The notes below the pieces were generated by a model. The model had not been told where the DNA came from, did not search any database, and saw only the letters and a program-made list of their open reading frames with translations. A program made the position numbers and the translations under genes. 64,000 bases of DNA from a virus. The stretch covers positions 35,860 through 99,859 of the IMG/VR virus record IMGVR_UViG_3300046314_000558. One strand, given 5' to 3'. This document shows positions 1-64,000 of the stretch, one piece after another (within the stretch, counting starts at the first letter, position 1; the number at the start of each line of letters is the position of its first letter).

Positions 1-2
1 AC

Positions 3-695
3 ATCGTTGGAAACGAAAGCCCTGTTAGCGTTGAAAGCGTTGAGCGTGCTGCTGAACAACTGGGTAAAACCACTCGTAGCATTGCATCTAAACTGCGTCA
101 ACTAGACCGTGAAGTTGCTAGTCTTGCAAAAGAAAAAACCAGCGCATTTACTGAAGCAGAAGGCACTGATCTTGCCGACTTCGTTCACGCTAACGCCGGT
201 AACTTGACATACAAAGATATTGCTGAAAACTTTGCTGGCGGTAAATTCACTGCCAAACAAATTCAAGGCAAACTGTTGGCCTTGGAATTGACTGGTTCAG
301 TTAAGCCAGCCGAAAAAGTTGAAGTTGCACGTACATACACAGAAGCCGAAGAAATGACTTTTGTGAAAATGGCTGATGCAGGTAGCTACATTGAAGAAAT
401 CGCTGCTAAACTCAACAAGACAGTTGCATCAGTTCGTGGTAAAGCACTGAGCTTGACTCGCAAAGGTCAAATTGCCAAAATTCCAGCACAAAAAGAATCT
501 CATGCCAAAGAGTCCGTTGACCAAGTAAGCGCATTGGGTGCAGCTATTGCAACAATGACCGTAGCAGAAATTGCTGCTAAGGTTGACAAAACAGAGCGTG
601 GTCTGCGTACATTGCTGACTCGCCGTGGTATCAAAGTTGCTGACTATGACGGTGCAGCTAAAAAAGCCAAAGCAGAAGCCAAAGCTGCTGCTTAA
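3..695 (+). CDS. D5: T5 D5-like DNA-binding/transcription regulator (5' end outside window)
   Basis: The frame is open from position 3 (IVGNESPVSVE...) into ORF 204..695. It has repeated HTH-like units (IAAKLNKTVASVRGK; IAAKVDKTERGLRTLL) and lies upstream of the helicase, as in T5. Confidence 0.75.
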   Translation: MVGNESPVSVESVERAAEQLGKTTRSIASKLRQLDREVASLAKEKTSAFTEAEGTDLADFVHANAGNLTYKDIAENFAGGKFTAKQIQGKLLALELTGSVKPAEKVEVARTYTEAEEMTFVKMADAGSYIEEIAAKLNKTVASVRGKALSLTRKGQIAKIPAQKESHAKESVDQVSALGAAIATMTVAEIAAKVDKTERGLRTLLTRRGIKVADYDGAAKKAKAEAKAAA

Positions 696-711
696 TTTGG
701 TTTAAACCAGT

Positions 712-746
712 AGCCCGGGAGTTCCATAAAGCTCCCGGGCTTTTTC
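712..746 (+). terminator. Rho-independent terminator after D5
   Basis: AGCCCGGGAG-loop-CTCCCGGGCT followed by a T-tract. Confidence 0.85.
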
Positions 747-765
747 TGTTTAGGAGGTTCATAGT

Positions 766-1065
766 ATGCGTGTAACAATTACATACCATGACAACGAGTC
801 GTTTACAATGGAAGAAGTTGTAAAGCAGGCCGTACATAATTATGGAAAAGCAGCCCAAGTAGAAATCAAACCAGAATCTACCATGGCATATGACCACATC
901 TATTTTGGTTTACAGCAGTTGATAACTCACGAACAATTGAGTTTGCTGTATGATAGTGGTGCAACTTATCAGCAAGATTTAAAAAAGCTACGAGAGCAAG
1001 TAATGTACAAAGTTACTGAAATCGTGGATCAAGTTATTATTGACAATGAAGCGAAAGTAGGGTAA
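766..1065 (+). CDS. hypothetical protein
   Basis: 99 aa ORF with a strong AGGAGG RBS, abutting the helicase. Confidence 0.7.
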   Translation: MRVTITYHDNESFTMEEVVKQAVHNYGKAAQVEIKPESTMAYDHIYFGLQQLITHEQLSLLYDSGATYQQDLKKLREQVMYKVTEIVDQVIIDNEAKVG

Positions 1066-1067
1066 TC

Positions 1068-2456
1068 TTGGATACTAGTGCAGTAGTCTTAAACAAATTA
1101 TTAACTGAGCGTAACCTAGATATCTGGGCTAAACTCAAGTTGGTATTTTTAGACCCTGCGTATTCTTCCTTGTACAGCGTAGTAAACAAATACTACGAAA
1201 AGTACAGCGCAATTCCGTCTTTTGACGATCTTGAGCTAACCTTAAGGGAGGGTCCGGCGTCTAAAACACTGGCAACTCTCCGGTTAACCGAGGTACCAGA
1301 CGTTTCCGCAGAAGTAGCACTGGACGCACTAATCGACCAGTATACTCAGAACGAAACGGTAAAACTATTAGATAAATTCGTAGACAAATTACCCCTCTAC
1401 GATACAAATGAAATTAAAGAAAGCTTAGCCTCGATTGCACTAACAATCGAGGAAAAGACGCATACGAGCGAAAAAGTATTTACAATGGCTGACATGATGA
1501 TGTTTAGCCATCCAGAAGATTTGGAGAAAGAGCGTGTTTACCTTGGTCTTAATAACGGCTTTGACAGTGTGCTTGGTGGCGTTGCTCGCCAAGAACTCAT
1601 ACTCATTGGGGGTAAACGGGGCTCTGGCAAATCTATTGCTAGTAGCAATCTGTTTGTTAATCAATATGAGTCTGGTAACAGTAGTATTTATTTCAGTATT
1701 GAAATGACCGCTAAAGAGACTATGGAGCGTAACCTATCTATCTTAGCTAACGTAAACCTGCAGAACCTAAAACAACACAAACTAACAGACGACGAACTAT
1801 TGCGAGTAGTAAAAGCTCGTGCTGAAATGTTTGTTGACAGCGGTGACCTAGTAAGCGAGTTTTTACGTCATCGTGACCGCTTTAAGTTTGAAGAAAAATT
1901 AGTGCGTAACTGTGTGCTAAAAGCAGATAATCAAATGATTATTGTTGATGACCGTGATCTGACCCTAAGTAGTATCGACTTGCACATTGGTAAAGCCAAA
2001 GCAAAGTTCGGTGACAAACTCAAGCTGGTGGTAGTTGACTACCTTAACCAAATTGTCCTAGAAGGAAACGATCAGTATGATTGGAAACCACAAATCGAAG
2101 TCAGCAAGAAACTTAAGAATCTCGCACGAAAGTACGAAATTGTCATGGTTAGTCCATATCAGATCGACAAAGACGGGGAAGCTCGTTTTGCGAAAGGAAT
2201 TCTTGACGCAGCGGATATTGCTCTTACCATGGAAGCTCACGATAAAGAGACCAACGCGATCTCGTTTGAAACGACCAAGATTCGTGGCGGCAAAGAAATG
2301 GCGTTTACAAGTCCAATTGACTGGGATACCTTACGTATCTCGCCACAGAGTGTGGATAAGCCTACAGCTAAAGAACCGATTAAAAAAGTAAAGAAAGGCC
2401 AAGAAGAAGCAGCACCTGTTAGCGATAGCGGAGCAGACTTACCTTGGAACGCATAA
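1068..2456 (+). CDS. DnaB-like replicative DNA helicase
   Basis: Walker A GGKRGSGKS, FSIEM, Walker B LVVVDYLNQ; T5 synteny; TTG start. Confidence 0.9.
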   Translation: MDTSAVVLNKLLTERNLDIWAKLKLVFLDPAYSSLYSVVNKYYEKYSAIPSFDDLELTLREGPASKTLATLRLTEVPDVSAEVALDALIDQYTQNETVKLLDKFVDKLPLYDTNEIKESLASIALTIEEKTHTSEKVFTMADMMMFSHPEDLEKERVYLGLNNGFDSVLGGVARQELILIGGKRGSGKSIASSNLFVNQYESGNSSIYFSIEMTAKETMERNLSILANVNLQNLKQHKLTDDELLRVVKARAEMFVDSGDLVSEFLRHRDRFKFEEKLVRNCVLKADNQMIIVDDRDLTLSSIDLHIGKAKAKFGDKLKLVVVDYLNQIVLEGNDQYDWKPQIEVSKKLKNLARKYEIVMVSPYQIDKDGEARFAKGILDAADIALTMEAHDKETNAISFETTKIRGGKEMAFTSPIDWDTLRISPQSVDKPTAKEPIKKVKKGQEEAAPVSDSGADLPWNA

Positions 2457-3311
2457 ATGTCAGACCCAGTACTAGAACTAATACAGAAGAACGATCTCCA
2501 GTTTACAGTATCTGGGCGCGACTACTTAATAAAATGCCTGAACCCAGACCACAGTGACTCAAACCCTAGCTTTCGTGTAGACAAAGTTAGTGGTGTGGCT
2601 CACTGCTTTGCGTGTGGGTTCAAAACTAATCTTTTTAAGTTTTACGGGGTTTTCACAAACCCAGTACCTATTAAGATTATGGCACTAAAAGAAAAGTTGA
2701 ACATATTAAAACGGTTTGGTCAAGAACTGGAACTTCCACAAGGCTACACTCCTTGGACAAAACAATTCCGTGGTGTAAGTCCACAAACACTAAAGCAGTT
2801 TGGTGCTTTTTACACCAATCAAGTTGAAAAGCTACAAGATCGAATTGTATTCCCAGTAAAAGATATTACTGGTAAAAATGTGGTATTCATTGCTCGTCAT
2901 ACTATGTCGCAGGGAAATCCTCGTTATGTTAACTATCCACAAGGTGTTAAGATTCCAGTGTTTCCATCACACTTACCAAGCGGCTACAGTTCAATGGTGA
3001 TTGTAGAAGGCATGTTTGATATGCTTAACCTATACGACAAAGGCTGTGAAAACGTGGTATGTGCATTTGGCACTAATACCTTACAAAATGAAACAAAGTC
3101 TAAATTATTGCCATTTAAAGCACAAGGTATTACACACGTATACCTGCTGTTTGACGGTGATGAAGCAGGACGCAAAGCTGCCAAATTAATGAAGCCCATT
3201 ATCGAAGAAGAAGGCTTTATTGTTGAAATTATAGATTTACCTGATGGAACTGACCCAGGTGAACTAGACACAGAGAATGTACGAAGCATTGCCGAGTACG
3301 TTAATAAATAA
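2457..3311 (+). CDS. DNA primase (Zn-finger + TOPRIM)
   Basis: CLNPDH...HCFACG zinc finger; IVEGMFD and FDGDEAG TOPRIM motifs. Confidence 0.92.
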   Translation: MSDPVLELIQKNDLQFTVSGRDYLIKCLNPDHSDSNPSFRVDKVSGVAHCFACGFKTNLFKFYGVFTNPVPIKIMALKEKLNILKRFGQELELPQGYTPWTKQFRGVSPQTLKQFGAFYTNQVEKLQDRIVFPVKDITGKNVVFIARHTMSQGNPRYVNYPQGVKIPVFPSHLPSGYSSMVIVEGMFDMLNLYDKGCENVVCAFGTNTLQNETKSKLLPFKAQGITHVYLLFDGDEAGRKAAKLMKPIIEEEGFIVEIIDLPDGTDPGELDTENVRSIAEYVNK

Positions 3312-3313
3312 AC

Positions 3314-3342
3314 TTGAAATGTTAGCCAAGATACGCTATAAT
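3314..3342 (+). promoter_or_regulatory. sigma70-type promoter for DNA polymerase
   Basis: TTGAAA-17 bp-TATAAT. Confidence 0.8.
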
Positions 3343-3364
3343 AAAGTATCAAAGGAAATTATAA

Positions 3365-5644
3365 ATGAAAATTGCCATTATTGACAAAGCACCCAATCGA
3401 ACACGCTATAGTGACTATTTTGAGTTCGAGTACGATCAGTTTCACATGAGTTCTGTGCCAATCACCAAGCTACTGAAAAAAGATGTAGATTTGGTAGTGG
3501 ACTTGGAGCCGTATGATTTTGTGATCTTGGTTGGAGCAGAGGCTGCCAAAGAGTATGCAAAAATTACATCAGTAACCAACATGGCTGGTCAACTGGTGCA
3601 AGACAAATTCATTGCTATTTCAAACCCAGCAATGTTGAGCTTTAAACCAGAAGGCAAGCCTGACTTTCAGCGTGCAGTTGATCGTATTCACAAGTACGTT
3701 AAGGGTCAGCTAAAGCCCGCAGTACAAGGTGACTTTGCTGGAATTGATGACACTAACGAAGCCAAGCGATTCTTGCGTGAAGTGCTAGACAATGCTCAAG
3801 GCTATGTTGCATGGGACACGGAAACAACTTGCCTTTATCCACGAGACGGATATGTGCTTGGCGTGTCTATGAGCTACAAGAGCAAGCACGGCAGATATAT
3901 CTTAACAGATTGCTTGGACGATGTTTGCCTAGACTTAATGCGTAAAATTGCCCGTGAGTTTTACACAGTATTTCATAACATGAAGTTTGACTTTAAGATG
4001 ATTAAGTATCACCTTGATATCGACTTTCCTCGTAAGCGGGTGCATGACACTATGGTTATGCACTATGTTCTTGATGAAACTGACTCACACGGCTTGAAAC
4101 CACTAGCCCTAAAGTACACCGATTACGGTGACTATGATTCAGAACTTGATGACTTTAAAAAGGCATACTGTGCAGCACATGGCTTGTTGCAAGATGACTT
4201 TACATATGACCTTATTCCCTTTGATACAATTAGTCGTTATGCTTCTATTGACACAGCCGTTACATACGACCTTTTCCACAAGTTCTGGCCGATTGTCCAA
4301 ACCAATGATAAACTGCGTAAAGTTTACGAAGAAATCTTGATTCCTGGTACACTGTTCCTAATGGACATGGAAGAAGTAGGTATTCCTATGAGTACTGAAC
4401 GCATGGCCGCAGCTAGCAAGTACTTGGATTATGAGATTGAAGAAGCTAAAAAAGTTGTTTACAGCTTTGATGCAGTAAAGCAGTATGAAAAAGATAGTGG
4501 AAAGATCTTTAACCCTAATTCAGTTATGCAGCTTCGCGTTGTGTTATTCGACTATTTGGGTCTTAACCCAACTGGTAAAAAGACTGCAACTGGTGCTGTT
4601 TCTACTGATGCTGAAGTTCTTGGTGAGTTATCTGATGAGCATCCACTACCTGCCGCAATTTTAAAAGTGCGTCAGCTTGGCAAGATTCAGAATACTTATA
4701 TTCAAAAGATTCTGCCAGAAATTGATCGTGACGGTCGTATTCGTACTAACTTCAACTTGATCTTTACTACCAGCGGACGTCTTAGCTCTAGTGGCAAGTT
4801 TAACGCTCAACAGATTCCTCGCGATGACCCTATTATCAAAGGCTGTATCGAAGCTCCAGCTGGCTACAAGATTGTATCACAAGACTTGACCACAGCCGAA
4901 ATGTATTATGCAGCTGTGCTAAGTGGTGACAAGAACTTGCAAGAAGTATTCTCTAGTGGCGGCGACTTTCACTCAACAATTGCTAAAATGGTATTTTCAT
5001 TGCCATGTGCAGTTGAAGATGTTAAAAAGCTATTTGGCTCAATGCGTCAATCAGCTAAGGCTATTTCTTTTGGTATTTTGTATGGTTCGGGTGCTAATAA
5101 AGTATCTCAGACTGTATCAAAAGCTACTGGCGAGAATTACCCAGTTGAGCAAGCCCGTGACGATATTAAACAATACTTTACTAAGTTCAGTCGCCTTAAA
5201 AAGTGGCTGGAAGACCGCAAAAACTTTATTCAAACAAATGGTTACACATACTCATTTTTTGGGCGTAAACGCAGATTACCTAATGTATTTAGCGCAGATA
5301 AAGGTATTGCAGCTCACGAAGTCCGTTCAGGAATTAACGCCGAAGTACAAAGCCTTGCCAGTGATGTTAACTTACTTGGCGCTATGCGAACAGCGGAAGA
5401 GATTGCAGCAAAAGGGCTAGATGCTAAAATCTTTATGCTGGTTCATGACTCAATTGTTGCGCTCGTAAAAGACGAAGATGTGGTGGAATACTGCGAGATC
5501 CTAAAGCGTAACACGCAACACCAATGGGGATGTGAGATTCCAAATGCCCCAATCGGTGTAGATCAAGATATCGGCGAGGATTATAGTTTTGGACATTTCT
5601 CAGAAACATACAAGTTTGTTGGAGATACGCTGGCCCGTATTTAA
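3365..5644 (+). CDS. polA: DNA polymerase family A with 3'-5' exonuclease (T5-like)
   Basis: Exo motifs WDTETT and FHNMKFD; TSGRLSS; motif A QDLTTAEM; motif B RQSAKAISFGILYG; motif C LVHDSIV. Confidence 0.95.
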   Translation: MKIAIIDKAPNRTRYSDYFEFEYDQFHMSSVPITKLLKKDVDLVVDLEPYDFVILVGAEAAKEYAKITSVTNMAGQLVQDKFIAISNPAMLSFKPEGKPDFQRAVDRIHKYVKGQLKPAVQGDFAGIDDTNEAKRFLREVLDNAQGYVAWDTETTCLYPRDGYVLGVSMSYKSKHGRYILTDCLDDVCLDLMRKIAREFYTVFHNMKFDFKMIKYHLDIDFPRKRVHDTMVMHYVLDETDSHGLKPLALKYTDYGDYDSELDDFKKAYCAAHGLLQDDFTYDLIPFDTISRYASIDTAVTYDLFHKFWPIVQTNDKLRKVYEEILIPGTLFLMDMEEVGIPMSTERMAAASKYLDYEIEEAKKVVYSFDAVKQYEKDSGKIFNPNSVMQLRVVLFDYLGLNPTGKKTATGAVSTDAEVLGELSDEHPLPAAILKVRQLGKIQNTYIQKILPEIDRDGRIRTNFNLIFTTSGRLSSSGKFNAQQIPRDDPIIKGCIEAPAGYKIVSQDLTTAEMYYAAVLSGDKNLQEVFSSGGDFHSTIAKMVFSLPCAVEDVKKLFGSMRQSAKAISFGILYGSGANKVSQTVSKATGENYPVEQARDDIKQYFTKFSRLKKWLEDRKNFIQTNGYTYSFFGRKRRLPNVFSADKGIAAHEVRSGINAEVQSLASDVNLLGAMRTAEEIAAKGLDAKIFMLVHDSIVALVKDEDVVEYCEILKRNTQHQWGCEIPNAPIGVDQDIGEDYSFGHFSETYKFVGDTLARI

Positions 5645-6140
5645 GTTAGGTGATAAGAAACCAACCCAGCAAGATGGGCTGGTATTCTATCATACACACT
5701 ACGTAGATGAAAACAACTGTGAGACTTATAGCGTTAGAATGGTTGATGATAAAACTCTACCACAAAAGACGCTTGGTCTCCGACGTCTAGCAATGAAAGC
5801 ACTAAAGGTTGAGCTGTTCCCAATCCGCACAGCTATCTACTTTTTAGCAGACTTGGTTAAACTTGCAAAAGCAACCACTTGGTTTGTTGACAGCAGTGGC
5901 AGAGTATTTCAGTACGAAAAAACCACACGCGCCAAACTCACAACAAAGAAACTAAAAAATGTTTTACCTGCAGAGGGGCTAGGGTGTGTGTTTGAATTAG
6001 TGGGAGTACCTAACCGATTTAAAGCAATGCGTCACCCTGATACTACAGAACAGTATGCCAGAGTATTGCAGTTGGGTATGGCATTTATTTTTTATGGTTT
6101 TTGTAGTGAGCACAAGCCTGATAGTTGGAGAATGGTTTAA
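5589..6140 (+). CDS. conserved hypothetical protein between pol and D10 (true start uncertain)
   Basis: 183 aa ORF at the position of the T5 conserved hypothetical gene. Confidence 0.65.
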   Translation: MDISQKHTSLLEIRWPVFKLGDKKPTQQDGLVFYHTHYVDENNCETYSVRMVDDKTLPQKTLGLRRLAMKALKVELFPIRTAIYFLADLVKLAKATTWFVDSSGRVFQYEKTTRAKLTTKKLKNVLPAEGLGCVFELVGVPNRFKAMRHPDTTEQYARVLQLGMAFIFYGFCSEHKPDSWRMV

Positions 6141-7436
6141 ATGCCTAAAGCAGTAATATCAAATCGTATTTACATGGATAATCCTGGTGTAGAACACACA
6201 AAAAAGATTATCGGTGCACTTACCTACAAAATCAAAAAAGACACTGGTTCAAAGCGTTTTGCTACAGTAGAAACTATCAAGAATTATAAGGTGCTGCCCA
6301 AAGGTATTCTATCAATTCCCCAAGGTCGCCTAGACTTAATTCCCGAAGACTATGAAATCATTGATAAACGATTGCTTGAGGATGTACCTTTCCCAACGCC
6401 TAAATATCCTCTACGACCCGAACAGCAAGTGGTTTATGACCCAATCGACGACACGTGCTTTATCAATGCCCTTGTGGGATGGGGAAAGACTTTTACAGCC
6501 TTACACCTTGCTCACAAGTTCGGACAAAAAACTCTTGTTATCACCCACACAGCTGCACTCCGAGACCAGTGGTGCGAAGAAATTGAAGTCCTATTCGGGA
6601 CGCAGTGCGGAGTTATTGGTGGTGGACGAGTTGACCACGCCGACCACTTTATCACAGTGGCCAATATACAGACGCTCAGCAAGTGTGCTGGTGACTTGGC
6701 TAAGGAGTTTGGGACTATTATCTTGGACGAAGCCCACCACTGTCCTGCCACTACATTTGCACAAACAGTGGACGTATTCCATGCCCGCTACCGAATTGCT
6801 CTTAGTGGCACAATGATTCGCAAAGACGGCAAACACATCTTGTTTGGTGACTATTTTGGCCCTCTAGTATACAAGCCACCACAGTCGAATACACTGACTC
6901 CAACAGTGCACATTGTTAAGTCGGGTATTACACTAAAGCCAGGTGTACCTTGGGTTGAAAAAGTCACAGAACTACTAGAATCAGAAAAGTACAGGCAATT
7001 TATTGCAACCATTGCACTAATGCATATGCAAGAGGGTCACTCAGTGTTGGTAATTGCTGACCGAGTGGAGTTTTTACACAAAGTGAAAGAATACATTGGC
7101 GAAGATTGCGCGGTTGTTACAGGCGACACAGATTACGAAGAACGACAGTACGTCAAACAAGAAGTCCTCTCAGGAAACAAAAAAGCCATATGCGGAAGCA
7201 GGCAAATATTCTCAGAAGGCATATCTATTAACACACTCAGCTGTGTTATCCTTGCAGCCCCAATGAGTAACGATAGTCTGCTAGAACAAATTGTGGGTCG
7301 CGTTCAACGATTGCATGAAGGTAAACTTGACCCACTAGTTGTGGACATTAACTTTGCTGGTTATGCGGATAAAAAACAAAACAACGATAGACTAGCCTTG
7401 TATTTACGTAAAGGCTGGCAGGTAATAACAGCATGA
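6141..7436 (+). CDS. D10: SF2 DEAH helicase, T5 D10-like
   Basis: VGWGKT, IILDEAHH, LSGT, QIVGRVQR. Confidence 0.9.
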   Translation: MPKAVISNRIYMDNPGVEHTKKIIGALTYKIKKDTGSKRFATVETIKNYKVLPKGILSIPQGRLDLIPEDYEIIDKRLLEDVPFPTPKYPLRPEQQVVYDPIDDTCFINALVGWGKTFTALHLAHKFGQKTLVITHTAALRDQWCEEIEVLFGTQCGVIGGGRVDHADHFITVANIQTLSKCAGDLAKEFGTIILDEAHHCPATTFAQTVDVFHARYRIALSGTMIRKDGKHILFGDYFGPLVYKPPQSNTLTPTVHIVKSGITLKPGVPWVEKVTELLESEKYRQFIATIALMHMQEGHSVLVIADRVEFLHKVKEYIGEDCAVVTGDTDYEERQYVKQEVLSGNKKAICGSRQIFSEGISINTLSCVILAAPMSNDSLLEQIVGRVQRLHEGKLDPLVVDINFAGYADKKQNNDRLALYLRKGWQVITA

Positions 7437-7448
7437 TAAAATTTACAC

Positions 7449-7477
7449 TTGCAGTAGCTTCGCTATTATGCTATAAT
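7449..7477 (+). promoter_or_regulatory. sigma70-type promoter (extended -10)
   Basis: TTGCAG-17 bp-TATAAT with TGn extension. Confidence 0.8.
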
Positions 7478-7496
7478 ATAGTCTAAGTTAAGGATT

Positions 7497-7874
7497 ATGG
7501 CACTCTTTTTTAACCTGGATTTATTAGAAACAGAAACACATTGTGACCCTAAATTAATGTTAAGTATGCTGGAAAGGCATTTTAGCAAAAAGCCAATACC
7601 GAAAAACCACCGTGAACTAAATAGTTTCAAAAACTTGTCGGGTCACAGCTTTTTGTTAAATGCCCAACCTCTTTTCCAAGAAACTTGTGATATTGCACAC
7701 AAAGCGCAATATATCAGACTTGCAGGAAGGCGTGATTATAGCTTATATAAACTTTATCGTGTAGTCTACCTAGACTTAACCTATTTCAAAGATCTTGACT
7801 TAGACGCACTAAAACACAACCCACTGCTTACAATAACAGACAACAAAATTTACTTCAAATACGAAAATAACTAA
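7497..7874 (+). CDS. conserved hypothetical protein
   Basis: 125 aa ORF with AAGGA RBS, in the T5 position between D10 and D11. Confidence 0.65.
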   Translation: MALFFNLDLLETETHCDPKLMLSMLERHFSKKPIPKNHRELNSFKNLSGHSFLLNAQPLFQETCDIAHKAQYIRLAGRRDYSLYKLYRVVYLDLTYFKDLDLDALKHNPLLTITDNKIYFKYENN

Positions 7875-7876
7875 TT

Positions 7877-8518
7877 ATGGCAATTTCATTTAAAAACACC
7901 AAAGGCAAAGCTCAATCAAACAAAGTTGAGGCTTACGAGTACAAAGACGGCGAAAACACAGTTCGACTAGTAGGCGGCGTTCTTCCACGCTATATTTACT
8001 GGATCAAGGGCAGCAACAACAAGGATATTCCTGTTGAATGTTTGGCTTTCAGCCGCGACAAAGAAAAATTCGATAACATCGAAAAAGATCATGTCCCACA
8101 GTTCTACCCAGAGCTGAAGTGCTCATGGAGTTATACAGTTAACTGTATTGACCCAAAAGACGGCAAAGTCAAAGCTCTGAACTTGAAAAAGAAACTGTTT
8201 GAGCAAATTGTAAGTGCAGCAGAAGACTTGGGCGATCCAACAGATTTTGATACTGGTTGGGACGTTGTGTTCAAGCGCACTAAGACTGGGCCTCTAGCCT
8301 TTAATATCAGCTACGATCTCTCAGTACTACGTTGCAAGCCACGTAAGCTAACTGATGAAGAACGTGCAGCTGCTGAAGCAGCCAAGTCAATTGATGAAAA
8401 ATATCCTCGCCCAACAGAAGCCGAAGTGCTAGCCCTGTTGGAAAAAGTTACCTCTAACACAGATGACGGCGATGCAGGCGATGACTCTGCTCAAGAAGCT
8501 GTTAAAGAACTAGGTTGA
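7877..8518 (+). CDS. D11: T5 D11-like single-stranded DNA-binding protein
   Basis: NTVRLVGGVLPRYIYW, LGDPTDFDTGWD and an acidic C-terminal tail; synteny. Confidence 0.75.
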   Translation: MAISFKNTKGKAQSNKVEAYEYKDGENTVRLVGGVLPRYIYWIKGSNNKDIPVECLAFSRDKEKFDNIEKDHVPQFYPELKCSWSYTVNCIDPKDGKVKALNLKKKLFEQIVSAAEDLGDPTDFDTGWDVVFKRTKTGPLAFNISYDLSVLRCKPRKLTDEERAAAEAAKSIDEKYPRPTEAEVLALLEKVTSNTDDGDAGDDSAQEAVKELG

Positions 8519-8524
8519 TATATG

Positions 8525-8560
8525 TAGCCCGCAATCCTGAAAAGCTTGCGGGCTATTTTG
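8525..8560 (+). terminator. Rho-independent terminator after D11
   Basis: TAGCCCGCAA-loop-TTGCGGGCTA then TTTT. Confidence 0.8.
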
Positions 8561-8573
8561 TCTGATAAACACA

Positions 8574-9533
8574 ATGAAAATACTATTTACAGCAGACGTA
8601 CATATTAAACTAGGTCAAAAGAATGTGCCAGTTGAGTGGTCACGAAACCGATTTCACCTATTTTGCAAGCAGTTTAGTGAAATGCAGCATGAAGCAGACT
8701 TGGTGATTGTGGGTGGCGATGTATTTGATCGACTACCTACAATGGATGAAGTTGAGCTTTACTTTGACTTTGTGGAAAGCTTTCACAAACCAACACTAAT
8801 CTATCCTGGCAATCATGAAATGTTGAAAAAAGACTCAACATTCTTGACTAACCTTAAAAAGTCTACACATCGACTAAATTCATTGGTAACTATTATAGAT
8901 GAATACTACTCGAACGATACAGTAGATATTATACCTTACAACAAACTGAAAGATTACGAAAAGCACGGATATAGTTTTAGCAACCGTATCTTGTGCACAC
9001 ACGTTCGTGGAGAGATTCCACCGCACGTTAAGCCAGAAGTAGACTTGGACTTATTTAATCGCTGGAACTTGGTACTAGCAGGCGACCTGCATTCATATGA
9101 AAATTGTCAGCGCAATATTCTTTATCCTGGCAGCCCTTATACTACTAGTTTTCACCGCTCCCGAGTCGATACTGGCGCTATTATCCTTGATGTTGATACT
9201 CTCAGTCATGAGTGGCGGAAGTTCAACTTACCACAGCTCATCAAGAAAACAATCACTGCCGAAGAGGCCTCCACCTCCGCCAATGCCACCGACTTTGACC
9301 ACACAATCTATGAAGTGCAAGGTGATATGCAAGAACTCGGAGAATTGCAAGATTCAGAGCTGATTGCCACCAAAGTCCTAAAACGCGATACCGACTCAGC
9401 ACTAATGCTAGACGCAGAAATGTCCTTGGATCAAGAAGTACGCGAGTACGTAACCTATATCTTAGAACTACCAGAACCCACGGTAGATAAGGTTTTAAAA
9501 GAAATGCAAAATCATGCAGAAAAATTCACCTAA
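8574..9533 (+). CDS. D12: SbcD/Mre11-like metallophosphoesterase nuclease, D12
   Basis: ADVH, GGDVFD, PGNHE, AGDLH, YPGSP motifs. Confidence 0.9.
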   Translation: MKILFTADVHIKLGQKNVPVEWSRNRFHLFCKQFSEMQHEADLVIVGGDVFDRLPTMDEVELYFDFVESFHKPTLIYPGNHEMLKKDSTFLTNLKKSTHRLNSLVTIIDEYYSNDTVDIIPYNKLKDYEKHGYSFSNRILCTHVRGEIPPHVKPEVDLDLFNRWNLVLAGDLHSYENCQRNILYPGSPYTTSFHRSRVDTGAIILDVDTLSHEWRKFNLPQLIKKTITAEEASTSANATDFDHTIYEVQGDMQELGELQDSELIATKVLKRDTDSALMLDAEMSLDQEVREYVTYILELPEPTVDKVLKEMQNHAEKFT

Positions 9534-9786
9534 AATAGCCGAAGTATGGTCACAAACTAACTGCCCAGCTTGTACTGAAGCCAAGCGGTTACTGGAAACT
9601 CACGGAACGCATATTGTAGAAAAAATGCTTGGCATTAACGGCTATACCAAAAAAGATTTAATTGAAGTAGTTCCCAATGCTCGCAGTGTGCCACAAATCT
9701 TTTTAGATGGTGAGTACATTGGTGGATTGCAGGAACTTAAAAGAAAACTAGCAAATGATAACAATAAAAACACTAGCATGGTCTAA
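9514..9786 (+). CDS. glutaredoxin
   Basis: CPAC active site and SVPQIFLDGEYIGG. Confidence 0.9.
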   Translation: MQKNSPKIAEVWSQTNCPACTEAKRLLETHGTHIVEKMLGINGYTKKDLIEVVPNARSVPQIFLDGEYIGGLQELKRKLANDNNKNTSMV

Positions 9787-11593
9787 TGCTTTTAGTTACG
9801 GATTAGATAATAAAATTGATTTTGTGGCCGCCCCACTCACACAGCTTGTGGGTAAGAACGGTCACGGCAAGAGTTCTATTGCACTAGTACTTGAAGAAGT
9901 GCTGTTCAATAAGAACTCAAAAGGCATTAAAAAAGCAGATATTCTTAATCGTTATGTAAAAGACAAACACTATGCAATCGAACTAGTATTTGATCGTGAT
10001 GGTACCGAGTACAAGATTGAAACTCGTCGTGGTACGTCACAAACAGTTAAGCTATACAAAGACGGTGTTGATATTAGTGCACACACAGCTACTGCTACTT
10101 ATAAGATTGTAGAAGAAGTAATTGGCATTGACCATAAAACTTTTAGTCAAATTGTTTATCAGTCAAATGCATCTAGCTTGGAGTTTTTAACTGCTGCAGA
10201 TACTGCACGTAAAAAGTTCTTAATTGAAATCCTAAACTTGGGCAAGTATACTCAGGCACAGGATGTTTTCAAAGAAGTAGCTCAAGACTTAAGCAAAGAT
10301 ATTGCTGCAACTCAGTCACAAGTTAACACAGTCGTTGCTTGGCTAGACAAATACTCAAAAACGGATTTGAGTCCCAAGCAAGCTGTGGTTGTTCCAGAGC
10401 TTGACTCAGAAGTATTACAAGAAGCGGCTAAACTAGAGTTGTCTATTCAAAGTGTGGAGTCCACCAACCGTAAGATTTCGCAGAATAACACTTACAAGCA
10501 GCTACAGACAAAAATCAGTCTTGTGCCACTACCGCCTAAACCTGATGATGACGTTAGTCAAGCTCAGCTAGAAGCAAAGAAATTGAACACAGAGACTATT
10601 GAGCTACAAAAAACGGTAAAAGACTCTGAGGCATTTGTTCAAAAGATGAATAAATTGCATGGTAACTGCCCAACGTGCTTACAGGCTATTGACACAGATA
10701 AAATATCTGAGCTTGTTAAAGAGCAGGTAGATATCCAGCTAAATGCTGAAAGTAAAAGCACACAGCTACGTTCACGCCTTGAGCAAATAAACGCAGACTA
10801 TCGAGCATACACAGCTAAAAAGCTGGCCTGGGAAGCTGCACAGAAGTCTCAAGAAGAATGGGAAAAGTATCATCAGCTTATTGATACTGAACTACCTGAT
10901 ACAATGCTAGATAAAGCGGCGCTGCAAAATAGCTTGGCCGATCTTGAAACCAGTATCAAAGCTACGCGTGATAAGATTGCAGCAGCTGAAAAAACCAATC
11001 AAACTGTTAGTGCACATAATTCCAAAGTAGAAACAATCAGTAAGCAGTTAGCTGAAATGAGTGAAGAACTGGAAGTGTACAGTGAAAAACTTCATGAGCT
11101 ATCGGAGCGCATGAGTATTGTAAATGTCTTAACTAAAACTTTCTCTACAACTGGCCTAGTTGCCTACAAGATTGAGTGCTTGGTAAAAGACCTAGAAGAA
11201 ATTACGAACAATTACTTGGTTGACCTAAGTGATGGTAGATTTCAAATTAGTTTCAAAATTTCTGCTAGTGATAAACTAAATGTTGTTATCACTGATAACG
11301 GCAGAGACATTGAAATGTTGGCATTGAGTGGCGGTGAGCGTGCGCGAGTAAATGTAGCAACGCTATTAGCTATTCGCAAACTAATGCAGACCCTAAGTTC
11401 GAGCAGAATTAACTTGCTGATCTTAGATGAAACCGTTGAAGCACTCGACGTAGACGGTAAAGAAAAACTGGTAGAAGTCTTGTTAAAAGAAGAACACCTA
11501 AACACCTTTTTAGTATCGCACGGATTCTCACATCCACTACTAGAAAAAGTCAACGTTGTTAAACGCAACAACATATCTCATATAGAGGCATAA
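9755..11593 (+). CDS. D13: SbcC/Rad50-like ATPase, D13
   Basis: GKNGHGKSS, coiled coil with CPTC zinc hook, LSGGE signature, LILDE. Confidence 0.92.
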   Translation: MITIKTLAWSNAFSYGLDNKIDFVAAPLTQLVGKNGHGKSSIALVLEEVLFNKNSKGIKKADILNRYVKDKHYAIELVFDRDGTEYKIETRRGTSQTVKLYKDGVDISAHTATATYKIVEEVIGIDHKTFSQIVYQSNASSLEFLTAADTARKKFLIEILNLGKYTQAQDVFKEVAQDLSKDIAATQSQVNTVVAWLDKYSKTDLSPKQAVVVPELDSEVLQEAAKLELSIQSVESTNRKISQNNTYKQLQTKISLVPLPPKPDDDVSQAQLEAKKLNTETIELQKTVKDSEAFVQKMNKLHGNCPTCLQAIDTDKISELVKEQVDIQLNAESKSTQLRSRLEQINADYRAYTAKKLAWEAAQKSQEEWEKYHQLIDTELPDTMLDKAALQNSLADLETSIKATRDKIAAAEKTNQTVSAHNSKVETISKQLAEMSEELEVYSEKLHELSERMSIVNVLTKTFSTTGLVAYKIECLVKDLEEITNNYLVDLSDGRFQISFKISASDKLNVVITDNGRDIEMLALSGGERARVNVATLLAIRKLMQTLSSSRINLLILDETVEALDVDGKEKLVEVLLKEEHLNTFLVSHGFSHPLLEKVNVVKRNNISHIEA

Positions 11594-11594
11594 A

Positions 11595-11894
11595 ATGATT
11601 AAAATTGAACGAATTACGGCTACCCAACCAACCCTTCTACGCAATGGAGTACGTCAACCTGTTACACAAAACATGACAGTAACTGCCCAAGAGCTGGAAA
11701 CGATTGAAGCAGCTGACGGTACTATCCTCTACTCCGTGGACGAAATGGAAGTAAAAACTATCACATTTCAGGCAAAACCAGTTGCCCCAGCACCAGCAGC
11801 TAAGCCAGTTGCAAAACCAGTTATCAAGCAACCACAACCCAAGGTTGCCGAGCCTGTCGTGGAACCTACAAGTGAAGAAAACGCGCCTGAGTAA
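11595..11894 (+). CDS. hypothetical protein with Pro/Ala/Lys-rich tail
   Basis: 99 aa ORF with GAGG RBS; stop overlaps the next start. Confidence 0.65.
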   Translation: MIKIERITATQPTLLRNGVRQPVTQNMTVTAQELETIEAADGTILYSVDEMEVKTITFQAKPVAPAPAAKPVAKPVIKQPQPKVAEPVVEPTSEENAPE

Positions 11895-12352
11895 TGGTCG
11901 TAGACGCTAGAGCCAAGGGAGCACGTACTGAAACCACAGTACGTGATCTCTTGCGTAAACATACCGGTTTAGGGTGGGAACGTATTCCTGGTAGCGGAGC
12001 CCTTGACCCTAAACACCTGCTAAAAGGTGATTTGTATGTGCCTGGGCGAACTAACCTTTGGTGTGTAGAAGTAAAAGGCTACGCAGAAGATCATGTTACA
12101 TCACACTTGCTGACTTCAAAATCACCACAACTTGTGGAATTTTGGGAACAAACAATTCGTCAAGGCAAGCAGGTTGAAAAGAAACCGCTGCTAATCTTTA
12201 AGTTTGACCGAAGCAAGGTATTTGTGGCTTTTGATGAAATGCCTAACTCGCAAAATTATCGGTGCATCTACTACAATCACGAAACCCACGAATTTTATGT
12301 TGCCTTACTAGAAGATTGGTTGAAGTATGAGCAACCACAATTTGTGACTTGA
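11894..12352 (+). CDS. D14: D14-like PD-(D/E)XK nuclease / Holliday junction resolvase
   Basis: ARAKGARTE, PGSGA, KGDL, VEVK. Confidence 0.8.
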   Translation: MVVDARAKGARTETTVRDLLRKHTGLGWERIPGSGALDPKHLLKGDLYVPGRTNLWCVEVKGYAEDHVTSHLLTSKSPQLVEFWEQTIRQGKQVEKKPLLIFKFDRSKVFVAFDEMPNSQNYRCIYYNHETHEFYVALLEDWLKYEQPQFVT

Positions 12353-12377
12353 ACAAAAGTGGTTAATAGTGTATAAT
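12349..12377 (+). promoter_or_regulatory. sigma70-type promoter for D15-dut-nrdJ
   Basis: TTGAAC-17 bp-TATAAT. Confidence 0.8.
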
Positions 12378-12403
12378 ATACCCTTAACCACAAAGAATAC
12401 AAC

Positions 12404-13249
12404 ATGAGTATTACATTTAAAAAAGCCACAGAATCAAATAACACACTGTTGATTGTAGACGCACTAAACTTGGCATTTCGCTATAAACATAGCGGAGCCA
12501 CAGATTTTGCCACAGACTACATTCGCACAGTTGACAGCCTAAAGAAAAGTTATAAAGCGTCTCACGTTATCATTGCTTGTGACCAAGGCAGTTCTAGCTA
12601 TCGTAAAGCATTAAGCCCAGAATACAAACAAAATCGCAAAGACAAGCAAGAACAACAAACTGACGCAGAGCGTGCAGCTTTTGAATTGTTCTTTGAAGAC
12701 TTCCTGCAAACTATTGCCACTATTGAAACCACTACCAGCTACCCTGTGTTGCGTTTTCAAGGTGTAGAAGCCGATGATATTGCTGCATACATTGTATCAC
12801 AAAAGTCTAAACTGAGCACAGACGATATTTGGCTGATTTCTAGTGATCGTGACTGGGACTTGCTTGTACAGCCCGGCGTTAGTCGTTTCAGTTACGTTAC
12901 ACGCAAAGAAGTTACACTAGACAACTGGAACGACCATTATGATTTTAACCCTGAAGATTATATTAGCATTAAGTGCCTTACAGGTGATACTGGCGACAAT
13001 GTGGCTGGTGTCCCCGGCATTGGCCCTAAACGTGCTGTGGCTCTTGTTAACGAATGGGGCAGCACTTATGACATTATCGCTAGTATCCCTATTGCAGGCA
13101 AGTACAAATATATTCAAGAGCTCAACAAGTGCAAAGACACACTAATGCTCAACTATCAGCTAATGGACTTGGTAACACACTGTCAGGAAGCCATTGGTAG
13201 CGAGAACATTGCCACAATTGACGAAACCCTACAACTTTACTTAAAATGA
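12404..13249 (+). CDS. D15: 5'-3' exonuclease / flap endonuclease D15
   Basis: IVDALNLAFR, EYKQNR, GVEADD, SSDRDW, GDTGDNVAGVPGIGPKRA. Confidence 0.95.
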   Translation: MSITFKKATESNNTLLIVDALNLAFRYKHSGATDFATDYIRTVDSLKKSYKASHVIIACDQGSSSYRKALSPEYKQNRKDKQEQQTDAERAAFELFFEDFLQTIATIETTTSYPVLRFQGVEADDIAAYIVSQKSKLSTDDIWLISSDRDWDLLVQPGVSRFSYVTRKEVTLDNWNDHYDFNPEDYISIKCLTGDTGDNVAGVPGIGPKRAVALVNEWGSTYDIIASIPIAGKYKYIQELNKCKDTLMLNYQLMDLVTHCQEAIGSENIATIDETLQLYLK

Positions 13250-13722
13250 GCCATTTTTTAAATATTAACCGAGATTACGACCACAGTCGTGGTGTACCAA
13301 TCAAACAAGAGCTTGAGTGTCAAGTACAGCCTGGAGCACAGCTTCCAAAACGTGCACACCGCACAGATGCTGGAGCAGACTTGTTTAGCTATGAAGAACA
13401 CGAAATCTATCCCGGCGAACAAAAACTTGTTGATACGGGTACAGCGATAAAAATTCCAGAAGGCTATGGAGGCTTTATTTTCAATCGCAGCTCGCAAGGG
13501 AAAAAAGGCATTACAATCCCACATTCTGTTGGAGTCATTGATTCCGATTATCGTGGAAATTTAAAAGTTTTGCTAAAAAATATTTCAGAAGACCCTTATA
13601 AAATCGAGGTTGGCGACCGAATTGCTCAGCTGGTTATTATGCCAGTGCTGCTGCCGGAATTTAAAGATATTTGGAATGACACACAACGCGGTACTGGCGG
13701 CTTCGGCAGTACCGGACAATAA
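13246..13722 (+). CDS. dut: trimeric dUTPase
   Basis: AGADL, RSS, GVIDSDYRG, GDRIAQL, RGTGGFGSTG. Confidence 0.95.
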   Translation: MSHFLNINRDYDHSRGVPIKQELECQVQPGAQLPKRAHRTDAGADLFSYEEHEIYPGEQKLVDTGTAIKIPEGYGGFIFNRSSQGKKGITIPHSVGVIDSDYRGNLKVLLKNISEDPYKIEVGDRIAQLVIMPVLLPEFKDIWNDTQRGTGGFGSTGQ

Positions 13723-13736
13723 ATTAGAAAGAATAA

Positions 13737-15704
13737 ATGAACTTACCATCAACACGAGCACAGGTAATTACACGTCGTACCTATAATCGCCCTACTAGCG
13801 ACGACGGAAAAGAGTTTGAAACATGGCAAGAAACAGTTGCCAGAGTTATTGACCACCAAGAGTGGTTGTGGGCACGAGCAGTTGGTCGCGATTTAAATGA
13901 CCTGGAATACGCGGAGCTTTATGATCTTGAGCAACTGATGCTAGATCGCAAGGTGCTAATGAGTGGTCGTACACTTTGGTTGGGCGGCACTAACGTAGCT
14001 AAAACACGTGAAGCGTCTCAATTTAACTGTAGTTTCACACACGTTGAAACAATCTATGACGTTGTTGACGTCTTATGGTTACTGCTACAAGGTTGTGGCG
14101 TTGGATTTAAGCCAATTGTGGGTACGCTAAACGGCTTTTCAAAGCCAATTAAAAATATTCGAGTAGTACGTAGTACTCGTACTACCAAGGGTGGTAATGA
14201 GCACAATACAGAAACATTTGACGCAGAAACTAAAACTTGGACTATTCAGGTCGGAGACAGTGCAGAAGCTTGGGCAAAGTCTGTTGGTAAGCTGCTTGCG
14301 GGTAAGTACCCTGCTGATACTCTTGTACTTGATTTTAGTCAATTACGACCTGCTGGTGAAAGGTTAAAAGGTTATGGCTGGATTTCTTCAGGTGATGCTG
14401 CAATTAGTACTGCTTATACTGCTATCGCCAATATTCTTAATGGTCGTGCTGATAGTCTACTCACTCGGATGGATATTCTGGACATTGTTAACCATCTTGG
14501 TACTATTCTATCCAGTCGTCGCAGTGCTGAAATCGCACTTTTCGATTACGGTCAACCGGAGTGGGAAGAGTTTGCTGTAGCCAAGAAAGACTGGTGGTTG
14601 CATAACAATGCACACCGCACACAGTCAAACAACAGTTTAGTATTTAAAGAAAAACCGCTTAAGTCTGATCTAGAGAAAATCTTTGGCATGATGATTGAAG
14701 CTGGCGGTAGTGAACCAGGATTTATCAATGAAGTCGAAGCCCTCAGACGTGCTCCTTGGTTTAAGGGAGCCAATCCATGCGTTGAAATCTTACTCGGTAA
14801 TAAGGCTTTCTGTAACCTTACCGAAACTGACATTGCCAAGTTCAAAGGCGACACAGCTGGATTACACAACGCTATACGACTGGCAGCTCGTGCCAACTAC
14901 AGACAAACGTGTGTTAACCTTCAGGACGGCATACTTCAAGAGTCTTGGCACCTTAACAACTATTTCTTACGACTTTGCGGTGTAGGCCTAACCGGTATCG
15001 CAATGCGTCCAGATATGGGAAGCTATGACTACGAATACTTGAAGCGTACTGCTACTAGTGCTGCTGTTGGTATGAGTCAAGAACTTGGACTGCCTGCTCC
15101 TAAAAATGTAACTTGTATTAAGCCGTCAGGTACACTGAGCAAAATCATGGATACTACCGAAGGCGTACACAAACCACTAGGAAAGTATATTTTCAACAAT
15201 GTACAATTTAGCAAACATGACCCGGTGGTTGAGAAACTACGTGAAGCGAATTACCGTGTTATTAATCATCCTGTTGATGATTCTGGAGTGCTTGTTACGT
15301 TTCCGGTAATGTGGGACGGAGTTCCGTTTGATAAAGTTGATGGTAAAGAAGTTAACATTGAGTCAGCTATTATTCAACTAGAGCGTTACAAGTTGTTGCA
15401 GACTAGCTGGAATCAACAAAATACGTCGGTAACTATCAGTTACGATCCAACCGAAGTACCTGGAATCATTGATTGGTTGCTAGATAACTGGGATTGTTAT
15501 GTTGGCGTGAGTTTTATCTACCGCACAGATCCAACTAAAACTGCCAAAGACTTGGGTTATTTGTACCTTCCACAAGAAGTAACCACAGAGCATGACTACC
15601 ATGAGTATGTTAAAACCCTAAGCCCTGTTGATCTTAATAACACCAACAGTTTTGATGAAATCACCGATGCCGAATGTGCAACTGGTGCTTGCCCAATTAA
15701 ATAA
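13737..15704 (+). CDS. nrdJ: class II adenosylcobalamin-dependent ribonucleotide reductase (monomeric RTPR type)
   Basis: RRTYNR, GRTLWLGG, FNC, GANPCVEI, CNLTE, TCIKPSGTLS and C-terminal ECATGACPIK; no beta subunit gene. Confidence 0.9.
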   Translation: MNLPSTRAQVITRRTYNRPTSDDGKEFETWQETVARVIDHQEWLWARAVGRDLNDLEYAELYDLEQLMLDRKVLMSGRTLWLGGTNVAKTREASQFNCSFTHVETIYDVVDVLWLLLQGCGVGFKPIVGTLNGFSKPIKNIRVVRSTRTTKGGNEHNTETFDAETKTWTIQVGDSAEAWAKSVGKLLAGKYPADTLVLDFSQLRPAGERLKGYGWISSGDAAISTAYTAIANILNGRADSLLTRMDILDIVNHLGTILSSRRSAEIALFDYGQPEWEEFAVAKKDWWLHNNAHRTQSNNSLVFKEKPLKSDLEKIFGMMIEAGGSEPGFINEVEALRRAPWFKGANPCVEILLGNKAFCNLTETDIAKFKGDTAGLHNAIRLAARANYRQTCVNLQDGILQESWHLNNYFLRLCGVGLTGIAMRPDMGSYDYEYLKRTATSAAVGMSQELGLPAPKNVTCIKPSGTLSKIMDTTEGVHKPLGKYIFNNVQFSKHDPVVEKLREANYRVINHPVDDSGVLVTFPVMWDGVPFDKVDGKEVNIESAIIQLERYKLLQTSWNQQNTSVTISYDPTEVPGIIDWLLDNWDCYVGVSFIYRTDPTKTAKDLGYLYLPQEVTTEHDYHEYVKTLSPVDLNNTNSFDEITDAECATGACPIK

Positions 15705-15706
15705 TT

Positions 15707-15868
15707 ATGATCTCAAACAACACTGAACTAACCTTTAAAGTTAGTATTGAAGAAGCTAATCACATTTTAGCGGGCTTACAAGAGTTGCCTGCTAAAATCT
15801 GTAATCCGCTGTCGGTAAAACTACAAGCTCAAGCAAAAGAACAATTGCCTGAGCCAGCAGCAGAATAA
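15707..15868 (+). CDS. small hypothetical protein (53 aa, missing from ORF track)
   Basis: MISNNTELTFKVSIEEANHILAGLQELPAKICNPLSVKLQAQAKEQLPEPAAE*; fills the gap between nrdJ and the terminator. Confidence 0.7.
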   Translation: MISNNTELTFKVSIEEANHILAGLQELPAKICNPLSVKLQAQAKEQLPEPAAE

Positions 15869-15878
15869 TCAGCCAAAC

Positions 15879-15915
15879 AAAAAGCCCCCGCGTTGCAAAA
15901 CTCGGGGGCTTTTTT
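15879..15915 (+). terminator. terminator ending the replication block (bidirectional form)
   Basis: AAAAAGCCCCCG-loop-CGGGGGCTTTTTT. Confidence 0.88.
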
Positions 15916-16017
15916 GTCGTCAAAATTTCGTAGGGTGCGCCAATGCACTTGCCCAAAAATATCCTGCATAATTTCTTATTACCGTGCATTTTTGCTCCTG
16001 GAACCCTAAAAGTTGGG

Positions 16018-16046
16018 TTGCAGTACATACCATTTTGTTGTATAAT
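16018..16046 (+). promoter_or_regulatory. sigma70-type promoter of the 16-18 kb cassette
   Basis: TTGCAG-17 bp-TATAAT. Confidence 0.8.
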
Positions 16047-16124
16047 TATATCAGTTCTTAAATTTTTAGGAACTGCGCGGTGATACGCAGTATCAAATCT
16101 AACCACAAACGAAAGATATATTGT

Positions 16125-17045
16125 ATGGTTGATACAACGACTAGCGTACCAGTTTCTTCGGAAGCAACTGAAGAAGCAATGGATGCGCTTAAAAAACAAG
16201 CTAGTTTTGCTGAAGATTATTATAAGCAACTGGCATCTCAAGTTAAAGAAACCTTAAAGGAAAATAAAATGGCAGAAATTATGACACCAAGTATGATTAT
16301 GGGTGGCGGCGGAGACGGTGGTCTTGGCTTTGGTAGTGGCGGCGGCCTTATTGGCGGTCTTATCTTAGGTAGTTTACTACGTAATGGTAATGGCGGTTTA
16401 TTTGGCGGTGAAGGTAACGGTGCAGCTCTAGGCGCAACGCTACGTAACCCACCAGAACAAAATCAAGCTAACATGGACTTAATGGCAGCTATTGGTGCAG
16501 TTGATAAAGCAACAGCAGTAAGCACAGCAGCTATGGAAGCCTCACAAGCTACACAAACTCTAGGTATTACAACTCAACTAAACAACGTAGCCAGCTCTCT
16601 AGCTGCTCGTACAGACAACCTAAAAGATATTGTTAATACAAATGCAGTAGCTTTAATGCAAGGTCAAGCTGCTATTCAGCAAAACATCATGGAAAACCGT
16701 TATGAACTATCTAAAGATATTTCTAGCGACGGTGAAAAGACACGTGCACTAATTACACAACAGTACGAGCTAAATCTACAGCGTCAACTAGCTGATGCAA
16801 ACGCAGCAATTATCGAACTACGTAGTCGTGAATACAGTGGCGCAGCAGCTCGCGGTGTTGAAGTTACTACAACAAACAACATCAACCAGATGCAACAACA
16901 ACAGCAACAACAAGCTCAGTACGGTCAATTGGCCAATCTGATCTGGAGCTTAGGTCAAAGCATTCGCAGCGAAAACGCAGCAATCAACGTTGGTAGCGGT
17001 ACACAAACTGCTAACCCAAGCAACACAAATACTAACATTCGTTAA
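16125..17045 (+). CDS. Gly-rich hydrophobic / coiled-coil / QN-rich protein of unknown function (alternative in-frame start 16269)
   Basis: GGGLIGGLILGSLL segment, heptad region (DGEKTRALITQQYELNLQRQL), polyQ and N/T-rich C-terminus; ATG 16269 has an AAGGA RBS. Confidence 0.8.
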   Translation: MVDTTTSVPVSSEATEEAMDALKKQASFAEDYYKQLASQVKETLKENKMAEIMTPSMIMGGGGDGGLGFGSGGGLIGGLILGSLLRNGNGGLFGGEGNGAALGATLRNPPEQNQANMDLMAAIGAVDKATAVSTAAMEASQATQTLGITTQLNNVASSLAARTDNLKDIVNTNAVALMQGQAAIQQNIMENRYELSKDISSDGEKTRALITQQYELNLQRQLADANAAIIELRSREYSGAAARGVEVTTTNNINQMQQQQQQQAQYGQLANLIWSLGQSIRSENAAINVGSGTQTANPSNTNTNIR

Positions 17046-17058
17046 TATTTAGGTTACT

Positions 17059-17092
17059 AAGCCCCCAAGACCACAAGTCGTGGGGGCTTTTT
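17059..17092 (+). terminator. Rho-independent terminator inside the cassette
   Basis: AAGCCCCCA-loop-TGGGGGCTTTTT. Confidence 0.8.
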
Positions 17093-17106
17093 AATTGGAG
17101 AGTATA

Positions 17107-17694
17107 ATGCAACAACAATTTATGCCGTTTGGTTGGCCTATGCCAGCCTACTTACCACTACCACCTATAATAGAAGACAATGATTTATTTATAAACAGTG
17201 TAGTTAATGGTAGTTCAACACCAGGGCCTCAAGGCGAACCAGGGCCACAAGGCGAACCAGGGCCACAAGGCGAAGCTGGTGTTAGTGTAGTTAGTGCAGA
17301 AGTATCACCAAATCCCGGTGACCTAATGCTAACACTCAGCAACGGTGAAATAATAAATGCTGGCAGTGTAATAGGGCCTGAGGGACCACCTGGACCAAGT
17401 GAAAGTTGTGGTTGCAATACTACAACTATTACAGAAGACTACTACGCCACTGAAAAGGATTGCTATATTGGGGCGCAACTAAAAGATAAGGCAAGTGTTA
17501 TGCTACCTAGTAACGTAAAGCCTGGTACTAAATACTCTATAAAACTAGAATTTGGTGCCCCTGTAGGCAACAGGAAACTAACAATACAACCAGAATCGCC
17601 AGCGCTAATAAACGGAGTTACGGCAATTACGATGACTACTCCTTATGAGAGTATTAATGTAATTTTTAATAATGGCAATTGGTGGACTATATAA
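17107..17694 (+). CDS. collagen-repeat protein with C-terminal beta-rich domain
   Basis: GPQGEP repeats, GPEGPPGP, CGC and C-terminal FNNGNWWTI; GGAG RBS before ATG 17107. Confidence 0.75.
   Translation: MQQQFMPFGWPMPAYLPLPPIIEDNDLFINSVVNGSSTPGPQGEPGPQGEPGPQGEAGVSVVSAEVSPNPGDLMLTLSNGEIINAGSVIGPEGPPGPSESCGCNTTTITEDYYATEKDCYIGAQLKDKASVMLPSNVKPGTKYSIKLEFGAPVGNRKLTIQPESPALINGVTAITMTTPYESINVIFNNGNWWTI
17221..17274 (+). repeat. 3 x 18-bp tandem repeat encoding PGPQGE
   Basis: CCAGGGCC(T/A)CAAGGCGAA x3. Confidence 0.9.
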
Positions 17695-17702
17695 GGAATA
17701 AA

Positions 17703-18140
17703 ATGGAAGAACTAAAACTGGCGCTTAAACGCGCTTTTGCAACAACTTATGCGTTCTTGGTGAAATCAGAAAACTTTCACTGGAACGTAACAGGCCCAAA
17801 CTTTGTGCAACATCACGAACTGTTTGGTAAAATTTATGACGAGGTAGATGATGAGCTGGATGACTTTGCTGAGCGCGTGCGCGCTTTACGTTGCTTTGTG
17901 CCTGCTAGTTTCTCGCAACTTAGTGAAAATTCGCAAATTTTGGATACGCTGGAAATACTACCACCGACCGAAATGGTACGTACACTATACGTTGACAACG
18001 GCAAAGTACACACGGCGCTAATGGAAGCCTATGCACTTGCTGAAACTGAAGGTGAGCACGGACTAAGTGCGTTTTTAAGTGAACGCATTGACGCACACCG
18101 CAAACATGGTTGGATGTTGTATTCAACAATGCAACCATAA
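17703..18140 (+). CDS. dps: Dps / mini-ferritin
   Basis: FHWNVTGPNFVQHHELF...DDFAER ferroxidase signature and HRKHGWML; AAGGA RBS before ATG 17703. Confidence 0.92.
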   Translation: MEELKLALKRAFATTYAFLVKSENFHWNVTGPNFVQHHELFGKIYDEVDDELDDFAERVRALRCFVPASFSQLSENSQILDTLEILPPTEMVRTLYVDNGKVHTALMEAYALAETEGEHGLSAFLSERIDAHRKHGWMLYSTMQP

Positions 18141-18141
18141 C

Positions 18142-18180
18142 AAAAAGCCCCGCACTATTGCTAGTGCGGGGCTTTTCTTT
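18142..18180. terminator. bidirectional terminator where + and - transcription converge
   Basis: AAAAAGCCCCGCACTA-loop-TAGTGCGGGGCTTTTCTTT. Confidence 0.9.
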
Positions 18181-18560
18181 TAACCGTCAGATGAGGATAA
18201 GAACAGTGCTGCAAATTCCAGTGCTTTGGCGTCGTCACGTTCTCGCATGATTTGATCACGCTTTTCACGACTCCAACTGAATCCACCGTCACCGCCCCAC
18301 AAATCCCAAGCTACTCGGCCTTTGCTTGGAAAACCTTCTTCGCCGCTGTTGAATCCAGTAGCTTTTTTATCTACTTCGTGGCGACTGAAAAAGCTGTACA
18401 TGCGTAGTACGGTTGTGCCGGTTAGCGGGTCTCGATCCTTTAGCTGATTAGCACGTGCAAGTCCAACTAGTGTACCTCCTGGCTTACCTTCGTCTTTCCA
18501 TTTTAATGCACGTTTGGCAGCGCTTGCCATACCTTCTGTGGGTTTATATGTTTCTGCCAT
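18180..18560 (-). CDS. conserved phage hypothetical protein
   Basis: 126 aa with GGTLVGLARA, RMYSFFSRHE and AWDLWGGD motifs; GAGG RBS. Confidence 0.7.
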   Translation of the reverse strand: MAETYKPTEGMASAAKRALKWKDEGKPGGTLVGLARANQLKDRDPLTGTTVLRMYSFFSRHEVDKKATGFNSGEEGFPSKGRVAWDLWGGDGGFSWSREKRDQIMRERDDAKALEFAALFLSSSDG

Positions 18561-18995
18561 TTATTCCTCGTTTTCATCTGGGCTCACAAACAATACATTT
18601 GCATTGTCTGGATCGGTTGCTGGATCTTCCCAGTCATCACATGTACGTAACGCACTGCAAGTAATAGACCACAATGTACAAACTGCGCTAGGCATTCCGG
18701 CAATGTCGGCCCACTTTGGTGTAACTGGTAGTTCACTTGCTTTTAGCTGAGCACCTGGACTAGCAGGTAACGCAGCCATAATTTCTGGACTATTGTTGTA
18801 GTGAGCACAATTCATGCATAGTCGGGTACGGGCAACACCTTCTGGTACGCCCCATAATTCCATTTTATCGCCCCAGTATAAAACACTGGGTTGTCGCGGA
18901 TCTGCTGGACCTAACTTTGCACGCTCAATACAAACAAGGTGATTTGATAAGTTTAAATCTTTGTAGCGTAGTGCTACTGGTAATACTTCTGACAT
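18561..18995 (-). CDS. Cys-rich hypothetical protein (possible metal-binding)
   Basis: CMNCAHY ... CTLWSITCSALRTCDDW. Confidence 0.7.
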   Translation of the reverse strand: MSEVLPVALRYKDLNLSNHLVCIERAKLGPADPRQPSVLYWGDKMELWGVPEGVARTRLCMNCAHYNNSPEIMAALPASPGAQLKASELPVTPKWADIAGMPSAVCTLWSITCSALRTCDDWEDPATDPDNANVLFVSPDENEE

Positions 18996-18997
18996 AT

Positions 18998-19756
18998 TTA
19001 GTTCCTATAAGCCATAATAATTTGCTTACACATTTTTGATCTGACAATGTCTTCATCAAGGAATTCAATAACCTCAATACCTTCAATGCCCTCTAAACGA
19101 TCCACAGCGTCTTCCAATCCACTATCAGGAATATCCGACTGCTCAGTGTCACCGCTAAAAATCATCTTGCAATTTTTGCCAATTCGCGATAACAGCATTT
19201 TCATTTCTTCACGAGTACAGTTTTGTGCCTCATCTACTAACACAATGCAATTGTCAAAAGTAGTACCGCGTAGGAATCCCAGAGGAGTTGGATCAATGTC
19301 CTTGGCTTTTAAACAGTATTCATAAAAACCTTTGCCTAGGGCTTTGGTAAAAATAGCATCAAAAGGCAATAAATACGGAGCGTACTTTTCTTCTAGAGTA
19401 CCTGGTAAGAATCCTAAGCCACGACCTGTTTCAATATTGGGTCGGGTTAGGATAACTTTATCAACTCGTTTGTGAAACAGCTCCGATGCTGCATAACTGG
19501 CTGCAATAAATGTTTTACCTGTACCAGCACTGCCAATACCAAATATTACATCATTGTGTTTGATAGCGTCTAGGTACTCACCTTGTACGAAGTTTAGTGG
19601 CTGGACTTCTTTGAAAGTATAATTACGCTGAGGTTGAGGCTCGCTGATACCAGCATGTTTTTCACTACGCAGTCTAGATTTTTCCTCCTGTGATGGACGG
19701 TTACTAGACTTTTTTGCTGGAAAGGTGCGATGGGTTTTACCACTATTTCTTGCCAT
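18998..19756 (-). CDS. phoH: PhoH-like ATPase
   Basis: GSAGTGKT, LGFLPG, LRGTTF, DEAQN, GDTEQSD, IVRS; AAGGA RBS before ATG 19756. Confidence 0.93.
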   Translation of the reverse strand: MARNSGKTHRTFPAKKSSNRPSQEEKSRLRSEKHAGISEPQPQRNYTFKEVQPLNFVQGEYLDAIKHNDVIFGIGSAGTGKTFIAASYAASELFHKRVDKVILTRPNIETGRGLGFLPGTLEEKYAPYLLPFDAIFTKALGKGFYEYCLKAKDIDPTPLGFLRGTTFDNCIVLVDEAQNCTREEMKMLLSRIGKNCKMIFSGDTEQSDIPDSGLEDAVDRLEGIEGIEVIEFLDEDIVRSKMCKQIIMAYRN

Positions 19757-19834
19757 GAATTTCCTTGTTGGTTTATATAAATCTCGTGGAAGCAATAATT
19801 TTACCACAAGATTAAACTGCTGTCAAATATAAAT

Positions 19835-20038
19835 TTACTTTGGGGCTTTTGGTGGCACAAGCGTACCTTCCAATTTTTTGTGCACTTTTACTTCTTTGCA
19901 CACTTGTTTTGGTTTCTTGGTCTTGGCATCTGTTTGTTCAACACATACCTTTTTAGTTTCGGCAGCAAATGCCGGATTGTTGTAGGAAACTGAAAAGATT
20001 CCTGCAACCATTAGTGTAGCCCAAATTACTTTTTTCAT
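19835..20038 (-). CDS. small exported basic protein (signal peptide, 2 Cys)
   Basis: MKKVIWATLMVAGIFSVSYNNPAFA signal; KKVC...QVCK. Confidence 0.7.
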   Translation of the reverse strand: MKKVIWATLMVAGIFSVSYNNPAFAAETKKVCVEQTDAKTKKPKQVCKEVKVHKKLEGTLVPPKAPK

Positions 20039-20491
20039 TTAAATCTCCGGTTGAGGTGCCTGTTGAGGCGCTGGCTTGCCATTAATCATACGAATCTCTG
20101 CGATTGCAGTGCCGTTGAATCCAGCTGTGGTACTAAGTCCTGGTGAGAAACTTGGTTCTTGGCGCGGTACATACGAAGTTTTAGCAGCTTGTGCTGCGTT
20201 TTCTTGTGCTTGTTTCATTAGTGCTAAACTAGCATCAACTTCTTCTTTTGACCCGCCTGCTAACATAATTCCCGATAGTGTACCAGTTAAAAATGTAGCA
20301 ATTGGCACAATTAACTCAAAGAATTTTTGGTCAATTGGTGAGATAGCGTTTAGTGGCTGTGTTACAAAAATCAAGCTGTAAAGCACCACAAACACAATAC
20401 CTGTTAGTGTTAGCGCCAAACACACTCCAATAAAAAACTTTAGGCGAGCCATTAGTTGCTCATCGGTGTATAAAAACGTGTTACTTTGCAC
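20039..20491 (-). CDS. two-TM membrane protein (holin-like topology)
   Basis: Hydrophobic FFIGVCLALTLTGIVFVVLYSLIFV and LIVPIATFLTGTLSGIMLAG. Confidence 0.7.
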   Translation of the reverse strand: MQSNTFLYTDEQLMARLKFFIGVCLALTLTGIVFVVLYSLIFVTQPLNAISPIDQKFFELIVPIATFLTGTLSGIMLAGGSKEEVDASLALMKQAQENAAQAAKTSYVPRQEPSFSPGLSTTAGFNGTAIAEIRMINGKPAPQQAPQPEI

Positions 20492-20750
20492 AGGTGACTC
20501 CTGAGGTGGTTGGTGTTGGGGTTTGAGCTGGCGTTGCCTGAGGGTCTAGTCTTGGGTCGCGCTGCCCTTTGAAAATATGGTCAGGACAAGTACGTGTTAC
20601 GTCGCAAATTGGTCGCTTACATTGTGGCGAGTCCCAATTATCCGGGTTTTGGCACGGATAGCGAAAACGATCTCCACCAAAAAACGCTAGTGCAACTGGC
20701 AGCACAATCAGCACTCCTAGCCATTTAAATAATTTTAAGTCGGTGTTCAT
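20481..20750 (-). CDS. single-TM protein with 4-Cys domain
   Basis: WLGVLIVLPVALAFFG then RYPCQNP...CKRPICDVTRTCP. Confidence 0.7.
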   Translation of the reverse strand: MNTDLKLFKWLGVLIVLPVALAFFGGDRFRYPCQNPDNWDSPQCKRPICDVTRTCPDHIFKGQRDPRLDPQATPAQTPTPTTSGVTCAK

Positions 20751-20753
20751 TGC

Positions 20754-21311
20754 TTATTTTCCTGCTAGCGGATTATCAATTGCCGCTTTAATTTTATTAT
20801 CTACATCACGACTTACACGCTCTAGCCTATTTTCAGTATCACGCTTTAGCTTATCCATATCGTCTTTTGTACGATCAAGGCTATTTCGTAGATCTTTTTG
20901 CACAGACTTTAAGTCTTGGTCAGTCTCACGCTGAGCTTGCTTAACGCTACGCTCAATCTGCTCTGTTACGGTTTCGTTACGACGTAAATCTTGTTTTAAG
21001 TCATTTTTAATATCACGAGTGTAGTCAGAAGTCTTTTGAGAATTTTCCTCAATTACTGATAGTCGTTTGTCAAAATTGCTTAAGTCAGGTGTTACATACT
21101 CAGCAATTTTCTTTTTCATACCCATATAGTCTTTGTATATTTCAAAAGTGCCATAAAGACCGCCCAGCGCACTACTTGCAATTGTAAAAGCAACCATAAG
21201 TTTGGCTGGAGTAAACTCGTATCCACCAATACTAATAACGGTGTCTTTTGAGGCATATTTTTTAGCTGCAGCTTCTAGCTCGTCAACTTTTTTGTTTAAG
21301 TCTTCTGCCAT
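20754..21311 (-). CDS. membrane-anchored coiled-coil protein
   Basis: LMVAFTIASSALGGLYG TM followed by charged heptads. Confidence 0.7.
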   Translation of the reverse strand: MAEDLNKKVDELEAAAKKYASKDTVISIGGYEFTPAKLMVAFTIASSALGGLYGTFEIYKDYMGMKKKIAEYVTPDLSNFDKRLSVIEENSQKTSDYTRDIKNDLKQDLRRNETVTEQIERSVKQAQRETDQDLKSVQKDLRNSLDRTKDDMDKLKRDTENRLERVSRDVDNKIKAAIDNPLAGK

Positions 21312-21319
21312 AATAACTC

Positions 21320-23008
21320 CTATTTATATTGTGAATTTACTAAGTCTTGATGCTTTTGATCCGACCCTAAACCGCGTAAAACTCGTACATTGTCTACAAC
21401 CTTTTGATTTTTGTAAACTTCCCGTGGCTCATAAAAACTTGCGTCACGTAACACAAAGTTTGTGTAGCCCGCATATCCTTGTGGAACCGTTGCCAGCTGC
21501 GCTACACTAACGCCTGTGGCCAGCTCGTTGGTGGCAGTTTGGCTACGCTGTGTTTGTGGTGCGCTGGGTGCCTCGGTTTGTGTAACCTGCTGTGCATCTA
21601 AAATTTGTTTTAGTGGACTGGTTACATCAGCTAAAAAGTTTGTGGTCTGTGCAACAGCTTCTGGCTCTTGATAGCGTGTTTGTTGTGTGGCAAAACTACC
21701 AGAGGTTTGTGTGGTTTGAGATTGCTCCACACTTGTTGGTGCCAACAATTGTTGCTGAAAATTTTGCTGCTGAGTGCTTGCGGCACTAAACACCTGCATG
21801 GCTTGTAACACGCCAGTTGTTTGTTGCTGTTGTGCGGCAACTGACATAACTGTAGCGCGGCTAGTGCCCACTGAGGTTTGTGCAACACTGTTACCCGAAC
21901 TGGTTTCTGCGCTTGCAACGCTGGACGCAACTGCTGCGGTTGTGGCGGCCGTGGCCACTTGTTGTGCGCGATCACTGCTTGCTTGTGCCACTGTTTCTGC
22001 GGCAGCAACCACCTGTTGTGCTACAGCTTTTTCACGTTCTGAGTTCTTGGCTATTAAACTAAGTGCAAAACTTAGGTTAACCGGCCCACTGCTGGATTTT
22101 TCCTGAGTGCTGGCTGCTGCACTTGTGGCGGCCGGAGCCTGTGGCTGAGATTGTTGTAGTGGAGGACTTCCGGGCTGTGGTGGGCTTCCGGGCGGTGGTG
22201 GTGGTCCTGGTGGTTGGGCGCCAGGCGGTGGCGGTTGATTGTTTGTGGGTGGTGCACCTGGCGGAGGCTCGCCGGTTTCGGGTGGCGGTGGTGGCGGAGC
22301 ATAGGCGACCGTTTCGGTTTGCCCAGGTTTAGGTGCCAGTTTGGCCAGTGCATCAAAGTATCCCGTACACGTAGTACTATAAAAGGTGTTTGTAGCGCAA
22401 GGATCAACCGAGTACTTTAGTGAAAAACTAACGTCCATGACTTCAGGCCCATATGGGCCCTGCCAGTAGTTATTATCTCGCCCAACAAGACCGTACCTGA
22501 CATTGGTTAGCTCAGGCACGGCATATGGGCTAGCAAAAGTTTCTGAGAAATCGAACCGTTTCCAGTTATATTGCTGGTTGGTATAAGCCGTATAGTCGTA
22601 CTCGGCTGCGGTGGCACCAGTTTTGTTATAAAACTTTACGTATGCGCTTAAATAGTCTTGTTGACCGTTATCCCAGCCATTGCCATTTTTAGCAGTAAAA
22701 ACAAAGTTAAATCCACTAACTTGTAATCCCTTGCCTGAGTTGGGTAGCACACTGGCAATTGAACGTAGCTGATACAAGTCAGTGGTACCGTAAGAGAAGT
22801 TTATGTTACCACCTGGGCTAACTATTGGTAGTGGCCCACAGTATCCTGGATCTCCTTGTGCCCAACAAGTTAGATTGCCTTGGTAAACCGCATTGTTCCA
22901 TGCCCCATTATTCACCAAATTACCAGTTGTGTCGACTTGTGCGTTAGAATAGCTTGTGAACCAAAAAGCCCAGCACAGCACCAAGGCCAATCTTCTTATA
23001 TACGTCAT
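21320..23008 (-). CDS. exported protein with beta-rich N-domain and Pro/Ala/Gln-rich stalk
   Basis: Signal peptide (RRLALVLCWAFWFTSYSNA), aromatic-rich domain, poly-Pro and Ala/Gln-rich segments. Confidence 0.7.
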   Translation of the reverse strand: MTYIRRLALVLCWAFWFTSYSNAQVDTTGNLVNNGAWNNAVYQGNLTCWAQGDPGYCGPLPIVSPGGNINFSYGTTDLYQLRSIASVLPNSGKGLQVSGFNFVFTAKNGNGWDNGQQDYLSAYVKFYNKTGATAAEYDYTAYTNQQYNWKRFDFSETFASPYAVPELTNVRYGLVGRDNNYWQGPYGPEVMDVSFSLKYSVDPCATNTFYSTTCTGYFDALAKLAPKPGQTETVAYAPPPPPPETGEPPPGAPPTNNQPPPPGAQPPGPPPPPGSPPQPGSPPLQQSQPQAPAATSAAASTQEKSSSGPVNLSFALSLIAKNSEREKAVAQQVVAAAETVAQASSDRAQQVATAATTAAVASSVASAETSSGNSVAQTSVGTSRATVMSVAAQQQQTTGVLQAMQVFSAASTQQQNFQQQLLAPTSVEQSQTTQTSGSFATQQTRYQEPEAVAQTTNFLADVTSPLKQILDAQQVTQTEAPSAPQTQRSQTATNELATGVSVAQLATVPQGYAGYTNFVLRDASFYEPREVYKNQKVVDNVRVLRGLGSDQKHQDLVNSQYK

Positions 23009-24059
23009 CTGTTTTTACCTCATCCAGTTTTGGAATCTTGTCTGGGTTAGCATCCCACTGCGCTTTGGCTTGAGCACCGATTTGTCCTTCGTATGGGCAA
23101 GGTGTTCCTGCCTGCAACATAGCATCAAATACGCGGCGATCTTGGCACATGGTAGCAACTGCAGCTACTTTCATACCCATGTCGTATAGGGTTTTTGACA
23201 ACTTTAAACGCTCGCAGTTCATGTCTCTGACAGTGCCACCACTGCTAACACCAAATACTTGTGTTTGTACGCTTCCTGAGTTACCGGTTGAACACAGGTC
23301 AGCGTTACCGCCACTCATCATTGCGGGAGCCACTGCTGTTGGAGGTGGCTGAATTACGCGCTGAGTTATGTTGGACTCATTAATATTCCGGTTGGTTAGC
23401 TCACCTGAGTTAATATTTTGATTAATGTTGGTGTTGGCGCTGGTATTTTGATTAACGTTGGTGTTGGAGGAAACCGCAGAGCTAGTACTTTGGTTAATGT
23501 TGGTCATTGAACCACTTTGAACGTTATTGTTGGTGCTAACAGAAGTGCTGGAGTTGATATTACGATTAGTCATATCACCAGTATTAATATTATTATTTGT
23601 TGCTGTTGAAGTACTAGTATTCGTATTATTGTTGTTATACGTCATTGTACCACTATTAATATTATTGTTTGTGTTAACACTTGTACTCGCATTATTATTA
23701 TTGTAAGTCATTGTTCCCGAATTAACATTATTGTTATTGTAGGTAACAGTTCCACTCATAGCATTGTTGTTATTATTGGTAACTGTACCCGACTGAATGT
23801 TGTTATTGGTATTTGTACTAGTTGACGTACTTGTATTATTGTTGTTGTTTGTGTTAGTCGAAAGACTATTAACAGTGCTCAAACTTGTTGAGTTTGAGTT
23901 ACTGATAGTATTCGAATTTGAATTAACGGTGCTAGTAGAAACCGAAGTTGAGTTAGTATCTACTAGACTTTTGGAATCGTAAGTACCTTGATTAATGAGC
24001 GTTTGAGCACCCACACTGCTTGCTGCAAACAACAAACCTGCTAAAACTATTTTAATCAT
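22944..24059 (-). CDS. exported Asn/Ser/Thr-repeat protein with Cys-containing C-domain
   Basis: Signal peptide; ~200 aa of NNN(I/V)NSGT(M/V)T repeats; DMNCERLKL...MCQD...TPCP; hydrophobic C-terminal tail. Confidence 0.75.
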   Translation of the reverse strand: MIKIVLAGLLFAASSVGAQTLINQGTYDSKSLVDTNSTSVSTSTVNSNSNTISNSNSTSLSTVNSLSTNTNNNNNTSTSTSTNTNNNIQSGTVTNNNNNAMSGTVTYNNNNVNSGTMTYNNNNASTSVNTNNNINSGTMTYNNNNTNTSTSTATNNNINTGDMTNRNINSSTSVSTNNNVQSGSMTNINQSTSSAVSSNTNVNQNTSANTNINQNINSGELTNRNINESNITQRVIQPPPTAVAPAMMSGGNADLCSTGNSGSVQTQVFGVSSGGTVRDMNCERLKLSKTLYDMGMKVAAVATMCQDRRVFDAMLQAGTPCPYEGQIGAQAKAQWDANPDKIPKLDEVKTDDVYKKIGLGAVLGFLVHKLF

Positions 24060-24060
24060 G

Positions 24061-24684
24061 TTACGCTCCTAGTACGTGTAGTGCATGTTGGTAATGCTTA
24101 ATGCGATCTTCTAAGCCAATAGTACCGCCATTAATGCGTTTTGTTAATGTAAGAATATCACCAGCGTCTGCCCACTGATTAAGTTTATTAGTTTCCCAAA
24201 ACCAACAAGCACTTTGAGCCGCACCTTCAAATGTTTCCAAGTATTCAGCAGCTTCTTCAACACCGATACCTAAGCTAGCAGCAAACCAAGTGTAGTTGTC
24301 TTTGCCAGTTAGCTGAATAAGACCCTTGCCACTATAACGATAGCCGTCGCCAGATTCTACCGGCCCGTTGCCCATGCGGTTGGCATACACAAGGTTGGCA
24401 ATTGCTTGCTGCTTGTTTGGCATCGCTGCATACTGCTGTGCCAACTCATCTGTGGGAAAGTACTTGGGAAATATCTTGCGTAGTGTAACTGCACGATAAT
24501 TTAAGTTTTCACGCAGTGCTGTAAAGCCGCCTGACTCGTGCGCACACTGTGCAACAAAAGCTGCAATGCGTTGTGGCGTATTGATTTTGTAGTCTGGTAA
24601 CAGCTGAGCTAGTGCCACATGCCATTGCTTAACATATGGATTACGAGGAATCAGCTGTTGTAGCTGTTCGAGAGTTAAATTCAT
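24061..24684 (-). CDS. endolysin, glycoside hydrolase family 19
   Basis: AAFVAQCAHESGG, ENLNY, YANRMGNG, GKGLIQLTGKDNY, TKRINGGTIGLEDR. Confidence 0.93.
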   Translation of the reverse strand: MNLTLEQLQQLIPRNPYVKQWHVALAQLLPDYKINTPQRIAAFVAQCAHESGGFTALRENLNYRAVTLRKIFPKYFPTDELAQQYAAMPNKQQAIANLVYANRMGNGPVESGDGYRYSGKGLIQLTGKDNYTWFAASLGIGVEEAAEYLETFEGAAQSACWFWETNKLNQWADAGDILTLTKRINGGTIGLEDRIKHYQHALHVLGA

Positions 24685-24947
24685 TACTTTAGTCCTTCAT
24701 GAATAAGTTTTTGTTTTTGGTACCACTCTTGCCAAGCTTCCAATTTGACCAAACAGCTGTAGTATTCGTTATAGTTAACGCTTACAGTTTTAGCAACACC
24801 GCTAAGAGTTGTGGTTGGGTCCAGCTTTTGTAGTGGTGGGCAGGCCTGCATGCTTTGCAAGCCTGGGGCCTCTGGCCACCGTTGCGTGACTGGCACGACT
24901 GTGGAGCAACCACTTAATAGTGCTAGTGATAGTAGTAGTGCTTTCAT
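24684..24947 (-). CDS. o-spanin (Rz1-like lipoprotein)
   Basis: Lipobox LLSGC, Pro-rich, adjacent to the endolysin. Confidence 0.8.
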   Translation of the reverse strand: MKALLLSLALLSGCSTVVPVTQRWPEAPGLQSMQACPPLQKLDPTTTLSGVAKTVSVNYNEYYSCLVKLEAWQEWYQKQKLIHEGLK

Positions 24948-25363
24948 TTAGGTTGCTCCGCTGCACGATTGTGTGCGTCTACAAATTCTTTGGGTATAGC
25001 ACAAGTGTTGTCGTATTTGACTACTTCACGGTCAATATACTGGATATTATCTGCACCGCGTTTTGTAATCACCTGTGTTTTGTATACTACTTTTTCTTTG
25101 ATAACTTCGTTGGTGGCCGCACTTGCCACTTCAGCTTGTGCAACTTTGGCCTCCAACTCTTGTGCCGCAGCTTTCCATGTGTTATCGCAGTACAGCATTC
25201 CCATAATGAAAATTGTTGCGGCTACGAGGATAGGGCTCACAATTTTAATAATGAACTCGTACGGTTTTAGCAGTTTTAAATGGCTTAAAAAATAGCCAGA
25301 TAATCCGGCTATTAATAACAGCCACCAAAACCAGTCTGGAATGATTTTGAAAATTAAAAACAT
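24944..25363 (-). CDS. i-spanin (Rz-like)
   Basis: N-terminal TM segments, coiled coil, C-terminal CAIPKEFVDAHN; overlaps the o-spanin start. Confidence 0.78.
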   Translation of the reverse strand: MFLIFKIIPDWFWWLLLIAGLSGYFLSHLKLLKPYEFIIKIVSPILVAATIFIMGMLYCDNTWKAAAQELEAKVAQAEVASAATNEVIKEKVVYKTQVITKRGADNIQYIDREVVKYDNTCAIPKEFVDAHNRAAEQPK

Positions 25364-25369
25364 AAAATT

Positions 25370-25540
25370 TTATAAAACCTGGTAGGCTCCACTGGGGTCT
25401 GCTACTGTTGGGTCTATTAGCGAGTCAGTGGCGACTTCAAGCAGCTTGGTTGCAGACGCACTTAGGTTGCTTTGTATTGACTGAAGTGAGCCCCACAACG
25501 TAAGATCAATTGTTTGAATTTGGTTGGTAAGATCGGCCAT
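25370..25540 (-). CDS. small hypothetical protein (56 aa, missing from ORF track)
   Basis: MADLTNQIQTIDLTLWGSLQ...DPSGAYQVL* with AAGGA RBS; fills the gap exactly. Confidence 0.65.
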   Translation of the reverse strand: MADLTNQIQTIDLTLWGSLQSIQSNLSASATKLLEVATDSLIDPTVADPSGAYQVL

Positions 25541-25547
25541 ATTATCC

Positions 25548-26603
25548 TTAACTTGTTTGCATAATTACACCAAAACCATTGCCACAATTAAAGAACGTAT
25601 AAGTTTCTCCGTTTACATTAACAGAATCACCAGTAGTACCCATATTAGGGCGAGTCCAATAAATAGGAACAACTCCAGTTACAAACTGTGTTGGGTATCC
25701 CAACTCTCCAATCTGGAAATAAACAGGGCTAATTTGGTATCTTGGTGCCCCTGCTGCATTGATTGAGTTATTACGATAAGTTGAACTTGCTTGTAATAAG
25801 TTACCCAAGTTAGCAGTACCTGCTTCAGAAGGATCATACGTACCGTAATAAGTACCAGTGTTTACGTTAGTAACTCCAATAGCGGCAACCATTATTCCAG
25901 GAGTCTGTGTTATTGTATAGTTAGTTGGAACAGTAGTATTAATTCTTGCAGTTGCACTACTAGTAGCATGGCAGTATTGCATAACAGGTGGTCTATTATA
26001 AAAATCATTTACATCGGTATTTGTTGCCTCCCATACTGCACTTAAGCCAGCAATTGACCCTTCAACAATAATTGTAATATGACGAGGTGTAGCAATAACG
26101 TGCAATATAAAATTGGCAGCAGTACAGATAGCTAGAGAGTTTGTTTCACCGATACCTCTTGCGGCTGCAGCAAAAGGTCGTGGGCCTTCATTTGTTGCAA
26201 CACCAAGAGCAGTGACGCTTTGAGCAGAAGTTAAAGCAAAAGAATAGCCGCTAGACGAAGAGCCACGCCAAACAATACTCATCAAAGCATACTTTAAACG
26301 TGAAGGCTGATTTAAACATGGTGCAGAAAATGCTAGATTATAGTGCGTATCATTTGTATAACCATAAGGGGCTGTTGTAGCTGCAGCAGAGTCTACTGCA
26401 GCAATCGTTGGTTGATCGGCAGCGCTAACACCGCCTACATACGTCCAACCTGCGGGAGTAGGATCAACTATAATTGAGGAACTTTTATTAAATGCTGTAA
26501 TTAAATCAAGGCTTGGAGCGTCAGAGGTAATCAGTCGGCCAATGTCGCGCATTGCACGAACTGCGCTAATAATTGAGGGGCCTACAACTAATTTTGCGTA
26601 CAT
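25548..26603 (-). CDS. putative virion/fibre-associated protein
   Basis: 351 aa, T/A/G-rich beta-type sequence in the fibre block; AAGGAG RBS. Confidence 0.55.
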   Translation of the reverse strand: MYAKLVVGPSIISAVRAMRDIGRLITSDAPSLDLITAFNKSSSIIVDPTPAGWTYVGGVSAADQPTIAAVDSAAATTAPYGYTNDTHYNLAFSAPCLNQPSRLKYALMSIVWRGSSSSGYSFALTSAQSVTALGVATNEGPRPFAAAARGIGETNSLAICTAANFILHVIATPRHITIIVEGSIAGLSAVWEATNTDVNDFYNRPPVMQYCHATSSATARINTTVPTNYTITQTPGIMVAAIGVTNVNTGTYYGTYDPSEAGTANLGNLLQASSTYRNNSINAAGAPRYQISPVYFQIGELGYPTQFVTGVVPIYWTRPNMGTTGDSVNVNGETYTFFNCGNGFGVIMQTS

Positions 26604-26806
26604 TAAACTACTCCTTGGTGAAATACCGTTATGTTAGGGTTGTTAATAGCTGAATCAGCTTTAAAGTAAACTACATCGCTAACTACAATATAATTGTAGC
26701 TAATATTATTGGCGTTGTGTAGTTCTTGCAATTGAGCGGCTGTTCCAGTAAATGTGTAAACAGTATTAGTTGAGCCAAAATAATCAATAATTTTTTCTGG
26801 TGTCAT
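26603..26806 (-). CDS. hypothetical protein
   Basis: 67 aa ORF translationally coupled to the downstream gene. Confidence 0.55.
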   Translation of the reverse strand: MTPEKIIDYFGSTNTVYTFTGTAAQLQELHNANNISYNYIVVSDVVYFKADSAINNPNITVFHQGVV

Positions 26807-26809
26807 GGT

Positions 26810-27280
26810 TTAGTTTCCATAATAGTTAACGCTTATGCTAAGACCTGCACCTGCAAGTGAAAGAGTTGTCCCAGCAGCTACAATATCTACGTATATATAG
26901 TTGCCTGCAGGTACTGTAGTATTTAAAGTAAAGTTAAAATTAGGAGTTTTAGCAGCTACAACAACATTATCTAATATAACGGTTGCGGTTGAATAAGACT
27001 GCCCCATTTTAAATCTCAGTATATTTGAACCGCCTGAAGGAACTCTTGTGAATTTTAGAGTTCCTGAGGTTACTAAACTATCGGTTGGAAAATAAAAACC
27101 CACATTACTGAGATTTTTGGTTGGCCGTACTTGAGTAGCAGCACTAGTAGTAATGCTTTTTGTTAGCAATTTAGTACCTGCAATTAGGTTGGCGGGTCCA
27201 GCTGTGAAAACACTCTTTACATTGGTAAAAACTTTACCAAGCGTATTATCAATTAAAAAATTTCTTGTTCTTGTTGCCAT
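26810..27280 (-). CDS. putative fibre-associated protein
   Basis: Beta-sandwich-like C-terminus (GNYIYVDIVAAGT...GAGLSISVNY). Confidence 0.55.
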   Translation of the reverse strand: MATRTRNFLIDNTLGKVFTNVKSVFTAGPANLIAGTKLLTKSITTSAATQVRPTKNLSNVGFYFPTDSLVTSGTLKFTRVPSGGSNILRFKMGQSYSTATVILDNVVVAAKTPNFNFTLNTTVPAGNYIYVDIVAAGTTLSLAGAGLSISVNYYGN

Positions 27281-27281
27281 A

Positions 27282-28460
27282 TTACATCTCCAGAGTAGTT
27301 ACTGCTGCTTTCCACTGTAGAGAAACTCCTGATAAACCGGTTACGTATAAATTAATACTATTATTTACATCATCTGCTCTAACGTCAACAGTAATATTAG
27401 GGGAGCTTCTGGTAACTACAATTTCGTAGACGTTACCTACGTCAGATACCACGTTGGCCTTGTTTGACACAACGCTTTTTAGCGTAAAAGCAGCATAGTT
27501 ACTACCGTCATTTGATTCTGTACATACAACATCAACTGTATAATAAGTATTTGTACCCGTAGTAGTAGGAATCCTACTGTCTGGAATACCGCCAACAAAT
27601 AATTCAGTTTCTACAGCAGTTGTAGTATACCCAACCATTAAATATTGGTTAGTGTAAGGTGAGGATGCTATAGAACCGTAAAAAACTTCTTTTGTACTTG
27701 CGTCGTATTGTAGAACACCAAACGAGGTTTGTCCACTAAAACTGCTGCGTATAGGGTTAATGTATAAGCCAGCGGCGCTAGAACTTAGGCTACTATACGC
27801 ATCAGTATTTATAACTATAGATCCTGCTGCTGATGCGGTAGTACTAGGTCCTAGAGCAATGGCTCCGGCTGTTGCTATGGCATTAGTACCAATGGCTATA
27901 GCATAGGAATCAGCAGTAGAAGCACCAGATCCAATAGCTATCTCATTACTACCATTATTATATGTACCGTAACCTATAGCAATACTATTGGAAAGCATGC
28001 TACCCGGACCAGGGCTACCAGAGTGCGAATTATTACCAATAGCAATACAATTACTGGCAGAAGTAACATTGTTACCAATACCAATACTACTTCCACCGCC
28101 TACTACGTCCTCATTGTTGTTTCCAATCATTATGGAAGGTGTTCCAGGATGGTTGGAAATTATTTTAATAGGTGCATTAGAAGGAAATTCTATATTAGAT
28201 AATTTTAACCCAGGGTAGTACGTACCATCGCTACCTGTGTCCGAGTCAATAAAGCCCAAAGTATGACCAAGAGTGTTAGAAATAGAGCCGCTACTGCCAC
28301 CGCCACCACCGCCAGTACCAGTGGGTTTATTGGTCAAATCTGTATAACTACCGGAGGTTGCAACAGTGGCCAATCCTGCAACCTCACTAGCCTGTACTAC
28401 GCCGTCTGCTAGTAATTGCCCATTTGAGGCTAAATTTGCCAATAGTCTTGCTTTAGTCAT
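27282..28460 (-). CDS. tail fibre-like protein with YadA/Hep_Hag-type head repeats
   Basis: LATVATSGSYTDLTNKP fibre motif; repeated xIAIG units. Confidence 0.7.
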   Translation of the reverse strand: MTKARLLANLASNGQLLADGVVQASEVAGLATVATSGSYTDLTNKPTGTGGGGGGSSGSISNTLGHTLGFIDSDTGSDGTYYPGLKLSNIEFPSNAPIKIISNHPGTPSIMIGNNNEDVVGGGSSIGIGNNVTSASNCIAIGNNSHSGSPGPGSMLSNSIAIGYGTYNNGSNEIAIGSGASTADSYAIAIGTNAIATAGAIALGPSTTASAAGSIVINTDAYSSLSSSAAGLYINPIRSSFSGQTSFGVLQYDASTKEVFYGSIASSPYTNQYLMVGYTTTAVETELFVGGIPDSRIPTTTGTNTYYTVDVVCTESNDGSNYAAFTLKSVVSNKANVVSDVGNVYEIVVTRSSPNITVDVRADDVNNSINLYVTGLSGVSLQWKAAVTTLEM

Positions 28461-28478
28461 AAGCCGCCCTTAATTTGC

Positions 28479-28494
28479 AGCAGCACGTGCTGCT
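28479..28494. repeat. perfect 16-bp palindrome downstream of pcyX
   Basis: AGCAGCACGTGCTGCT. Confidence 0.8.
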
Positions 28495-28515
28495 AAATAT
28501 TCTAATATTTCCCGC

Positions 28516-29202
28516 TCATAGTTCTGGAAATAACTCTTTATGTATGTACTCATGCACTTGGTCATCACTGAATCCCAGGGTTTTTAATACTCGTGGAGTA
28601 TGTGGGTTGCACTTTTGTTGCTGACAGTAATAATTTTGCTGAGCAGTGTAGTCAAACTTGGCAACTTGTTCGTCATAGGTTAAATTAGGACGATTGGCCT
28701 TTATTGCATCCAAGTAGTAAATCAACGACTTTTTACTTAATTCTAGTATCACTGATAGTTCAAATTCTGAGTTTATATTGCCTGCTGCAACCATACGCGG
28801 GCTAAAAATGTTTTGTGCCCAGGCCGGCAGTTGTCGCGGTTTTGACCACTCGGTTGGTTCTACGAACTCTTCAAACCACTTACACATCGGGTGTTCTGGG
28901 TTGCCAGCAGGAGAGAAGTCTAAGAAAGCTCCGGTAATTTTGTTTGTACCAGCTACAATATCAAATCCGTATATTGGGGCTGAGTCGTAGGTGTGTGGAA
29001 ATACGCACAAGTGCATCATCCACAGTTTTTTACTATCACTTACGTCAATAATGTCCAAGTTAGCACGGCGTACCCAAGCACTTAAGTAATTCTTGGTGTA
29101 CCATTCTGAGGTGATTTCACTGGTCGAAAGAAAAGCACGCTGATTGAGGATGCTTTCCAATTCTTCAGCGTGCTTTTTTAATTTGTTAAATATTGTGCTC
29201 AT
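28516..29202 (-). CDS. pcyX: ferredoxin-dependent bilin reductase, phage PcyX type
   Basis: LWMMHLCVFP, PIYGFDIVAG, AFLDFSP, LPAWAQNIFS, QNYYCQQQKCNPHT; overlaps the heme oxygenase. Confidence 0.85.
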   Translation of the reverse strand: MSTIFNKLKKHAEELESILNQRAFLSTSEITSEWYTKNYLSAWVRRANLDIIDVSDSKKLWMMHLCVFPHTYDSAPIYGFDIVAGTNKITGAFLDFSPAGNPEHPMCKWFEEFVEPTEWSKPRQLPAWAQNIFSPRMVAAGNINSEFELSVILELSKKSLIYYLDAIKANRPNLTYDEQVAKFDYTAQQNYYCQQQKCNPHTPRVLKTLGFSDDQVHEYIHKELFPEL

Positions 29203-29728
29203 CGGCTAGCTCGTCAAATAAGTCAAATATTAATTCAAAGCACTTGTTTGCCTCTGCAGCCATGTTGTCCGATAATTTTTCTCGTAATGCTTTAATAGTA
29301 TCATTACGGTTTTCAAACTCATACATAAGTCCGCTGCCAGGTATTACCCGTTTAATCATCTGACCTCCGTACATGTCGCCCATATGTCGAACATATACAT
29401 GTGCTAGCAGCCCTGCATCGTTTAAAGTATCTAAATGATTTTCATAAGCTGTAGTAGCTGGATAAGTAGCGGCTAATGGAGGAAAAACCATCGAACGGAT
29501 AAGTTCTTGTAAGTCTTCATAAATAGCTGGCGTACGATAAATTCCTGGTAGATTGTTGAGCAATCCACGCGATTTACACAAGTGTTCTAGCTTTTTATAC
29601 GCCGCTAACTGATTGAATAAGTAATCGTAGTAAATACTTTTAGCCATATTACCAGATACCAACAACTTAGTAAATCTATGCTGTTCTGCTAGCTGATGAC
29701 TAGCATGTGTTTGTTCTTTTAATGACAT
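29186..29728 (-). CDS. hemO: heme oxygenase
   Basis: LKEQTHASHQLAE with proximal His; LAHVYVRHMGDMYGGQMIK signature; EANKCF. Confidence 0.92.
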   Translation of the reverse strand: MSLKEQTHASHQLAEQHRFTKLLVSGNMAKSIYYDYLFNQLAAYKKLEHLCKSRGLLNNLPGIYRTPAIYEDLQELIRSMVFPPLAATYPATTAYENHLDTLNDAGLLAHVYVRHMGDMYGGQMIKRVIPGSGLMYEFENRNDTIKALREKLSDNMAAEANKCFELIFDLFDELADEHNI

Positions 29729-29733
29729 AATGT

Positions 29734-29760
29734 AAAAACAAGGGCTTGTGCCCTTGTTTT
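29734..29760 (-). terminator. hairpin/terminator immediately upstream of hemO
   Basis: AAAACAAGGGC-TTGT-GCCCTTGTTTT. Confidence 0.7.
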
Positions 29761-30205
29761 ATTTGGTTGGTTTGACTGGAACAATAATTTCACTAGGGTT
29801 TTGAATATTAGCATATGTAGTCGTCATATCACGCAATTGTTGACGATATGTAGCCCACTCTGCACGCTTTTCTGCACTTAAACCATTATCTGGCAACTGT
29901 GACCAGTCCGATAGGTATAATTCATAATCACGCTGTCTGCGAACCCATAAGTCAGCTTTTTCTTCCTGAGATAATTCACGAGTAGTGATTATATTGCGAA
30001 CAATTCCGTCATCACACATCTCATAACCATCTTCACTTAGCAGTTCTTGCGAAATACTTGCACCACGTCGCTCAAAAGGGGCGTACCCCTTTTGAGTTAA
30101 CAGTTCTGGCGTAATTTCGTTTACCTGCCAAACTTCAAGTAAGTTAGGCTCAAAAACTGGATGGTCAATTGGCTGATTATTTTGTATTTTTATATAAAGT
30201 TTCAT
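29759..30205 (-). CDS. tail fibre assembly chaperone-like protein
   Basis: VRRQRDYELYLSDWSQLPD...EWATYRQQLRD motif. Confidence 0.8.
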   Translation of the reverse strand: MKLYIKIQNNQPIDHPVFEPNLLEVWQVNEITPELLTQKGYAPFERRGASISQELLSEDGYEMCDDGIVRNIITTRELSQEEKADLWVRRQRDYELYLSDWSQLPDNGLSAEKRAEWATYRQQLRDMTTTYANIQNPSEIIVPVKPTK

Positions 30206-30214
30206 TGTATTCCT

Positions 30215-33200
30215 TTATGCAGTGATGATTGGTTGGTCAGCGGTTAGAGTACTAGGAAATGCACGTCCAGCACCCCAAATTAAACGTACTCCAGCAGCTC
30301 CACCACGTTGTTGAAAAGCGTTTGGACTATTTTGACTGGTACTAGTACCACTACTACCACCGCCTCCACCATAATCTCCGCCACGCGCGCTGCCGTTGCC
30401 ATAACTGCCGGTTTCTCCGTGGGTACCATTTCCGCCACCACTACCACCACCGCCACCACTACCGTTAACGTTGACTTGGCCATAGCCAGCAACCCAACCC
30501 CCGGTACCGCTAGCACCTTGGCCCAATAAGCCCACACCGCCACCGCCGCCAACACCCCAAGTGCTACTATAACCATCCCTGGCCGCTGCACCACCTCCGC
30601 CAGGGTTTGCATTACCATTACCACTACCGCCAGCACCTGTATAACCAGCAGCACCCCCGCCGCCTGTACTCCAGCTACCTGCACCGCCAGTACCACCAAC
30701 ACCACCACCGTCGCCAACCCAACCACCGCCATAAGCATTACCAGTACCCGATGAATTAGGTCCGCCTGCTCCGCCGTGGTATCCAGCAACAGTAGTTGCA
30801 TTAATAAAGAAGGAAGGCGTACCTCCAGAGTTGCTTGACGAGTTTGTAGGCTGAGTGCCGTAACTACCAACTTGCACAGTATAACTATTGCCAGGTACAA
30901 CAGTAATATTGTTTTTCCAACCTAAACCACCACCACCTGCACCGCCGCTTGACCACTGATAGCCTCCCCAGCCGCCACTACCAACGCAAACAGCGCTTAC
31001 TGAGGTAACTGCAGTAGGAGCTACCCAGGTATATGTTCCAGGACCAACGTTAGTTCCGTACAATTGTTGGCCTTGTGGGTAGTTTAAGGCAAAATTCCAC
31101 GTAAACTTTTTATCTAGACTAACACTGCCAGCTGTAGCTCGTACAGTAAATGTAAATTTAGTAGTAGCTGCTATACTAGCAGGAGCTGTTCCAGTTAGTG
31201 TACCACTAGAATTCAAGTTTAGCCAACTAGGTAAACTGCCAGCAACTATTGAATGAGTGGCGTTGGTTCCGCTTATTTGTGCTTGTGTAAATGTAAAAGT
31301 ATTTACACTTCCAGGTACAATTAGTCCAGGAGCTGTCGAAGTACTATACATAGGCACTCCAGGGCCTACAATTAAAGTTACTGGCTTATACCCTGCTACT
31401 CCTCCGCTAGACGTAGCTATTACTGTGAAGCTGTAACTACTATTAGGAATATTGCCGGTGGCACTAACAACACCAGAAGAACTATCAATAGATAGCTGTG
31501 ATGGGGCTCCAACTAATGACCATGTGTACGTAAATGATGCGGCAATTTGGTTAGTTGCAGTATAGGTTTTTTGCTGAAAAGTGCTACCAGTTGTTAAACT
31601 CATAGTACTATCACCGTCAACCTGTACAATAGAATCCCAGTAGTTAACTGTACCGTCAGTACGTAAGAACGCACCAGGTAAGTTAAGTCTAGGAGGTACT
31701 GCACTAGTAACTAAATTAGTAACATAACCAACAACAGCACTTTGTGTAGGCACTTTAGTAGGACTATTTTGTGCTAGTGTAGTATCAGTACTAAATTCAT
31801 TAATTTGAGCACCTAGCTGAGCTCCAATAGATCCCAGGCGTAAACTAGTTAAACCACTTAAGTTAAAGGCATTAGCATTTAGTGTAGCGCTACCAGTAGC
31901 TTGGTTAACTGCAAAATAAGGTCCAACACGGAAATTACCAGATTGATCGGTACTTAGGTAGTATACTCGACCAGGAAATGTTTGTACAACTTCTTTTGAT
32001 TGATCTGGTTGCTGCGTAGGAGTATTTGGGTAGTTTGTACTACTTACTCCGCCAGTACCAATATTTAAAAAGTCGTGACCAGTTAGGCGTACTAAACTAA
32101 ATTTATAACGAATACTGGCCACAGAGCCTGCAGCAGAGGTATTTACTTTTTGCTGAGCTAGTACCACTGTAATAACACTAGCGGCATTTGCCCAACCGCC
32201 AGAAACGGACTGGATAATATAAGAAGAACTGTCTCCGGCTAGTTGAATACTTCCACCAGCTACAGGTAGTGCGGTTAAGTTATTAAGGATTAAGGTAAAA
32301 CCTGCTTGTCCACCAACACTAGATATTGTTCCTGAACCACCACTTGTAGTAGTAAAGGTGCTACCTTGGGTAAACGCACCGCCTGCATTCTCTGCAATAT
32401 AAAGCGAGGTAGCTTGAGCACTAGTAACAACAGCTGTTGCTCCAGTATTGCTTGTAATGGTATCTCCTGGATTAATAGTTCCAGTATATGCGCTTGCTAA
32501 AGTCAGCATTGAACCGTAAACTGTACCAGTAACTGGTGTTTCACTAGCAGAGTAACCTGAAGCTACAGAACCATATGTACCATAAGAATTATTACCCGCT
32601 ACAGAACGCAATTGACCGCCGTTAGTTGCTGCGTAACCAAAATAACAGTAGTAAGTAAATGCAGACACAGCTTCTGCTGCACCACCATTGTCAATCCACA
32701 AAGCTACCCCATTGTCATGAATATTAGTATACTCATGAAATAACATAGACTTGTTACCGCTATTATGTACAGCACCATTAACGTAAGCACCAATTGCATT
32801 ATTACCAAAAGCCGCACATTCTAGAACATAAGGTGATTTAGTGGTAACAGGAGAAGCAGGGTTTAGTGCACAAAAAATACCTCGAGGTGTAGAGGTAGTA
32901 ATATCAGCAGGGATACTACCAGTACTCCAACCTGTCATTCCTTTAAAGGCTAGTTTATTCAGTAATGAACCATCTGACATCAACCACATGGTTGAGTTGG
33001 AATTACTAGTTACCCCATCAAGACTAGTACCGGTTTTAGGGGCTACAATTGTAGAACGCTGTCCATCGCCAACAATAGCTACGTTAGCTGGAATAGTGAT
33101 TGGTAACTGTTCTTCGTATGTTCCTGTTTTTACAAAAATTGTACTAAAAGGCGCTGCATTATTACATGCATACGCAATAGTTTTAAAGGAATTAGTAAGG

Positions 33201-33463
33201 CTAGTACCAAATCCTTCACTGTCAGTTCCATGAGGAGTAACGTAGTAGGTATTTTCGCTATAAGTAGCTGTACCGGCACCCGTAAGCATTACTGTCCAAT
33301 ATGCCGTGGTTGTTGGTATGGTACCAACTGTACCACTAGCATTAGTATAGCAATATACATTGCCGTTATAGCTTACTACGTCATTAAGAGTATATGTAAC
33401 GGCAGCGTCATATGCTCCTAGGTAGTTAAATCTAAGTTTTCCAAGATCAATTGTTTGTGTCAT
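30215..33463 (-). CDS. long tail fibre/spike with beta-helix, Ig-like and Gly-rich C-terminal domains
   Basis: IDLGKLRF N-terminus; YYVTPHG...FKTIAYA...GTYEE beta-helix entry; GSLPSWLNLNSSGTLTGT; ~250 aa Gly-rich C-terminus. Confidence 0.75.
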   Translation of the reverse strand: MTQTIDLGKLRFNYLGAYDAAVTYTLNDVVSYNGNVYCYTNASGTVGTIPTTTAYWTVMLTGAGTATYSENTYYVTPHGTDSEGFGTSLTNSFKTIAYACNNAAPFSTIFVKTGTYEEQLPITIPANVAIVGDGQRSTIVAPKTGTSLDGVTSNSNSTMWLMSDGSLLNKLAFKGMTGWSTGSIPADITTSTPRGIFCALNPASPVTTKSPYVLECAAFGNNAIGAYVNGAVHNSGNKSMLFHEYTNIHDNGVALWIDNGGAAEAVSAFTYYCYFGYAATNGGQLRSVAGNNSYGTYGSVASGYSASETPVTGTVYGSMLTLASAYTGTINPGDTITSNTGATAVVTSAQATSLYIAENAGGAFTQGSTFTTTSGGSGTISSVGGQAGFTLILNNLTALPVAGGSIQLAGDSSSYIIQSVSGGWANAASVITVVLAQQKVNTSAAGSVASIRYKFSLVRLTGHDFLNIGTGGVSSTNYPNTPTQQPDQSKEVVQTFPGRVYYLSTDQSGNFRVGPYFAVNQATGSATLNANAFNLSGLTSLRLGSIGAQLGAQINEFSTDTTLAQNSPTKVPTQSAVVGYVTNLVTSAVPPRLNLPGAFLRTDGTVNYWDSIVQVDGDSTMSLTTGSTFQQKTYTATNQIAASFTYTWSLVGAPSQLSIDSSSGVVSATGNIPNSSYSFTVIATSSGGVAGYKPVTLIVGPGVPMYSTSTAPGLIVPGSVNTFTFTQAQISGTNATHSIVAGSLPSWLNLNSSGTLTGTAPASIAATTKFTFTVRATAGSVSLDKKFTWNFALNYPQGQQLYGTNVGPGTYTWVAPTAVTSVSAVCVGSGGWGGYQWSSGGAGGGGLGWKNNITVVPGNSYTVQVGSYGTQPTNSSSNSGGTPSFFINATTVAGYHGGAGGPNSSGTGNAYGGGWVGDGGGVGGTGGAGSWSTGGGGAAGYTGAGGSGNGNANPGGGGAAARDGYSSTWGVGGGGGVGLLGQGASGTGGWVAGYGQVNVNGSGGGGGSGGGNGTHGETGSYGNGSARGGDYGGGGGSSGTSTSQNSPNAFQQRGGAAGVRLIWGAGRAFPSTLTADQPIITA

Positions 33464-33696
33464 ATGATGCTCACTATAAGGTGGCCTTTATTATTTATCG
33501 AAAAATTCATAGAGTTTTTCGTCCAAAAAAATGTACGATATCCTGTGGCCGTAGGAATCGCGTCCGGTAGTTCTACCGGAGAACCATCGTATACTAAATC
33601 AATATACGCTTGTCCTGTTTTAGGGTTCATTCTTGCACCGACAAAATTTTGATTAATAATATCGGCTAAATCAAGTTGTACTGGCGATAGTTTCAT
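33460..33696 (-). CDS. hypothetical virion protein
   Basis: 78 aa ORF coupled to its neighbours. Confidence 0.6.
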   Translation of the reverse strand: MKLSPVQLDLADIINQNFVGARMNPKTGQAYIDLVYDGSPVELPDAIPTATGYRTFFWTKNSMNFSINNKGHLIVSII

Positions 33697-34016
33697 TATT
33701 CAACTCCTTGCAGGATTGAAAAAATTACGTCAAGGCTTTGTGCTATCATGGCGCTAACTACTAGGCTATCACCTGGTAGTAGCACAAGCTTGTTGCCGCG
33801 CATTAGTTCGTAAGGATCGCCAGCATCTATGCGTTTGTTTTTGTGCACAAAGGTGTCTACACCAGCTCTGCGAGTTTTAATTGTAAAAGGCACTGTGGTG
33901 CTTAGCAAGTTGCTAACACTACAACCAATTATAATTGCTTTTTCTGTGGCTGTGTATACTACAGTTTCTGCAGTACCTACGCCATTTGCAATTGCGTTAG
34001 TAAATGTTGTTGCCAT
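33696..34016 (-). CDS. small beta-sandwich virion protein
   Basis: TVVYTA...IIIGCSVSN...GNKLVLLPGDSL. Confidence 0.65.
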   Translation of the reverse strand: MATTFTNAIANGVGTAETVVYTATEKAIIIGCSVSNLLSTTVPFTIKTRRAGVDTFVHKNKRIDAGDPYELMRGNKLVLLPGDSLVVSAMIAQSLDVIFSILQGVE

Positions 34017-34019
34017 GTT

Positions 34020-34475
34020 TTACCCCAATGCAATTGCCATAACAATGGCTTTTTGTGTTGCTAGTGTGTCCACTTCAGACTTTCGGTAGGTATCTGCTAG
34101 ACCAACTGGATCATAAGCAACGAACCTTAAAAAGTCCCCAATTACTGCAGCTTGAACTAAACTAATGTTGGTACCATTTGTGGCCACATAGTCACTGTTG
34201 CCAAGCTGGATACCGTTTAACCAAACATCTAAGAATCCCGGAGAATATCCACCAGGAAATACAAAGGTGGTTTGAGCTGCGGTGGCTGTTGTTTCGTATA
34301 TGCGACGTGTTCCTGCAGTAGCCCCACTGCTAAGTGAAGCTATTGTACCATCTGATTTCTTATAGTAAATAGCGCCATCAGCATCATTGAGCGCTAGCTC
34401 GCCAGGGGTTAAATCTGCGGGTTGCGGTATCTTGCCTGGCTCTGAGCTTCGTTTAATTTTTAATACTGGAGCCAT
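34020..34475 (-). CDS. fibre-associated protein
   Basis: LKIKRS...GELALN N-terminus; ATAAQTTF...DVWLNG; C-terminal KAIVMAIALG. Confidence 0.65.
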   Translation of the reverse strand: MAPVLKIKRSSEPGKIPQPADLTPGELALNDADGAIYYKKSDGTIASLSSGATAGTRRIYETTATAAQTTFVFPGGYSPGFLDVWLNGIQLGNSDYVATNGTNISLVQAAVIGDFLRFVAYDPVGLADTYRKSEVDTLATQKAIVMAIALG

Positions 34476-34483
34476 ACACGTCC

Positions 34484-35815
34484 TTAGTAGGTACCGCAGT
34501 CAACTTGTTGTAAGAACACAGAGCCTGCAGTTAGTGTGAATTGATCCGCGCTAAAGCTAGCTAAACCTTTGATAAGTGTAGTAGCAGTTGGAATTGCTGT
34601 TTGTAGGATGCTGGTTACAAGACCTTTGGCGTTAACGGTAATTGTTGGCACTGTGACTGCGTCACCGTATGCACCAACAGTAGCGTTAACTGTGGCCAGC
34701 GTAATTGCTGCTGACACTGCAGCGCTGCCGTCTACACTTAGTAGTGTAGCTGTTGCATCACCAGTTAAACTCAAGTTGCGAGCTGTTTTCCACTTAGTAG
34801 CTGTTGCAGCATTACCAACAAGTTCAGCGTAAATATTAGCAACTTCCAAGTCTTTGTTAAGTGCCCAACGATCGGTACCGCTGGTATACAAGATTGTAGC
34901 TGGTACTGCAGGTCCACGAACCGTTAAACCACCACCGTCTGCCATTGCTGCACTCGTAGCGTCTTTGGCAAGTTCGATATTTTTGTCACCAATGGCAACT
35001 GTGGTAGAGTTAACTGTGGTAACAGTTCCCAATACAGTTAAGTTACCGGTTATACTGGCATTGCCGTCAATGTTGATGTTGGCAGCAGTAATGTCGTTGG
35101 AGTATAAGGTACCGTTGATTGTGGCATCATTGAACACAACGTTAGACGTAGGGTCGACTGCTTGACCAAGGTTGATTGTTACTGTGTTATTTGTAACCGC
35201 TGTGGTAACACCAACTCCGCCTACAATACTCAGTGTATCTGTTAACAAGCTAACGGTGTCTGTTCCGGTATTGCCGGCTACACCTAAATTAGTTGCAACA
35301 CTAGCAGTTCCGGCTGCTGTTAAGCGACCTTTGCTGTCAACTGTGAATGTTGGAATGTCTGTTGCTGAACCATAACTGCCAGCTGCTACAGTAGTATTTG
35401 CTAGGGTAATTGCTGCGTTTACGTTTTGTGACCCGTCTACGCCGGTTAGAGATGCGGTTGCGTCACCGGTTAGGCTTAGGGTACGAGCATTCAGCCATTT
35501 GGTTGCTGTTGCTGCGTTACCAAGTAAATCTGCAGTAATGTTACGTGCTGCAAAATCACCGTTTGAATCACGACGGACTAGTGTACCAATTGTGTTGATA
35601 TTAGTGGCTGCGTCAACCATGTCGGTATAGCGCTTACCACCAATAATAATGTGGTTAACTGCATTGCCAGCAGTTTCGAGTCCAAGACCAATATAAAGTC
35701 TGTCACCACCGTTCGACCCGTTGTCTGTTAAGCCTGAGTAGGCTAATTCACCTGCACCTAATACCCCAGGATTACCCGAGGTTTCACTGCGTTTTATTCT
35801 TACTATAGAAGCCAT
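34484..35815 (-). CDS. tail fibre protein with internal duplication
   Basis: IVRIKRS...GELAYS N-terminus; two copies of GNAATATKW...LSLTGDAT...VDGS...KG. Confidence 0.75.
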   Translation of the reverse strand: MASIVRIKRSETSGNPGVLGAGELAYSGLTDNGSNGGDRLYIGLGLETAGNAVNHIIIGGKRYTDMVDAATNINTIGTLVRRDSNGDFAARNITADLLGNAATATKWLNARTLSLTGDATASLTGVDGSQNVNAAITLANTTVAAGSYGSATDIPTFTVDSKGRLTAAGTASVATNLGVAGNTGTDTVSLLTDTLSIVGGVGVTTAVTNNTVTINLGQAVDPTSNVVFNDATINGTLYSNDITAANINIDGNASITGNLTVLGTVTTVNSTTVAIGDKNIELAKDATSAAMADGGGLTVRGPAVPATILYTSGTDRWALNKDLEVANIYAELVGNAATATKWKTARNLSLTGDATATLLSVDGSAAVSAAITLATVNATVGAYGDAVTVPTITVNAKGLVTSILQTAIPTATTLIKGLASFSADQFTLTAGSVFLQQVDCGTY

Positions 35816-35826
35816 ATTTTTTCCTT

Positions 35827-36093
35827 TTAAAACTGACCAGATTCAATTATTTGTTGATCTAGTAGCTTGGTGGCAGTCCACTGCTGTGTTGTGGCATTAT
35901 ACACTAGTGTGCTGCCGCCCTGTAGGTTTGTAGTATCAATGTCCACTGCGTTTGTAATAGAACTAGTTGCAGCCGGAGGCATCATGCCGGTAACAATAAC
36001 CGTGGCCTGCTTATCATCAACAACCAGGTTATGTGTTTGTGTGGTTTGTATAACCGTGCTATTATTTGATTCGGTTACAACTACATCAGTCAT
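35827..36093 (-). CDS. hypothetical virion protein
   Basis: LVYNATTQQW fibre-like motif. Confidence 0.6.
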   Translation of the reverse strand: MTDVVVTESNNSTVIQTTQTHNLVVDDKQATVIVTGMMPPAATSSITNAVDIDTTNLQGGSTLVYNATTQQWTATKLLDQQIIESGQF

Positions 36094-36680
36094 CGCGTAA
36101 CCTCTGGAACCAGTGTTAAGTTACCAACCAAGAAAGGCACAACATTGTTGCCGTTGAATAGTTCTAGTGAGTACACAGCTGTTGCAAAATCAAACAGCGT
36201 GGTAACGCTGCCTAAGATGGTAATTGTAATTGTTTTGCTTACATTATCCAAGACGATTTGACCGGCTTGCGAAGTTGCTTCGTAAATAACGTCGGGACTG
36301 TCTACGGTTTCACGAATTTGCATGCGTGCGGCATATTGTGCTAAGTCAACTGGTTGACCATATTCTACAACTCCACCAGTTGTAAAGGCAGTGTACTGTA
36401 GACTGTTTACCTGATTTAGGGTAATACTATTACTGGTAACACCAGTAGCAACATGATACTGATCGCCAGTGGTATTGATTTCTTTCATACCACCTGCACC
36501 AGCCACACGTAATCTCCAACCAACTGGAAGATTGTGCGGTTCGCTGGTAGTTATAACACAAGGCGCTGATTTTGCAATAGTTTGAATTGGTACGTAAACT
36601 TTTGTTTGCGATTCCCAACGGTAAACTTCTTGAAATGTACTGCCTTGGTATACTTTATAATTAATTTTTGCTGGCTGCAT
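36090..36680 (-). CDS. fibre/baseplate adaptor-like protein
   Basis: YQGSTF...DLAQYAARMQIRE...AVYSLEL...GNLTLVPEVTR. Confidence 0.65.
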   Translation of the reverse strand: MQPAKINYKVYQGSTFQEVYRWESQTKVYVPIQTIAKSAPCVITTSEPHNLPVGWRLRVAGAGGMKEINTTGDQYHVATGVTSNSITLNQVNSLQYTAFTTGGVVEYGQPVDLAQYAARMQIRETVDSPDVIYEATSQAGQIVLDNVSKTITITILGSVTTLFDFATAVYSLELFNGNNVVPFLVGNLTLVPEVTR

Positions 36681-37020
36681 ACACTCTGCCTTTCTGCGAT
36701 GCTGACTGCTTGAAATTACTTACCTCTTGTGTAAGAGCACATACTTCAGTACGCAAATTTTGGTTTTCTACAGTTAATTTTTGTAGCTCGGTATTTAAAG
36801 CAATTATTTCTGAATGCAACCTGCCTAGCTCTAAGCTAAGCTTAGTATTCTGCTCGCTCATACGCTCCAATTCAGTGTGCATAAGGCTGATAATACTAGT
36901 TTCTGCTTCTGTACTTCGCCAATTTTTTAAGATTTTTTGCGCTCCTACCAGAACAGCTATTATTGCAATTGCAACTAAACTAACGGCCTGTAAGATTTGT
37001 TCAAAATTAGAATCCAACAT
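36661..37020 (-). CDS. single-TM coiled-coil protein, candidate holin
   Basis: ILQAVSLVAIAIIAVLVGA TM then long heptads; first gene of the transcript that contains the lysis genes. Confidence 0.55.
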   Translation of the reverse strand: MLDSNFEQILQAVSLVAIAIIAVLVGAQKILKNWRSTEAETSIISLMHTELERMSEQNTKLSLELGRLHSEIIALNTELQKLTVENQNLRTEVCALTQEVSNFKQSASQKGRVYAASKN

Positions 37021-37028
37021 ATGTGAGT

Positions 37029-37131
37029 TCTCCTATTTATTACGGACTATAATCTTTATAGCCACTTAGTTTATTTAACTAGTTGTAAACCAGTGAGAAT
37101 CCTTATTAACGTAAAATAGGAGACTACGGAC
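37029..37131 (-). promoter_or_regulatory. structured 5' leader sequestering the Shine-Dalgarno of the holin-like gene
   Basis: 10-bp perfect inverted repeat TCTCCTATTT (37029-37038) / AAATAGGAGA (37114-37123) enclosing smaller hairpins. Confidence 0.6.
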
Positions 37132-37141
37132 AATTTGATAT

Positions 37142-37170
37142 ATTATAGCATATAGGGTCCAAATTGTCAA
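37142..37170 (-). promoter_or_regulatory. consensus sigma70 promoter for the fibre-lysis operon
   Basis: TTGACA-17 bp-TATAAT with TGn extension on the - strand. Confidence 0.88.
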
Positions 37171-37173
37171 TGC

Positions 37174-37208
37174 AAAAAAATACCCTGCCCATTTGCATGA
37201 GCAGGGTA
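37174..37208 (-). terminator. terminator ending the tail-tip operon
   Basis: TACCCTGC / GCAGGGTA stem with a 7-T tract on the - strand. Confidence 0.8.
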
Positions 37209-37227
37209 AAATTTAGCTAAATTTTAG

Positions 37228-40200
37228 TTAAAATCCGCCACCGCCACCATAATCATAGTAGTACACAACCCAGTAAAATGCTAGTGTACGAAAACTGCTG
37301 GGATAGCTGGCATCTTGATTGGGAAATGTTGCGTTGATTGTGTAAGTTCCTTGAGTATAAGCAAGATTGCCTATGTTAAAACTGCCAAAACCACTTACAT
37401 CTGTGGTTATATCTGCACTTGCATTAATATAATTTGGTCCATCTACAATTGTAAACCTAACAGTGGAATTGGGTTTTGCACCGTAAATATACCAAGGCTG
37501 AACGCTACCATCGTATAAGTTATTGTAAAAATAACTATCAGACATATAAGGATAATATTGCTGCACATAGCCACAAGTAGAACTATTGGTTTGTACAGTT
37601 TCTGCGTATATGCCGCCACGACCATCATGTTTGTTTTGATATAAGTTAAACTGGTTATTACCAGTACCACAGTACTGACCGCCACTCAAAGTACCTGCAT
37701 TTTCTACAACTAATATGCGCGCACTACGAACGTGATTATTATAAGCAAATTTTACCCATAAACGCTTATCCCCAGTAGCACCCTCTGTGGTACTAATTGC
37801 CTGGTATCCAGGAATATAGTTGGTCCAATAACCATCACTATTTAAGTTCGCTGAACCTGGAAAAGTTGCTGGTTGAGGGTCCGAATTGTTGGTAACACTA
37901 AATGTAAAGGCTGAATATGGTTCACCTTGTCCTATAGTAGTAGCATAATATCCACTGGTTGGAACAATATAGTCACCCCCAGCATCACTGGCAATTGTTA
38001 CCTGTTCGTCCCACTGATTAAAACCACAACTAGCACTCTGTGCCTCTACAAGCGTAGCACTAATACCGCCCGTGCCGTTATGGTAGTTTTGGTATAGATT
38101 AAAACTGTTGACGCCAGTACCGCAGTAAAGACTACCACTTTTAGTACCTGCTGCAGGATATACGCTGGTGTCATTGATAGTCACGGAGTTTGAAGCCAAT
38201 ACTGTACCGGTTATGCTGCCTGATCTAACATCAAACGTTGCAGTTTGTGCACCTTCAGTTATCTGGTCATTGGCAAAGTAAATTCTCACACTCTGACTTG
38301 GACTAATAGTGCCGGAGTTAATTTGTCCTTGACTCTCCCAATAAGCCCCATCACCATAATCCAAATAGTACTCCGCATACGCAATATCTGCCATTTCCAT
38401 ACCAGTCAAAGTCCAGTAGTACGTACCGGTTTGATTGGTTGCAAATGTAAATAATACAGAGTTACCCTCGTTAACACTGGATACACTGCGATCTACTCTG
38501 TAAGTAGCAGGGTCCTTTGAAGTATCATTAATATACACTGTGCCATAAGTATCACGGCGTGTGCCATTGGGATAATCTAAAACTAAAGTAAAATACTCTT
38601 GTCCGTCTGGGCTGTAGTCTGGGTCAGATTCTGTTGTGTTATCTGCAACAATTTGTATGTTAAAAGAAGCAGTATTATTGTTTATTGTTAAACCATTTTC
38701 AGCACTGTTAATAATATCGGCCGATACGGCAGTTCTTGGATTAACGGCTTTTGGATATACTACTGTTTCGTTTGGTACATTACTGGTAGTTACCAAAAAG
38801 TAAGCAGTTTGACCTTCGTTTATGTATAGTGGACCTTTGGTACCGTTGCTGGCAGTAATTGAATAAGTCGGTATTTCGGTAACGGTTACGCTAGCACTGC
38901 GAAAGAATTTGTCGCCTTGTGTAAAAATCCATAATACGCGACTGCCAACACCAATGTCATAGCCTGTGACAGTGTTGCTAAAATTCCCATATCCGTCTAG
39001 TGTTAAAACTTGTGCTTCGGCAGCATCTTGATAAGCAGCCAGCCAACGGTTGTTGAATGCGTCAACTGGGTCAACACCTGAATCCAGTAAAAGCCACTGA
39101 GCAGTATCGTTTGGAATTCCGCCAGTTATCTGAATAGTAGTATTTTGATTTTGCTCAATTAGGCTGGGCTGTATAGTTACCACAGGGTTGTATCCAAAAC
39201 TCAAGTCTGTGATTGATATGGTTACTCCGACTTCGGGTCTGTTAGTAAGTGTTACAATTGCTGTTTCATTTTCTGGACTAGCATCTCTAGCAAATGTCAG
39301 TTGTATAGCAGCGGTTCCGTTTGCTCCACCTGTTCCAGCAACCGTAAAGTTTCCGCTTACTGATCCAACAGATAAGTCTGCCTGTTGAATACCGCCTATT
39401 TGATAAGGTACTACCGTTCCACTAGGTACGTTAACAGTATTTAAGTATACAAGTACGCTTTGACCCTCTTCTGGATTAGCTTTAGAAACACTAAGTGCAA
39501 AACTTTGTAGATCACTAATTGTAAATACAATAGAAGCTTTGCCATTGTTTAGTGTTACTGTGGCTGTTTCAGTGCCCTCTGATAGTCCGTCAGCTAGTGC
39601 AGTAATAGTTACTGTAGCCCGATTTCCACTAACTGTAAAATTACCGGTTAGTGGAATACTTATATCGGTACTTTGAATTCCAGTAATTGTATAAGGTACT
39701 AGTGTGCCGTTTGCTACCCCTGCCGTTTCTAGCGTTATAATAGCTACATTTCGTCTGTATAAACTGGGGTCATTTAGCAAACCTTCTTCTAAGGTTGTTG
39801 TGCTAATTCTTAAGGTGTACGAAGCAGGAAATTCTGGTGCTGTATAGCCCTGATTTAGGGTGTAGGAGTCTAGTAAAATAATTGGCTGTAGCCCTAAACC
39901 AGAAGTATTATAAAAACTAGCATTAAATAAAGATACATTGGCATTACTATTAGATCTACTAATCGCAGGCATAGCATTACGAATTTTTTGGCCAACTCGT
40001 CTATATATTCCATGATAGATTATTTCTTTGGCTATACCATCATTTCCGTCATAGTAAGCATATACAGGAAGTGCACTTGGTAACAAAAATGCAGCATCTG
40101 CTGGTAGATCTAGATCTTGAGTATCTTGACCTGGAATTGCTTGCCCCGATTGATATACGTAGTCTCTGGGATTTGGTAAATATACAAGAGGTATTGATTT

Positions 40201-40716
40201 AGGCTGAAAGTGTTTTTTATTTGAGTCATATGTACACTGCTGAGAACTGTTAAATACATGAACCCCATAACCTGTACTTAAATTAGCCGTAGGTACTGGG
40301 TCTGCTACAAATACGTATACTCGTGGCACGTCGGCGGCACTTGCTACTACAGTACTTGGTATGTACGCATAAACATCTATCCAAGGATTCTCAGCTACTA
40401 GCCTATGAGTTTTTTCTGTACGGTAGTATACAGCGCGGCTTGTATTTGGTAGCTCAATACACACGAAACAATTATAAGCAGATGGCACCGTATATCGTAT
40501 TAAATAAACGGTCCAACCTGTAGCTGATTGTGCATCAAAAGGTGTAAAAGGTGTATACGGAGTACCTTCTCCATCATACTTATTTAACTCATTACATGAG
40601 TAAGTTACATCATATAAAGCATCGGCGGAAGCTTGCCCCCAGTACCAAGGCTTGGTACTAGTGTCATCAATAATTGTTTGATTATTGTTGTTTAAAAATT
40701 TAAATCCGTAACTCAT
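37228..40716 (-). CDS. tail tip / receptor-binding protein with Calx-beta/Ig-like repeats
   Basis: MSYGFKF N-terminus; repeated (V/I)NEG...DxxTEG...IND Calx-beta-like units; duplicated YCGTG..FNLYQN..G.GG...CG module. Confidence 0.7.
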   Translation of the reverse strand: MSYGFKFLNNNNQTIIDDTSTKPWYWGQASADALYDVTYSCNELNKYDGEGTPYTPFTPFDAQSATGWTVYLIRYTVPSAYNCFVCIELPNTSRAVYYRTEKTHRLVAENPWIDVYAYIPSTVVASAADVPRVYVFVADPVPTANLSTGYGVHVFNSSQQCTYDSNKKHFQPKSIPLVYLPNPRDYVYQSGQAIPGQDTQDLDLPADAAFLLPSALPVYAYYDGNDGIAKEIIYHGIYRRVGQKIRNAMPAISRSNSNANVSLFNASFYNTSGLGLQPIILLDSYTLNQGYTAPEFPASYTLRISTTTLEEGLLNDPSLYRRNVAIITLETAGVANGTLVPYTITGIQSTDISIPLTGNFTVSGNRATVTITALADGLSEGTETATVTLNNGKASIVFTISDLQSFALSVSKANPEEGQSVLVYLNTVNVPSGTVVPYQIGGIQQADLSVGSVSGNFTVAGTGGANGTAAIQLTFARDASPENETAIVTLTNRPEVGVTISITDLSFGYNPVVTIQPSLIEQNQNTTIQITGGIPNDTAQWLLLDSGVDPVDAFNNRWLAAYQDAAEAQVLTLDGYGNFSNTVTGYDIGVGSRVLWIFTQGDKFFRSASVTVTEIPTYSITASNGTKGPLYINEGQTAYFLVTTSNVPNETVVYPKAVNPRTAVSADIINSAENGLTINNNTASFNIQIVADNTTESDPDYSPDGQEYFTLVLDYPNGTRRDTYGTVYINDTSKDPATYRVDRSVSSVNEGNSVLFTFATNQTGTYYWTLTGMEMADIAYAEYYLDYGDGAYWESQGQINSGTISPSQSVRIYFANDQITEGAQTATFDVRSGSITGTVLASNSVTINDTSVYPAAGTKSGSLYCGTGVNSFNLYQNYHNGTGGISATLVEAQSASCGFNQWDEQVTIASDAGGDYIVPTSGYYATTIGQGEPYSAFTFSVTNNSDPQPATFPGSANLNSDGYWTNYIPGYQAISTTEGATGDKRLWVKFAYNNHVRSARILVVENAGTLSGGQYCGTGNNQFNLYQNKHDGRGGIYAETVQTNSSTCGYVQQYYPYMSDSYFYNNLYDGSVQPWYIYGAKPNSTVRFTIVDGPNYINASADITTDVSGFGSFNIGNLAYTQGTYTINATFPNQDASYPSSFRTLAFYWVVYYYDYGGGGGF

Positions 40717-41024
40717 TTAGCAAATACCATTAAAATAGTTGGTCGACGCACACTGCCTGTGGTACTACTAGTATTATCCCAAATTATTTTTGGGTTTTGT
40801 CCACTCTCAATATTTCCTTGAACTAAATAAATACTGTGGTCGCCACTGGACAAGGTAAATAATTCTATGGTCATACCAGAATAAGCTGAACTTAAATTGA
40901 CTATGTTAGACGAAGTAGTAATATTGGTTGGCAAGGTAACAAACTGCACAAAAACTCCACCAGGACTGGTGGAGTCATATGCAACAGTATTATCTTGGTT
41001 TATGATTTTCATTCCATAAGCCAT
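40713..41024 (-). CDS. small tail tip protein
   Basis: MAYGMKI N-terminus, typical of genes following the central fibre. Confidence 0.6.
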   Translation of the reverse strand: MAYGMKIINQDNTVAYDSTSPGGVFVQFVTLPTNITTSSNIVNLSSAYSGMTIELFTLSSGDHSIYLVQGNIESGQNPKIIWDNTSSTTGSVRRPTILMVFAK

Positions 41025-41037
41025 AAGTTTTCTCTGT

Positions 41038-43737
41038 TTAAGTGTTAGGGTTTGTTGGTATTGTTAAGTTACCAATAATAACACGGGCTTGATTACCTGT
41101 GTATACTATAATCTGGTTATCATACATACGAATATAGTCGCCAGTTTTTACAGCACCAATATTTAACCTTTTTACATCAATTGTTCCAGTGGTAATTTTA
41201 CCACCATCAATTGTGGTAACATTAGTAAGATCCTTCTTAGCAAAGTCGTTATTGCTAAATGTAACTAGTCCATCAAAGTTTTGGTGGGTAAAAGGGCTAC
41301 TAATGTCAACGGTTTGTGCTCCGCCAAACACTGTTTCTTGTACGCTATAGCGCACAGCCCACATTTTTGTTGTAGGTTCGTTTGGTACATTAAAAGTTAT
41401 TGACCAACTACCAGGATCAGGTTCAGTTATACTACTAAAAGTTCCATTAGAGAAATCAAACCCGCTAGCACTAGGCTTAGTTGGTGGACTCGCCTGTTGA
41501 ATACTGTAATACAAGTATCCAGTTGCATTACGTAGTGGATTACCAGCTTCACCTTGTACCCGCACTGGCGTTTGCCAAGTGTATATTAGTGAATCTTGCA
41601 GACGCTTACCAAAACTTGTCCACAGTGCAGCAGTACCGCCAGCACCAGCAACGGTCGGGCTCCATCCACCAGGTGTTGTGGAACTTGCCACAGGAGTATC
41701 TGGCTGCAAATCACTACGAATGTATATCTGTGATATACCTTCGCCATTAACACCCCGCTGACCAGCAAGTGCTTTGCTGAATGTTAGAATTTTTGTTAGT
41801 GTAGTTCCACCAACAGTAGCACTAAAAATAGCTTGGGCTGAATTACCAGTAATACTATATACTGTAATATTACCAGCACTATCAATGGCGTAGCTACTAC
41901 TATTTCCACCGCTATAACTTACAGGCGCAAAAGTTACTGCTGGTTGTGTAGTACCTGATAGTAACTTGGTTCCTATTACTGCCGACAACTTACTATATCG
42001 TGGGAATTGCCCACTAAGTGGCTCCCCCGTAGAGTCGCAGCTAATAGTCTGGTTTTCGTTTGATAGGCCAACCACAAGTGAGTCGTCTCCCTCACGCAAA
42101 CTATACACACTGTATACGTCATATACGCTGTAAGTCTGGTTTTCTACAGTTTCTGTAACCACTACTCTAACTGATTTATAGCCAACAGCAGGAAAGCTAT
42201 TTAAAACAAAAGTATTGCCGTTTGCCACGCCCACACTGGGCAGAGGTACTACATCATCAACCAACCAAGTATAGGCTGGGCTTAAAAAATTGCTGGCAGT
42301 AGCTGTTAGCGTAATGGATGATTCGGTTGACTGTGTGGAATTTTTTGCTGTAATAAATGCTTGAGTTGGAGCAGTTATATCTACTACACGAGCAGTTGCA
42401 CCTGTAACGCCAGCTTTAGACTTTGCAAAACTTTGGCGAACTGTTTGCGTTCCAACAGTACCGCTTGTGGTACGATACTCTATGGTATAGTCAATGTATG
42501 CTTGGTCAGCAGTCATTGCTGCGTGCGTATCAAAGTCTATGTAATTAGGCCCAATTGTTGGGGTTGGGTCAACTGTAATACCTACACCGGCAATATTAAA
42601 AATATTCCAGGTTCCTGGGCTATCGTACGGAGACGCTTGGTCTACGCTAAGATAAGTATTGCCTTGTTTTACTTGAATGGTTGTACCACTTCCTGCATAG
42701 TTTGCTGGTACGGTGTCGCCATTGCTGGCAGCTTGTATTAAGTGCGCACTATTAGATAGCTCAACAGTTATTTGTTCTGTACCATCATTTATACGATAAA
42801 GAGTAAAGCTATCGCTTACATTACCAAGTGTGGCTGTTACAATAACTGTTCCAAGCGTTAAACCAGGCTGAGAAAACTGTGCGGCAGTTATTGTAATCTT
42901 GTTGTCAACTTGGTTAAAGTTTATTTGCGTATCGCCAGTTCCAAGCTCAACCCCAGCACGAGTATACGCTTTGGTTGTAAAAACTGGAGTACCAGTTAAG
43001 TTTGTTAACTGTGCTGTTATCACAGTATTTAGTGTTTGTGGCAGCGGAGCATCTGCATCTTTAAATACAAAACTTGAGTTTGTTGCACTCAAGCGAATAA
43101 CCGGTGCTTTTTCACCGGCTAGTCCACGATAAATATTCCACACTTGCTCAACAGTTACGCCATTAAATGTCGCAGTAAAAACAATATCTGCAGCATTTTC
43201 TTCAATGCCAGTACAGCTGTAAACACCCGTTACGGCATTTATAGTGGCACCAATCACAAAATTATTTGAGCCGGGTTTTATACCGTACACAGGACCTGCA
43301 CCAGTTACTTCTTGACTTAAGTTAAAAACCTTGAATACACCTGTGGCACGAGAAAAATCACCACCACTACCGTCTGCAGCTGTTACAATTGGTAGCGGGT
43401 CGTTGGTTAAATAACCATAAACTGTGGTATTTTCATCATACACTAGTGCTGTTATTTCTGCTGAAACTGTGTATATTGTTGGATCAATACTACTAATAAA
43501 GGCATAACGTACATAATATCGTGTATTAGTATCTAGGTCAGAGATGGTAATGGATAAACCATTACCATCAAAACCCAGTGTACCTTGTCCTGCTTGTGGA
43601 TTAAAACCAGAAGTTTTTGAATACCAAACTTTTACGGCAATTAAGTCATCACGTATATCATCTGTTCTGATAGTGTCATATGGTGTGTCTAATATTAAGT
43701 GTAGAGACTTTATGCCTGAATACAGTCGTGCTGACAT
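41038..43737 (-). CDS. central straight fibre-like protein (pb4-equivalent)
   Basis: FnIII-like N-terminus, repeated LSNENQT-type modules, C-terminal TTIDGGKITTGTI...RVIIGNL. Confidence 0.65.
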   Translation of the reverse strand: MSARLYSGIKSLHLILDTPYDTIRTDDIRDDLIAVKVWYSKTSGFNPQAGQGTLGFDGNGLSITISDLDTNTRYYVRYAFISSIDPTIYTVSAEITALVYDENTTVYGYLTNDPLPIVTAADGSGGDFSRATGVFKVFNLSQEVTGAGPVYGIKPGSNNFVIGATINAVTGVYSCTGIEENAADIVFTATFNGVTVEQVWNIYRGLAGEKAPVIRLSATNSSFVFKDADAPLPQTLNTVITAQLTNLTGTPVFTTKAYTRAGVELGTGDTQINFNQVDNKITITAAQFSQPGLTLGTVIVTATLGNVSDSFTLYRINDGTEQITVELSNSAHLIQAASNGDTVPANYAGSGTTIQVKQGNTYLSVDQASPYDSPGTWNIFNIAGVGITVDPTPTIGPNYIDFDTHAAMTADQAYIDYTIEYRTTSGTVGTQTVRQSFAKSKAGVTGATARVVDITAPTQAFITAKNSTQSTESSITLTATASNFLSPAYTWLVDDVVPLPSVGVANGNTFVLNSFPAVGYKSVRVVVTETVENQTYSVYDVYSVYSLREGDDSLVVGLSNENQTISCDSTGEPLSGQFPRYSKLSAVIGTKLLSGTTQPAVTFAPVSYSGGNSSSYAIDSAGNITVYSITGNSAQAIFSATVGGTTLTKILTFSKALAGQRGVNGEGISQIYIRSDLQPDTPVASSTTPGGWSPTVAGAGGTAALWTSFGKRLQDSLIYTWQTPVRVQGEAGNPLRNATGYLYYSIQQASPPTKPSASGFDFSNGTFSSITEPDPGSWSITFNVPNEPTTKMWAVRYSVQETVFGGAQTVDISSPFTHQNFDGLVTFSNNDFAKKDLTNVTTIDGGKITTGTIDVKRLNIGAVKTGDYIRMYDNQIIVYTGNQARVIIGNLTIPTNPNT

Positions 43738-43746
43738 AATTTTCCT

Positions 43747-46700
43747 TTATTGAATAGTCTTAATAACTATTGTTCCTAGTGCACTAGCGGCACTGTAATT
43801 ATCGTGAATATCTACTGTTCGGCACGCTACTCGGTAAGTAACCCCTATAGTAGATAATCTTGTTCCTGTAAACTCAAGTAAGTCTAATTGAGCTATTCCT
43901 GTAGACCTAACTACTTTTATCTGATTAGTTGCATTTGGTTCAATTTCCCAGAAGTCTTCAGTTCCAGTATCCCGATAAACTCTATACTCGTATGTCTTAA
44001 ACAAAGCAGTATTATTTGGAATATCGGAAAGTGCGGACATAAATAACGTATGGTTATTTAAATCAATCTCTACAGTATCTACAGTCAAAAAGTTGGCAAA
44101 AGAACCAACTGTATGTGTATATTCCTGAGACCATTTACCAGTTCTGCCGTCTTTTAATTGATACCTTAGTTTAATTTTGTAAACCTGACCGGTTGTAACT
44201 CCGCCAATATATATAGAGCCAGTGTTATAATCAGTAGTAATTATACTGGCATTAATTAGTTCCGATGTATTTTGTAAGTAGTAGCTACATTGAACTTTAT
44301 CTATTAGCTTAGGTAGTAGTTGTGCATTTGCATAACTAATTCCAATACGCTGTTCATAGAGTCCTGTACTTAGCAATCTACTTGTAGAACTATCACTAGC
44401 AATATTAGTAACTAAAGGTACTTGACTATCTACTAAACCTGTTCTTAGTTGTTCAGGTGGTAGTGTTATTTGTGACTCAAATACTACGTTTTGTGTTAAA
44501 GTTAAGTAGTCTGTAAAAATATTGTAGGTATCGGTTATACCATAATCTACAAGGGTTATTAGTGCAGATTTATTGCTTGAAGGCTCAATGCTAAGCACAA
44601 TTAAGTCTTGTGACTCGCGCTTATACTCTCCAAACAAGAATAAGTCTCCGGGCATAACTTCAGACGTTGCAGTAGTTAGTTTAACAGTTGAAATATATCC
44701 AGACTCAACATCAGTTAAATCAACTGTACGCTCTATGCTGCTTCCAGTAGCTGATCTAAAACGTATTGTATAGTTATTAGATACATCAATCAATACTGGT
44801 TCGTCTAGCTCAAACTCAATACTACTGATTGTTGTTTTTACTCTACCACTGCCTGTTCCCCATAGAGGAACATCGTGCATTGCCTTCACCCTGTCGCCCC
44901 GGTTACAGACTAGGTATTCAATATCTGAATTTAGTCTATATACTTCTGGGCGCAACTTAGCTTGGGCAAAATGCCAACGAGCATGATCTATAGCTAGCGA
45001 CTTTTTAGTGACTCCTGGTAAACTTATATTTTCAAATAACTCTGAGTTATTAGCATTTTTACCAGCATTGTAAACTATCACTTCTGCTTCTTGATAGTTT
45101 TGGTCTTCGTCATAGTAAGATACCTTTAAGCCATCCGGTAGTTTTGGTAATATCTTGGTACCTTCAAAACCCCAACTATTGTGTGGAGTAAAATGCTGTA
45201 CAATATTTGGTTTTGGTTCATCAATAACCACAGACCATCTACCATCTACCATAGCAGGACTGGCTCTACCAGCAGCACATATATCACGCAATACTTCTAG
45301 AATACTACGGGCTGAAGCATGCACGCTGTTATATTGAAAACCTTTTGTAGTACAGTACTGACTCCAGTATTGGATCTGCTGTAAGTTAATCTTTGCAGAT
45401 ACGTCACTATCTTTTATACGCTGTGGGTTTGCAGGATGCTTTAATACATATAAAAATAAATCTGCTGGATTATTGGTTGCAGCTTCTTGCCACGAAGTAC
45501 CGTTCCAAGAAGGTGCCCACGTTTGTACAATAGCATTAACGCCCTCAATCTGACCGTTTAACTGGTCGTCAGCTTTAATTTTCAGTGCGGCTGCTGCAAT
45601 CTTGCAGTTTAGCGGGTCTCTGGCAGGCGATATGTTTCTTACAAAAGTTGTTTGTAGCAGTACCACTTGCGCATAGATTTGTGATTTAGCATTTCCTGCA
45701 CCATTGGCATTACTAGTCCACTCAGCATTATCCCCGCTTTTTCTACGCACCCTAACCTGTACTTCATTGGGTGAATTTAATGCATAGAATGTTTTGTTAA
45801 TGGTAAACGCATCCTTTTTAACGGTGCCGTCACCTATAATACCATCTTCCCAAACTGTCCAAGGACCAGAACCGTCTTTAATTTGAATTTCATACTTTAC
45901 GATAGCCGACTCTTCTTTTCCAGAATCGCGACCTTCTGACTGTATTCTTCTCAAACCTTGTGGGAAGTGCAGAGATACACTAAACTGATTGATTAATACA
46001 ACATTACCACTACTATCATAAGTAGTAGGTCCGCTGCTGGTAACAATCCAAGGCCCATACTGCTGCTCTGTTAGTACAGCATCGTACTGTCCGGGACAAG
46101 ATAGTGTAAGATTTTTAGCAACCTGCTCAATATCTTTGCCGTAAATAGCATTAAAGTCTATTATTTGCTGTGGTGTTGGGTCTGTTCGGCGGTCTAAAAT
46201 AACAATTGGTTGTGGTAGTGTGTACTCGCTTAGTGCGACGTCACCAATTTTTAAGGTTGCTGTGTCGATAACCAATGGACCATATCCCCATACTAAAAGC
46301 ATGGATAAATAGCTGTCTGTATCGTTTTCGTAGCTTAGGTTGTTTACAGCCCCAAGCGGCGGAGTCATTCGCACTTTACCAAGGACAACAGGAATAGCGC
46401 CATAAGGGTTAACCTGATTTGCTCCACCAGTAACCATTAGTTGACGTTCACTCGAACCCGGGGAGGCTGGGCCACTAGGTGGTCTAATAGGTGAAATTGC
46501 ATTTATTAGCAATGAACCTGCTAGTGTTAAACCAACTGTTACGGCTGCATTTAATGCTGCTAGTGATGTAGTAACAGTAGTGCCCATAATACCGGCAGCA
46601 GCTGTGGCACTTGTAAAACCGGTTAATTGTCCAGCTAATACTGGGGCATAAAATGCTACTGCTAGTGTTAGTAGTAATCTAAATGTATTGCCTTTTCCAG

Positions 46701-47322
46701 GTACTGCTCGATACTCTACTCGATCAGTGTCTTGTAATACGACACTTTGCCATACAACTTGCGGAACTACCTTACCGTTAACAAGTATAGTAATTTTACT
46801 TGCTAGTTCAGGAGCAATTTCGTACTCTTTAAGGATCCAGTTTGATAGCTCTAAAACAGTTGTTCCTGGCAAAATTGGTACTGTAAATCTTTCTGTACGC
46901 AATGGGTGTGGTACTGCGTTAAGTATAGCACTTTTATTTTCGCTGTACTTATAGTAACCTACTATACGGCGACTCCAGCCGTGGGAGCTTAGAGACTCAA
47001 TTGCACTATCCATACCATCTCTGGCATGTAAAAAGTGTGTGTTACTAACGGTAATTCCTATATGGGATTCGTGACCCATAACATTAAATAGTACTAAGCA
47101 GCCTTCTGTTGGTTCGTCTAGAGATTCCCAACCTTCTTTGTACTGTGCAATTAGGTCTGACATTCTATCAGTATCGTCTGCTTCATACTCGCCGGTAAAG
47201 CTTGGTAAGTCTATATTATACTCTTGCTTATATACAAGACGAGCTAAACCCCAGCAATCAATACCTTCTGTAGTTCTACCTTTATCAAGGAAAGGTATAC
47301 CTATGTATTTATTTGACCACAT
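43747..47322 (-). CDS. baseplate hub / tip attachment protein with N-terminal NlpC/P60 domain
   Basis: GIDCWGL...HIGI...FLH NlpC/P60; NPYGAIPVVLGKVRMTPP; NNPAD; RGDRV TipJ-like motifs. Confidence 0.85.
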   Translation of the reverse strand: MWSNKYIGIPFLDKGRTTEGIDCWGLARLVYKQEYNIDLPSFTGEYEADDTDRMSDLIAQYKEGWESLDEPTEGCLVLFNVMGHESHIGITVSNTHFLHARDGMDSAIESLSSHGWSRRIVGYYKYSENKSAILNAVPHPLRTERFTVPILPGTTVLELSNWILKEYEIAPELASKITILVNGKVVPQVVWQSVVLQDTDRVEYRAVPGKGNTFRLLLTLAVAFYAPVLAGQLTGFTSATAAAGIMGTTVTTSLAALNAAVTVGLTLAGSLLINAISPIRPPSGPASPGSSERQLMVTGGANQVNPYGAIPVVLGKVRMTPPLGAVNNLSYENDTDSYLSMLLVWGYGPLVIDTATLKIGDVALSEYTLPQPIVILDRRTDPTPQQIIDFNAIYGKDIEQVAKNLTLSCPGQYDAVLTEQQYGPWIVTSSGPTTYDSSGNVVLINQFSVSLHFPQGLRRIQSEGRDSGKEESAIVKYEIQIKDGSGPWTVWEDGIIGDGTVKKDAFTINKTFYALNSPNEVQVRVRRKSGDNAEWTSNANGAGNAKSQIYAQVVLLQTTFVRNISPARDPLNCKIAAAALKIKADDQLNGQIEGVNAIVQTWAPSWNGTSWQEAATNNPADLFLYVLKHPANPQRIKDSDVSAKINLQQIQYWSQYCTTKGFQYNSVHASARSILEVLRDICAAGRASPAMVDGRWSVVIDEPKPNIVQHFTPHNSWGFEGTKILPKLPDGLKVSYYDEDQNYQEAEVIVYNAGKNANNSELFENISLPGVTKKSLAIDHARWHFAQAKLRPEVYRLNSDIEYLVCNRGDRVKAMHDVPLWGTGSGRVKTTISSIEFELDEPVLIDVSNNYTIRFRSATGSSIERTVDLTDVESGYISTVKLTTATSEVMPGDLFLFGEYKRESQDLIVLSIEPSSNKSALITLVDYGITDTYNIFTDYLTLTQNVVFESQITLPPEQLRTGLVDSQVPLVTNIASDSSTSRLLSTGLYEQRIGISYANAQLLPKLIDKVQCSYYLQNTSELINASIITTDYNTGSIYIGGVTTGQVYKIKLRYQLKDGRTGKWSQEYTHTVGSFANFLTVDTVEIDLNNHTLFMSALSDIPNNTALFKTYEYRVYRDTGTEDFWEIEPNATNQIKVVRSTGIAQLDLLEFTGTRLSTIGVTYRVACRTVDIHDNYSAASALGTIVIKTIQ

Positions 47323-47843
47323 TAAAATATTCCAGGAAAATATGCAGGAGAAAAACTATGCATAGGAAATGGTTCGCGCTCATAGTCTATCATAGATAAT
47401 TCTGCTACCACAGTTTGTGCGTTGTATGTAAAGCTACTAATGTAAAATCCACTAAAAGATACCTCTACACGATCTGGAGTTTTAGATAAAACTAATTCCA
47501 TCTTTATTTTTGCAGGACCAGTTATGGTTCGTATAATAGGCGTTATGTACCTAGTAACGTCATTTAGTGTAATAGAACACTTAGGGGCTTGAGCTTCTTC
47601 TTCTGTTGGAAGCGTAATTTCCATTGGCAAGAACATAAACTCTTGATTATTGCTTACAACCCCATATACTACCTCATCCGCAGTTTCACTAATACGTCCA
47701 GTAGAGTTATCTGCTAAACGTACTATTACTTCATCTGGATTGTCGGGATTGTAAACAGTAAGTAAAAATATTAAATCACTATCTGCATCAGGAGAAAATA
47801 TTGCCCGAATAGCGTCAGGCGACATTGTCGTTAAACGACTCAT
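47322..47843 (-). CDS. minor tail protein (DUF1833-like)
   Basis: FLPMEITLP...ITLNDV...EPFP...FSPAYFPGIF. Confidence 0.75.
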   Translation of the reverse strand: MSRLTTMSPDAIRAIFSPDADSDLIFLLTVYNPDNPDEVIVRLADNSTGRISETADEVVYGVVSNNQEFMFLPMEITLPTEEEAQAPKCSITLNDVTRYITPIIRTITGPAKIKMELVLSKTPDRVEVSFSGFYISSFTYNAQTVVAELSMIDYEREPFPMHSFSPAYFPGIF

Positions 47844-48205
47844 GGTAGTATCTCCAGTTGCATACTTACTGACCAGTAGTCTGGTGCAAGGTATGTAGTA
47901 TTATATAACACACCCTCTTGTTGAGTTAGTATTCGGGCTTCTACTATGAAACCAGTCCGTGGGTGTGGAAAACCAAACCTTGCAGTACCTTTTATAGTTT
48001 CAGTTGTAAAAGTCTCAAGTGTTTCCACTTGAGACCCTGTCATAATAAAACTTACTTGCATATTACTAGGCTTTTTACCACGGTAACGCTGCTTAGCTGG
48101 CCCGGAATCCATTGGTGTACGTAGCATTAGTACTCCACTTGATTCAGAGTAGCCTTTTTGAGGTGATTGTGGTAAAGTTTCTGGCCAAGAATAGTAGTAT
48201 GCCAT
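47840..48205 (-). CDS. distal tail protein
   Basis: WPETLPQ, RTPMDSGPAKQR; position after the TMP. Confidence 0.75.
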   Translation of the reverse strand: MAYYYSWPETLPQSPQKGYSESSGVLMLRTPMDSGPAKQRYRGKKPSNMQVSFIMTGSQVETLETFTTETIKGTARFGFPHPRTGFIVEARILTQQEGVLYNTTYLAPDYWSVSMQLEILP

Positions 48206-48207
48206 TA

Positions 48208-51200
48208 TTATCTCCTAATTAATTGAGGCTGTAAACCAAAAGTGCCGCGAATAGCTTTTTGTGAAGCGCTACCATTTCTGGATATTTCGCTTGCTGTCAT
48301 ATCACCTATTACTACTTCAATCTTACGATTGCCTCGTGAATCGGTAGTTTCCTTGGTAGTGGCTTTTTCGCTTCCGTAATTATTAACAACTACATCAACA
48401 TTTCCTCCCCCACCACCTTCGGCGCGAACGCCCAAGGTTCCATTACCGTCACGCGTAAGTGGCATAATGGCTTCTGGGCCGGCTTCGCCCATTAGGCCTG
48501 TGCCTTTGGCAAACTTAAACATTGTTGGTGAGTCTACTATTGAGTTGGTAAACATGCCACCTTTGGCAAATGGTTCGATAGCATAATCAAAGGCATTACC
48601 TTTGGCATTAAAGAAGTTATCTAAATTAGCCCCAGGTATTGTTGGTGTTGACGCTCCACCACCAAATATACTAGTAACTGCGCTCATTAGTCCTGGTCTA
48701 AAAGCTGCGTACATAGCTGTTGCTTGTAGCTGCATTTCGTAACGAATTAGACCTTCAATCATACTACCTATTAGGTCGCCAAATGCCATTTTACCAGTTT
48801 TGGCAAAGTTAACCATTACATCACCCATTCCTTGAAAGGCTTTCTCAAATACTTCGCCATAAGCTAGTGCTCGTTGTGAATACTGTGAGTCTTCTAGAGA
48901 TAGATTTTTCTTGGCCTCTGTTACTTTACGAATACCTTCATATTCTACAACGTATCTTTCGGAAATAGCTGTCATTTCTGCAGTTATTTCTTCACGACGA
49001 GCATTTCCTTCACCACCTTTTGCAGTATTTAGATAGTCTTTACTTAATTTATTAATTGACTTTCTGTAATTAGCTTCTAAACTGGCTAATTTACCAGTCT
49101 CTTCCTGCTGTAGCTTAGTTAATTCAATACCAAGTTTTTTAGCTGCTAACTCATCTGGATTATAAGAGTTTCGCTTTTCTGCAAGTTGTAGTTCTAATTC
49201 TGCTACTTGCATGGAATCGCTTTGCAGTATTTTAATAGTTTCTAGTTTATTTATTTCTTCTTGTAGGGCCCTGTCTCTAGCATTAAATAAGTTATTACGT
49301 ACTTCTTGCTCTTCTTTTAGTGCGGTTGCTTTATCTTTATTTGTCTTGTTTTCAAAAGCACCCAGTACTTTAGTACTTTCCAAGATAGCATAGTTGTTTT
49401 GCAGTTCCTCGACGCCTTTTGTAACTCCGGCTGCTTTTAGTGCAAGAATTTGTAGATCAAATTGTTGTCTTTGTGCAGTAATTGAGTTAATTTCTTGGTC
49501 GTATTGAGCCTGAGCTTGTTGAGTCTCTAAAGATGCGCGTCTTGTGATCTGCTCATCTGTTAACTTACCGTTTTGCTGTTGTATTTGCTCTATTTGTTTT
49601 AGCTGACTATCAATTCCAATGTTTTGTAGTTTTAAGTTATCCTCTACTAAGCGATTATTTTCTTCAATAATCTTTGTTTCCATTTTTAGTATGTCTAACT
49701 TCTTACCAGTCTCAAGCTTACTGCGTTCGGCTTCAGTACCCATGAAAGCTTTTACACTTTCGCGCATTGTATTAATACGTGCAGCAGCTTCAGGAGAATC
49801 CTTGCCAAAAGTACTCATGGCATTGTTAAGATCGTCTAAGAAGTTTTTAGAGCTAGGTGCACCCTTTCCACCAGTAACATAACTTTGGAATTTTTGTGCA
49901 AGTGCAGCTTCGCTTTCAGCTGCTGCTATGTTAGGACCAGTACCTGCACGTCTGTCATTAGCATCCATATTGCCGAATGCTTCTCTTGCACTGGATAGAT
50001 TGAGTGCAGCTGTATTAGCTGTTGTAGCAGCAATCTGCATATGTTGGGCGCGCAACATACTTTCTTGCAACTTTAACATTGCCTCTTGATTTGCATACTC
50101 ACGCTGATTTAGCTGAGATTCTAGTCTGGCAATACCTGGAATACTACCCATCATGCCAAGAATACCTTTGGCTAAGTCAATTCTGGCCTTCTCAAAAGCT
50201 TCGTCTAGTGCACGAGACACTAACTGACTGCCTGTAATAAACGCATCCACAGCCAGTTCTTTGAACTTAGGGCTGTTCATTAACTCAGCAATTTTTGCAC
50301 GTTCTTCGGTGTCTTTTTTAGTTAATGCTGCAATTTGTGCTTGTTTGGCGTTGAGTTTATCAGTTGCTGCCTCTAGTGCATCTAACCCCATAGTATCGCC
50401 GCCCTGGGCAATTACCATTTCGCGATCAACACCACCATACATTTTATCAAGTTTTTGATATTCTAGCTCTAAAGCAATTACTTCTTGACGAGCAGTCTTT
50501 AATTGAATTGCAGTCTGTCCGTGCTTTTGATTTAAGCTGTCGATTTCTGGCTTTAAACGATTGATTTGCTGAACTAGTGCTGGATTAAAAACACCCAGTA
50601 CGGCGGTTTCTTCCAGCAACTTCTTCATGCTGGCAATACCAGCGACTGGATCGTCCAAAGCACCAACCATTTTAACAGAAGCTGCTGCCATATCATCACC
50701 AAGTTTTGTTAGTGGTGATTGGTCTAAAGCTGACTTTGTAAAATCAAGATACGTTATGTTTAGCTTCTTTAAACTCTCGTCAAACTCAACACTGCGACTA
50801 GCGACGTTGCTTTGAGCATTAGCTACTTTCTTTAGTTTTTCTTCAATAGCCTGAATCTTGTTAGCAGCTTCTGGACCACCTTTTTTAATTGCATCTAACC
50901 ACTGTATTTGGTTGTCACCGGCAGCACCTAATTCTGCAGTTACTGTTTTTAGTGCAGTTTCGCGAGCTATATCACTGTCAATAGCAGCAATTGTTTGTAC
51001 AATGTTTTTTACTGTTGCTTCGGCAAACTTACCAAGTTGTCCACGACCTATTAGTGAAGCTAGTTTATCAGTAAAGCGGTCCCAACCTGTTGTTGCTTTA
51101 TCAAGATCTTGAAACTTTTCACGTACAGCTGTTAGCCCGTCAACTAAACCTTGTAGTGCATTGGCTTGGGATAGTAGTCCCTGAGATTGAAATAATGCTT

Positions 51201-52980
51201 CTGGTTTTTGCTTACTTAAAAACGCCAAAGTGCGTTCATAAGTTTTAACCATTTCATTAGAGGTATCTACGGCATCAGAAAAAGCCTTAGCCTGTTCTGC
51301 ATTTTTTGTAAACCAACTGTCAATAAGCACTGCTATACCCGCAATAGCTCCAGCGAGCCCAATAACACCTTGCAGCGCACCAACAAATCCAGTAACAGCA
51401 GTCATTGCAATAGTTGCAGCACCTCTGACAGCTGTAAATCCTTTACGGATCGGACCCATATCAGATTCTTTTAGCGACTTTTTCATTTCACTAAAAGCTC
51501 CGGCTATACCAAGTGTACTTGTATCTGTTGATGATTGGCTTAAGATTTGCTTGCTTGCAGCAACATCTGCTGTGCGTTTTGCCATCATTTCGGCACGACC
51601 ACGAGCAGTCCATAAACTTTGCTGTTGATTTAGCTTGCGTGTTGTTTCCTCAACTACACGACCATAATCTTCTTCTGCTTTTTTACTTGCACTGATTGCT
51701 CTTGCTGCTTCATAGTATCTACCTGCAATGTCTAATTTACCCTGCTTTTCATAGCGAGCACCAACTTTGGTTAGGTAGTCTAGTTCTTCTTTGCTAACAT
51801 CTTGTGCAGCTTTTTGTAAGATTGCGTAACCTTTGGACTGCTTGCCAAAACTTGTACTACGTAATTCTTCGATTCTTTTTACAGCAGCATCAGCAGCAGC
51901 AACTTCTTTTTCTGCCGCGCTTTCTGCCATTTGCTTAACTTTAACAGCCTGTGACTCTTGTGCTTTCTTTGCTTCTGCGGCGCGATAGTCTGCGGCTTCT
52001 TTGGCTGCTTTAGCACTTGCCAATAAACCTTCACGATACTCAGTGATTGCTGGCAGCGCTTGTTTTACCAACATAGCTGATAGGTACGCTATACCGGCTG
52101 TTAGTGCTCCAGGACTTTGACTTAAACTATTTAGTACTGGCCCTAGGTACTTGTTAACAACTTCTAAGCCATTTTGTGCTAAGTCTTTTAAGCTAGCCAA
52201 TAGCTTGTCGTATGGGTTGGTTGGAATATTGATCGCATTAAACTTATCAGTACCTTCTTTTAGTACTGCGTTTGCAAAAGCTTGACGACGTTCAAAATCT
52301 GTTAGCGCACCTGCACTCTTACCAACACTACGAGCATACTCTTCTGTGGCTGGACCAATTTTAGTAAAAATACCTAGTTCGTCCAATAATTCTGGTTCTA
52401 GTTTAGTAATACCGCGAGTTAAACGGCTAACTGCATCAGCCATGTTTAAACCAAGGGCTTGTGAAGCATTTCTGGCCACACTCCCTAATTGCATTAACTG
52501 CTTAGAGCTCATACCAGCACTGGTTGCTTTGGCTGTAGCTTCCATTGCATCGCGCAGGCTCAAAGCTCCGCCACTAGCTGTGGCTAAGTTTTTTGCCAGT
52601 GTACCAAGACTTTGTCCGCTGGTTGCGCCTAGCTGATTTAGACCCTCTACCATGTTGGTAGTATTCATTGCTTCGCGTAAGGTATTAAATGCAGCACCAA
52701 CTGCAAATAAGTTAGCAGCAACTGTAGCATATAGTCGCACCAATCCACCTAAGCCTTGAGATTCTTTGGCAAAGTCACGAGCGCTTGCACCTGTACCGGC
52801 AGCACCTCTGGCTCTGCCGTAATCCTGACCACTGACCCCTTTATTACCTTCGGCCCTATAAGAACTCTTAGCCGCTTGGGTCATTTCTTTGTTCAATGTT
52901 TTTGCATCATCAATGCGCTTTTGCATTGAGTTGCTTTTATCACTGAACAACAGTTCATATTCTACTGTATTACCTGCCAT
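48208..52980 (-). CDS. tape measure protein
   Basis: ~1590 aa Ala-rich helical protein; GLGGLVRLYATVAAN, EPELLDELGI; C-terminal FAKGG...MGEAGPEAIMPL. Confidence 0.93.
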   Translation of the reverse strand: MAGNTVEYELLFSDKSNSMQKRIDDAKTLNKEMTQAAKSSYRAEGNKGVSGQDYGRARGAAGTGASARDFAKESQGLGGLVRLYATVAANLFAVGAAFNTLREAMNTTNMVEGLNQLGATSGQSLGTLAKNLATASGGALSLRDAMEATAKATSAGMSSKQLMQLGSVARNASQALGLNMADAVSRLTRGITKLEPELLDELGIFTKIGPATEEYARSVGKSAGALTDFERRQAFANAVLKEGTDKFNAINIPTNPYDKLLASLKDLAQNGLEVVNKYLGPVLNSLSQSPGALTAGIAYLSAMLVKQALPAITEYREGLLASAKAAKEAADYRAAEAKKAQESQAVKVKQMAESAAEKEVAAADAAVKRIEELRSTSFGKQSKGYAILQKAAQDVSKEELDYLTKVGARYEKQGKLDIAGRYYEAARAISASKKAEEDYGRVVEETTRKLNQQQSLWTARGRAEMMAKRTADVAASKQILSQSSTDTSTLGIAGAFSEMKKSLKESDMGPIRKGFTAVRGAATIAMTAVTGFVGALQGVIGLAGAIAGIAVLIDSWFTKNAEQAKAFSDAVDTSNEMVKTYERTLAFLSKQKPEALFQSQGLLSQANALQGLVDGLTAVREKFQDLDKATTGWDRFTDKLASLIGRGQLGKFAEATVKNIVQTIAAIDSDIARETALKTVTAELGAAGDNQIQWLDAIKKGGPEAANKIQAIEEKLKKVANAQSNVASRSVEFDESLKKLNITYLDFTKSALDQSPLTKLGDDMAAASVKMVGALDDPVAGIASMKKLLEETAVLGVFNPALVQQINRLKPEIDSLNQKHGQTAIQLKTARQEVIALELEYQKLDKMYGGVDREMVIAQGGDTMGLDALEAATDKLNAKQAQIAALTKKDTEERAKIAELMNSPKFKELAVDAFITGSQLVSRALDEAFEKARIDLAKGILGMMGSIPGIARLESQLNQREYANQEAMLKLQESMLRAQHMQIAATTANTAALNLSSAREAFGNMDANDRRAGTGPNIAAAESEAALAQKFQSYVTGGKGAPSSKNFLDDLNNAMSTFGKDSPEAAARINTMRESVKAFMGTEAERSKLETGKKLDILKMETKIIEENNRLVEDNLKLQNIGIDSQLKQIEQIQQQNGKLTDEQITRRASLETQQAQAQYDQEINSITAQRQQFDLQILALKAAGVTKGVEELQNNYAILESTKVLGAFENKTNKDKATALKEEQEVRNNLFNARDRALQEEINKLETIKILQSDSMQVAELELQLAEKRNSYNPDELAAKKLGIELTKLQQEETGKLASLEANYRKSINKLSKDYLNTAKGGEGNARREEITAEMTAISERYVVEYEGIRKVTEAKKNLSLEDSQYSQRALAYGEVFEKAFQGMGDVMVNFAKTGKMAFGDLIGSMIEGLIRYEMQLQATAMYAAFRPGLMSAVTSIFGGGASTPTIPGANLDNFFNAKGNAFDYAIEPFAKGGMFTNSIVDSPTMFKFAKGTGLMGEAGPEAIMPLTRDGNGTLGVRAEGGGGGNVDVVVNNYGSEKATTKETTDSRGNRKIEVVIGDMTASEISRNGSASQKAIRGTFGLQPQLIRR

Positions 52981-53025
52981 ATACTCTCCCGGCAATTAAC
53001 TTAATTTCACTAACTCTTGGCTACC

Positions 53026-53054
53026 ATTATATCATTATAGGGCCATCGTGTCAA
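53026..53054 (-). promoter_or_regulatory. consensus sigma70 promoter for the TMP/tail-tip operon
   Basis: TTGACA-17 bp-TATAAT on the - strand. Confidence 0.85.
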
Positions 53055-53074
53055 CCCAAAAATTTTTTAGTAAT

Positions 53075-53109
53075 AAAAAAACCCGCTAAAATTAATTGGC
53101 GGGTTTTTT
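53075..53109 (-). terminator. terminator after the tail assembly chaperones
   Basis: AAAAAACCCGC / GCGGGTTTTTT stem overlapping the stop codon. Confidence 0.75.
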
Positions 53110-53475
53110 GGTTTGCTTGCGCATTTCGTCAATCCGTACTGAATCGACCATGACTATTAACTCATAATAAGTCCTGTGGTCCTCAAAAGGAATTCCATAA
53201 GCACTAAAAAGATCGAACACTGTATCTAGTTTTTTACCTAAATAAGATCCAGCTACAAACTCCCAGTCATCACGTAAAGACTTGTATATACTAAGTGCTT
53301 CTTGTACTTCTAAGGGGAATTCATGTAATTCAATTGGTATTTCTTCCGGTACAGGATCATTTCCCATTTGCTCGCACAAATCGAAATACTGTTCCTTGGC
53401 CATACCAATTGCACTATTTTGCTGGTAGTTAATTAACTGTTGTCTTACAGTAATTAACTGTTCGTCGTAAAATTT
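53092..53475 (-). CDS. tail assembly chaperone, -1 frameshift extension (gpGT-like)
   Basis: ORF 53092..53403 stays open upstream to the slippery site at 53469-53475. Confidence 0.75.
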   Translation of the reverse strand, partial: KFYDEQLITVRQQLINYQQNSAIGMAKEQYFDLCEQMGNDPVPEEIPIELHEFPLEVQEALSIYKSLRDDWEFVAGSYLGKKLDTVFDLFSAYGIPFEDHRTYYELIVMVDSVRIDEMRKQTKKPAN

Positions 53476-53867
53476 GCTAAATCGTTTACCTGTTCACTGA
53501 TAAAGTTGTCAAACTGTGAACTATTCTTCATAAGCATCAAAGCATTTTCTTTGCTATACGCTAAGCAATCTTCTTGATCGAAATGTGATACATCAACTGG
53601 TACTAGTAAGTTTACATAACTAAACTTTAAACCACTCCAGCCTTTGATTGCTGCGTCAACGTATAGTTCCAAAAATAAGTCTTCATTAAACTCATCTTGG
53701 ACCTGACGGTTCTTAAAGGTATTTTTAGTAGATTTTTTACGTAGATTGATTAAGGTCTCGCGACTCATAAAACCAAGTTTAATAGTAAAATCAGGCATGC
53801 CTGGATATTCTACTTCTACTGTTTTTGAAGGTACTAATAACGACTTAAGGCTAATTTCTTGTGCCAT
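53454..53867 (-). CDS. tail assembly chaperone (gpG-like)
   Basis: Lies between the tail tube and TMP; AAIKGWSGL; ends in a slippery heptamer. Confidence 0.8.
   Translation of the reverse strand: MAQEISLKSLLVPSKTVEVEYPGMPDFTIKLGFMSRETLINLRKKSTKNTFKNRQVQDEFNEDLFLELYVDAAIKGWSGLKFSYVNLLVPVDVSHFDQEDCLAYSKENALMLMKNSSQFDNFISEQVNDLANFTTNS
53469..53475 (-). other. programmed -1 ribosomal frameshift site A AAT TTT
   Basis: X XXY YYZ heptamer; the -1 frame continues YDEQLITVRQQLINYQQNSAIGMAKEQ... Confidence 0.8.
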
Positions 53868-53896
53868 GTTATTCCTGTTGTATTTATATTGGATTT

Positions 53897-53928
53897 AAAA
53901 ATAGGTGCTGGAGATCAACCCAGCACCT
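53897..53928 (-). terminator. terminator after the tail tube gene
   Basis: AGGTGCTGG / CCAGCACCT stem with ATTTTT on the - strand. Confidence 0.8.
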
Positions 53929-53945
53929 GCTGTTAACGTTACAGC

Positions 53946-55115
53946 TTAAGCTGTTGCGTAGTAATTAACGGTAACTTCGTTAGCTTGGTCAATATCGAAT
54001 GCAGAACCTGCAAAGCCTTGGCCAGTAAACGTTAATGTTGTACTAATAACCTGTTCAGTGTTAACTGTTGGGATTTGCAACATAGCTGCCGGTAGTTTTA
54101 AGTCTACGCGTGTAGCATTTGCACCGCCACCCATTTGGATGTTGATTGCATAGCTAGGATTAATTTCTGTGGCTGCGCTGGCTAACAAGCCGTTTAACAG
54201 TCCACCTGTGTTATTTGCACCGCTACGTAGGTATGCAGTTAGTGTACCTGTAATACTACGAGTACCTGTAAAATACGTAATAGGTAAGTTAACAACGCCT
54301 AAGTTAGCTGGAGTCAAGTAAGTTAGGTTGTTGCTCATAGTGATTGATCCGCCAGTAATTGGCACAGAGAAATCACTTCCAACAAAGTCATTAATGTCAT
54401 TATTGACTTGTAGAGTACTTAACTTGTTTGTAATGTACTTTGCAGATGTATTTTTGGCTGTGGCTTCTTCAGCACCTGTAGCACCAACGTCAGCACCTGT
54501 AAATACAACTGGATTTGCTTGGTTAGCAGATAGGGCGATTTGACGAATCAAACTTCCTTTTCCTGCCCACTGAATTGATGCAATTGCGTCAATACCAAAG
54601 TCAATAGTAGCTGTGTCTAGCGCACAGTTATCTAGCGCATATGCTAGGTCGTCAAATACAACAATAATACCAAAAGCTTGTAGCTGGTGTTTGTTGGAGT
54701 TTGTTAAGCCTAGGATACCTGGGTTAGGGCTGTTGCCGTTAGTCCAAGCTGCACCTACTTCACCGATTTTTGCTGCACCACCAAACGCGTTCCATAACAA
54801 GCTTTCTTCACAAGTAATTGTGGTTGAGTTTAGGTATGGACGTAGATAAGTAGAGAATGAAAAATCTAGAGGTTCTAGAGCGGTGTTGAAACTACGCTGT
54901 CCACGAGCAGGTGTTTCACCAGCCTCGTTTAGTGTAACTGTGTCCACTGTTGTGTTTTGGCTGAAGCTCATGCCTTCTAGCACTTGGATTTCCCAGGTAT
55001 TAGTAGTTGCGAATGGTTGCGCTTCATCTTTATAAGCACCTGCACGAATGCGGCCTTGACTGTCTACGTTTGTAGTAAAGAACACTCTACTATTACGGAT
55101 TAAATTAACTGCCAT
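53946..55115 (-). CDS. major tail tube protein (T5 pb6-like)
   Basis: NLIRNSRVF, WEIQVLEGMSFSQ, TLNEAG..P.RG...FNTAL, FSFSTYLRP, GTRSITGTLTAYL. Confidence 0.88.
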   Translation of the reverse strand: MAVNLIRNSRVFFTTNVDSQGRIRAGAYKDEAQPFATTNTWEIQVLEGMSFSQNTTVDTVTLNEAGETPARGQRSFNTALEPLDFSFSTYLRPYLNSTTITCEESLLWNAFGGAAKIGEVGAAWTNGNSPNPGILGLTNSNKHQLQAFGIIVVFDDLAYALDNCALDTATIDFGIDAIASIQWAGKGSLIRQIALSANQANPVVFTGADVGATGAEEATAKNTSAKYITNKLSTLQVNNDINDFVGSDFSVPITGGSITMSNNLTYLTPANLGVVNLPITYFTGTRSITGTLTAYLRSGANNTGGLLNGLLASAATEINPSYAINIQMGGGANATRVDLKLPAAMLQIPTVNTEQVISTTLTFTGQGFAGSAFDIDQANEVTVNYYATA

Positions 55116-55186
55116 AGTTATTCCTTTTGTTGTTTGTAACTAAAAGCACTCAGACTAGACATTTATCTGTACTTTGTGCTTTTTAG

Positions 55187-55627
55187 TTAATCTCGTGCAT
55201 AACGCACCTGTAGGTTTATTTCTCCTACACCATAAGGCGTTAGTAACCCCTCATCTGTAGTAATAGACTGAACTAGTATTTCAGTCGTTTCCAAGTTATT
55301 TTCTTGGTCATAGATTAGAACACGATTTGCATCTATGCACTTCTCTAAATCTTCTAGTAGTAGCTCAATCTGATCTTGTGCAGTGTCTTCGCTTTTAACA
55401 TAACACTTTACACTAACCATTAAGTATCCCCAACTAAATCCGCTTGGGTGATACTCACGAGTTTCGTTGCCAGGGCTTAGGTAAACACAAGGAAAATCTT
55501 CGACTTCATCCCAAAATTTTAGTTTTGGAAAACTATTATTGGTTAAGTTGGTGTGGTAATCTGGTCTACCATCTAATTCTTTGAACTTTTCGGCCAAAGC
55601 CTTTAATATTTTTGTACGCTTGCTCAT
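55187..55627 (-). CDS. tail terminator protein (T5 p142-like)
   Basis: KFWDEVEDFP, ETREY, SITTDEGLL.PYGVGE. Confidence 0.8.
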   Translation of the reverse strand: MSKRTKILKALAEKFKELDGRPDYHTNLTNNSFPKLKFWDEVEDFPCVYLSPGNETREYHPSGFSWGYLMVSVKCYVKSEDTAQDQIELLLEDLEKCIDANRVLIYDQENNLETTEILVQSITTDEGLLTPYGVGEINLQVRYARD

Positions 55628-57120
55628 ATTAATACCGATCTCAATCTATTGGACACACTTTTTTGTGCAATTTCACGAATTGAGCTAGAAATCAGCAATT
55701 TAGGATCTCTACTTTTAGGAGTACCCTGTTTTCCGCCTAAGCTAAACGTGGCATACGGATATTTCATGTAATTATAAAACACAGAAAGCATTCCTGCTTT
55801 ACTTCTAGATACTCTTTCGATTGTTACGCTATCAGCTAATCTGCCTGATCGTAAGTTTAGAATATCTTTTCTACTACCATCACCCATATTATCTTTAACA
55901 GTTTTGTTAATCGCCGCTCTTAGTAAGTTTTCTAGGTTAGTTAAACTACTAACTGAAGATGTTACTGAGTTAAGCCTTAGTACTGCTGCGGAACTTGGTT
56001 TTACTTTTGGTAACTCAACTTTACTTCTTGTTCTAGTTACCTTGGTTTTTTGTACAATTGGTGTATTGCTAGTATAGTTTCCAGAAGACTTGCCTTCTAG
56101 CAAATGTGATTTAAGATTTTCGGATATGTACTGGCGTAAACTCTTTGAAGTTACTAAATCCAGTAGTAGACTAGCATTTTGTTTAAGTCTTGTTGTTAAG
56201 GCTTTGCCTATGCCAAAAGCTCTTTCTTTAGTAGCCTTTTGCAAGTTTTCTGCTTGCGATTCTAGTGAGCCTATCATAAGACCAGACTCAATAAGCATCT
56301 CTAAAACTAGCTTACTGTTAGCAAACTTCTTTCTAACAATAATTCGTGTTTCTGCTTGTCCGGTTTCTTTACTAAAACTTCGTACTAATCTGTCTGGTTT
56401 TGCGTCTTTTGGCCACTCCAGTAGTGCCTGTAGTAGTCTTGGACTTACTAAACCACGCTTTACTTCTGAAGATCCTATTTTGGAGCTAATAATATCTACT
56501 TCTACGTGACCTATGTTCTGTAATACGCCGAAGTTTTTAGCCAAATATGCTTTAATTAGGTTTCTAGGACTGTTGCCTAAATTATCGTCTATTAAATCAG
56601 AGAAAGCATCGTAGTTAAAATTACTCTTAACACGCTTACCAAAGTCACTTTGAATAGTAGTAAACTTAGGAGATATAATTAAAACACTTTTATTTTTCTT
56701 TGATAGCTCTTTTACTACCACAGTTCGTTTAAATAGAGCTTGAATAGTGCTTTTAATTGTACCGCTTTCACTAGCAATACTAGCATTTAGTGTGTCTAAC
56801 GTATTTGCTAAGTCGGTACTTGTAATATTTGGGAAGGTATCAATATACTCTGTAATTGTTTTCTGATAAGCCAAATCCAAATTGTCTATTATAAGATTTG
56901 GATTGTCTAAGTTCAAAAGCTGAGTCATGTCTTGAATAGCTTTTGATTCTGGTATTAAGATATTTTTACGTATATTGCCTATATCTAAGAATAGGGTAAA
57001 AGGTAATGTGCTATCTATATAGCTACGAAGATCATTGTCTTTTTTATTAATATATTGTTGAATATACGCGTGATCTTCTTTAGCTAATTTTTTGAACCAA
57101 TCAGCTGTATAAAATGCCAT
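55624..57120 (-). CDS. tail completion protein (T5 p143-like C-terminus, long N-terminal region)
   Basis: C-terminal LNLRSGRLADS, YMKYPYATF, RDPKLLISSSIREIA; synteny. Confidence 0.7.
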   Translation of the reverse strand: MAFYTADWFKKLAKEDHAYIQQYINKKDNDLRSYIDSTLPFTLFLDIGNIRKNILIPESKAIQDMTQLLNLDNPNLIIDNLDLAYQKTITEYIDTFPNITSTDLANTLDTLNASIASESGTIKSTIQALFKRTVVVKELSKKNKSVLIISPKFTTIQSDFGKRVKSNFNYDAFSDLIDDNLGNSPRNLIKAYLAKNFGVLQNIGHVEVDIISSKIGSSEVKRGLVSPRLLQALLEWPKDAKPDRLVRSFSKETGQAETRIIVRKKFANSKLVLEMLIESGLMIGSLESQAENLQKATKERAFGIGKALTTRLKQNASLLLDLVTSKSLRQYISENLKSHLLEGKSSGNYTSNTPIVQKTKVTRTRSKVELPKVKPSSAAVLRLNSVTSSVSSLTNLENLLRAAINKTVKDNMGDGSRKDILNLRSGRLADSVTIERVSRSKAGMLSVFYNYMKYPYATFSLGGKQGTPKSRDPKLLISSSIREIAQKSVSNRLRSVLI

Positions 57121-57689
57121 TATGTATAATCCGCTACGTAAAGATCTAAGACTCGTTTAATATGCGCAGGGAAGTTAGTATTCATTATATACTCAAGCTG
57201 AACACTACCGCCGCCGCCCGGAGACTTATTGTTGTGTATACTTGAATCGTTTCTACGATAGTAGGTAACTAAATCTAGTACAGCTAGTTTTAAGTCTGCA
57301 GGTACAATCTCGTATCCTGCAAAGTGCGTTACTTTGTAACCGTTAAGCAGTGGCTGAAATCCTCGTGGATCTATACAAACAACGTAATCGCCTGTTTGTA
57401 CCCAGTCTACAAATTTAGTTAGTTTTGTATACGTCTGACCATAATCTAAGCTACGCTGTACGGATACTACTTGTGTAACTGGTGTTTCTTTTAGCAGTAA
57501 GCTACCGAACCCACCATCAAATACTTCTGATTTTGCTTCGTCGAAATAGTCAACGAAAGTGCGGCGGCAATAAGACTTTACTAGCTCAGATACTTTTGGA
57601 ATTAAAAGATCTATTTCTGCATCTTGATTAACGGAGGTGATGCCAGCGTAGGTTTTATATTCCGCTTTTGTGATTAAATTTGCTCCCAT
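57120..57689 (-). CDS. head completion / head-tail adaptor (T5 p144-like)
   Basis: LITKAEYKTY, PADLKLAVLDLV.YY, FPAHIKRVLDLY. Confidence 0.82.
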   Translation of the reverse strand: MGANLITKAEYKTYAGITSVNQDAEIDLLIPKVSELVKSYCRRTFVDYFDEAKSEVFDGGFGSLLLKETPVTQVVSVQRSLDYGQTYTKLTKFVDWVQTGDYVVCIDPRGFQPLLNGYKVTHFAGYEIVPADLKLAVLDLVTYYRRNDSSIHNNKSPGGGGSVQLEYIMNTNFPAHIKRVLDLYVADYT

Positions 57690-57732
57690 TTAGCATACCT
57701 TTCTTGTTTTATAAGTGCACCACAGTACACTT

Positions 57733-57758
57733 ATAAAACAAGACCCCGAAGGGTCTTG
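57733..57758 (-). terminator. terminator after the capsid gene (UUCG loop)
   Basis: CAAGACCC-TTCG-GGGTCTTG-TTTTAT on the - strand. Confidence 0.8.
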
Positions 57759-57766
57759 CCAGGAGA

Positions 57767-59683
57767 TTAAGCTACGTAACGTAGAGCGGAAACTGCACCG
57801 CCTAGGTTTGTTGTAACTTGAGTCATGCCAGTACGTAGGCTAGCTACCATAACACGACGTTGTGTCTCTACCAAGTCTTGTGTATCAACACGTAGACCAC
57901 GCTGGTTACCAACCAAGAAGTTACCTGGGTTGAAACAGATTGCGCCAACAGCGTCAGCAGCCTTATCTGCAAACTCAGCACTTACGATAACTGGTGTGTT
58001 ACCAACTGCACCGATTTGACCAGTTAACAGAGTGGCTTGATTACCAACTTTGTCAACAGTTAGGAAGTTTGTGTCTTCTAACAGGTCGTAGTAGTTTTCT
58101 GTGCTTACGATGTAAACTAGTTCTGAAGGATCTAGACCCCAGGCACCTAGGTCACGACGCATTTGCTGTAGCTTAGCAACAGTCATTTTAGCAGCATCGC
58201 TGATATCTAGAGTAACGGCGCTTACTGCATCGTAAGTTGCCAAGCCTTTAACTGGGTCACTACCTGTACCTGCACCACGTAGCATAGCACGGTCAACAGC
58301 GCGAGCAACACGGCGAACCATGGCGTCACGGATAACAGGCATAATGGCCAATAGGCTGTCTTCTTCTTCTTCGTATGCAACGTATTCGTTTGTAGCAACT
58401 TTATACGCGTTCAAAGTGATTTCTTTTAGTGCATGAGTAGCTTCGTTACCAGCACTTGCTGTTGTACCAAACGCTGTGTTAGCCATCCATGTAGCAACAC
58501 CAGCTTCTGGGTTCACAGGAATAGTCATAACGTTGGTCTGCATAGTAATACCACGCAGGTTAGGAGCAACAACTAAACGACGGCGAACTTCGTTTTCCAT
58601 GTTAGTGGATACTTCTAGTTCCCATGTAGCGCTTGGTAGGTGAGCACCGTACTTTTGGATCATTTCTTGACCAAACTTAGTGTCGCCTAGAGCTTTACCT
58701 GCCATCTTTGCAAGAATAACGGCCTTCTCTTTGTCAGCATAAGACATTTCGCCGGCTTTGCCGTCTGTGAAAGTCATACGTGATTTCTGAATGGCTTCTA
58801 GTTCAGCAGCTTTCTCTTTTAGAGCGCTCTCTAGACCTGCAACAACAGATTTAGTTTCGTCAGCTTGAGCAGCAAAACGCTTCTCTACTTCGGCCATTAG
58901 TGCCTCAGCACCGGTTGTGGTTGGTGTTGCTAGGGCAACAGCAGCCTTGATTTTTGCGTCTAAGTCAGCAGCTTCTTTGTCAGCAAGTGCTTTTTCAGCA
59001 GCAGCTTTTTCTTGAGCAGCTAGCAGGGACTTAGTGGCTTGCTCAGCGGCAGCGGCCAACATTTTTTGTAGTTCTTCTGGAGTCATTTCCAATTCCTTTG
59101 TGATATTGCTTTTTGCATCGCCGGAGGCTTCTAGCCCTTTAGCTGAGTCGCTTGGGTTAGCAAATTGCATTTTGAAACTCTTAAATTCTTCGGCCGTGTC
59201 AAACGCCTTAGAAAGACTAAATAGTGTATTTTGATTTGCTGGTACAGACACAACGGATATTTCGTGTAGTTCCAGTTCTTTTACAACAAACAGCTCTAAG
59301 GCTGAATTATATTCCGCATCAACGATACGGAAACCAATGCTAAAGGCGGTTAGCACGCCGTCTTTTACAAGATTGAAAACATCCTCAGCTGCTGCAGAAA
59401 TTCTTGCTTTTACATACAAGCCTTTCTCATCGACGCGGTGGTCTGTCATTCTTCCAACTGGTTCACTGTGGTCGTGGTAAGCAAGAATTACTGGATTTTT
59501 CAAGTAATTCTCAATACCCTTTTGCCACACCGCAGCTGGAACAATGTCACCGTGTCTGTCAACGTCATTGGTTGAAGCGTAACCTTCGATGGTCACGCTG
59601 TCAATTTTGCCGTCAGCAGTTGGTAGAGGTTCACTCTTAGTAAAAGAACTGTTTAAAAACAGCACTTTATTTTTATCTACCAT
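57767..59683 (-). CDS. HK97-type prohead protease fused to major capsid protein (internal start at 59086)
   Basis: N-terminal IEGYAST, LAYHDH, AFSIGF, EISVVSVPAN protease motifs; Ala/Lys/Glu-rich scaffold segment; HK97 capsid C-terminus. Confidence 0.92.
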   Translation of the reverse strand: MVDKNKVLFLNSSFTKSEPLPTADGKIDSVTIEGYASTNDVDRHGDIVPAAVWQKGIENYLKNPVILAYHDHSEPVGRMTDHRVDEKGLYVKARISAAAEDVFNLVKDGVLTAFSIGFRIVDAEYNSALELFVVKELELHEISVVSVPANQNTLFSLSKAFDTAEEFKSFKMQFANPSDSAKGLEASGDAKSNITKELEMTPEELQKMLAAAAEQATKSLLAAQEKAAAEKALADKEAADLDAKIKAAVALATPTTTGAEALMAEVEKRFAAQADETKSVVAGLESALKEKAAELEAIQKSRMTFTDGKAGEMSYADKEKAVILAKMAGKALGDTKFGQEMIQKYGAHLPSATWELEVSTNMENEVRRRLVVAPNLRGITMQTNVMTIPVNPEAGVATWMANTAFGTTASAGNEATHALKEITLNAYKVATNEYVAYEEEEDSLLAIMPVIRDAMVRRVARAVDRAMLRGAGTGSDPVKGLATYDAVSAVTLDISDAAKMTVAKLQQMRRDLGAWGLDPSELVYIVSTENYYDLLEDTNFLTVDKVGNQATLLTGQIGAVGNTPVIVSAEFADKAADAVGAICFNPGNFLVGNQRGLRVDTQDLVETQRRVMVASLRTGMTQVTTNLGGAVSALRYVA

Positions 59684-59697
59684 AATACCCCTTTGTG

Positions 59698-60882
59698 TTA
59701 TTCCTTAGCGGAGGCGGGTCGTCCTCCAGTACTAGGATTTGCGGCTGAACCTGCAATATTTGCAGGGATTCGTAAATCATCGTTACCAGCTTTTGACTCG
59801 TAACGCAGCTCAACACGAGCCTCGTTGGGAGTAATAATGCCAGCATTTACTAACGTACTGTGGTACGCAGCAATATCTTTTAATTCAGGTTGTAGCGCAC
59901 TAACGGAGCTGGTAATAGCTTCTACGTCGTAGCCAAAATAACGCTCAACAGCACTGATAAATTTACGATTAATTGGTAGTACTGTTTCTAAATAGAACAG
60001 ACGTAAGTTTGGGCTGATGTTGGCGTTGTTACCGCCTTGCAACAAGATTGGCGGAACACCAACTGCTTGCATGATTTTTTCGCCATGAGTTTTGATTGAA
60101 GTATCAAAATCCATGTCTTTGAAGTTTGTTTCGGCTAGCTGATGCGGCTTTAGGCCCGAATCCAAGATAACTGGACGCTTGCCACCATTCTTTACATTGT
60201 ACTTTTGTAACCAGTAAGCAATGGTCTTTTCTTTTGCAACCTGTGATAGGGTATTATCTGTGGTTAGTACTAATCCAAATACAGCACCATTGTCAAAAAA
60301 GTTTTCTTGGAATTGCTGCATTGAATACAGCAACTTCACACTGCGATCTGCTGACTCCAGCCGACTGCTTCCGCGATAGATTGAATCACTGCTCAAGTCG
60401 CGGAAGTAGAAAACTTCGGATTCTTTGAAGTCTACTATTCCGTTGTAGCGAAAACCCTTGATAAAGGTTTTTGGGTCAGTCATGATTTCAACTTTGTCTG
60501 CAGGCAGGTGGTACATAAAAGTACCGTCAAAGTGTACAAAGGCGTTGCCTTCTAAGATAAAGTCTGTGAATAGTGCGCTGCGAAAATCTTGTGCTGATTG
60601 ATACGGGTTTGGGCGAAAGTTAAGTAGTGTATTAAGCGTCTTTTGACGAATACCTACAACAATGCCATCGTGTACTTTATCTTTGATATCGTAGTCTAGG
60701 CTGCTTGCGGCATTTACCAACAAGCTAACGCTACGATTAACTGCTTCCAGCTTTTGAAAGCTTTGGAAGTAAGTTAATTTTGCATCTGTACCAACTTGTG
60801 TACCGGCTTCTTGCGAGATACGTTCCTGTGCTGGGTTCAGCTTTGTGCGAATCCAGTCTTGTGATTTTGCTATCCAACTCAT
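59698..60882 (-). CDS. portal protein (HK97 family)
   Basis: RPNPYQS, GNAF, FFDNGA, GVPPILL, GIITPNEAR. Confidence 0.93.
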   Translation of the reverse strand: MSWIAKSQDWIRTKLNPAQERISQEAGTQVGTDAKLTYFQSFQKLEAVNRSVSLLVNAASSLDYDIKDKVHDGIVVGIRQKTLNTLLNFRPNPYQSAQDFRSALFTDFILEGNAFVHFDGTFMYHLPADKVEIMTDPKTFIKGFRYNGIVDFKESEVFYFRDLSSDSIYRGSSRLESADRSVKLLYSMQQFQENFFDNGAVFGLVLTTDNTLSQVAKEKTIAYWLQKYNVKNGGKRPVILDSGLKPHQLAETNFKDMDFDTSIKTHGEKIMQAVGVPPILLQGGNNANISPNLRLFYLETVLPINRKFISAVERYFGYDVEAITSSVSALQPELKDIAAYHSTLVNAGIITPNEARVELRYESKAGNDDLRIPANIAGSAANPSTGGRPASAKE

Positions 60883-60890
60883 AGTTTCCC

Positions 60891-61322
60891 TTAAATAAAC
60901 CTTGAGAAAAATGAGTTGTGTGTTTGAGTAGGAACGGCTTTATCACCATGAACGTGCTTTTCACGCTGTATTTCAATCCAGCGTTGCTGCTTTGCTTCTG
61001 AACCTACTGCCGGTGCTTTACCATAAATACTGTGCAGTGCTACATGGTGCGGATTACATAGGGTGTAAACCTGGTCATATAACTCTACGCGGTGCTCAGC
61101 AATAAATTCATCACGAACAGCTAAAATGCCTTCGTCTGTTGATATGTCGTAACCTTTTCGCGCAGCCCACGTTTCTAGTAAGATTGTGATTGAATGTAGA
61201 TGATGAAGTTCCAGGTCTTTGGTAGTATCGCAGACAAAGCACTCGGTTTTTTTATCGTACGCTGCCTTGGCTCGATCGCGAACCCACTTAACTGGAATGC
61301 GTTTGTTTGTGTTCTTGGCCAT
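60891..61322 (-). CDS. HNH nicking endonuclease (T5-like packaging-associated)
   Basis: CFVC..LELHH...TLCNPHHVALH; lies between TerL and portal. Confidence 0.85.
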   Translation of the reverse strand: MAKNTNKRIPVKWVRDRAKAAYDKKTECFVCDTTKDLELHHLHSITILLETWAARKGYDISTDEGILAVRDEFIAEHRVELYDQVYTLCNPHHVALHSIYGKAPAVGSEAKQQRWIEIQREKHVHGDKAVPTQTHNSFFSRFI

Positions 61323-61352
61323 TTTTTAATTGGATCTCTTGAGATTACTAGT

Positions 61353-61381
61353 ATTATACCTGGTTAGCACAAAAATGTCAA
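61353..61381 (-). promoter_or_regulatory. consensus sigma70 promoter for the head-tail operon
   Basis: TTGACA-17 bp-TATAAT on the - strand. Confidence 0.85.
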
Positions 61382-61416
61382 TACCATAATTTTTTGTGCA
61401 CCTTGGACATTTTGAC

Positions 61417-61445
61417 TTGCACACAGAATCCAAATCATGTATAAT
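61417..61445 (+). promoter_or_regulatory. divergent promoter directed antisense into terL
   Basis: TTGCAC-17 bp-TATAAT on the + strand; no sizeable + ORF downstream. Confidence 0.6.
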
Positions 61446-61467
61446 TGAATATTAAATAGAAAACCGA

Positions 61468-62754
61468 TTATAGGGTATATGTATAAAGAGCATAACGAAT
61501 AGCATCCGCCATGTGAGAGTACTGGTCATGCTTTGGACGTTCACGCTGTAAACCTTCCTTCGTATCCCAGCGATACTGGTCAAACACCGCTAATGAATGT
61601 GTGCAATGAGGAGCTACTTTTAAGCGGCCCTGGGCTACCAGTGTTTGCACATATGCAATTCCGGGTAGGACGTCCTTTTTAGCTTTGGTTGAAGCCAGGT
61701 CGTAGATGTAGGCCAAGTCCGATGCAAACTGTGCAGCGGCCGAGTCAATAAAGATTGTTTCTACACCCCACTTGGCGCACAACTCACGGAAACTTTCAGC
61801 GTGTTGTGCGGTAGTGGCCTCATTTTCCAAGTACTCGTCTACAATCCAGAATGTGTCCAAAACCGGCTCGTAAACAATAACACAAAATGCTGTAAAGTCG
61901 CGATAACCAGGGTCACAGCCAGCAATGGCTTCGCCCAGTAACCCCACTGGTGGTTCCACCACATCGGATTGAGCTAAGCTGTAAATTTGACCCTCAAACA
62001 CTGTGAAGCTGGCAAGATATTCTTGTTCAAATTCAGCACGCGACATTGACTTCCTAGCCTCAGCCACATCCGACTCGGCCATGCGAGTGTTCTCCGAATA
62101 GTCCGACTGCAACGAGACCCATTCCGGAAAGTTGGGGTCAAATCCACGATTCCAAAATTGCGAAAACCAGTTGTTGCGACCACGTGGTGTTGAGATAAAG
62201 ATGGCCTTTGAATTGGGCTTGTCTAAGGTAGGACGCAGCGCAACGTTAAACGCAGCCTCACCATCCGAGCCCAAGGCAGCCTCGTCAAAAATAATCAAGT
62301 CATAGCTTCGACCAACGCACGAGTCAACGGTGCTAAGCGAACCCATGCGAATCGTCGAACCGTTGCTGAGTTCAATAATCTTGTCTTTTAAGTTATCGCG
62401 AGATACTTCAAGGTCAAAGTGCTTGATTAATTTACGTTGCAGCTCAAAACTAATGCCACTCAAGTTATAGTTTGGCGACATGATTAACACATTGCAGCCG
62501 GGTACTAGTGAGACAAGTTGACCAACCACGTTGGCTATGTAGGTTTTGCCCAATCTGCGAGCTAGGGCAGCGCAAACAAATCGGTACTTGGGGTCGTTGA
62601 CCGCGTTGATTAGTGCGATTTGGGGTCGGTTAATGGTTTCGTAAATACCTAAGAGCTTTAAGTAGTTGACAATCGGCAGTTTAATAAACCTGCGACCAGC
62701 ATCAAACTCAACAATGTAGTCGCACTCAACATCTGGACGTGATACAGTTAGCAT
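61468..62754 (-). CDS. terL: terminase large subunit (T5-like)
   Basis: ARRLGKT, IIFDEAA, ISTPRG, GCDPG, HMADAIRY; start placed at ATG 62754, overlapping the aldolase stop. Confidence 0.95.
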   Translation of the reverse strand: MLTVSRPDVECDYIVEFDAGRRFIKLPIVNYLKLLGIYETINRPQIALINAVNDPKYRFVCAALARRLGKTYIANVVGQLVSLVPGCNVLIMSPNYNLSGISFELQRKLIKHFDLEVSRDNLKDKIIELSNGSTIRMGSLSTVDSCVGRSYDLIIFDEAALGSDGEAAFNVALRPTLDKPNSKAIFISTPRGRNNWFSQFWNRGFDPNFPEWVSLQSDYSENTRMAESDVAEARKSMSRAEFEQEYLASFTVFEGQIYSLAQSDVVEPPVGLLGEAIAGCDPGYRDFTAFCVIVYEPVLDTFWIVDEYLENEATTAQHAESFRELCAKWGVETIFIDSAAAQFASDLAYIYDLASTKAKKDVLPGIAYVQTLVAQGRLKVAPHCTHSLAVFDQYRWDTKEGLQRERPKHDQYSHMADAIRYALYTYTL

Positions 62755-63401
62755 CCTGCCCCCGATGCAAGCACAATCTTGCAGATGTGTTCTAGGCGCT
62801 CGATGTGCTCGTAGGCACGCCACGGAGTGGTGTCAACCGCAACAACGCCGTGACCACGAATACCCACAATATCATAACCAATATTGCCTAACGCATCCAG
62901 GCCCAATTTCTCATGACACTGATCCGCCAATTCTTGCGAAATGGGTTTGACATCGCCAACTGTGGGCGCTACACGGGTATAGCGATTCAACTCCGGAAAG
63001 CTTGCTGAAATTGTTGAGAGATCAATTCCACGATGCATAGCCGCAATGCAGTAGGTGGGATGTACATGCACTACCACACGTGTATCCACTGGATGTTGAC
63101 CCAGCTCACGTTGTAAGCCAAAGTGCAGTGGCAGTTCGCCACTGGGTTCTAGACTGCTGCTAATAGGTGTATAGTCTAGTATTTTTGGAAAATACTCTAG
63201 TCGTGGTGGCTGCGAATAGTATCCCGACTCAATGCCGATCTTTTTAAACTGGTCAGGTTGCAGTGTTTGCTTGCGAACGCCACTGGGTGTTATGTAAAAG
63301 TGGTCACGATCGTGGTGGCGGATTGAGCAGTTGCCGTCGCGCGATGTAATCCAGTTGCGCTGGTACGCATCCAGCATGACTTCACAAATTGTTTCCAACA
63401 T
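62748..63401 (-). CDS. class II aldolase/adducin family metalloprotein
   Basis: DGNCSIR, ITPSG, PSGELPLH, VVHVHP, GHGVV. Confidence 0.88.
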   Translation of the reverse strand: MLETICEVMLDAYQRNWITSRDGNCSIRHHDRDHFYITPSGVRKQTLQPDQFKKIGIESGYYSQPPRLEYFPKILDYTPISSSLEPSGELPLHFGLQRELGQHPVDTRVVVHVHPTYCIAAMHRGIDLSTISASFPELNRYTRVAPTVGDVKPISQELADQCHEKLGLDALGNIGYDIVGIRGHGVVAVDTTPWRAYEHIERLEHICKIVLASGAGC

Positions 63402-63874
63402 TAGGCAACATCTCCGCTAATAAGTTTTGAAATAAGATGTGAATATTTGCTGCCATCCAAGCCCTCATTAATCTGCACGTTGACTTGACGCTGTGGCCCG
63501 GTTGCCTGCTGTGCTTTGGCCAGCTGAATTTCACGGTCTAACAAATCCATGCTCATTTTATGTGAGAGCGCTAAGAGTTCACTAATATCCTTGGTTGATC
63601 CAGTTCCGGCCTCATGCAGCTCTTGAAACTTTTGCTTGATTAAGGCGTCCATGGCAGCACGCATTTGAAAACGGTTGTTGAATCCGGTATCCATGAAAAC
63701 CGCGTCAATATAGCCCCGGACCTCGCGGCGAGCTAAGATTTCGGTGACCATGGTGGGTGGCAGGTCTAGCTCATCTGCTACACGTTTGCTATCTTGTAGC
63801 TGCAGGTAAGCATTGGCCACTTCCAGGGCTTCAGGGGCAATTTGCAGTGTTTCAGCAGGTAAGTTTTGTGTCAT
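63401..63874 (-). CDS. terS: terminase small subunit (T5-like)
   Basis: IAPEALEVANAYL, FMDTGFNNRF, GSTKDISELL; position upstream of TerL. Confidence 0.8.
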   Translation of the reverse strand: MTQNLPAETLQIAPEALEVANAYLQLQDSKRVADELDLPPTMVTEILARREVRGYIDAVFMDTGFNNRFQMRAAMDALIKQKFQELHEAGTGSTKDISELLALSHKMSMDLLDREIQLAKAQQATGPQRQVNVQINEGLDGSKYSHLISKLISGDVA

Positions 63875-63893
63875 AGTTGAGTCCTTTGGGGCA

Positions 63894-63923
63894 ATTATAT
63901 CATGCGGGGTAGTAGAGTGGCAA
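63894..63923 (-). promoter_or_regulatory. sigma70-type promoter for terS-aldolase-terL
   Basis: TTGCCA-18 bp-TATAAT with TGn extension on the - strand. Confidence 0.65.
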
Positions 63924-64000
63924 GTGAATTTTTTGTGGTGGTTGGGCGGTTTGGGAAGGTGGGGGCGATTGGGTTGGTTTGGGGTCGATGGGGGTGGTTT

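Follow-up and report, generated by a model that had tools for sequence, protein, structure and literature searches.

The window analysed here, a 64-kb stretch of DNA from an uncultured freshwater T5-like phage, carries on its plus strand a separately transcribed unit of three genes, g1, g2 and a Dps gene (g3), which is flanked by two strong terminators and preceded by a conserved promoter and a structured leader (Table 1). The genes for terminase, portal, major tail protein, tape measure, tail fibres and endolysin are all located on the opposite, minus strand, and the plus strand is shared with an SbcC-like nuclease and a ribonucleotide reductase (RNR). The preliminary description of this DNA, according to which the cassette stands alone with its own promoter on the strand opposite the structural genes, is thus borne out, the promoter being a candidate. 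A second copy of g1 or g2 is absent from the window, and a second g2 is absent from the whole 99.9-kb genome.

Table 1. Features of the cassette and its borders, in window coordinates
Feature	Position	Strand	Details
Upstream intrinsic terminator, end of early (RNR) operon	15879-15915	+	-23.8 kcal/mol, z -5.9
Conserved non-coding stretch 5' of promoter	15920-16017	+	about 100 nt, near-identical in 7 close relatives
Sigma-70-type promoter candidate	16018-16046	+	TTGCAG-17-TATAAT, read from sequence; -10 at 16041-16046
Structured 5' leader	16052-16095	+	hairpin 1 (16052-16075), hairpin 2 (16081-16095); consensus and single-sequence fold
g1	16125-17045	+	306 aa ORF
g1 short isoform (candidate)	16269-17045	+	258 aa; in-frame ATG at 16269, AAGGA 7 nt upstream
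Internal terminator/attenuator between g1 and g2	17059-17092	+	-20.4 kcal/mol, z -5.0, U5 tract
g2	17107-17694	+	195 aa ORF
g3, Dps mini-ferritin	17703-18140	+	145 aa; start 8 nt past g2 stop
Terminator common to cassette and convergent late-strand genes	18143-18181	bidirectional	-26.5 kcal/mol, 15-bp stem (RNA fold)
Convergent neighbour gene	18180-18560	-	126 aa, phrog_2859, function not assigned

Expression signals of the cassette

None of 200 shuffled sequences folded as well as the hairpins at 15879-15914, 17059-17089 and 18143-18176. The upstream hairpin is kept in relatives despite altered stem sequences, and the symmetry of its A- and U-tracts makes it potentially bidirectional. A pattern scan counted 16 pairs in the downstream terminator, against the 15-bp stem of the RNA fold. 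Sub-threshold terminator-like matches were all that Rfam returned for the region 15700-18300. The conserved stretch in front of the promoter has no further copy in the window. The -10 element of the promoter is unchanged in nine of ten aligned relatives, L031 being the exception, and in two relatives the -35 element reads TTGACC. The early strand has the same TTGCAG-17-TATAAT arrangement at 7472, whereas the late-strand promoters are perfect TTGACA-17-TATAAT. According to a paper on T5 transcription, early promoters of T5 carry an ATATT discriminator, by which the g1 promoter of so distant a T5 relative is not to be classed.

Host sigma-70 polymerase would initiate at about 16053. In the consensus fold, hairpin 1 of the leader retains three pairs via double changes, and hairpin 2 is invariant in sequence among relatives. 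In 14 loci drawn from diverse phage backgrounds, nine of the ten stem pairs of the internal terminator are preserved through compensatory double changes. Because a stable hairpin leader lies at the 5' end and a strong hairpin past g1, the predicted major product is g1, with g2 and Dps presumably carried by read-through transcripts only; the earlier expectation of an abundant g1 and minor g2 and g3 fits this covarying terminator.

Proteins encoded by the cassette

The g1 protein comprises an N-terminal helix (residues 12-51), a Gly-rich uncharged segment at about 65-85 (GGGLIGGLILGSLL), a second helix (112-282) containing a polyQ tract (255-263), and a conserved disordered Asn/Thr tail (283-306). 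The Gly-rich segment, the polyQ tract and the Asn-rich tail are as first described. AlphaFold2 models residues 112-282 as a single helix of ~170 residues with pLDDT >90, so that of the long coiled coil proposed before, the long helix stands and the canonical heptad does not: the hydrophobic period of the family is 3.66 over 112-282 and 3.6 over 160-200, not 3.5, and the single g1 sequence has no dominant peak at 3.5. The N-terminal helix alone has a period of 3.54. The Gly-rich segment spans ~20 uncharged residues (median 20 among 25 family members that allowed its limits to be set), and its best 19-residue Kyte-Doolittle value, 1.57 (family median 1.52), compares with the usual membrane threshold of 1.6. 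About 40 long-form homologues conserve the internal ATG and its Shine-Dalgarno sequence, the second start is exactly where short-form homologues begin, and g1 may be made in two forms of 306 and 258 aa. Searches with hmmsearch and hhalign found no homology between the N-terminal extension of long g1 and an 85-aa protein whose gene precedes short g1.

The collagen repeats, CGC motif and terminal beta domain previously ascribed to g2 are all present. A conserved Gln/Pro leader (residues 1-33) is followed by six GXY triplets (40-57), a small beta-hairpin unit (59-88), the sequence GPEGPPGP, a C101-G-C103 motif and a C-terminal beta domain (104-195) modelled with pLDDT >95. With six contiguous triplets plus GPEGPPGP, g2 scores 18.1 bits against PF01391, below the cut-off of 27.2, and its collagen matches are sub-threshold in NCBIfam as well as in Pfam; homologues with up to ~25 triplets exceed the Pfam cut-off. 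By Foldseek comparison of the predicted model, the C-terminal domain has the T4 gp9/gp10 fold, as found in CBA120 TSP4 (residues 1-335, E 6e-6). Matches of probability 1.0 were obtained to 7rfo/7rej (E 6e-6 to 1e-4), 1qex and 5iv5, with T4 gp9 (1qex) at E 2.6e-3 and rmsd 2.9 over 76 columns and T4 gp10 matching weakly (E 0.26); an Acinetobacter phage tailspike and the Pa223 capsid spike were also recovered. In BFVD the domain gave 487 matches at E <= 1e-3, with tail-fibre, tailspike and gp9/gp10 proteins numbering in the hundreds.

At the level of sequence, a Pfam profile search found no PF07880 match in g2 itself, and its weak matches to tail PHROGs are driven by collagen. Paralogues downstream of g2 at other loci match baseplate/tail-fibre PHROGs and PF07880 weakly (E 1e-3 to 1e-5), the PF07880 match (E 1.3e-3) lying under the curated Pfam cut-off. 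The g2 leader is 64-88% identical among relatives and the remainder of the protein is swapped, as expected of a docking end; in L011, L017 and L043 an extra inserted domain separates the collagen from the terminal domain. Neither g2 nor its paralogues carry an export signal. Prediction of a complex of three copies each of g1 (50-306) and g2 (1-60) scored 0.00, which bears on binding neither way.

The identification of gene 3 as Dps holds. It matches PF00210 over residues 7-142 (E 3e-17, 63.3 bits, cut-off 24.5), phrog_3636 (E 1e-29) and, by phmmer, 8ff9 over residues 7-143 (E 4.6e-19), and it aligns full-length to the Dps structures 8ff9 and 1n1q. Since the NCBIfam Dps equivalogs match only below their cut-offs, g3 is a divergent member of the family. 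The His residues of FHWNV and HHELF and the D and E of DDFAER are kept, four residues which we take to be the inter-subunit ferroxidase ligands of Dps structures. E. coli Dps binds DNA via a Lys-rich N-terminal tail, which marks the DNA-binding subgroup rather than the Dps family. Such a tail is absent from g3, where about six residues precede helix A (query residue 7 against chain residue 18 of 8ff9). Thus, g3 resembles the Dps mini-ferritins in its full-length four-helix-bundle match and its ferroxidase ligands, and differs from them in being phage-encoded, in its very short N-terminus and, among its relatives, in a fusion to a phage domain of unassigned function.

Linkage and distribution among phages

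A g2-type gene follows g1 in 58 of 61 relatives with distinct g1 proteins (>=55% identical), and in 52 of these 58 it carries the g2 leader. Dps is encoded in 20 of the 52 close relatives with enough downstream sequence to be scored, and is missing from the other 32. When present, it always lies within the cassette transcription unit, and it recurs in one distant cassette (L097). It precedes g2 in L021, L034, L037 and L076, is duplicated in some relatives, and in L031 (7999-8808, minus strand) its domain is fused in a single ORF with that of the convergent neighbour (phrog_2859). Co-occurrence, put forward in the preliminary description as a check on all three genes, is therefore near obligate for g1 and g2 and fails for the trio as a system, Dps being mobile. 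Judged from gene content, g1 and g2 are the conserved core and Dps is facultative.

The g1-g2 pair occurs in varied backgrounds, including T5-like genomes, large tRNA-bearing phages and positions beside TerL (L026, L033). In L015 its orientation with respect to PhoH is reversed. Related cassettes encode one to four additional small proteins that repeat the gp10-like domain. Among 26 distant g1 loci, only two have g2, and 24 have no collagen or gp10-like neighbour.

The g1 family comprises >2,200 matches in 272 clusters at 50% identity, in line with the widespread uncharacterised phage family to which it had been likened. It has no match in Pfam, PHROGs or NCBIfam; its profile gave only noise against PDB sequences (best E 0.2), Foldseek returned no match for the g1 model, and the ESM Atlas contains it in unnamed viral clusters only. 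A scan for DGEKTRALI in one genome each of 185,579 species found no relative in cellular genomes, and the family is apparently restricted to phages. When g1 and three other family members were compared by tblastn with 50,697 phage records, matches were limited to At2, PhiPLPE, KLER1-1 and Dickeya phage Sucellus, the last over a stretch of 33 residues. No T5 record was matched, and g2 matched nothing in the phage-record searches and was found in no cultured phage, which agrees with the earlier statement that such a module is missing from T5. Only g1 is present in the three cultured carriers, Acinetobacter phage At2, Iodobacter phage PhiPLPE and Pararheinheimera phage KLER1-1.

Distant g1 genes lie directly 3' of genes for tail proteins of 1350-1730 aa in At2, L089, L090, L092 and L104, and within the structural region in PhiPLPE. 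The PhiPLPE record lists three other proteins as confirmed by mass spectrometry (MS), not gp38, at small MS coverage, and the phiPLPE-group paper does not mention gp38. For KLER1-1, where gp74 sits among replication genes, nothing was found in the literature.

Possible functions of the cassette

Tentatively, and with somewhat less than even confidence, we read the cassette as a portable accessory fibre module. We infer the oligomeric state of its products, the contact between g1 and g2, and their timing, location and function. In such a module g1 would form a rod ~25 nm long, probably oligomeric, with the Gly-rich hydrophobic segment serving as an anchor at one end and the polyQ/Asn-Thr tail at the other. 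The g2 protein would trimerise via its short collagen runs, its CxC disulfides may lock the trimer after it leaves the cell, and its Gln/Pro leader would dock on g1 as the constant partner, leaving the gp10-like domain on display. The extra gp10-like proteins of related phages might then act as 'snap-on' fibres. The complex of g1 and g2 would most likely act extracellularly, on the virion or after release at lysis, with a role in adsorption or host recognition. Dps would be a facultative passenger rather than a structural partner, handling iron and peroxide during infection.

The proposed fibre has parallels in several known systems. The C-terminal fold of g2 is shared with CBA120 TSP2/TSP4 (7rfo/7rej), T4 gp9 (1qex) and T4 gp10 (2fl8/5iv5), and the repetition of this domain in small neighbouring proteins agrees with the way in which branched tailspike assemblies snap together. 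The components of these gp10-like complexes differ from g2, which has only 195 aa, stands on a collagen stalk, lacks an enzymatic or receptor-binding head and bears its gp10-like domain at the C-terminus. The cassette is placed apart from the structural operon, with a promoter of its own, and the gp10-like complexes contain no counterpart of g1. Trimeric fibres that combine a collagen stalk with a docking leader at the N-terminus include BclA of the Bacillus exosporium, which docks on BxpB/ExsFA, and the PRD1 spike P5. The order of Pro-rich leader, GXY repeats and C-terminal beta domain in g2 is the same, and a minor filament on a more abundant base protein is what we propose for g2 and g1. 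However, g2 has no sequence match to BclA, its terminal domain is gp10-like rather than TNF/C1q-like, and the base protein g1, unlike BxpB, is a helical rod. In its ~25 nm helical shaft with a distinct anchoring N-terminus, g1 resembles the P22 tail needle gp26, T4 fibritin and reovirus sigma1, the last of which has a hydrophobic N-terminal anchor; it differs from them in lacking any sequence or fold match, in its period of 3.66, and in its Gly-rich greasy segment, polyQ tract and two candidate isoforms.

Several observations weigh against an accessory fibre. The cassette is on the early strand, with a promoter like that at 7472 and unlike those of the late strand. The cultured carriers contain only g1, distant g1 genes mostly lack g2, gp38 is outside the MS-confirmed proteins of PhiPLPE, and gp74 of KLER1-1 lies among replication genes. 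The g1 helix has no clear heptad. Movement among siphoviruses, myoviruses and others would need a generic attachment site on differing particles, and the hydrophobic segment and dual-start layout of g1 are equally membrane-anchor-like.

These last features are central to an alternative that we consider unlikely, in which g1 is a membrane-anchored envelope protein and not part of the virion, with holin/antiholin-like regulation between its isoforms. The short isoform would insert the Gly-rich segment in the inner membrane, the charged 48-residue extension of the long form would prevent the same, and the 25-nm rod, comparable in length to the width of the periplasm, would span or line the envelope, acting in lysis timing, superinfection exclusion or envelope remodelling; a partner with a Gln/Pro leader (g2 or its analogues) would be recruited to it. 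The conserved dual in-frame start, the 20-residue median of the uncharged segment and the early-strand type of the promoter are consistent with this proposal, as is the proximity of distant g1 genes to lysis genes. In At2 the g1 gene lies beside an endolysin gene; in other loci, by functions that we assigned by eye, g1 directly follows genes for small membrane proteins and a presumed M15-type endolysin (L053-55), is followed by presumably endolysin-like genes (L091, L098, L104) or stands back-to-back with a putative lysis cassette (L093). Functional analogies exist with lambda S105/S107, which likewise have two in-frame starts just upstream of a hydrophobic segment, and with T4 gpT, a large holin with a single transmembrane segment, which combines one N-terminal hydrophobic segment with a large C-terminal domain.

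On the other hand, the starts of g1 are 48 codons apart and not 2, its hydropathy is borderline, and it has no match to a holin family, no signal peptide and no positive-inside pattern. The dual-start motif of holins is present, whereas the location within a lysis cassette is not: the endolysin of this phage is already encoded on the other strand at 24061-24684, 6 kb from the cassette. Known holins do not resemble a 306-aa protein that has a strong promoter and a leader with a stabilising role. Furthermore, the collagen, CxC and virion-type attachment fold of g2 and its paralogues come without any export signal. It is similarly doubtful that g1 and its Gln/Pro-leader partner constitute a non-virion phage device, a dual-isoform rod in or lining the envelope, or polymerising after lysis, which would recruit snap-on collagen/gp10-domain fibres; lysis timing, phage exclusion and the tethering of progeny or debris are possible roles.

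Still less probable, in our estimate, is that g1 is an assembly factor, a chaperone or scaffold made in excess to trimerise and fold the short collagen fibres and absent from the final structure. The predicted excess of g1 over g2, their obligate linkage in the core clade and the very short collagen of six triplets, which probably needs a nucleating partner, would agree with such a role. However, most phage fibre chaperones are small proteins whose genes lie 3' of that for the client, 24 of the 26 distant loci offer g1 no collagen or gp10-like client, and the conserved termini and 25-nm rod suggest a structural part. The protective coat, matrix or inclusion first proposed, built of self-assembling g1 with minor g2 filaments and with Dps for DNA and iron, and serving to protect progeny or the infected cell, is very improbable: g1 is the predicted major product, its Gly-rich head, long helical rod and Q/N-rich tail resemble the layout of intermediate filaments, and Dps, where present, keeps to the cassette transcription unit and recurs in L097, but nothing points to a shell, an inclusion or DNA protection. 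The fold of g2 is typical of receptor-binding-protein adaptors and of tailspike/baseplate attachment domains rather than of a coat, and Dps is missing from most close relatives, can be fused to a different gene and lacks the Lys-rich DNA-binding tail.

The expression architecture of the cassette, which combines a promoter and stabilising leader with dual in-frame starts and an attenuating terminator, is unusually well conserved, and its Dps adds a further case of phage-encoded iron handling. If the g1 and g2 products do not reside on the virion, they would represent a new class of phage envelope device. If the accessory fibre module is the correct reading, the cassette would be a plug-in host-recognition module moving among unrelated phage types, with a bearing on the evolution of host range in freshwater phages and on the engineering of modular receptor-binding proteins.

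Genomic setting and expression signals of the cassette

The virus record comprises 99,859 bp and is estimated to be 94% complete, the window being its right-hand 64 kb. Genes of replication and nucleotide metabolism, including those of an SbcC-like nuclease and a class II ribonucleotide reductase, occupy the plus strand up to 15.9 kb, and the minus strand carries PhoH, endolysin, tail fibres, central fibre, tape measure, major tail protein, portal and terminase from 18.2 kb on. The three genes g1 (Gly-rich helical protein), g2 (collagen protein) and g3 (Dps) sit where these blocks converge. The layout put forward in the preliminary description, a self-contained transcription unit between terminators, was confirmed: its ORFs and hairpins were located, and its promoter is a candidate inferred from sequence.

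Features of the cassette and its surroundings in the window
Feature	Position	Strand	Details	Basis
Upstream hairpin	15879-15914		-23.8 kcal/mol	RNA fold vs shuffled sequence
Conserved element	15920-16017		single occurrence in window	comparison of relatives
Promoter candidate	16018-16046	+	TTGCAG-17-TATAAT	inferred from sequence
Leader hairpins	16052-16095		two	comparison of relatives
g1	16125-17045	+	306 aa	ORF
g1/g2 hairpin	17059-17089		-20.4 kcal/mol, then U5	RNA fold vs shuffled sequence
g2	17107-17694	+	195 aa	ORF
g3 (Dps)	17703-18140	+	145 aa	ORF
Downstream hairpin	18143-18176		-26.5 kcal/mol, bidirectional	RNA fold vs shuffled sequence
Convergent neighbour gene	18180-18560	-	126 aa, phrog_2859, no assigned function	

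Shuffled sequence folded much less well than any of the three cassette hairpins. The g1/g2 hairpin was found in 14 loci of differing backgrounds, where double changes preserve 9 of its 10 pairs, and this covariation argues that an excess of g1 is part of the design. Among 10 relatives the upstream terminator keeps its structure with altered sequence, and the -10 hexamer of the promoter candidate is unchanged in all except one (L031). The approximately 100 nt preceding this promoter are nearly unchanged in the closest relatives, though non-coding (the sole ORF is a doubtful one on the minus strand), and could bind a regulator or encode a small RNA. The g1 leader of about 75 nt contains two conserved hairpins, the first of 10 bp with compensatory changes among relatives and the second (GTGATAC-GCA-GTATCA) invariant, which may stabilise the 5' end of the mRNA or act in translational control as an operator. 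The window may furthermore hold two promoter classes: the early-strand (plus) candidates at 7472 and 16041 have in common a weaker TTGCAG -35, and the late-strand (minus) candidates at 61358, 53031, 37147 and 63899 are perfect or near-perfect (three TTGACA-17-TATAAT and one TTGCCA-18-TATAAT), with TGn present in three of the four.

The g1 protein family

No family in Pfam, PHROG or NCBIfam matched g1, and neither a profile search of PDB sequences nor a fold search found a counterpart. More than 2,200 homologues were found in a large protein collection, with matches to 272 representatives of 50%-identity clusters; they come almost throughout from metagenomes, language-model neighbours are viral, and no cellular copy turned up when the genomes of 185,579 species were scanned for a motif. 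The family signature begins with a variable N-terminal extension, a conserved Met and a Gly-rich uncharged segment (GGGxLGGLxLGxLL...GGLFGG), continues through LGDIKA...EAQ.QLA into the nearly invariant DGEKTRALI...LNRQL...ELR, and ends with a polyQ tract followed by RATNQAINIGxGTQxANPTNTNTNVR. Residues 112-282 were predicted by AlphaFold2 as one unbroken helix (pLDDT >90); the coiled coil of the preliminary description was not borne out, as the hydrophobic period of the family is 3.66 rather than 3.5.

The conserved Met is residue 49 in the window (ATG at 16269) and is preceded by AAGGA 7 nt upstream. An internal ATG with a Shine-Dalgarno motif is common to about 40 long-form homologues, 20-26 residues ahead of the Gly-rich core, and short-form homologues start exactly at this Met; hence g1 is likely made both as a 306-aa and as a 258-aa isoform. 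In three loci (L093, L094, L099) the extension, which likewise runs up to the conserved internal Met, is a His/Lys-rich run (e.g., KHKHKHKHKH) and not the acidic helix of the window. The greasy segment is a borderline candidate for a membrane anchor: it comprises 21 residues without charge, and its hydropathy (Kyte-Doolittle, 19 residues) is 1.57, the family median being 1.52.

The collagen protein g2 and its genomic linkage to g1

In the alignment of g2 relatives the Gln/Pro leader (QQQxMPFGWP..LPLPPxIxDxDLFINS) is conserved, and GXY triplets vary in number (6 in the window, up to approximately 25 in others). A small beta-hairpin unit with a CxC pair comes immediately after the collagen in the T5-like clade, and the C-terminus is a beta domain of 95 residues, modelled with pLDDT >95. 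The fold of this domain matches T4 gp9, the Pa223 capsid spike, an Acinetobacter phage tailspike and the N-terminal attachment region of the CBA120 tailspike TSP4; the match to T4 gp10 is weak (E 0.26). Among models of viral proteins it matches tail fibres and tailspikes in the hundreds. In many related cassettes the domain is repeated in 1-4 additional small downstream proteins. That the leader is conserved and the rest of the protein exchanged is what one would expect if the leader serves for docking, and the Cys pair beside the collagen run would presumably be useful only in an oxidising, extracellular setting. Homologues in L011, L017 and L043 contain an additional domain of about 140 residues between collagen and terminal domain, which is absent from g2 of the window.

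Co-occurrence was assessed by profile searches of the ORFs of 109 IMG/VR loci. Where g1 was at least 55% identical to that of the window, the next gene had the g2-type C-terminal domain in 58 of 61 loci and the g2 leader in 52 of 61, and Dps was present in 20 of 52; below 55% identity the corresponding counts were 2/26, 1/26 and 2/23. The g1-g2 pair occurs in T5-like genomes, beside TerL (L026, L033) and in large tRNA-bearing phages; L015 has it in inverted orientation with respect to PhoH. In distant g1 relatives g2 is lacking, but the gene that follows encodes a protein of 113-239 aa whose N-terminus is rich in Gln and Pro; these relatives are often preceded by a 1,400-1,700-aa tail protein, with an endolysin after. 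In six loci (L089, L090, L092, L104, L091 and Acinetobacter phage At2) a giant tail protein of 1,350-1,730 aa and a protein of about 145 aa precede the g1 homologue; after it come a small protein whose N-terminus is Gln/Pro-rich and then, often, an endolysin. As suggested by these gene orders, the tail-protein/endolysin setting is a second, recurrent context of the family. As judged from the sequence comparison, the conserved core consists of g1 and a partner that bears a Gln/Pro leader; in the clade of the window a protein with a collagen stalk and an attachment fold of virion type takes the partner's place.

Dps and the role of the module

The g3 protein aligns over its full length with solved Dps proteins and retains the His, His, Asp and Glu ferroxidase ligands, which identifies it by sequence as a genuine Dps. 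In E. coli Dps a Lys-rich N-terminal tail serves DNA binding; g3 lacks such a tail, thus iron and peroxide handling is a more likely role than DNA coating. Where present, Dps varies in position, behind the last fibre gene or straight after g1 (L021, L034, L037, L076), and is sometimes duplicated on the opposite strand. In L031 (7999-8808, minus strand) the domain encoded by the window's convergent neighbour is fused N-terminally to a complete Dps domain, and L034 and L076 contain ORFs of similar kind on the minus strand. This Rosetta-stone link between predicted proteins ties Dps to the phrog_2859 neighbour rather than to g1/g2.

The cassette features are real and strongly conserved. From sequences and models we tentatively favour a portable accessory fibre cassette; g1 would be the abundant rod or base, g2 a minor adaptor and Dps a facultative passenger. 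A membrane-anchored role of g1 is considered less likely; the early-strand place of the cassette, its early-type promoter candidate, the dual start and greasy segment of g1 and the lysis genes adjoining distant homologues fit such a role just as well. Ranked below both, a role as assembly factor is quite unlikely, and the protective shell or matrix of g1, g2 and Dps initially proposed found no support and is the least probable of all. Read as a fibre cassette, the module would represent a new variant among accessory phage fibre cassettes, built round the uncharacterised g1 family.

What the first reader, a model, noticed from the sequence alone, without database searches (positions are those of the whole stretch)
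19835..24059. Six contiguous exported/membrane genes directly downstream of the endolysin: an undescribed phage envelope module
Seen: every ORF from 24059 to 19835 has a signal peptide or TM segment, and the genes abut or overlap (one by 65 bp). In order they encode an Asn-repeat exported protein, a Pro-stalk exported protein, a TM coiled coil, a TM 4-Cys protein, a 2-TM protein and a small exported 2-Cys protein. Known: virion proteins assemble in the cytoplasm and lack signal peptides, and the endolysin and spanins are already accounted for. Inference: this is a late-expressed periplasmic or surface complex with inner-membrane anchors. Possible roles are lysis control or inhibition, superinfection exclusion, or surface remodelling/aggregation of the infected cell.
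Basis: partly seen in the sequence, partly recalled or inferred. Interest (0 to 1): 0.72.

Follow-up and report, generated by a model that had tools for sequence, protein, structure and literature searches.

The report
Portable late envelope trio in phages
The six exported or membrane genes after this freshwater phage's endolysin are two separate units: a very widespread, unannotated three-gene envelope cassette that moves between unrelated aquatic phages and often sits beside their lysis genes, and three small membrane genes that belong to this lineage's own lysis cassette.

Summary
Six tightly coupled minus-strand genes (24059-19835) each carry a signal peptide or a hydrophobic segment.

They are not one module.
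- **g1-g2-g3** is a self-contained cassette. It is colinear in about 70 of 80 freshwater viral loci, including 300-356 kb jumbo contigs, in every marine locus with enough DNA, and in cultured pelagiphages. TAAATA, the core of T4's late-promoter consensus, lies upstream of g1 only.
- **g4-g5-g6** is fixed to the spanin-endolysin cassette of this T5-like lineage, with or without the trio.

What the trio encodes:
- g1 is an exported Asn/Thr beta-hairpin stalk with an invariant 4-Cys domain and a short hydrophobic tail.
- g2 is an exported lectin-fold protein (Fbs1-like, Z 13.2) with a long linker and a conserved C-terminal motif.
- g3 is a single-pass membrane coiled coil ending in NPL.

The trio abuts three unrelated endolysin types. 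In jumbo phages it lies 24-109 kb from intact lysis cassettes, and close relatives lack it.

My best reading (about 0.4) is an optional, periplasm-spanning helper of lysis or egress. No family, structure or paper explains it. Other agents of this scan reported the same module on other DNA.

The parts
24944..25363 (-). Context: i-spanin-like gene (139 aa). It has a TM segment at aa 37-53 plus a coiled coil, and an extra N-terminal hydrophobic segment.
   Evidence: phrog_2536 Rz-like spanin and phrog_4952. Homologues in five jumbo records.
24684..24947 (-). Context: o-spanin (87 aa) with lipobox LLSGC.
   Evidence: PF23793 LysC 7.6e-05; phrog_456 Rz-like spanin; homologues.
24061..24684 (-). Context: GH19-type endolysin (207 aa).
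   Evidence: PF00182 1.3e-05; phrog_181 6.5e-75.
22944..24059 (-). g1: first gene of the portable trio. Signal peptide aa 1-19. Conserved mature tip QTLINQGTYDSKSLVDTN. Asn/Thr 12-residue repeats (NNNNVNSGTMTY type) predicted as beta hairpins, aa ~83-205. Pro-rich segment. Hydrophobic tail.
   Evidence: alignment A2; AF2, pLDDT 50, low confidence. phrog_20531 3.2e-12. Present in 78/80 loci.
23019..23345 (-). g1 4-Cys domain (aa ~239-347), nearly invariant and predicted helical. It is the hallmark of the family.
   Evidence: 73-91% identity in the 80 best of at least 598 viral stretches. 1157 clusters at 50% identity with E<=1e-3. No Pfam fusion or PDB sequence match.
22944..23008 (-). 65-nt dual-coding overlap. 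The g1 C-terminal hydrophobic tail (KKIGLGAVLGFLVHKLF) and the g2 signal peptide are read from the same DNA in two frames. The g2 SD (GAGG) lies inside g1.
   Evidence: Overlap of 62-74 nt in most loci; other values are ORF-start artefacts from the longest-ORF rule. Sequence. The same arrangement occurs in HTVC115P.
21320..23008 (-). g2: second gene of the trio. Signal peptide aa 1-23, lectin-type beta sandwich, Cys motif (DPC..NP.YS..C.GY), Pro-rich linker, helix aa 312-369, disordered Q/S/T region, conserved C-terminal motif.
   Evidence: Alignment A1; AF2 model. Present in 79/80 loci.
22394..22936 (-). g2 N-terminal domain (aa ~25-205): jelly-roll lectin/CBM fold, pLDDT about 90.
   Evidence: Foldseek PDB top hits are the Fbs1/FBXO2 sugar-binding domain, E 7.5e-07. 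VIA Z 13.2, rmsd 3.5 A over 155 residues, about 2 Z above CBM16 and tailspike CBMs. The profile touches FBXO6 at the WAGxYGPE motif, E 0.0036.
21323..21550 (-). g2 C-terminal conserved motif (aa ~487-562): ..FYxPKEIYxNQxxVDNxRxLR..SDxxHQxxVxxQYK. AF2 does not fold it confidently on its own, so it is a putative docking segment.
   Evidence: Invariant columns in A1. The motif is also recognisable in pelagiphage positional homologues.
20754..21311 (-). g3: third gene of the trio. It has a 36-aa N-terminal region with invariant TVISIGGYEFTPAK, a TM segment at aa ~37-57 (..SSALGGLYGTFE), a coiled coil of variable length, and an invariant C-terminal D-N-P-L.
   Evidence: Alignment A3. At least 7950 clusters at 90% identity. 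All nearest Atlas clusters are viral and unnamed. An NPL C-terminus also occurs in HTVC023P gp48, HTVC202P gp26, Mosig_00200, CRP-810 gp51 and HTVC115P gp49.
20481..20750 (-). g4: N-terminal TM plus a Cys-rich (5 Cys) Pro-rich ectodomain. It is part of the lineage-specific lysis-cassette tail, not of the trio.
   Evidence: Present in 79/80 loci found with g5, with or without the trio. It directly follows the endolysin in L236. Present in only 7/80 trio loci.
20039..20491 (-). g5: two-TM membrane protein, the best holin-type candidate of this cassette (inference).
   Evidence: phrog_25359 1.1e-17. At least 593 viral stretches. Always found with g4 and g6 and downstream of the spanin-endolysin genes. 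Absent from five jumbo records that carry the trio.
19835..20038 (-). g6: small Lys-rich exported protein with 2 Cys, the last gene of the cassette.
   Evidence: Present in 79/80 loci found with g5. Signal peptide ..AFA|AE.
19798..19826 (-). Boundary: strong sigma-70-like promoter (11/12 matches, TG extension) between g6 and phoH.

Best explanation
The block is two units.

(A) g1-g2-g3 is a self-contained, horizontally mobile, late-transcribed cassette. g1 is Sec-exported. It has a variable-length Asn/Thr beta-hairpin stalk and an invariant disulfide-type 4-Cys domain, and a short C-terminal hydrophobic tail holds it at the inner membrane. g2 is Sec-exported and soluble. It has an N-terminal lectin-fold domain, a long Pro/helix/disordered spacer and a conserved C-terminal docking motif. 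g3 is an N-in single-pass inner-membrane protein whose periplasmic coiled coil ends in an invariant NPL motif.

I infer that the three proteins assemble into an inner-membrane-anchored complex. It would reach across the periplasm and grip wall or outer-membrane glycan through the g2 lectin. It would act at the end of infection as an optional helper of lysis or egress, working on conserved host envelope structures rather than on a particular holin or endolysin.

(B) g4-g5-g6 are the fixed distal genes of this T5-like lineage's own lysis cassette. They are probably holin/antiholin-type membrane proteins, with g5 (two TM segments) the likeliest holin.

Shown: gene structure, export signals, conservation, mobility, the late-type motif, the lectin fold, and the linkage patterns. 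Inferred: topology, complex formation, glycan binding, and any role in lysis.
For: Trio as a unit: g1, g2 and g3 are colinear in 78, 79 and 72 of 80 freshwater loci, whereas g4, g5 and g6 occur in 7, 5 and 7. The trio is colinear in every marine locus with enough DNA. It is present in a podovirus, a siphovirus and a myovirus of SAR11.

Late unit: TAAATA lies within 120 nt upstream of g1 in 53 of 65 distinct loci, against a 5.7% background. The counts are 0/64 upstream of g2 and 2/60 upstream of g3. In the window the trio is fused to the lysis operon.

Lysis linkage: the trio abuts a GH19 endolysin on either side (window; 11 loci; L091). It abuts Peptidase_M15_3 in 25 marine loci and a GH24 lysozyme in L144/L145.

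Architecture: lectin fold with Z 13.2. All three proteins have conserved ends flanking variable-length spacers. g1 and g2 lengths correlate, rho 0.57. A g1 tail co-occurs with an A-type g3 N-terminus in all freshwater loci and in HTVC115P; tail-less g1 co-occurs with B-type g3 in 35 marine loci.

g4-g6 as a separate unit.

Not cellular: only 4 MAG contigs of incoherent taxonomy carry the trio, and one of them (L088) is clearly this phage type, the other three carry only the trio, one with an endolysin.
Against: In five jumbo phages the trio lies 24-109 kb from the GH19 endolysin. In three of them an intact i-spanin/o-spanin/endolysin cassette stands without it. In HTVC202P the trio lies about 10 kb from the M15 peptidase across the ends of the linear record (about 19 kb in record coordinates), and in Mosig no endolysin was seen in the 6.8 kb examined. 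The window phage already has a complete spanin pair, so an envelope-bridging helper looks redundant. Close relatives lack the trio: T5-likes with 77-93% identical endolysin, and no g1 or g3 relative was found by tblastn in HTVC027P although HTVC023P has both. It is therefore dispensable. There is no direct evidence of complex formation, glycan binding, topology or expression, and no outer-membrane anchor (no lipobox). The positive-inside rule is ambiguous for the freshwater g3. The g1 model is poor (pLDDT 50), and the g1 tail has only about 11-15 hydrophobic residues.
Confidence: 0.4

Rival explanations
1. Lysis-timing device. g3 is a T4-T-like single-pass holin or membrane effector. g1 and g2 are periplasmic sensors or antiholin-like regulators, giving a lysis-inhibition-type circuit.
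For: g3 has the T-like layout: about 36 aa N-terminal region, one TM segment, large C-terminal domain. In HTVC023P the g3-type gene overlaps the endolysin start by one base, which is the classic holin position. Non-essential, patchily distributed accessory genes are typical of timing regulators. T4 also keeps its holin gene t apart from e and the spanins (my own knowledge), as the jumbo phages do here.
Against: No similarity to any holin family in Pfam or PHROGs. Other holin candidates exist beside the trio: g5 and a 72-aa two-TM gene in T5-likes, and a gp60-like 125-aa protein next to the GH24 lysozyme in L144 and near M15 in HTVC202P. The cassette moves between phages with different lysis genes, so it cannot depend on one cognate holin.
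Confidence: 0.2
2. Progeny protection or exclusion. The exported lectin complex masks envelope glycans or blocks the periplasmic route. Progeny would then not be lost on debris, or late-arriving phages would be excluded.
For: All parts are exported or membrane-bound. g2 has a lectin fold, and phage receptors are often glycans. The patchy, mobile distribution looks like an accessory fitness gene. g6 gives a faint hit to T4 spackle, E 0.019 over the signal-peptide region only.
Against: The late-type promoter motif and operon fusion with lysis genes fit poorly, because known exclusion genes of lytic phages act early (my own knowledge). The trio is absent from cellular genomes and prophages. There are no PADLOC hits apart from coiled-coil noise. 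No way across the outer membrane before lysis is evident. The same conserved cassette serves phages with very different tails and receptors.
Confidence: 0.15
3. Surface fibre or aggregation structure. g1 is a curli-like amyloid or beta-solenoid subunit displayed on the infected cell, analogous to the phage-borne T8SS of pelagiphages.
For: The Asn/Thr 12-residue repeats are predicted as stacked beta hairpins. There is a precedent for exported multigene modules swapped between pelagiphage families (PMC9599517).
Against: No Curlin_rpt, CsgG or CsgF hit in the six proteins at E<=0.1. No CsgG in the window's genome or in five jumbo genomes, while the control genomes rang. g1 carries a membrane tail and a globular 4-Cys domain, unlike CsgA. 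The repeat number is highly variable and marine homologues have almost none, which fits a spacer better than a polymer.
Confidence: 0.08
4. Virion or ejection proteins encoded at the end of the structural module.
For: The block follows tail-fibre genes in the window and in HTVC115P. g3 gives weak coiled-coil hits to tape-measure and P22 injectosome profiles.
Against: Cleavable signal peptides are conserved in all g1 and g2 homologues, which is incompatible with cytoplasmic assembly. The location varies (before the terminase, in AMG regions of jumbo phages). Close relatives lack the genes.
Confidence: 0.03

Closest known systems
Two-component spanins (lambda Rz/Rz1) and the unimolecular spanin gp11 of T1
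   Same: All are late, lysis-cassette-linked envelope proteins. g3 has the i-spanin layout: an N-terminal TM segment and a periplasmic coiled coil. g1 has an N-terminal export signal plus a C-terminal membrane tail, like a u-spanin. The proteins are of a length that could span the periplasm.
   Different: There is no lipobox or outer-membrane lipoprotein. There are three proteins, one of them a soluble lectin-fold protein. There is no sequence similarity. The trio coexists with a bona fide Rz/Rz1-type pair in the window and in jumbo phages, and it is dispensable in close relatives.
T4 holin T with antiholins RI/RIII (lysis inhibition)
   Same: g3 shares T's topology class. The periplasmic partners are exported. 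The genes are accessory, late, and not necessarily next to the endolysin.
   Different: There is no homology. g3's ectodomain is a coiled coil, not a globular domain. The partners are far larger and carry a lectin domain and a repeat stalk. No superinfection signal is known.
Sugar-binding (FBA) domain of Fbs1/FBXO2 and bacterial or phage CBMs (CBM16, CBM4, tailspike CBMs)
   Same: The g2 N-terminal domain has the same beta-sandwich fold (Z 13.2, 155 residues, rmsd 3.5 A). It also shares the C-terminal WAGxYGP-type strand motif.
   Different: Identity is 15-16%. There is no Pfam FBA hit. It is an exported prokaryotic-virus protein, and its ligand is unknown.
Phage-borne curli/T8SS module of pelagiphages (Wittmers et al. 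2022, PMC9599517)
   Same: It is an exported multigene accessory module. It is shared between Myo- and Podoviridae of SAR11 and is abundant in aquatic viromes.
   Different: The proteins are different: there is no CsgG, CsgF or CsgA, and no FecR or AC. The curli module derives from Alphaproteobacteria, whereas the trio has no cellular homologues. Unlike the T8SS, the trio is present in cultured HTVC023P.

Membership tests
Two-component spanin (Rz/Rz1 type) | i-spanin: N-terminal TM domain followed by a periplasmic coiled coil | tested here: met
   g3 has a hydrophobic segment at aa ~37-57 and then heptad-rich, variable-length helical sequence. This is a match of architecture only. Orientation was not tested experimentally.
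Two-component spanin (Rz/Rz1 type) | o-spanin: small outer-membrane lipoprotein with a lipobox Cys | tested here: not met
   In the window's g1 and g2 and in the 70 and 68 homologue N-termini I read by eye, the signal peptides end in SPase-I-type sites (..A|Q..SN[AS]|Q) without a canonical lipobox Cys. The real o-spanin is the separate gene at 24684-24947.
Two-component spanin (Rz/Rz1 type) | Provides the phage's spanin function (no other spanin present) | tested here: not met
   A canonical pair is present in the window and in all five jumbo genomes that carry the trio.
Unimolecular spanin (T1 gp11) | N-terminal lipoprotein signal and C-terminal TM domain in one chain | tested here: not met
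   g1 has a conserved C-terminal hydrophobic tail but no lipobox. Marine homologues lack the tail.
Curli / type VIII secretion | CsgA/B curlin repeats in the fibre subunit | tested here: not met
   No Curlin_rpt hit for g1 at E<=0.1 in Pfam. The repeat is 12 residues of NNNNVNSGTMTY type.
Curli / type VIII secretion | CsgG outer-membrane pore encoded with the subunit | tested here: not met
   PF03783 is absent from the window's 99.9-kb record and from five jumbo records, while the control genomes rang.
T4-type holin T / antiholin RI | Sequence membership in a holin family (for example Phage_holin_T) | tested here: not met
   No holin family in Pfam, PHROGs or NCBIfam for g3, g4 or g5.
T4-type holin T / antiholin RI | Membrane-permeabilising activity and inhibition by the periplasmic partner | not testable with these tools
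   This needs expression and lysis assays.
FBA / CBM lectin-fold domain (g2 N-terminus) | Beta-sandwich fold superposable on a known sugar-binding domain | tested here: met
   pLDDT about 90 for aa 25-205. Foldseek E 7.5e-07. VIA Z 13.2 over 155 aa.
FBA / CBM lectin-fold domain (g2 N-terminus) | Profile membership (Pfam FBA or a CBM family) and sugar binding | tested here: inconclusive
   No Pfam hit at E<=0.1. A family profile touches FBXO6 at E 0.0036 over 26 residues only. Binding is not testable here.
Known anti-phage defence / exclusion proteins (PADLOC; T4 Imm/Sp) | Profile match to a defence or exclusion family | tested here: not met
   PADLOC gives nothing for g1, g2 and g4-g6. g3 gives only ZorA-tail coiled-coil matches, E 7e-05. 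The g6 spackle hit, E 0.019, covers the signal peptide.
PHROG families of unknown function | Profile match | tested here: met
   g1 matches phrog_20531 (3.2e-12) and g5 matches phrog_25359 (1.1e-17). Both are 'unknown function'.

The most novel reading that the evidence does not exclude
g1-g2-g3 is a previously unrecognised class of phage envelope machine. It would be a self-sufficient, lectin-bearing, periplasm-spanning tripartite complex, distinct from holins, endolysins, spanins, disruptins and releasins. Aquatic phages of every morphotype would exchange it as a cassette and use it at the end of infection to control or complete escape from the cell. That would make it one of the most widespread unannotated functional modules in freshwater and marine viromes.
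Probability: 0.35. Interest if true: 0.82.

Novelty: categorically new. Interest (0 to 1): 0.66.

Why it matters
The three families are very large. The g3 family has at least 7950 clusters at 90% identity, and the g1 domain has 1157 clusters at 50% identity. [quoted passage not shown] Yet none has a name, a Pfam family, a structure or a paper.

If the trio is a lysis or egress device, the textbook holin-endolysin-spanin scheme is incomplete for a large share of aquatic phages. If it does something else at the envelope, that function is equally unknown.

Splitting the six genes into two units matters for follow-up. It tells experimenters what to clone together (g1-g3). It shows where the missing holin of this lineage probably lies (g4-g6). 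It also identifies natural trio-plus and trio-minus sister phages for comparison.

Tried and rejected
- **Nucleotide search of GenBank phages:** no match. g2 by tblastn: no match. g3 by tblastn: only HTVC115P.
- **Family libraries:** Pfam, NCBIfam and PADLOC gave nothing meaningful for g1, g2 and g4-g6. g3 gave only coiled-coil noise.
- **PDB sequence profiles:** for g1 (A2, A4), g2 (A1) and g3 (A3), only the weak FBXO6 motif and coiled-coil noise appeared.
- **ESM Atlas:** for g3 and the g1 domain, only unnamed viral clusters.
- **Domain fusions:** 'longer' homologues and 92 diverse representatives scanned in Pfam gave nothing informative.
- **AF2 of g1:** pLDDT 50, so I did not use it for fold search.
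- **BFVD fold search of g2:** only uncharacterised relatives and generic CBM-bearing tail proteins.
- **'Trio replaces spanins or endolysin':** rejected, because jumbo phages keep intact cassettes elsewhere.
- **'g3 is the only holin candidate':** rejected.
- **Curli/T8SS:** rejected.
- **Prophage or host origin:** only mis-binned MAG contigs.
- **Expression data:** no RNA holder listed for this DNA. The published HTVC027P time course was not applied, because tblastn with the g1 domain and with HTVC023P's g3 found nothing in that phage.
- **Literature:** searches for DUF4337, DUF7201 and pelagiphage lysis gave nothing on these genes.

Full report
**Setting.** The window is the last 64 kb of a 99.9-kb IMG/VR virus record that is 94% complete. 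Earlier notes of this scan call it a freshwater T5-like phage. The DNA recurs in many freshwater metagenomes. On the minus strand a long structural and tail-fibre module runs down to about 25.5 kb. It is followed by an Rz-like i-spanin (24944-25363), an Rz1-like lipoprotein (24684-24947) and a GH19 endolysin (24061-24684). The six genes of the finding come next. A strong sigma-70-like promoter, phoH and a 16-bp-stem terminator at 18177-18142 follow them.

**Observation.** The six ORFs are at the stated coordinates. Their junctions are 1, -65, 8, 3, -11 and 0 nt, and each has an SD-like sequence upstream.
- g1, g2 and g6 start with a basic residue or two, a hydrophobic core and an A-x-A-type site.
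- g4 has one N-terminal hydrophobic segment and g5 has two.
- g3 has a weaker but invariant segment at aa 37-57.
- The signal peptides of g1 and g2 are kept in all 70 and 68 distinct homologues examined.
- Only 16 of 69 ORFs in the window have any strongly hydrophobic 17-mer, and outside the lysis region these lie inside large structural proteins.

No dedicated signal-peptide predictor was available.

**The block is two units.**
- *Searching with the g1 domain.* A scan of viral contigs with the g1 C-terminal domain found at least 598 stretches. In the best 80 loci, g1, g2 and g3 were present and colinear in 78, 79 and 72. g4, g5 and g6 appeared in only 7, 5 and 7, and the endolysin in 11. The trio-bearing contigs include eight of 300-356 kb and one of 200 kb.
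- *Searching with g5.* The reciprocal scan with g5 found at least 593 stretches. g4 and g6 accompanied it in 79 of 80 loci. The endolysin was upstream in 67 and the spanins in 61. The trio was present in only 33 of the 57 loci with enough upstream DNA.
- *Trio-less relatives.* Their endolysins are 77-93% identical to the window's. In some, the endolysin is followed directly by g4 (L236). In others it is followed by other small envelope genes: a 45-54-aa exported 2-Cys peptide, a 165-aa tail-anchored coiled coil of phrog_32327, and a 52-aa TM peptide. Then come g4, g5, often a 72-aa two-TM protein, and g6.

g4-g6 are therefore the fixed distal part of this lineage's lysis cassette. The trio is an optional insert exactly at the endolysin/g4 junction.

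**The trio elsewhere.**
- *Cultured SAR11 phages* carry it in the same order: HTVC115P (gp54, gp53, gp49), HTVC023P (gp45, gp46, gp48), the siphovirus HTVC202P (gp24-26, just before the terminase) and the T4-like myovirus Mosig (00202-00200). Roseophage CRP-810 has g1- and g3-type genes.
- *Marine loci.* In 80 loci found with HTVC023P gp45, every locus with enough downstream DNA has the three genes in order.
- *Cellular genomes.* A scan of 185,579 species' genomes with the g3 alignment found only four MAG contigs with incompatible labels (Bathyarchaeia, Aquiluna, Bacteriovoracaceae, Alteromonadales). All have 38-42% G+C. One (L088) is plainly this T5-like phage type; the other three matched only the trio, plus an endolysin in L091. 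The cassette thus appears virus-only and is not a prophage moron.
- *Family sizes.* The g3 family holds at least 7950 clusters at 90% identity. The g1 domain holds 1157 clusters at 50% identity.

**Anatomy of g1.**
- After the signal peptide comes a conserved tip (QTLINQGTYDSKSLVDTN).
- A variable number of 12-residue Asn/Thr units follows. Total protein length ranges from 255 to 508 aa. The units are predicted at low confidence as beta hairpins.
- Next come a Pro-rich segment, a nearly invariant helical domain with four Cys, and a short tail (KK-IGxGAxLGxLV-HKLF).
- That tail is encoded by the same 65 nt that encode the g2 signal peptide in another frame. The overlap is 62-74 nt in most freshwater loci and is also present in HTVC115P. 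Tail-less marine homologues have no overlap.

**Anatomy of g2.**
- Residues 25-205 fold with pLDDT about 90 into a jelly roll.
- The best matches are the sugar-binding domains of Fbs1/FBXO2: Foldseek E 7.5e-07, and VIA Z 13.2 with rmsd 3.5 A over 155 residues. These stand about two Z units above CBM16, tailspike CBMs and others. A family profile also touches FBXO6 at the WAGxYGPE strand.
- After the jelly roll come a Cys motif, a Pro-rich linker, a 58-residue helix and a long disordered Q/S/T tract.
- The protein ends in a conserved 75-residue C-terminus (FYxPKEIYxNQxxVDN...QYK). This motif is recognisable even in pelagiphages, but AF2 does not fold it confidently on its own.

**Anatomy of g3.**
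- It has an invariant N-terminal region and TM/juxtamembrane segment.
- It has a coiled coil whose length varies by inserted repeats (176-230 aa overall).
- It ends in an invariant D-N-P-L. The same NPL ending closes the positional homologues in five cultured phages.

**Shared design.** All three proteins have conserved ends separated by variable-length spacers. g1 and g2 lengths correlate (rho 0.57, n = 57), although the loci are not phylogenetically independent.

**Timing.** TAAATA, the core of T4's late-promoter consensus TATAAATA (the consensus is from my own knowledge), lies within 120 nt upstream of g1 in 53 of 65 distinct loci, against 5.7% of random windows. It is found upstream of g2 in 0 of 64 and upstream of g3 in 2 of 60. 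The loci are related and intergenic DNA is AT-rich, so the p-value is inflated, but the contrast between genes is clear. At least seven of the twelve exceptions are T5-like loci in which the 3' end of the endolysin gene abuts g1, so the trio there joins the lysis operon, as in the window. The trio is therefore one transcription unit, probably late.

**Relation to lysis.**
- *For a link.* The cassette abuts endolysins of three unrelated families and in both orders. It abuts GH19 upstream (window lineage) or downstream (L091). It abuts Peptidase_M15_3 directly after g3 in 25 marine loci with 48-96% identity. It abuts a GH24 lysozyme in L144/L145. For a genome of about 100 genes, adjacency to the single endolysin by chance is on the order of 2% per independent lineage.
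- *Against an obligatory link.* All five jumbo phages tested have homologues of the window's endolysin (55-72% identity) and of both spanins. In three of them these genes form a compact cassette. The trio lies 24-109 kb away among AMG-like genes (Hsp20, bilin reductase, secreted Peptidase_S11). There it is followed by the same small 2-Cys peptide, the tail-anchored coiled coil and a DUF4337 protein.

The trio is thus neither a substitute for spanins or endolysin nor tied to a particular holin. Because it moves between phages with different lysis genes, it must act on conserved host structures.

**Best reading and rivals.**
- *Best reading (about 0.4).* The trio is an inner-membrane-anchored, periplasm-spanning complex that grips wall or outer-membrane glycan through the g2 lectin. 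It serves as an optional helper of lysis or egress.
- *Holin/antiholin-like timing device (0.2).* This fits g3's T-like topology and the accessory distribution. However, other holin candidates stand beside the trio.
- *Progeny protection or exclusion (0.15).* This fits the lectin but not the late signal or the lack of an outer-membrane route.
- *Curli-like fibre (0.08).* This is contradicted by the absence of curlin repeats and of CsgG, and by the membrane tail. The pelagiphage T8SS described by Wittmers et al. (PMC9599517) is a different gene set, but it is a useful precedent for cross-family transfer of exported modules.
- *Virion proteins (0.03).* This is hard to square with conserved cleavable signal peptides.

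**g4-g6.** No family names them; g5 matches phrog_25359, of unknown function. They are constantly positioned after the spanins and endolysin. No other holin was recognised by family search in the lysis region, though the i-spanin ORF carries an unexplained extra N-terminal hydrophobic segment. g5 has two TM segments. Together these make a holin/antiholin-type role the natural inference, but it is untested.

**Relation to earlier notes of this scan.** Other readers and two follow-up agents described the same three-gene module on other genomes. They noted that it is widespread, unannotated and often beside lysis genes, with spanins as the closest known system. My results agree and add five points:
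- the split of the six-gene block into two units;
- the jumbo-phage counter-example;
- the three endolysin types;
- the lectin fold of g2;
- the dual-coding tail and signal peptide.

**Limits.** There was no topology, interaction or expression experiment and no multimer modelling. The g1 model is poor.

Noticed in passing
window 22944-23008 (-); L001 about 6353-6489: The hydrophobic C-terminal tail of g1 and the signal peptide of g2 are encoded by the same 65 nt in two frames. g1 homologues without a tail have no overlap. This suggests the membrane tail arose by overprinting the g2 signal-peptide codons.
   Followed up: partly
window 24944-25363 (-): The i-spanin ORF has a second, N-terminal hydrophobic segment (aa 2-18) ahead of the usual TM segment (aa 37-53). 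Homologous open frames in jumbo phages are 158-210 aa. The start site may be mis-called, or there may be an extra membrane segment.
   Followed up: no
window 19798-19826 (-) and 18142-18177 (-): A near-consensus sigma-70-type promoter with a TG extension sits between g6 and phoH. A 16-bp-stem terminator closes the phoH group. phoH and its neighbours are therefore a separate unit from the lysis operon.
   Followed up: no
G001-G005 (records of L008, L012, L013, L018, L025): Jumbo contigs of 300-356 kb share with this about 100-kb T5-like phage the GH19 endolysin (55-72% identity), both spanins and the trio. This implies a common gene pool and probably related hosts. In two of the jumbo contigs the spanins and the endolysin are themselves far apart.
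   Followed up: partly
L006:9938-11143; L202:4916-5705; L236:6897-7286; L087:4318-4746: A recurring pool of small late envelope genes follows either the trio (jumbo phages, Mosig) or the endolysin (trio-less T5-likes). It comprises an exported 2-Cys peptide (CVRWxWxGDVYNRKVxCLEW), a tail-anchored coiled coil (phrog_32327), a 52-aa TM peptide, DUF4337 and DUF7201 proteins.
   Followed up: partly
L088-L091 (GTDB MAG contigs): Contigs binned as Bathyarchaeia, Aquiluna, Bacteriovoracaceae and Alteromonadales carry this phage cassette. L088 has g3-g4-g5-g6-phoH at 65-87% identity. They are probably mis-binned phage DNA.
   Followed up: partly
L084:6210-6632 (CRP-810 gp51); L086:5433-5475 (HTVC202P gp25); L001:6353-6476 (HTVC115P gp53): GenBank annotations look off. 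CRP-810 gp51, annotated 'lysozyme', has no Pfam hit at E<=0.01 and is a g3-type TM coiled coil ending in NPL. The annotated starts of HTVC202P gp25 and HTVC115P gp53 cut off an upstream in-frame signal peptide.
   Followed up: partly
L006:4657-5391 (-) and 13 other loci: A secreted Peptidase_S11 (DD-carboxypeptidase/endopeptidase, PF00768 2.2e-36) is encoded within about 5 kb of the trio in many jumbo-type loci, together with a small exported protein (phrog_25396). This is another phage gene aimed at the cell wall.
   Followed up: no
window 21320-21330 (-): The only TAAATA in the lysis-trio region of the window overlaps the g2 stop codon and the g3 ribosome-binding site (TATAAATAGGAG). It could be an internal late promoter for g3-g6, or it could be coincidence.
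   Followed up: no
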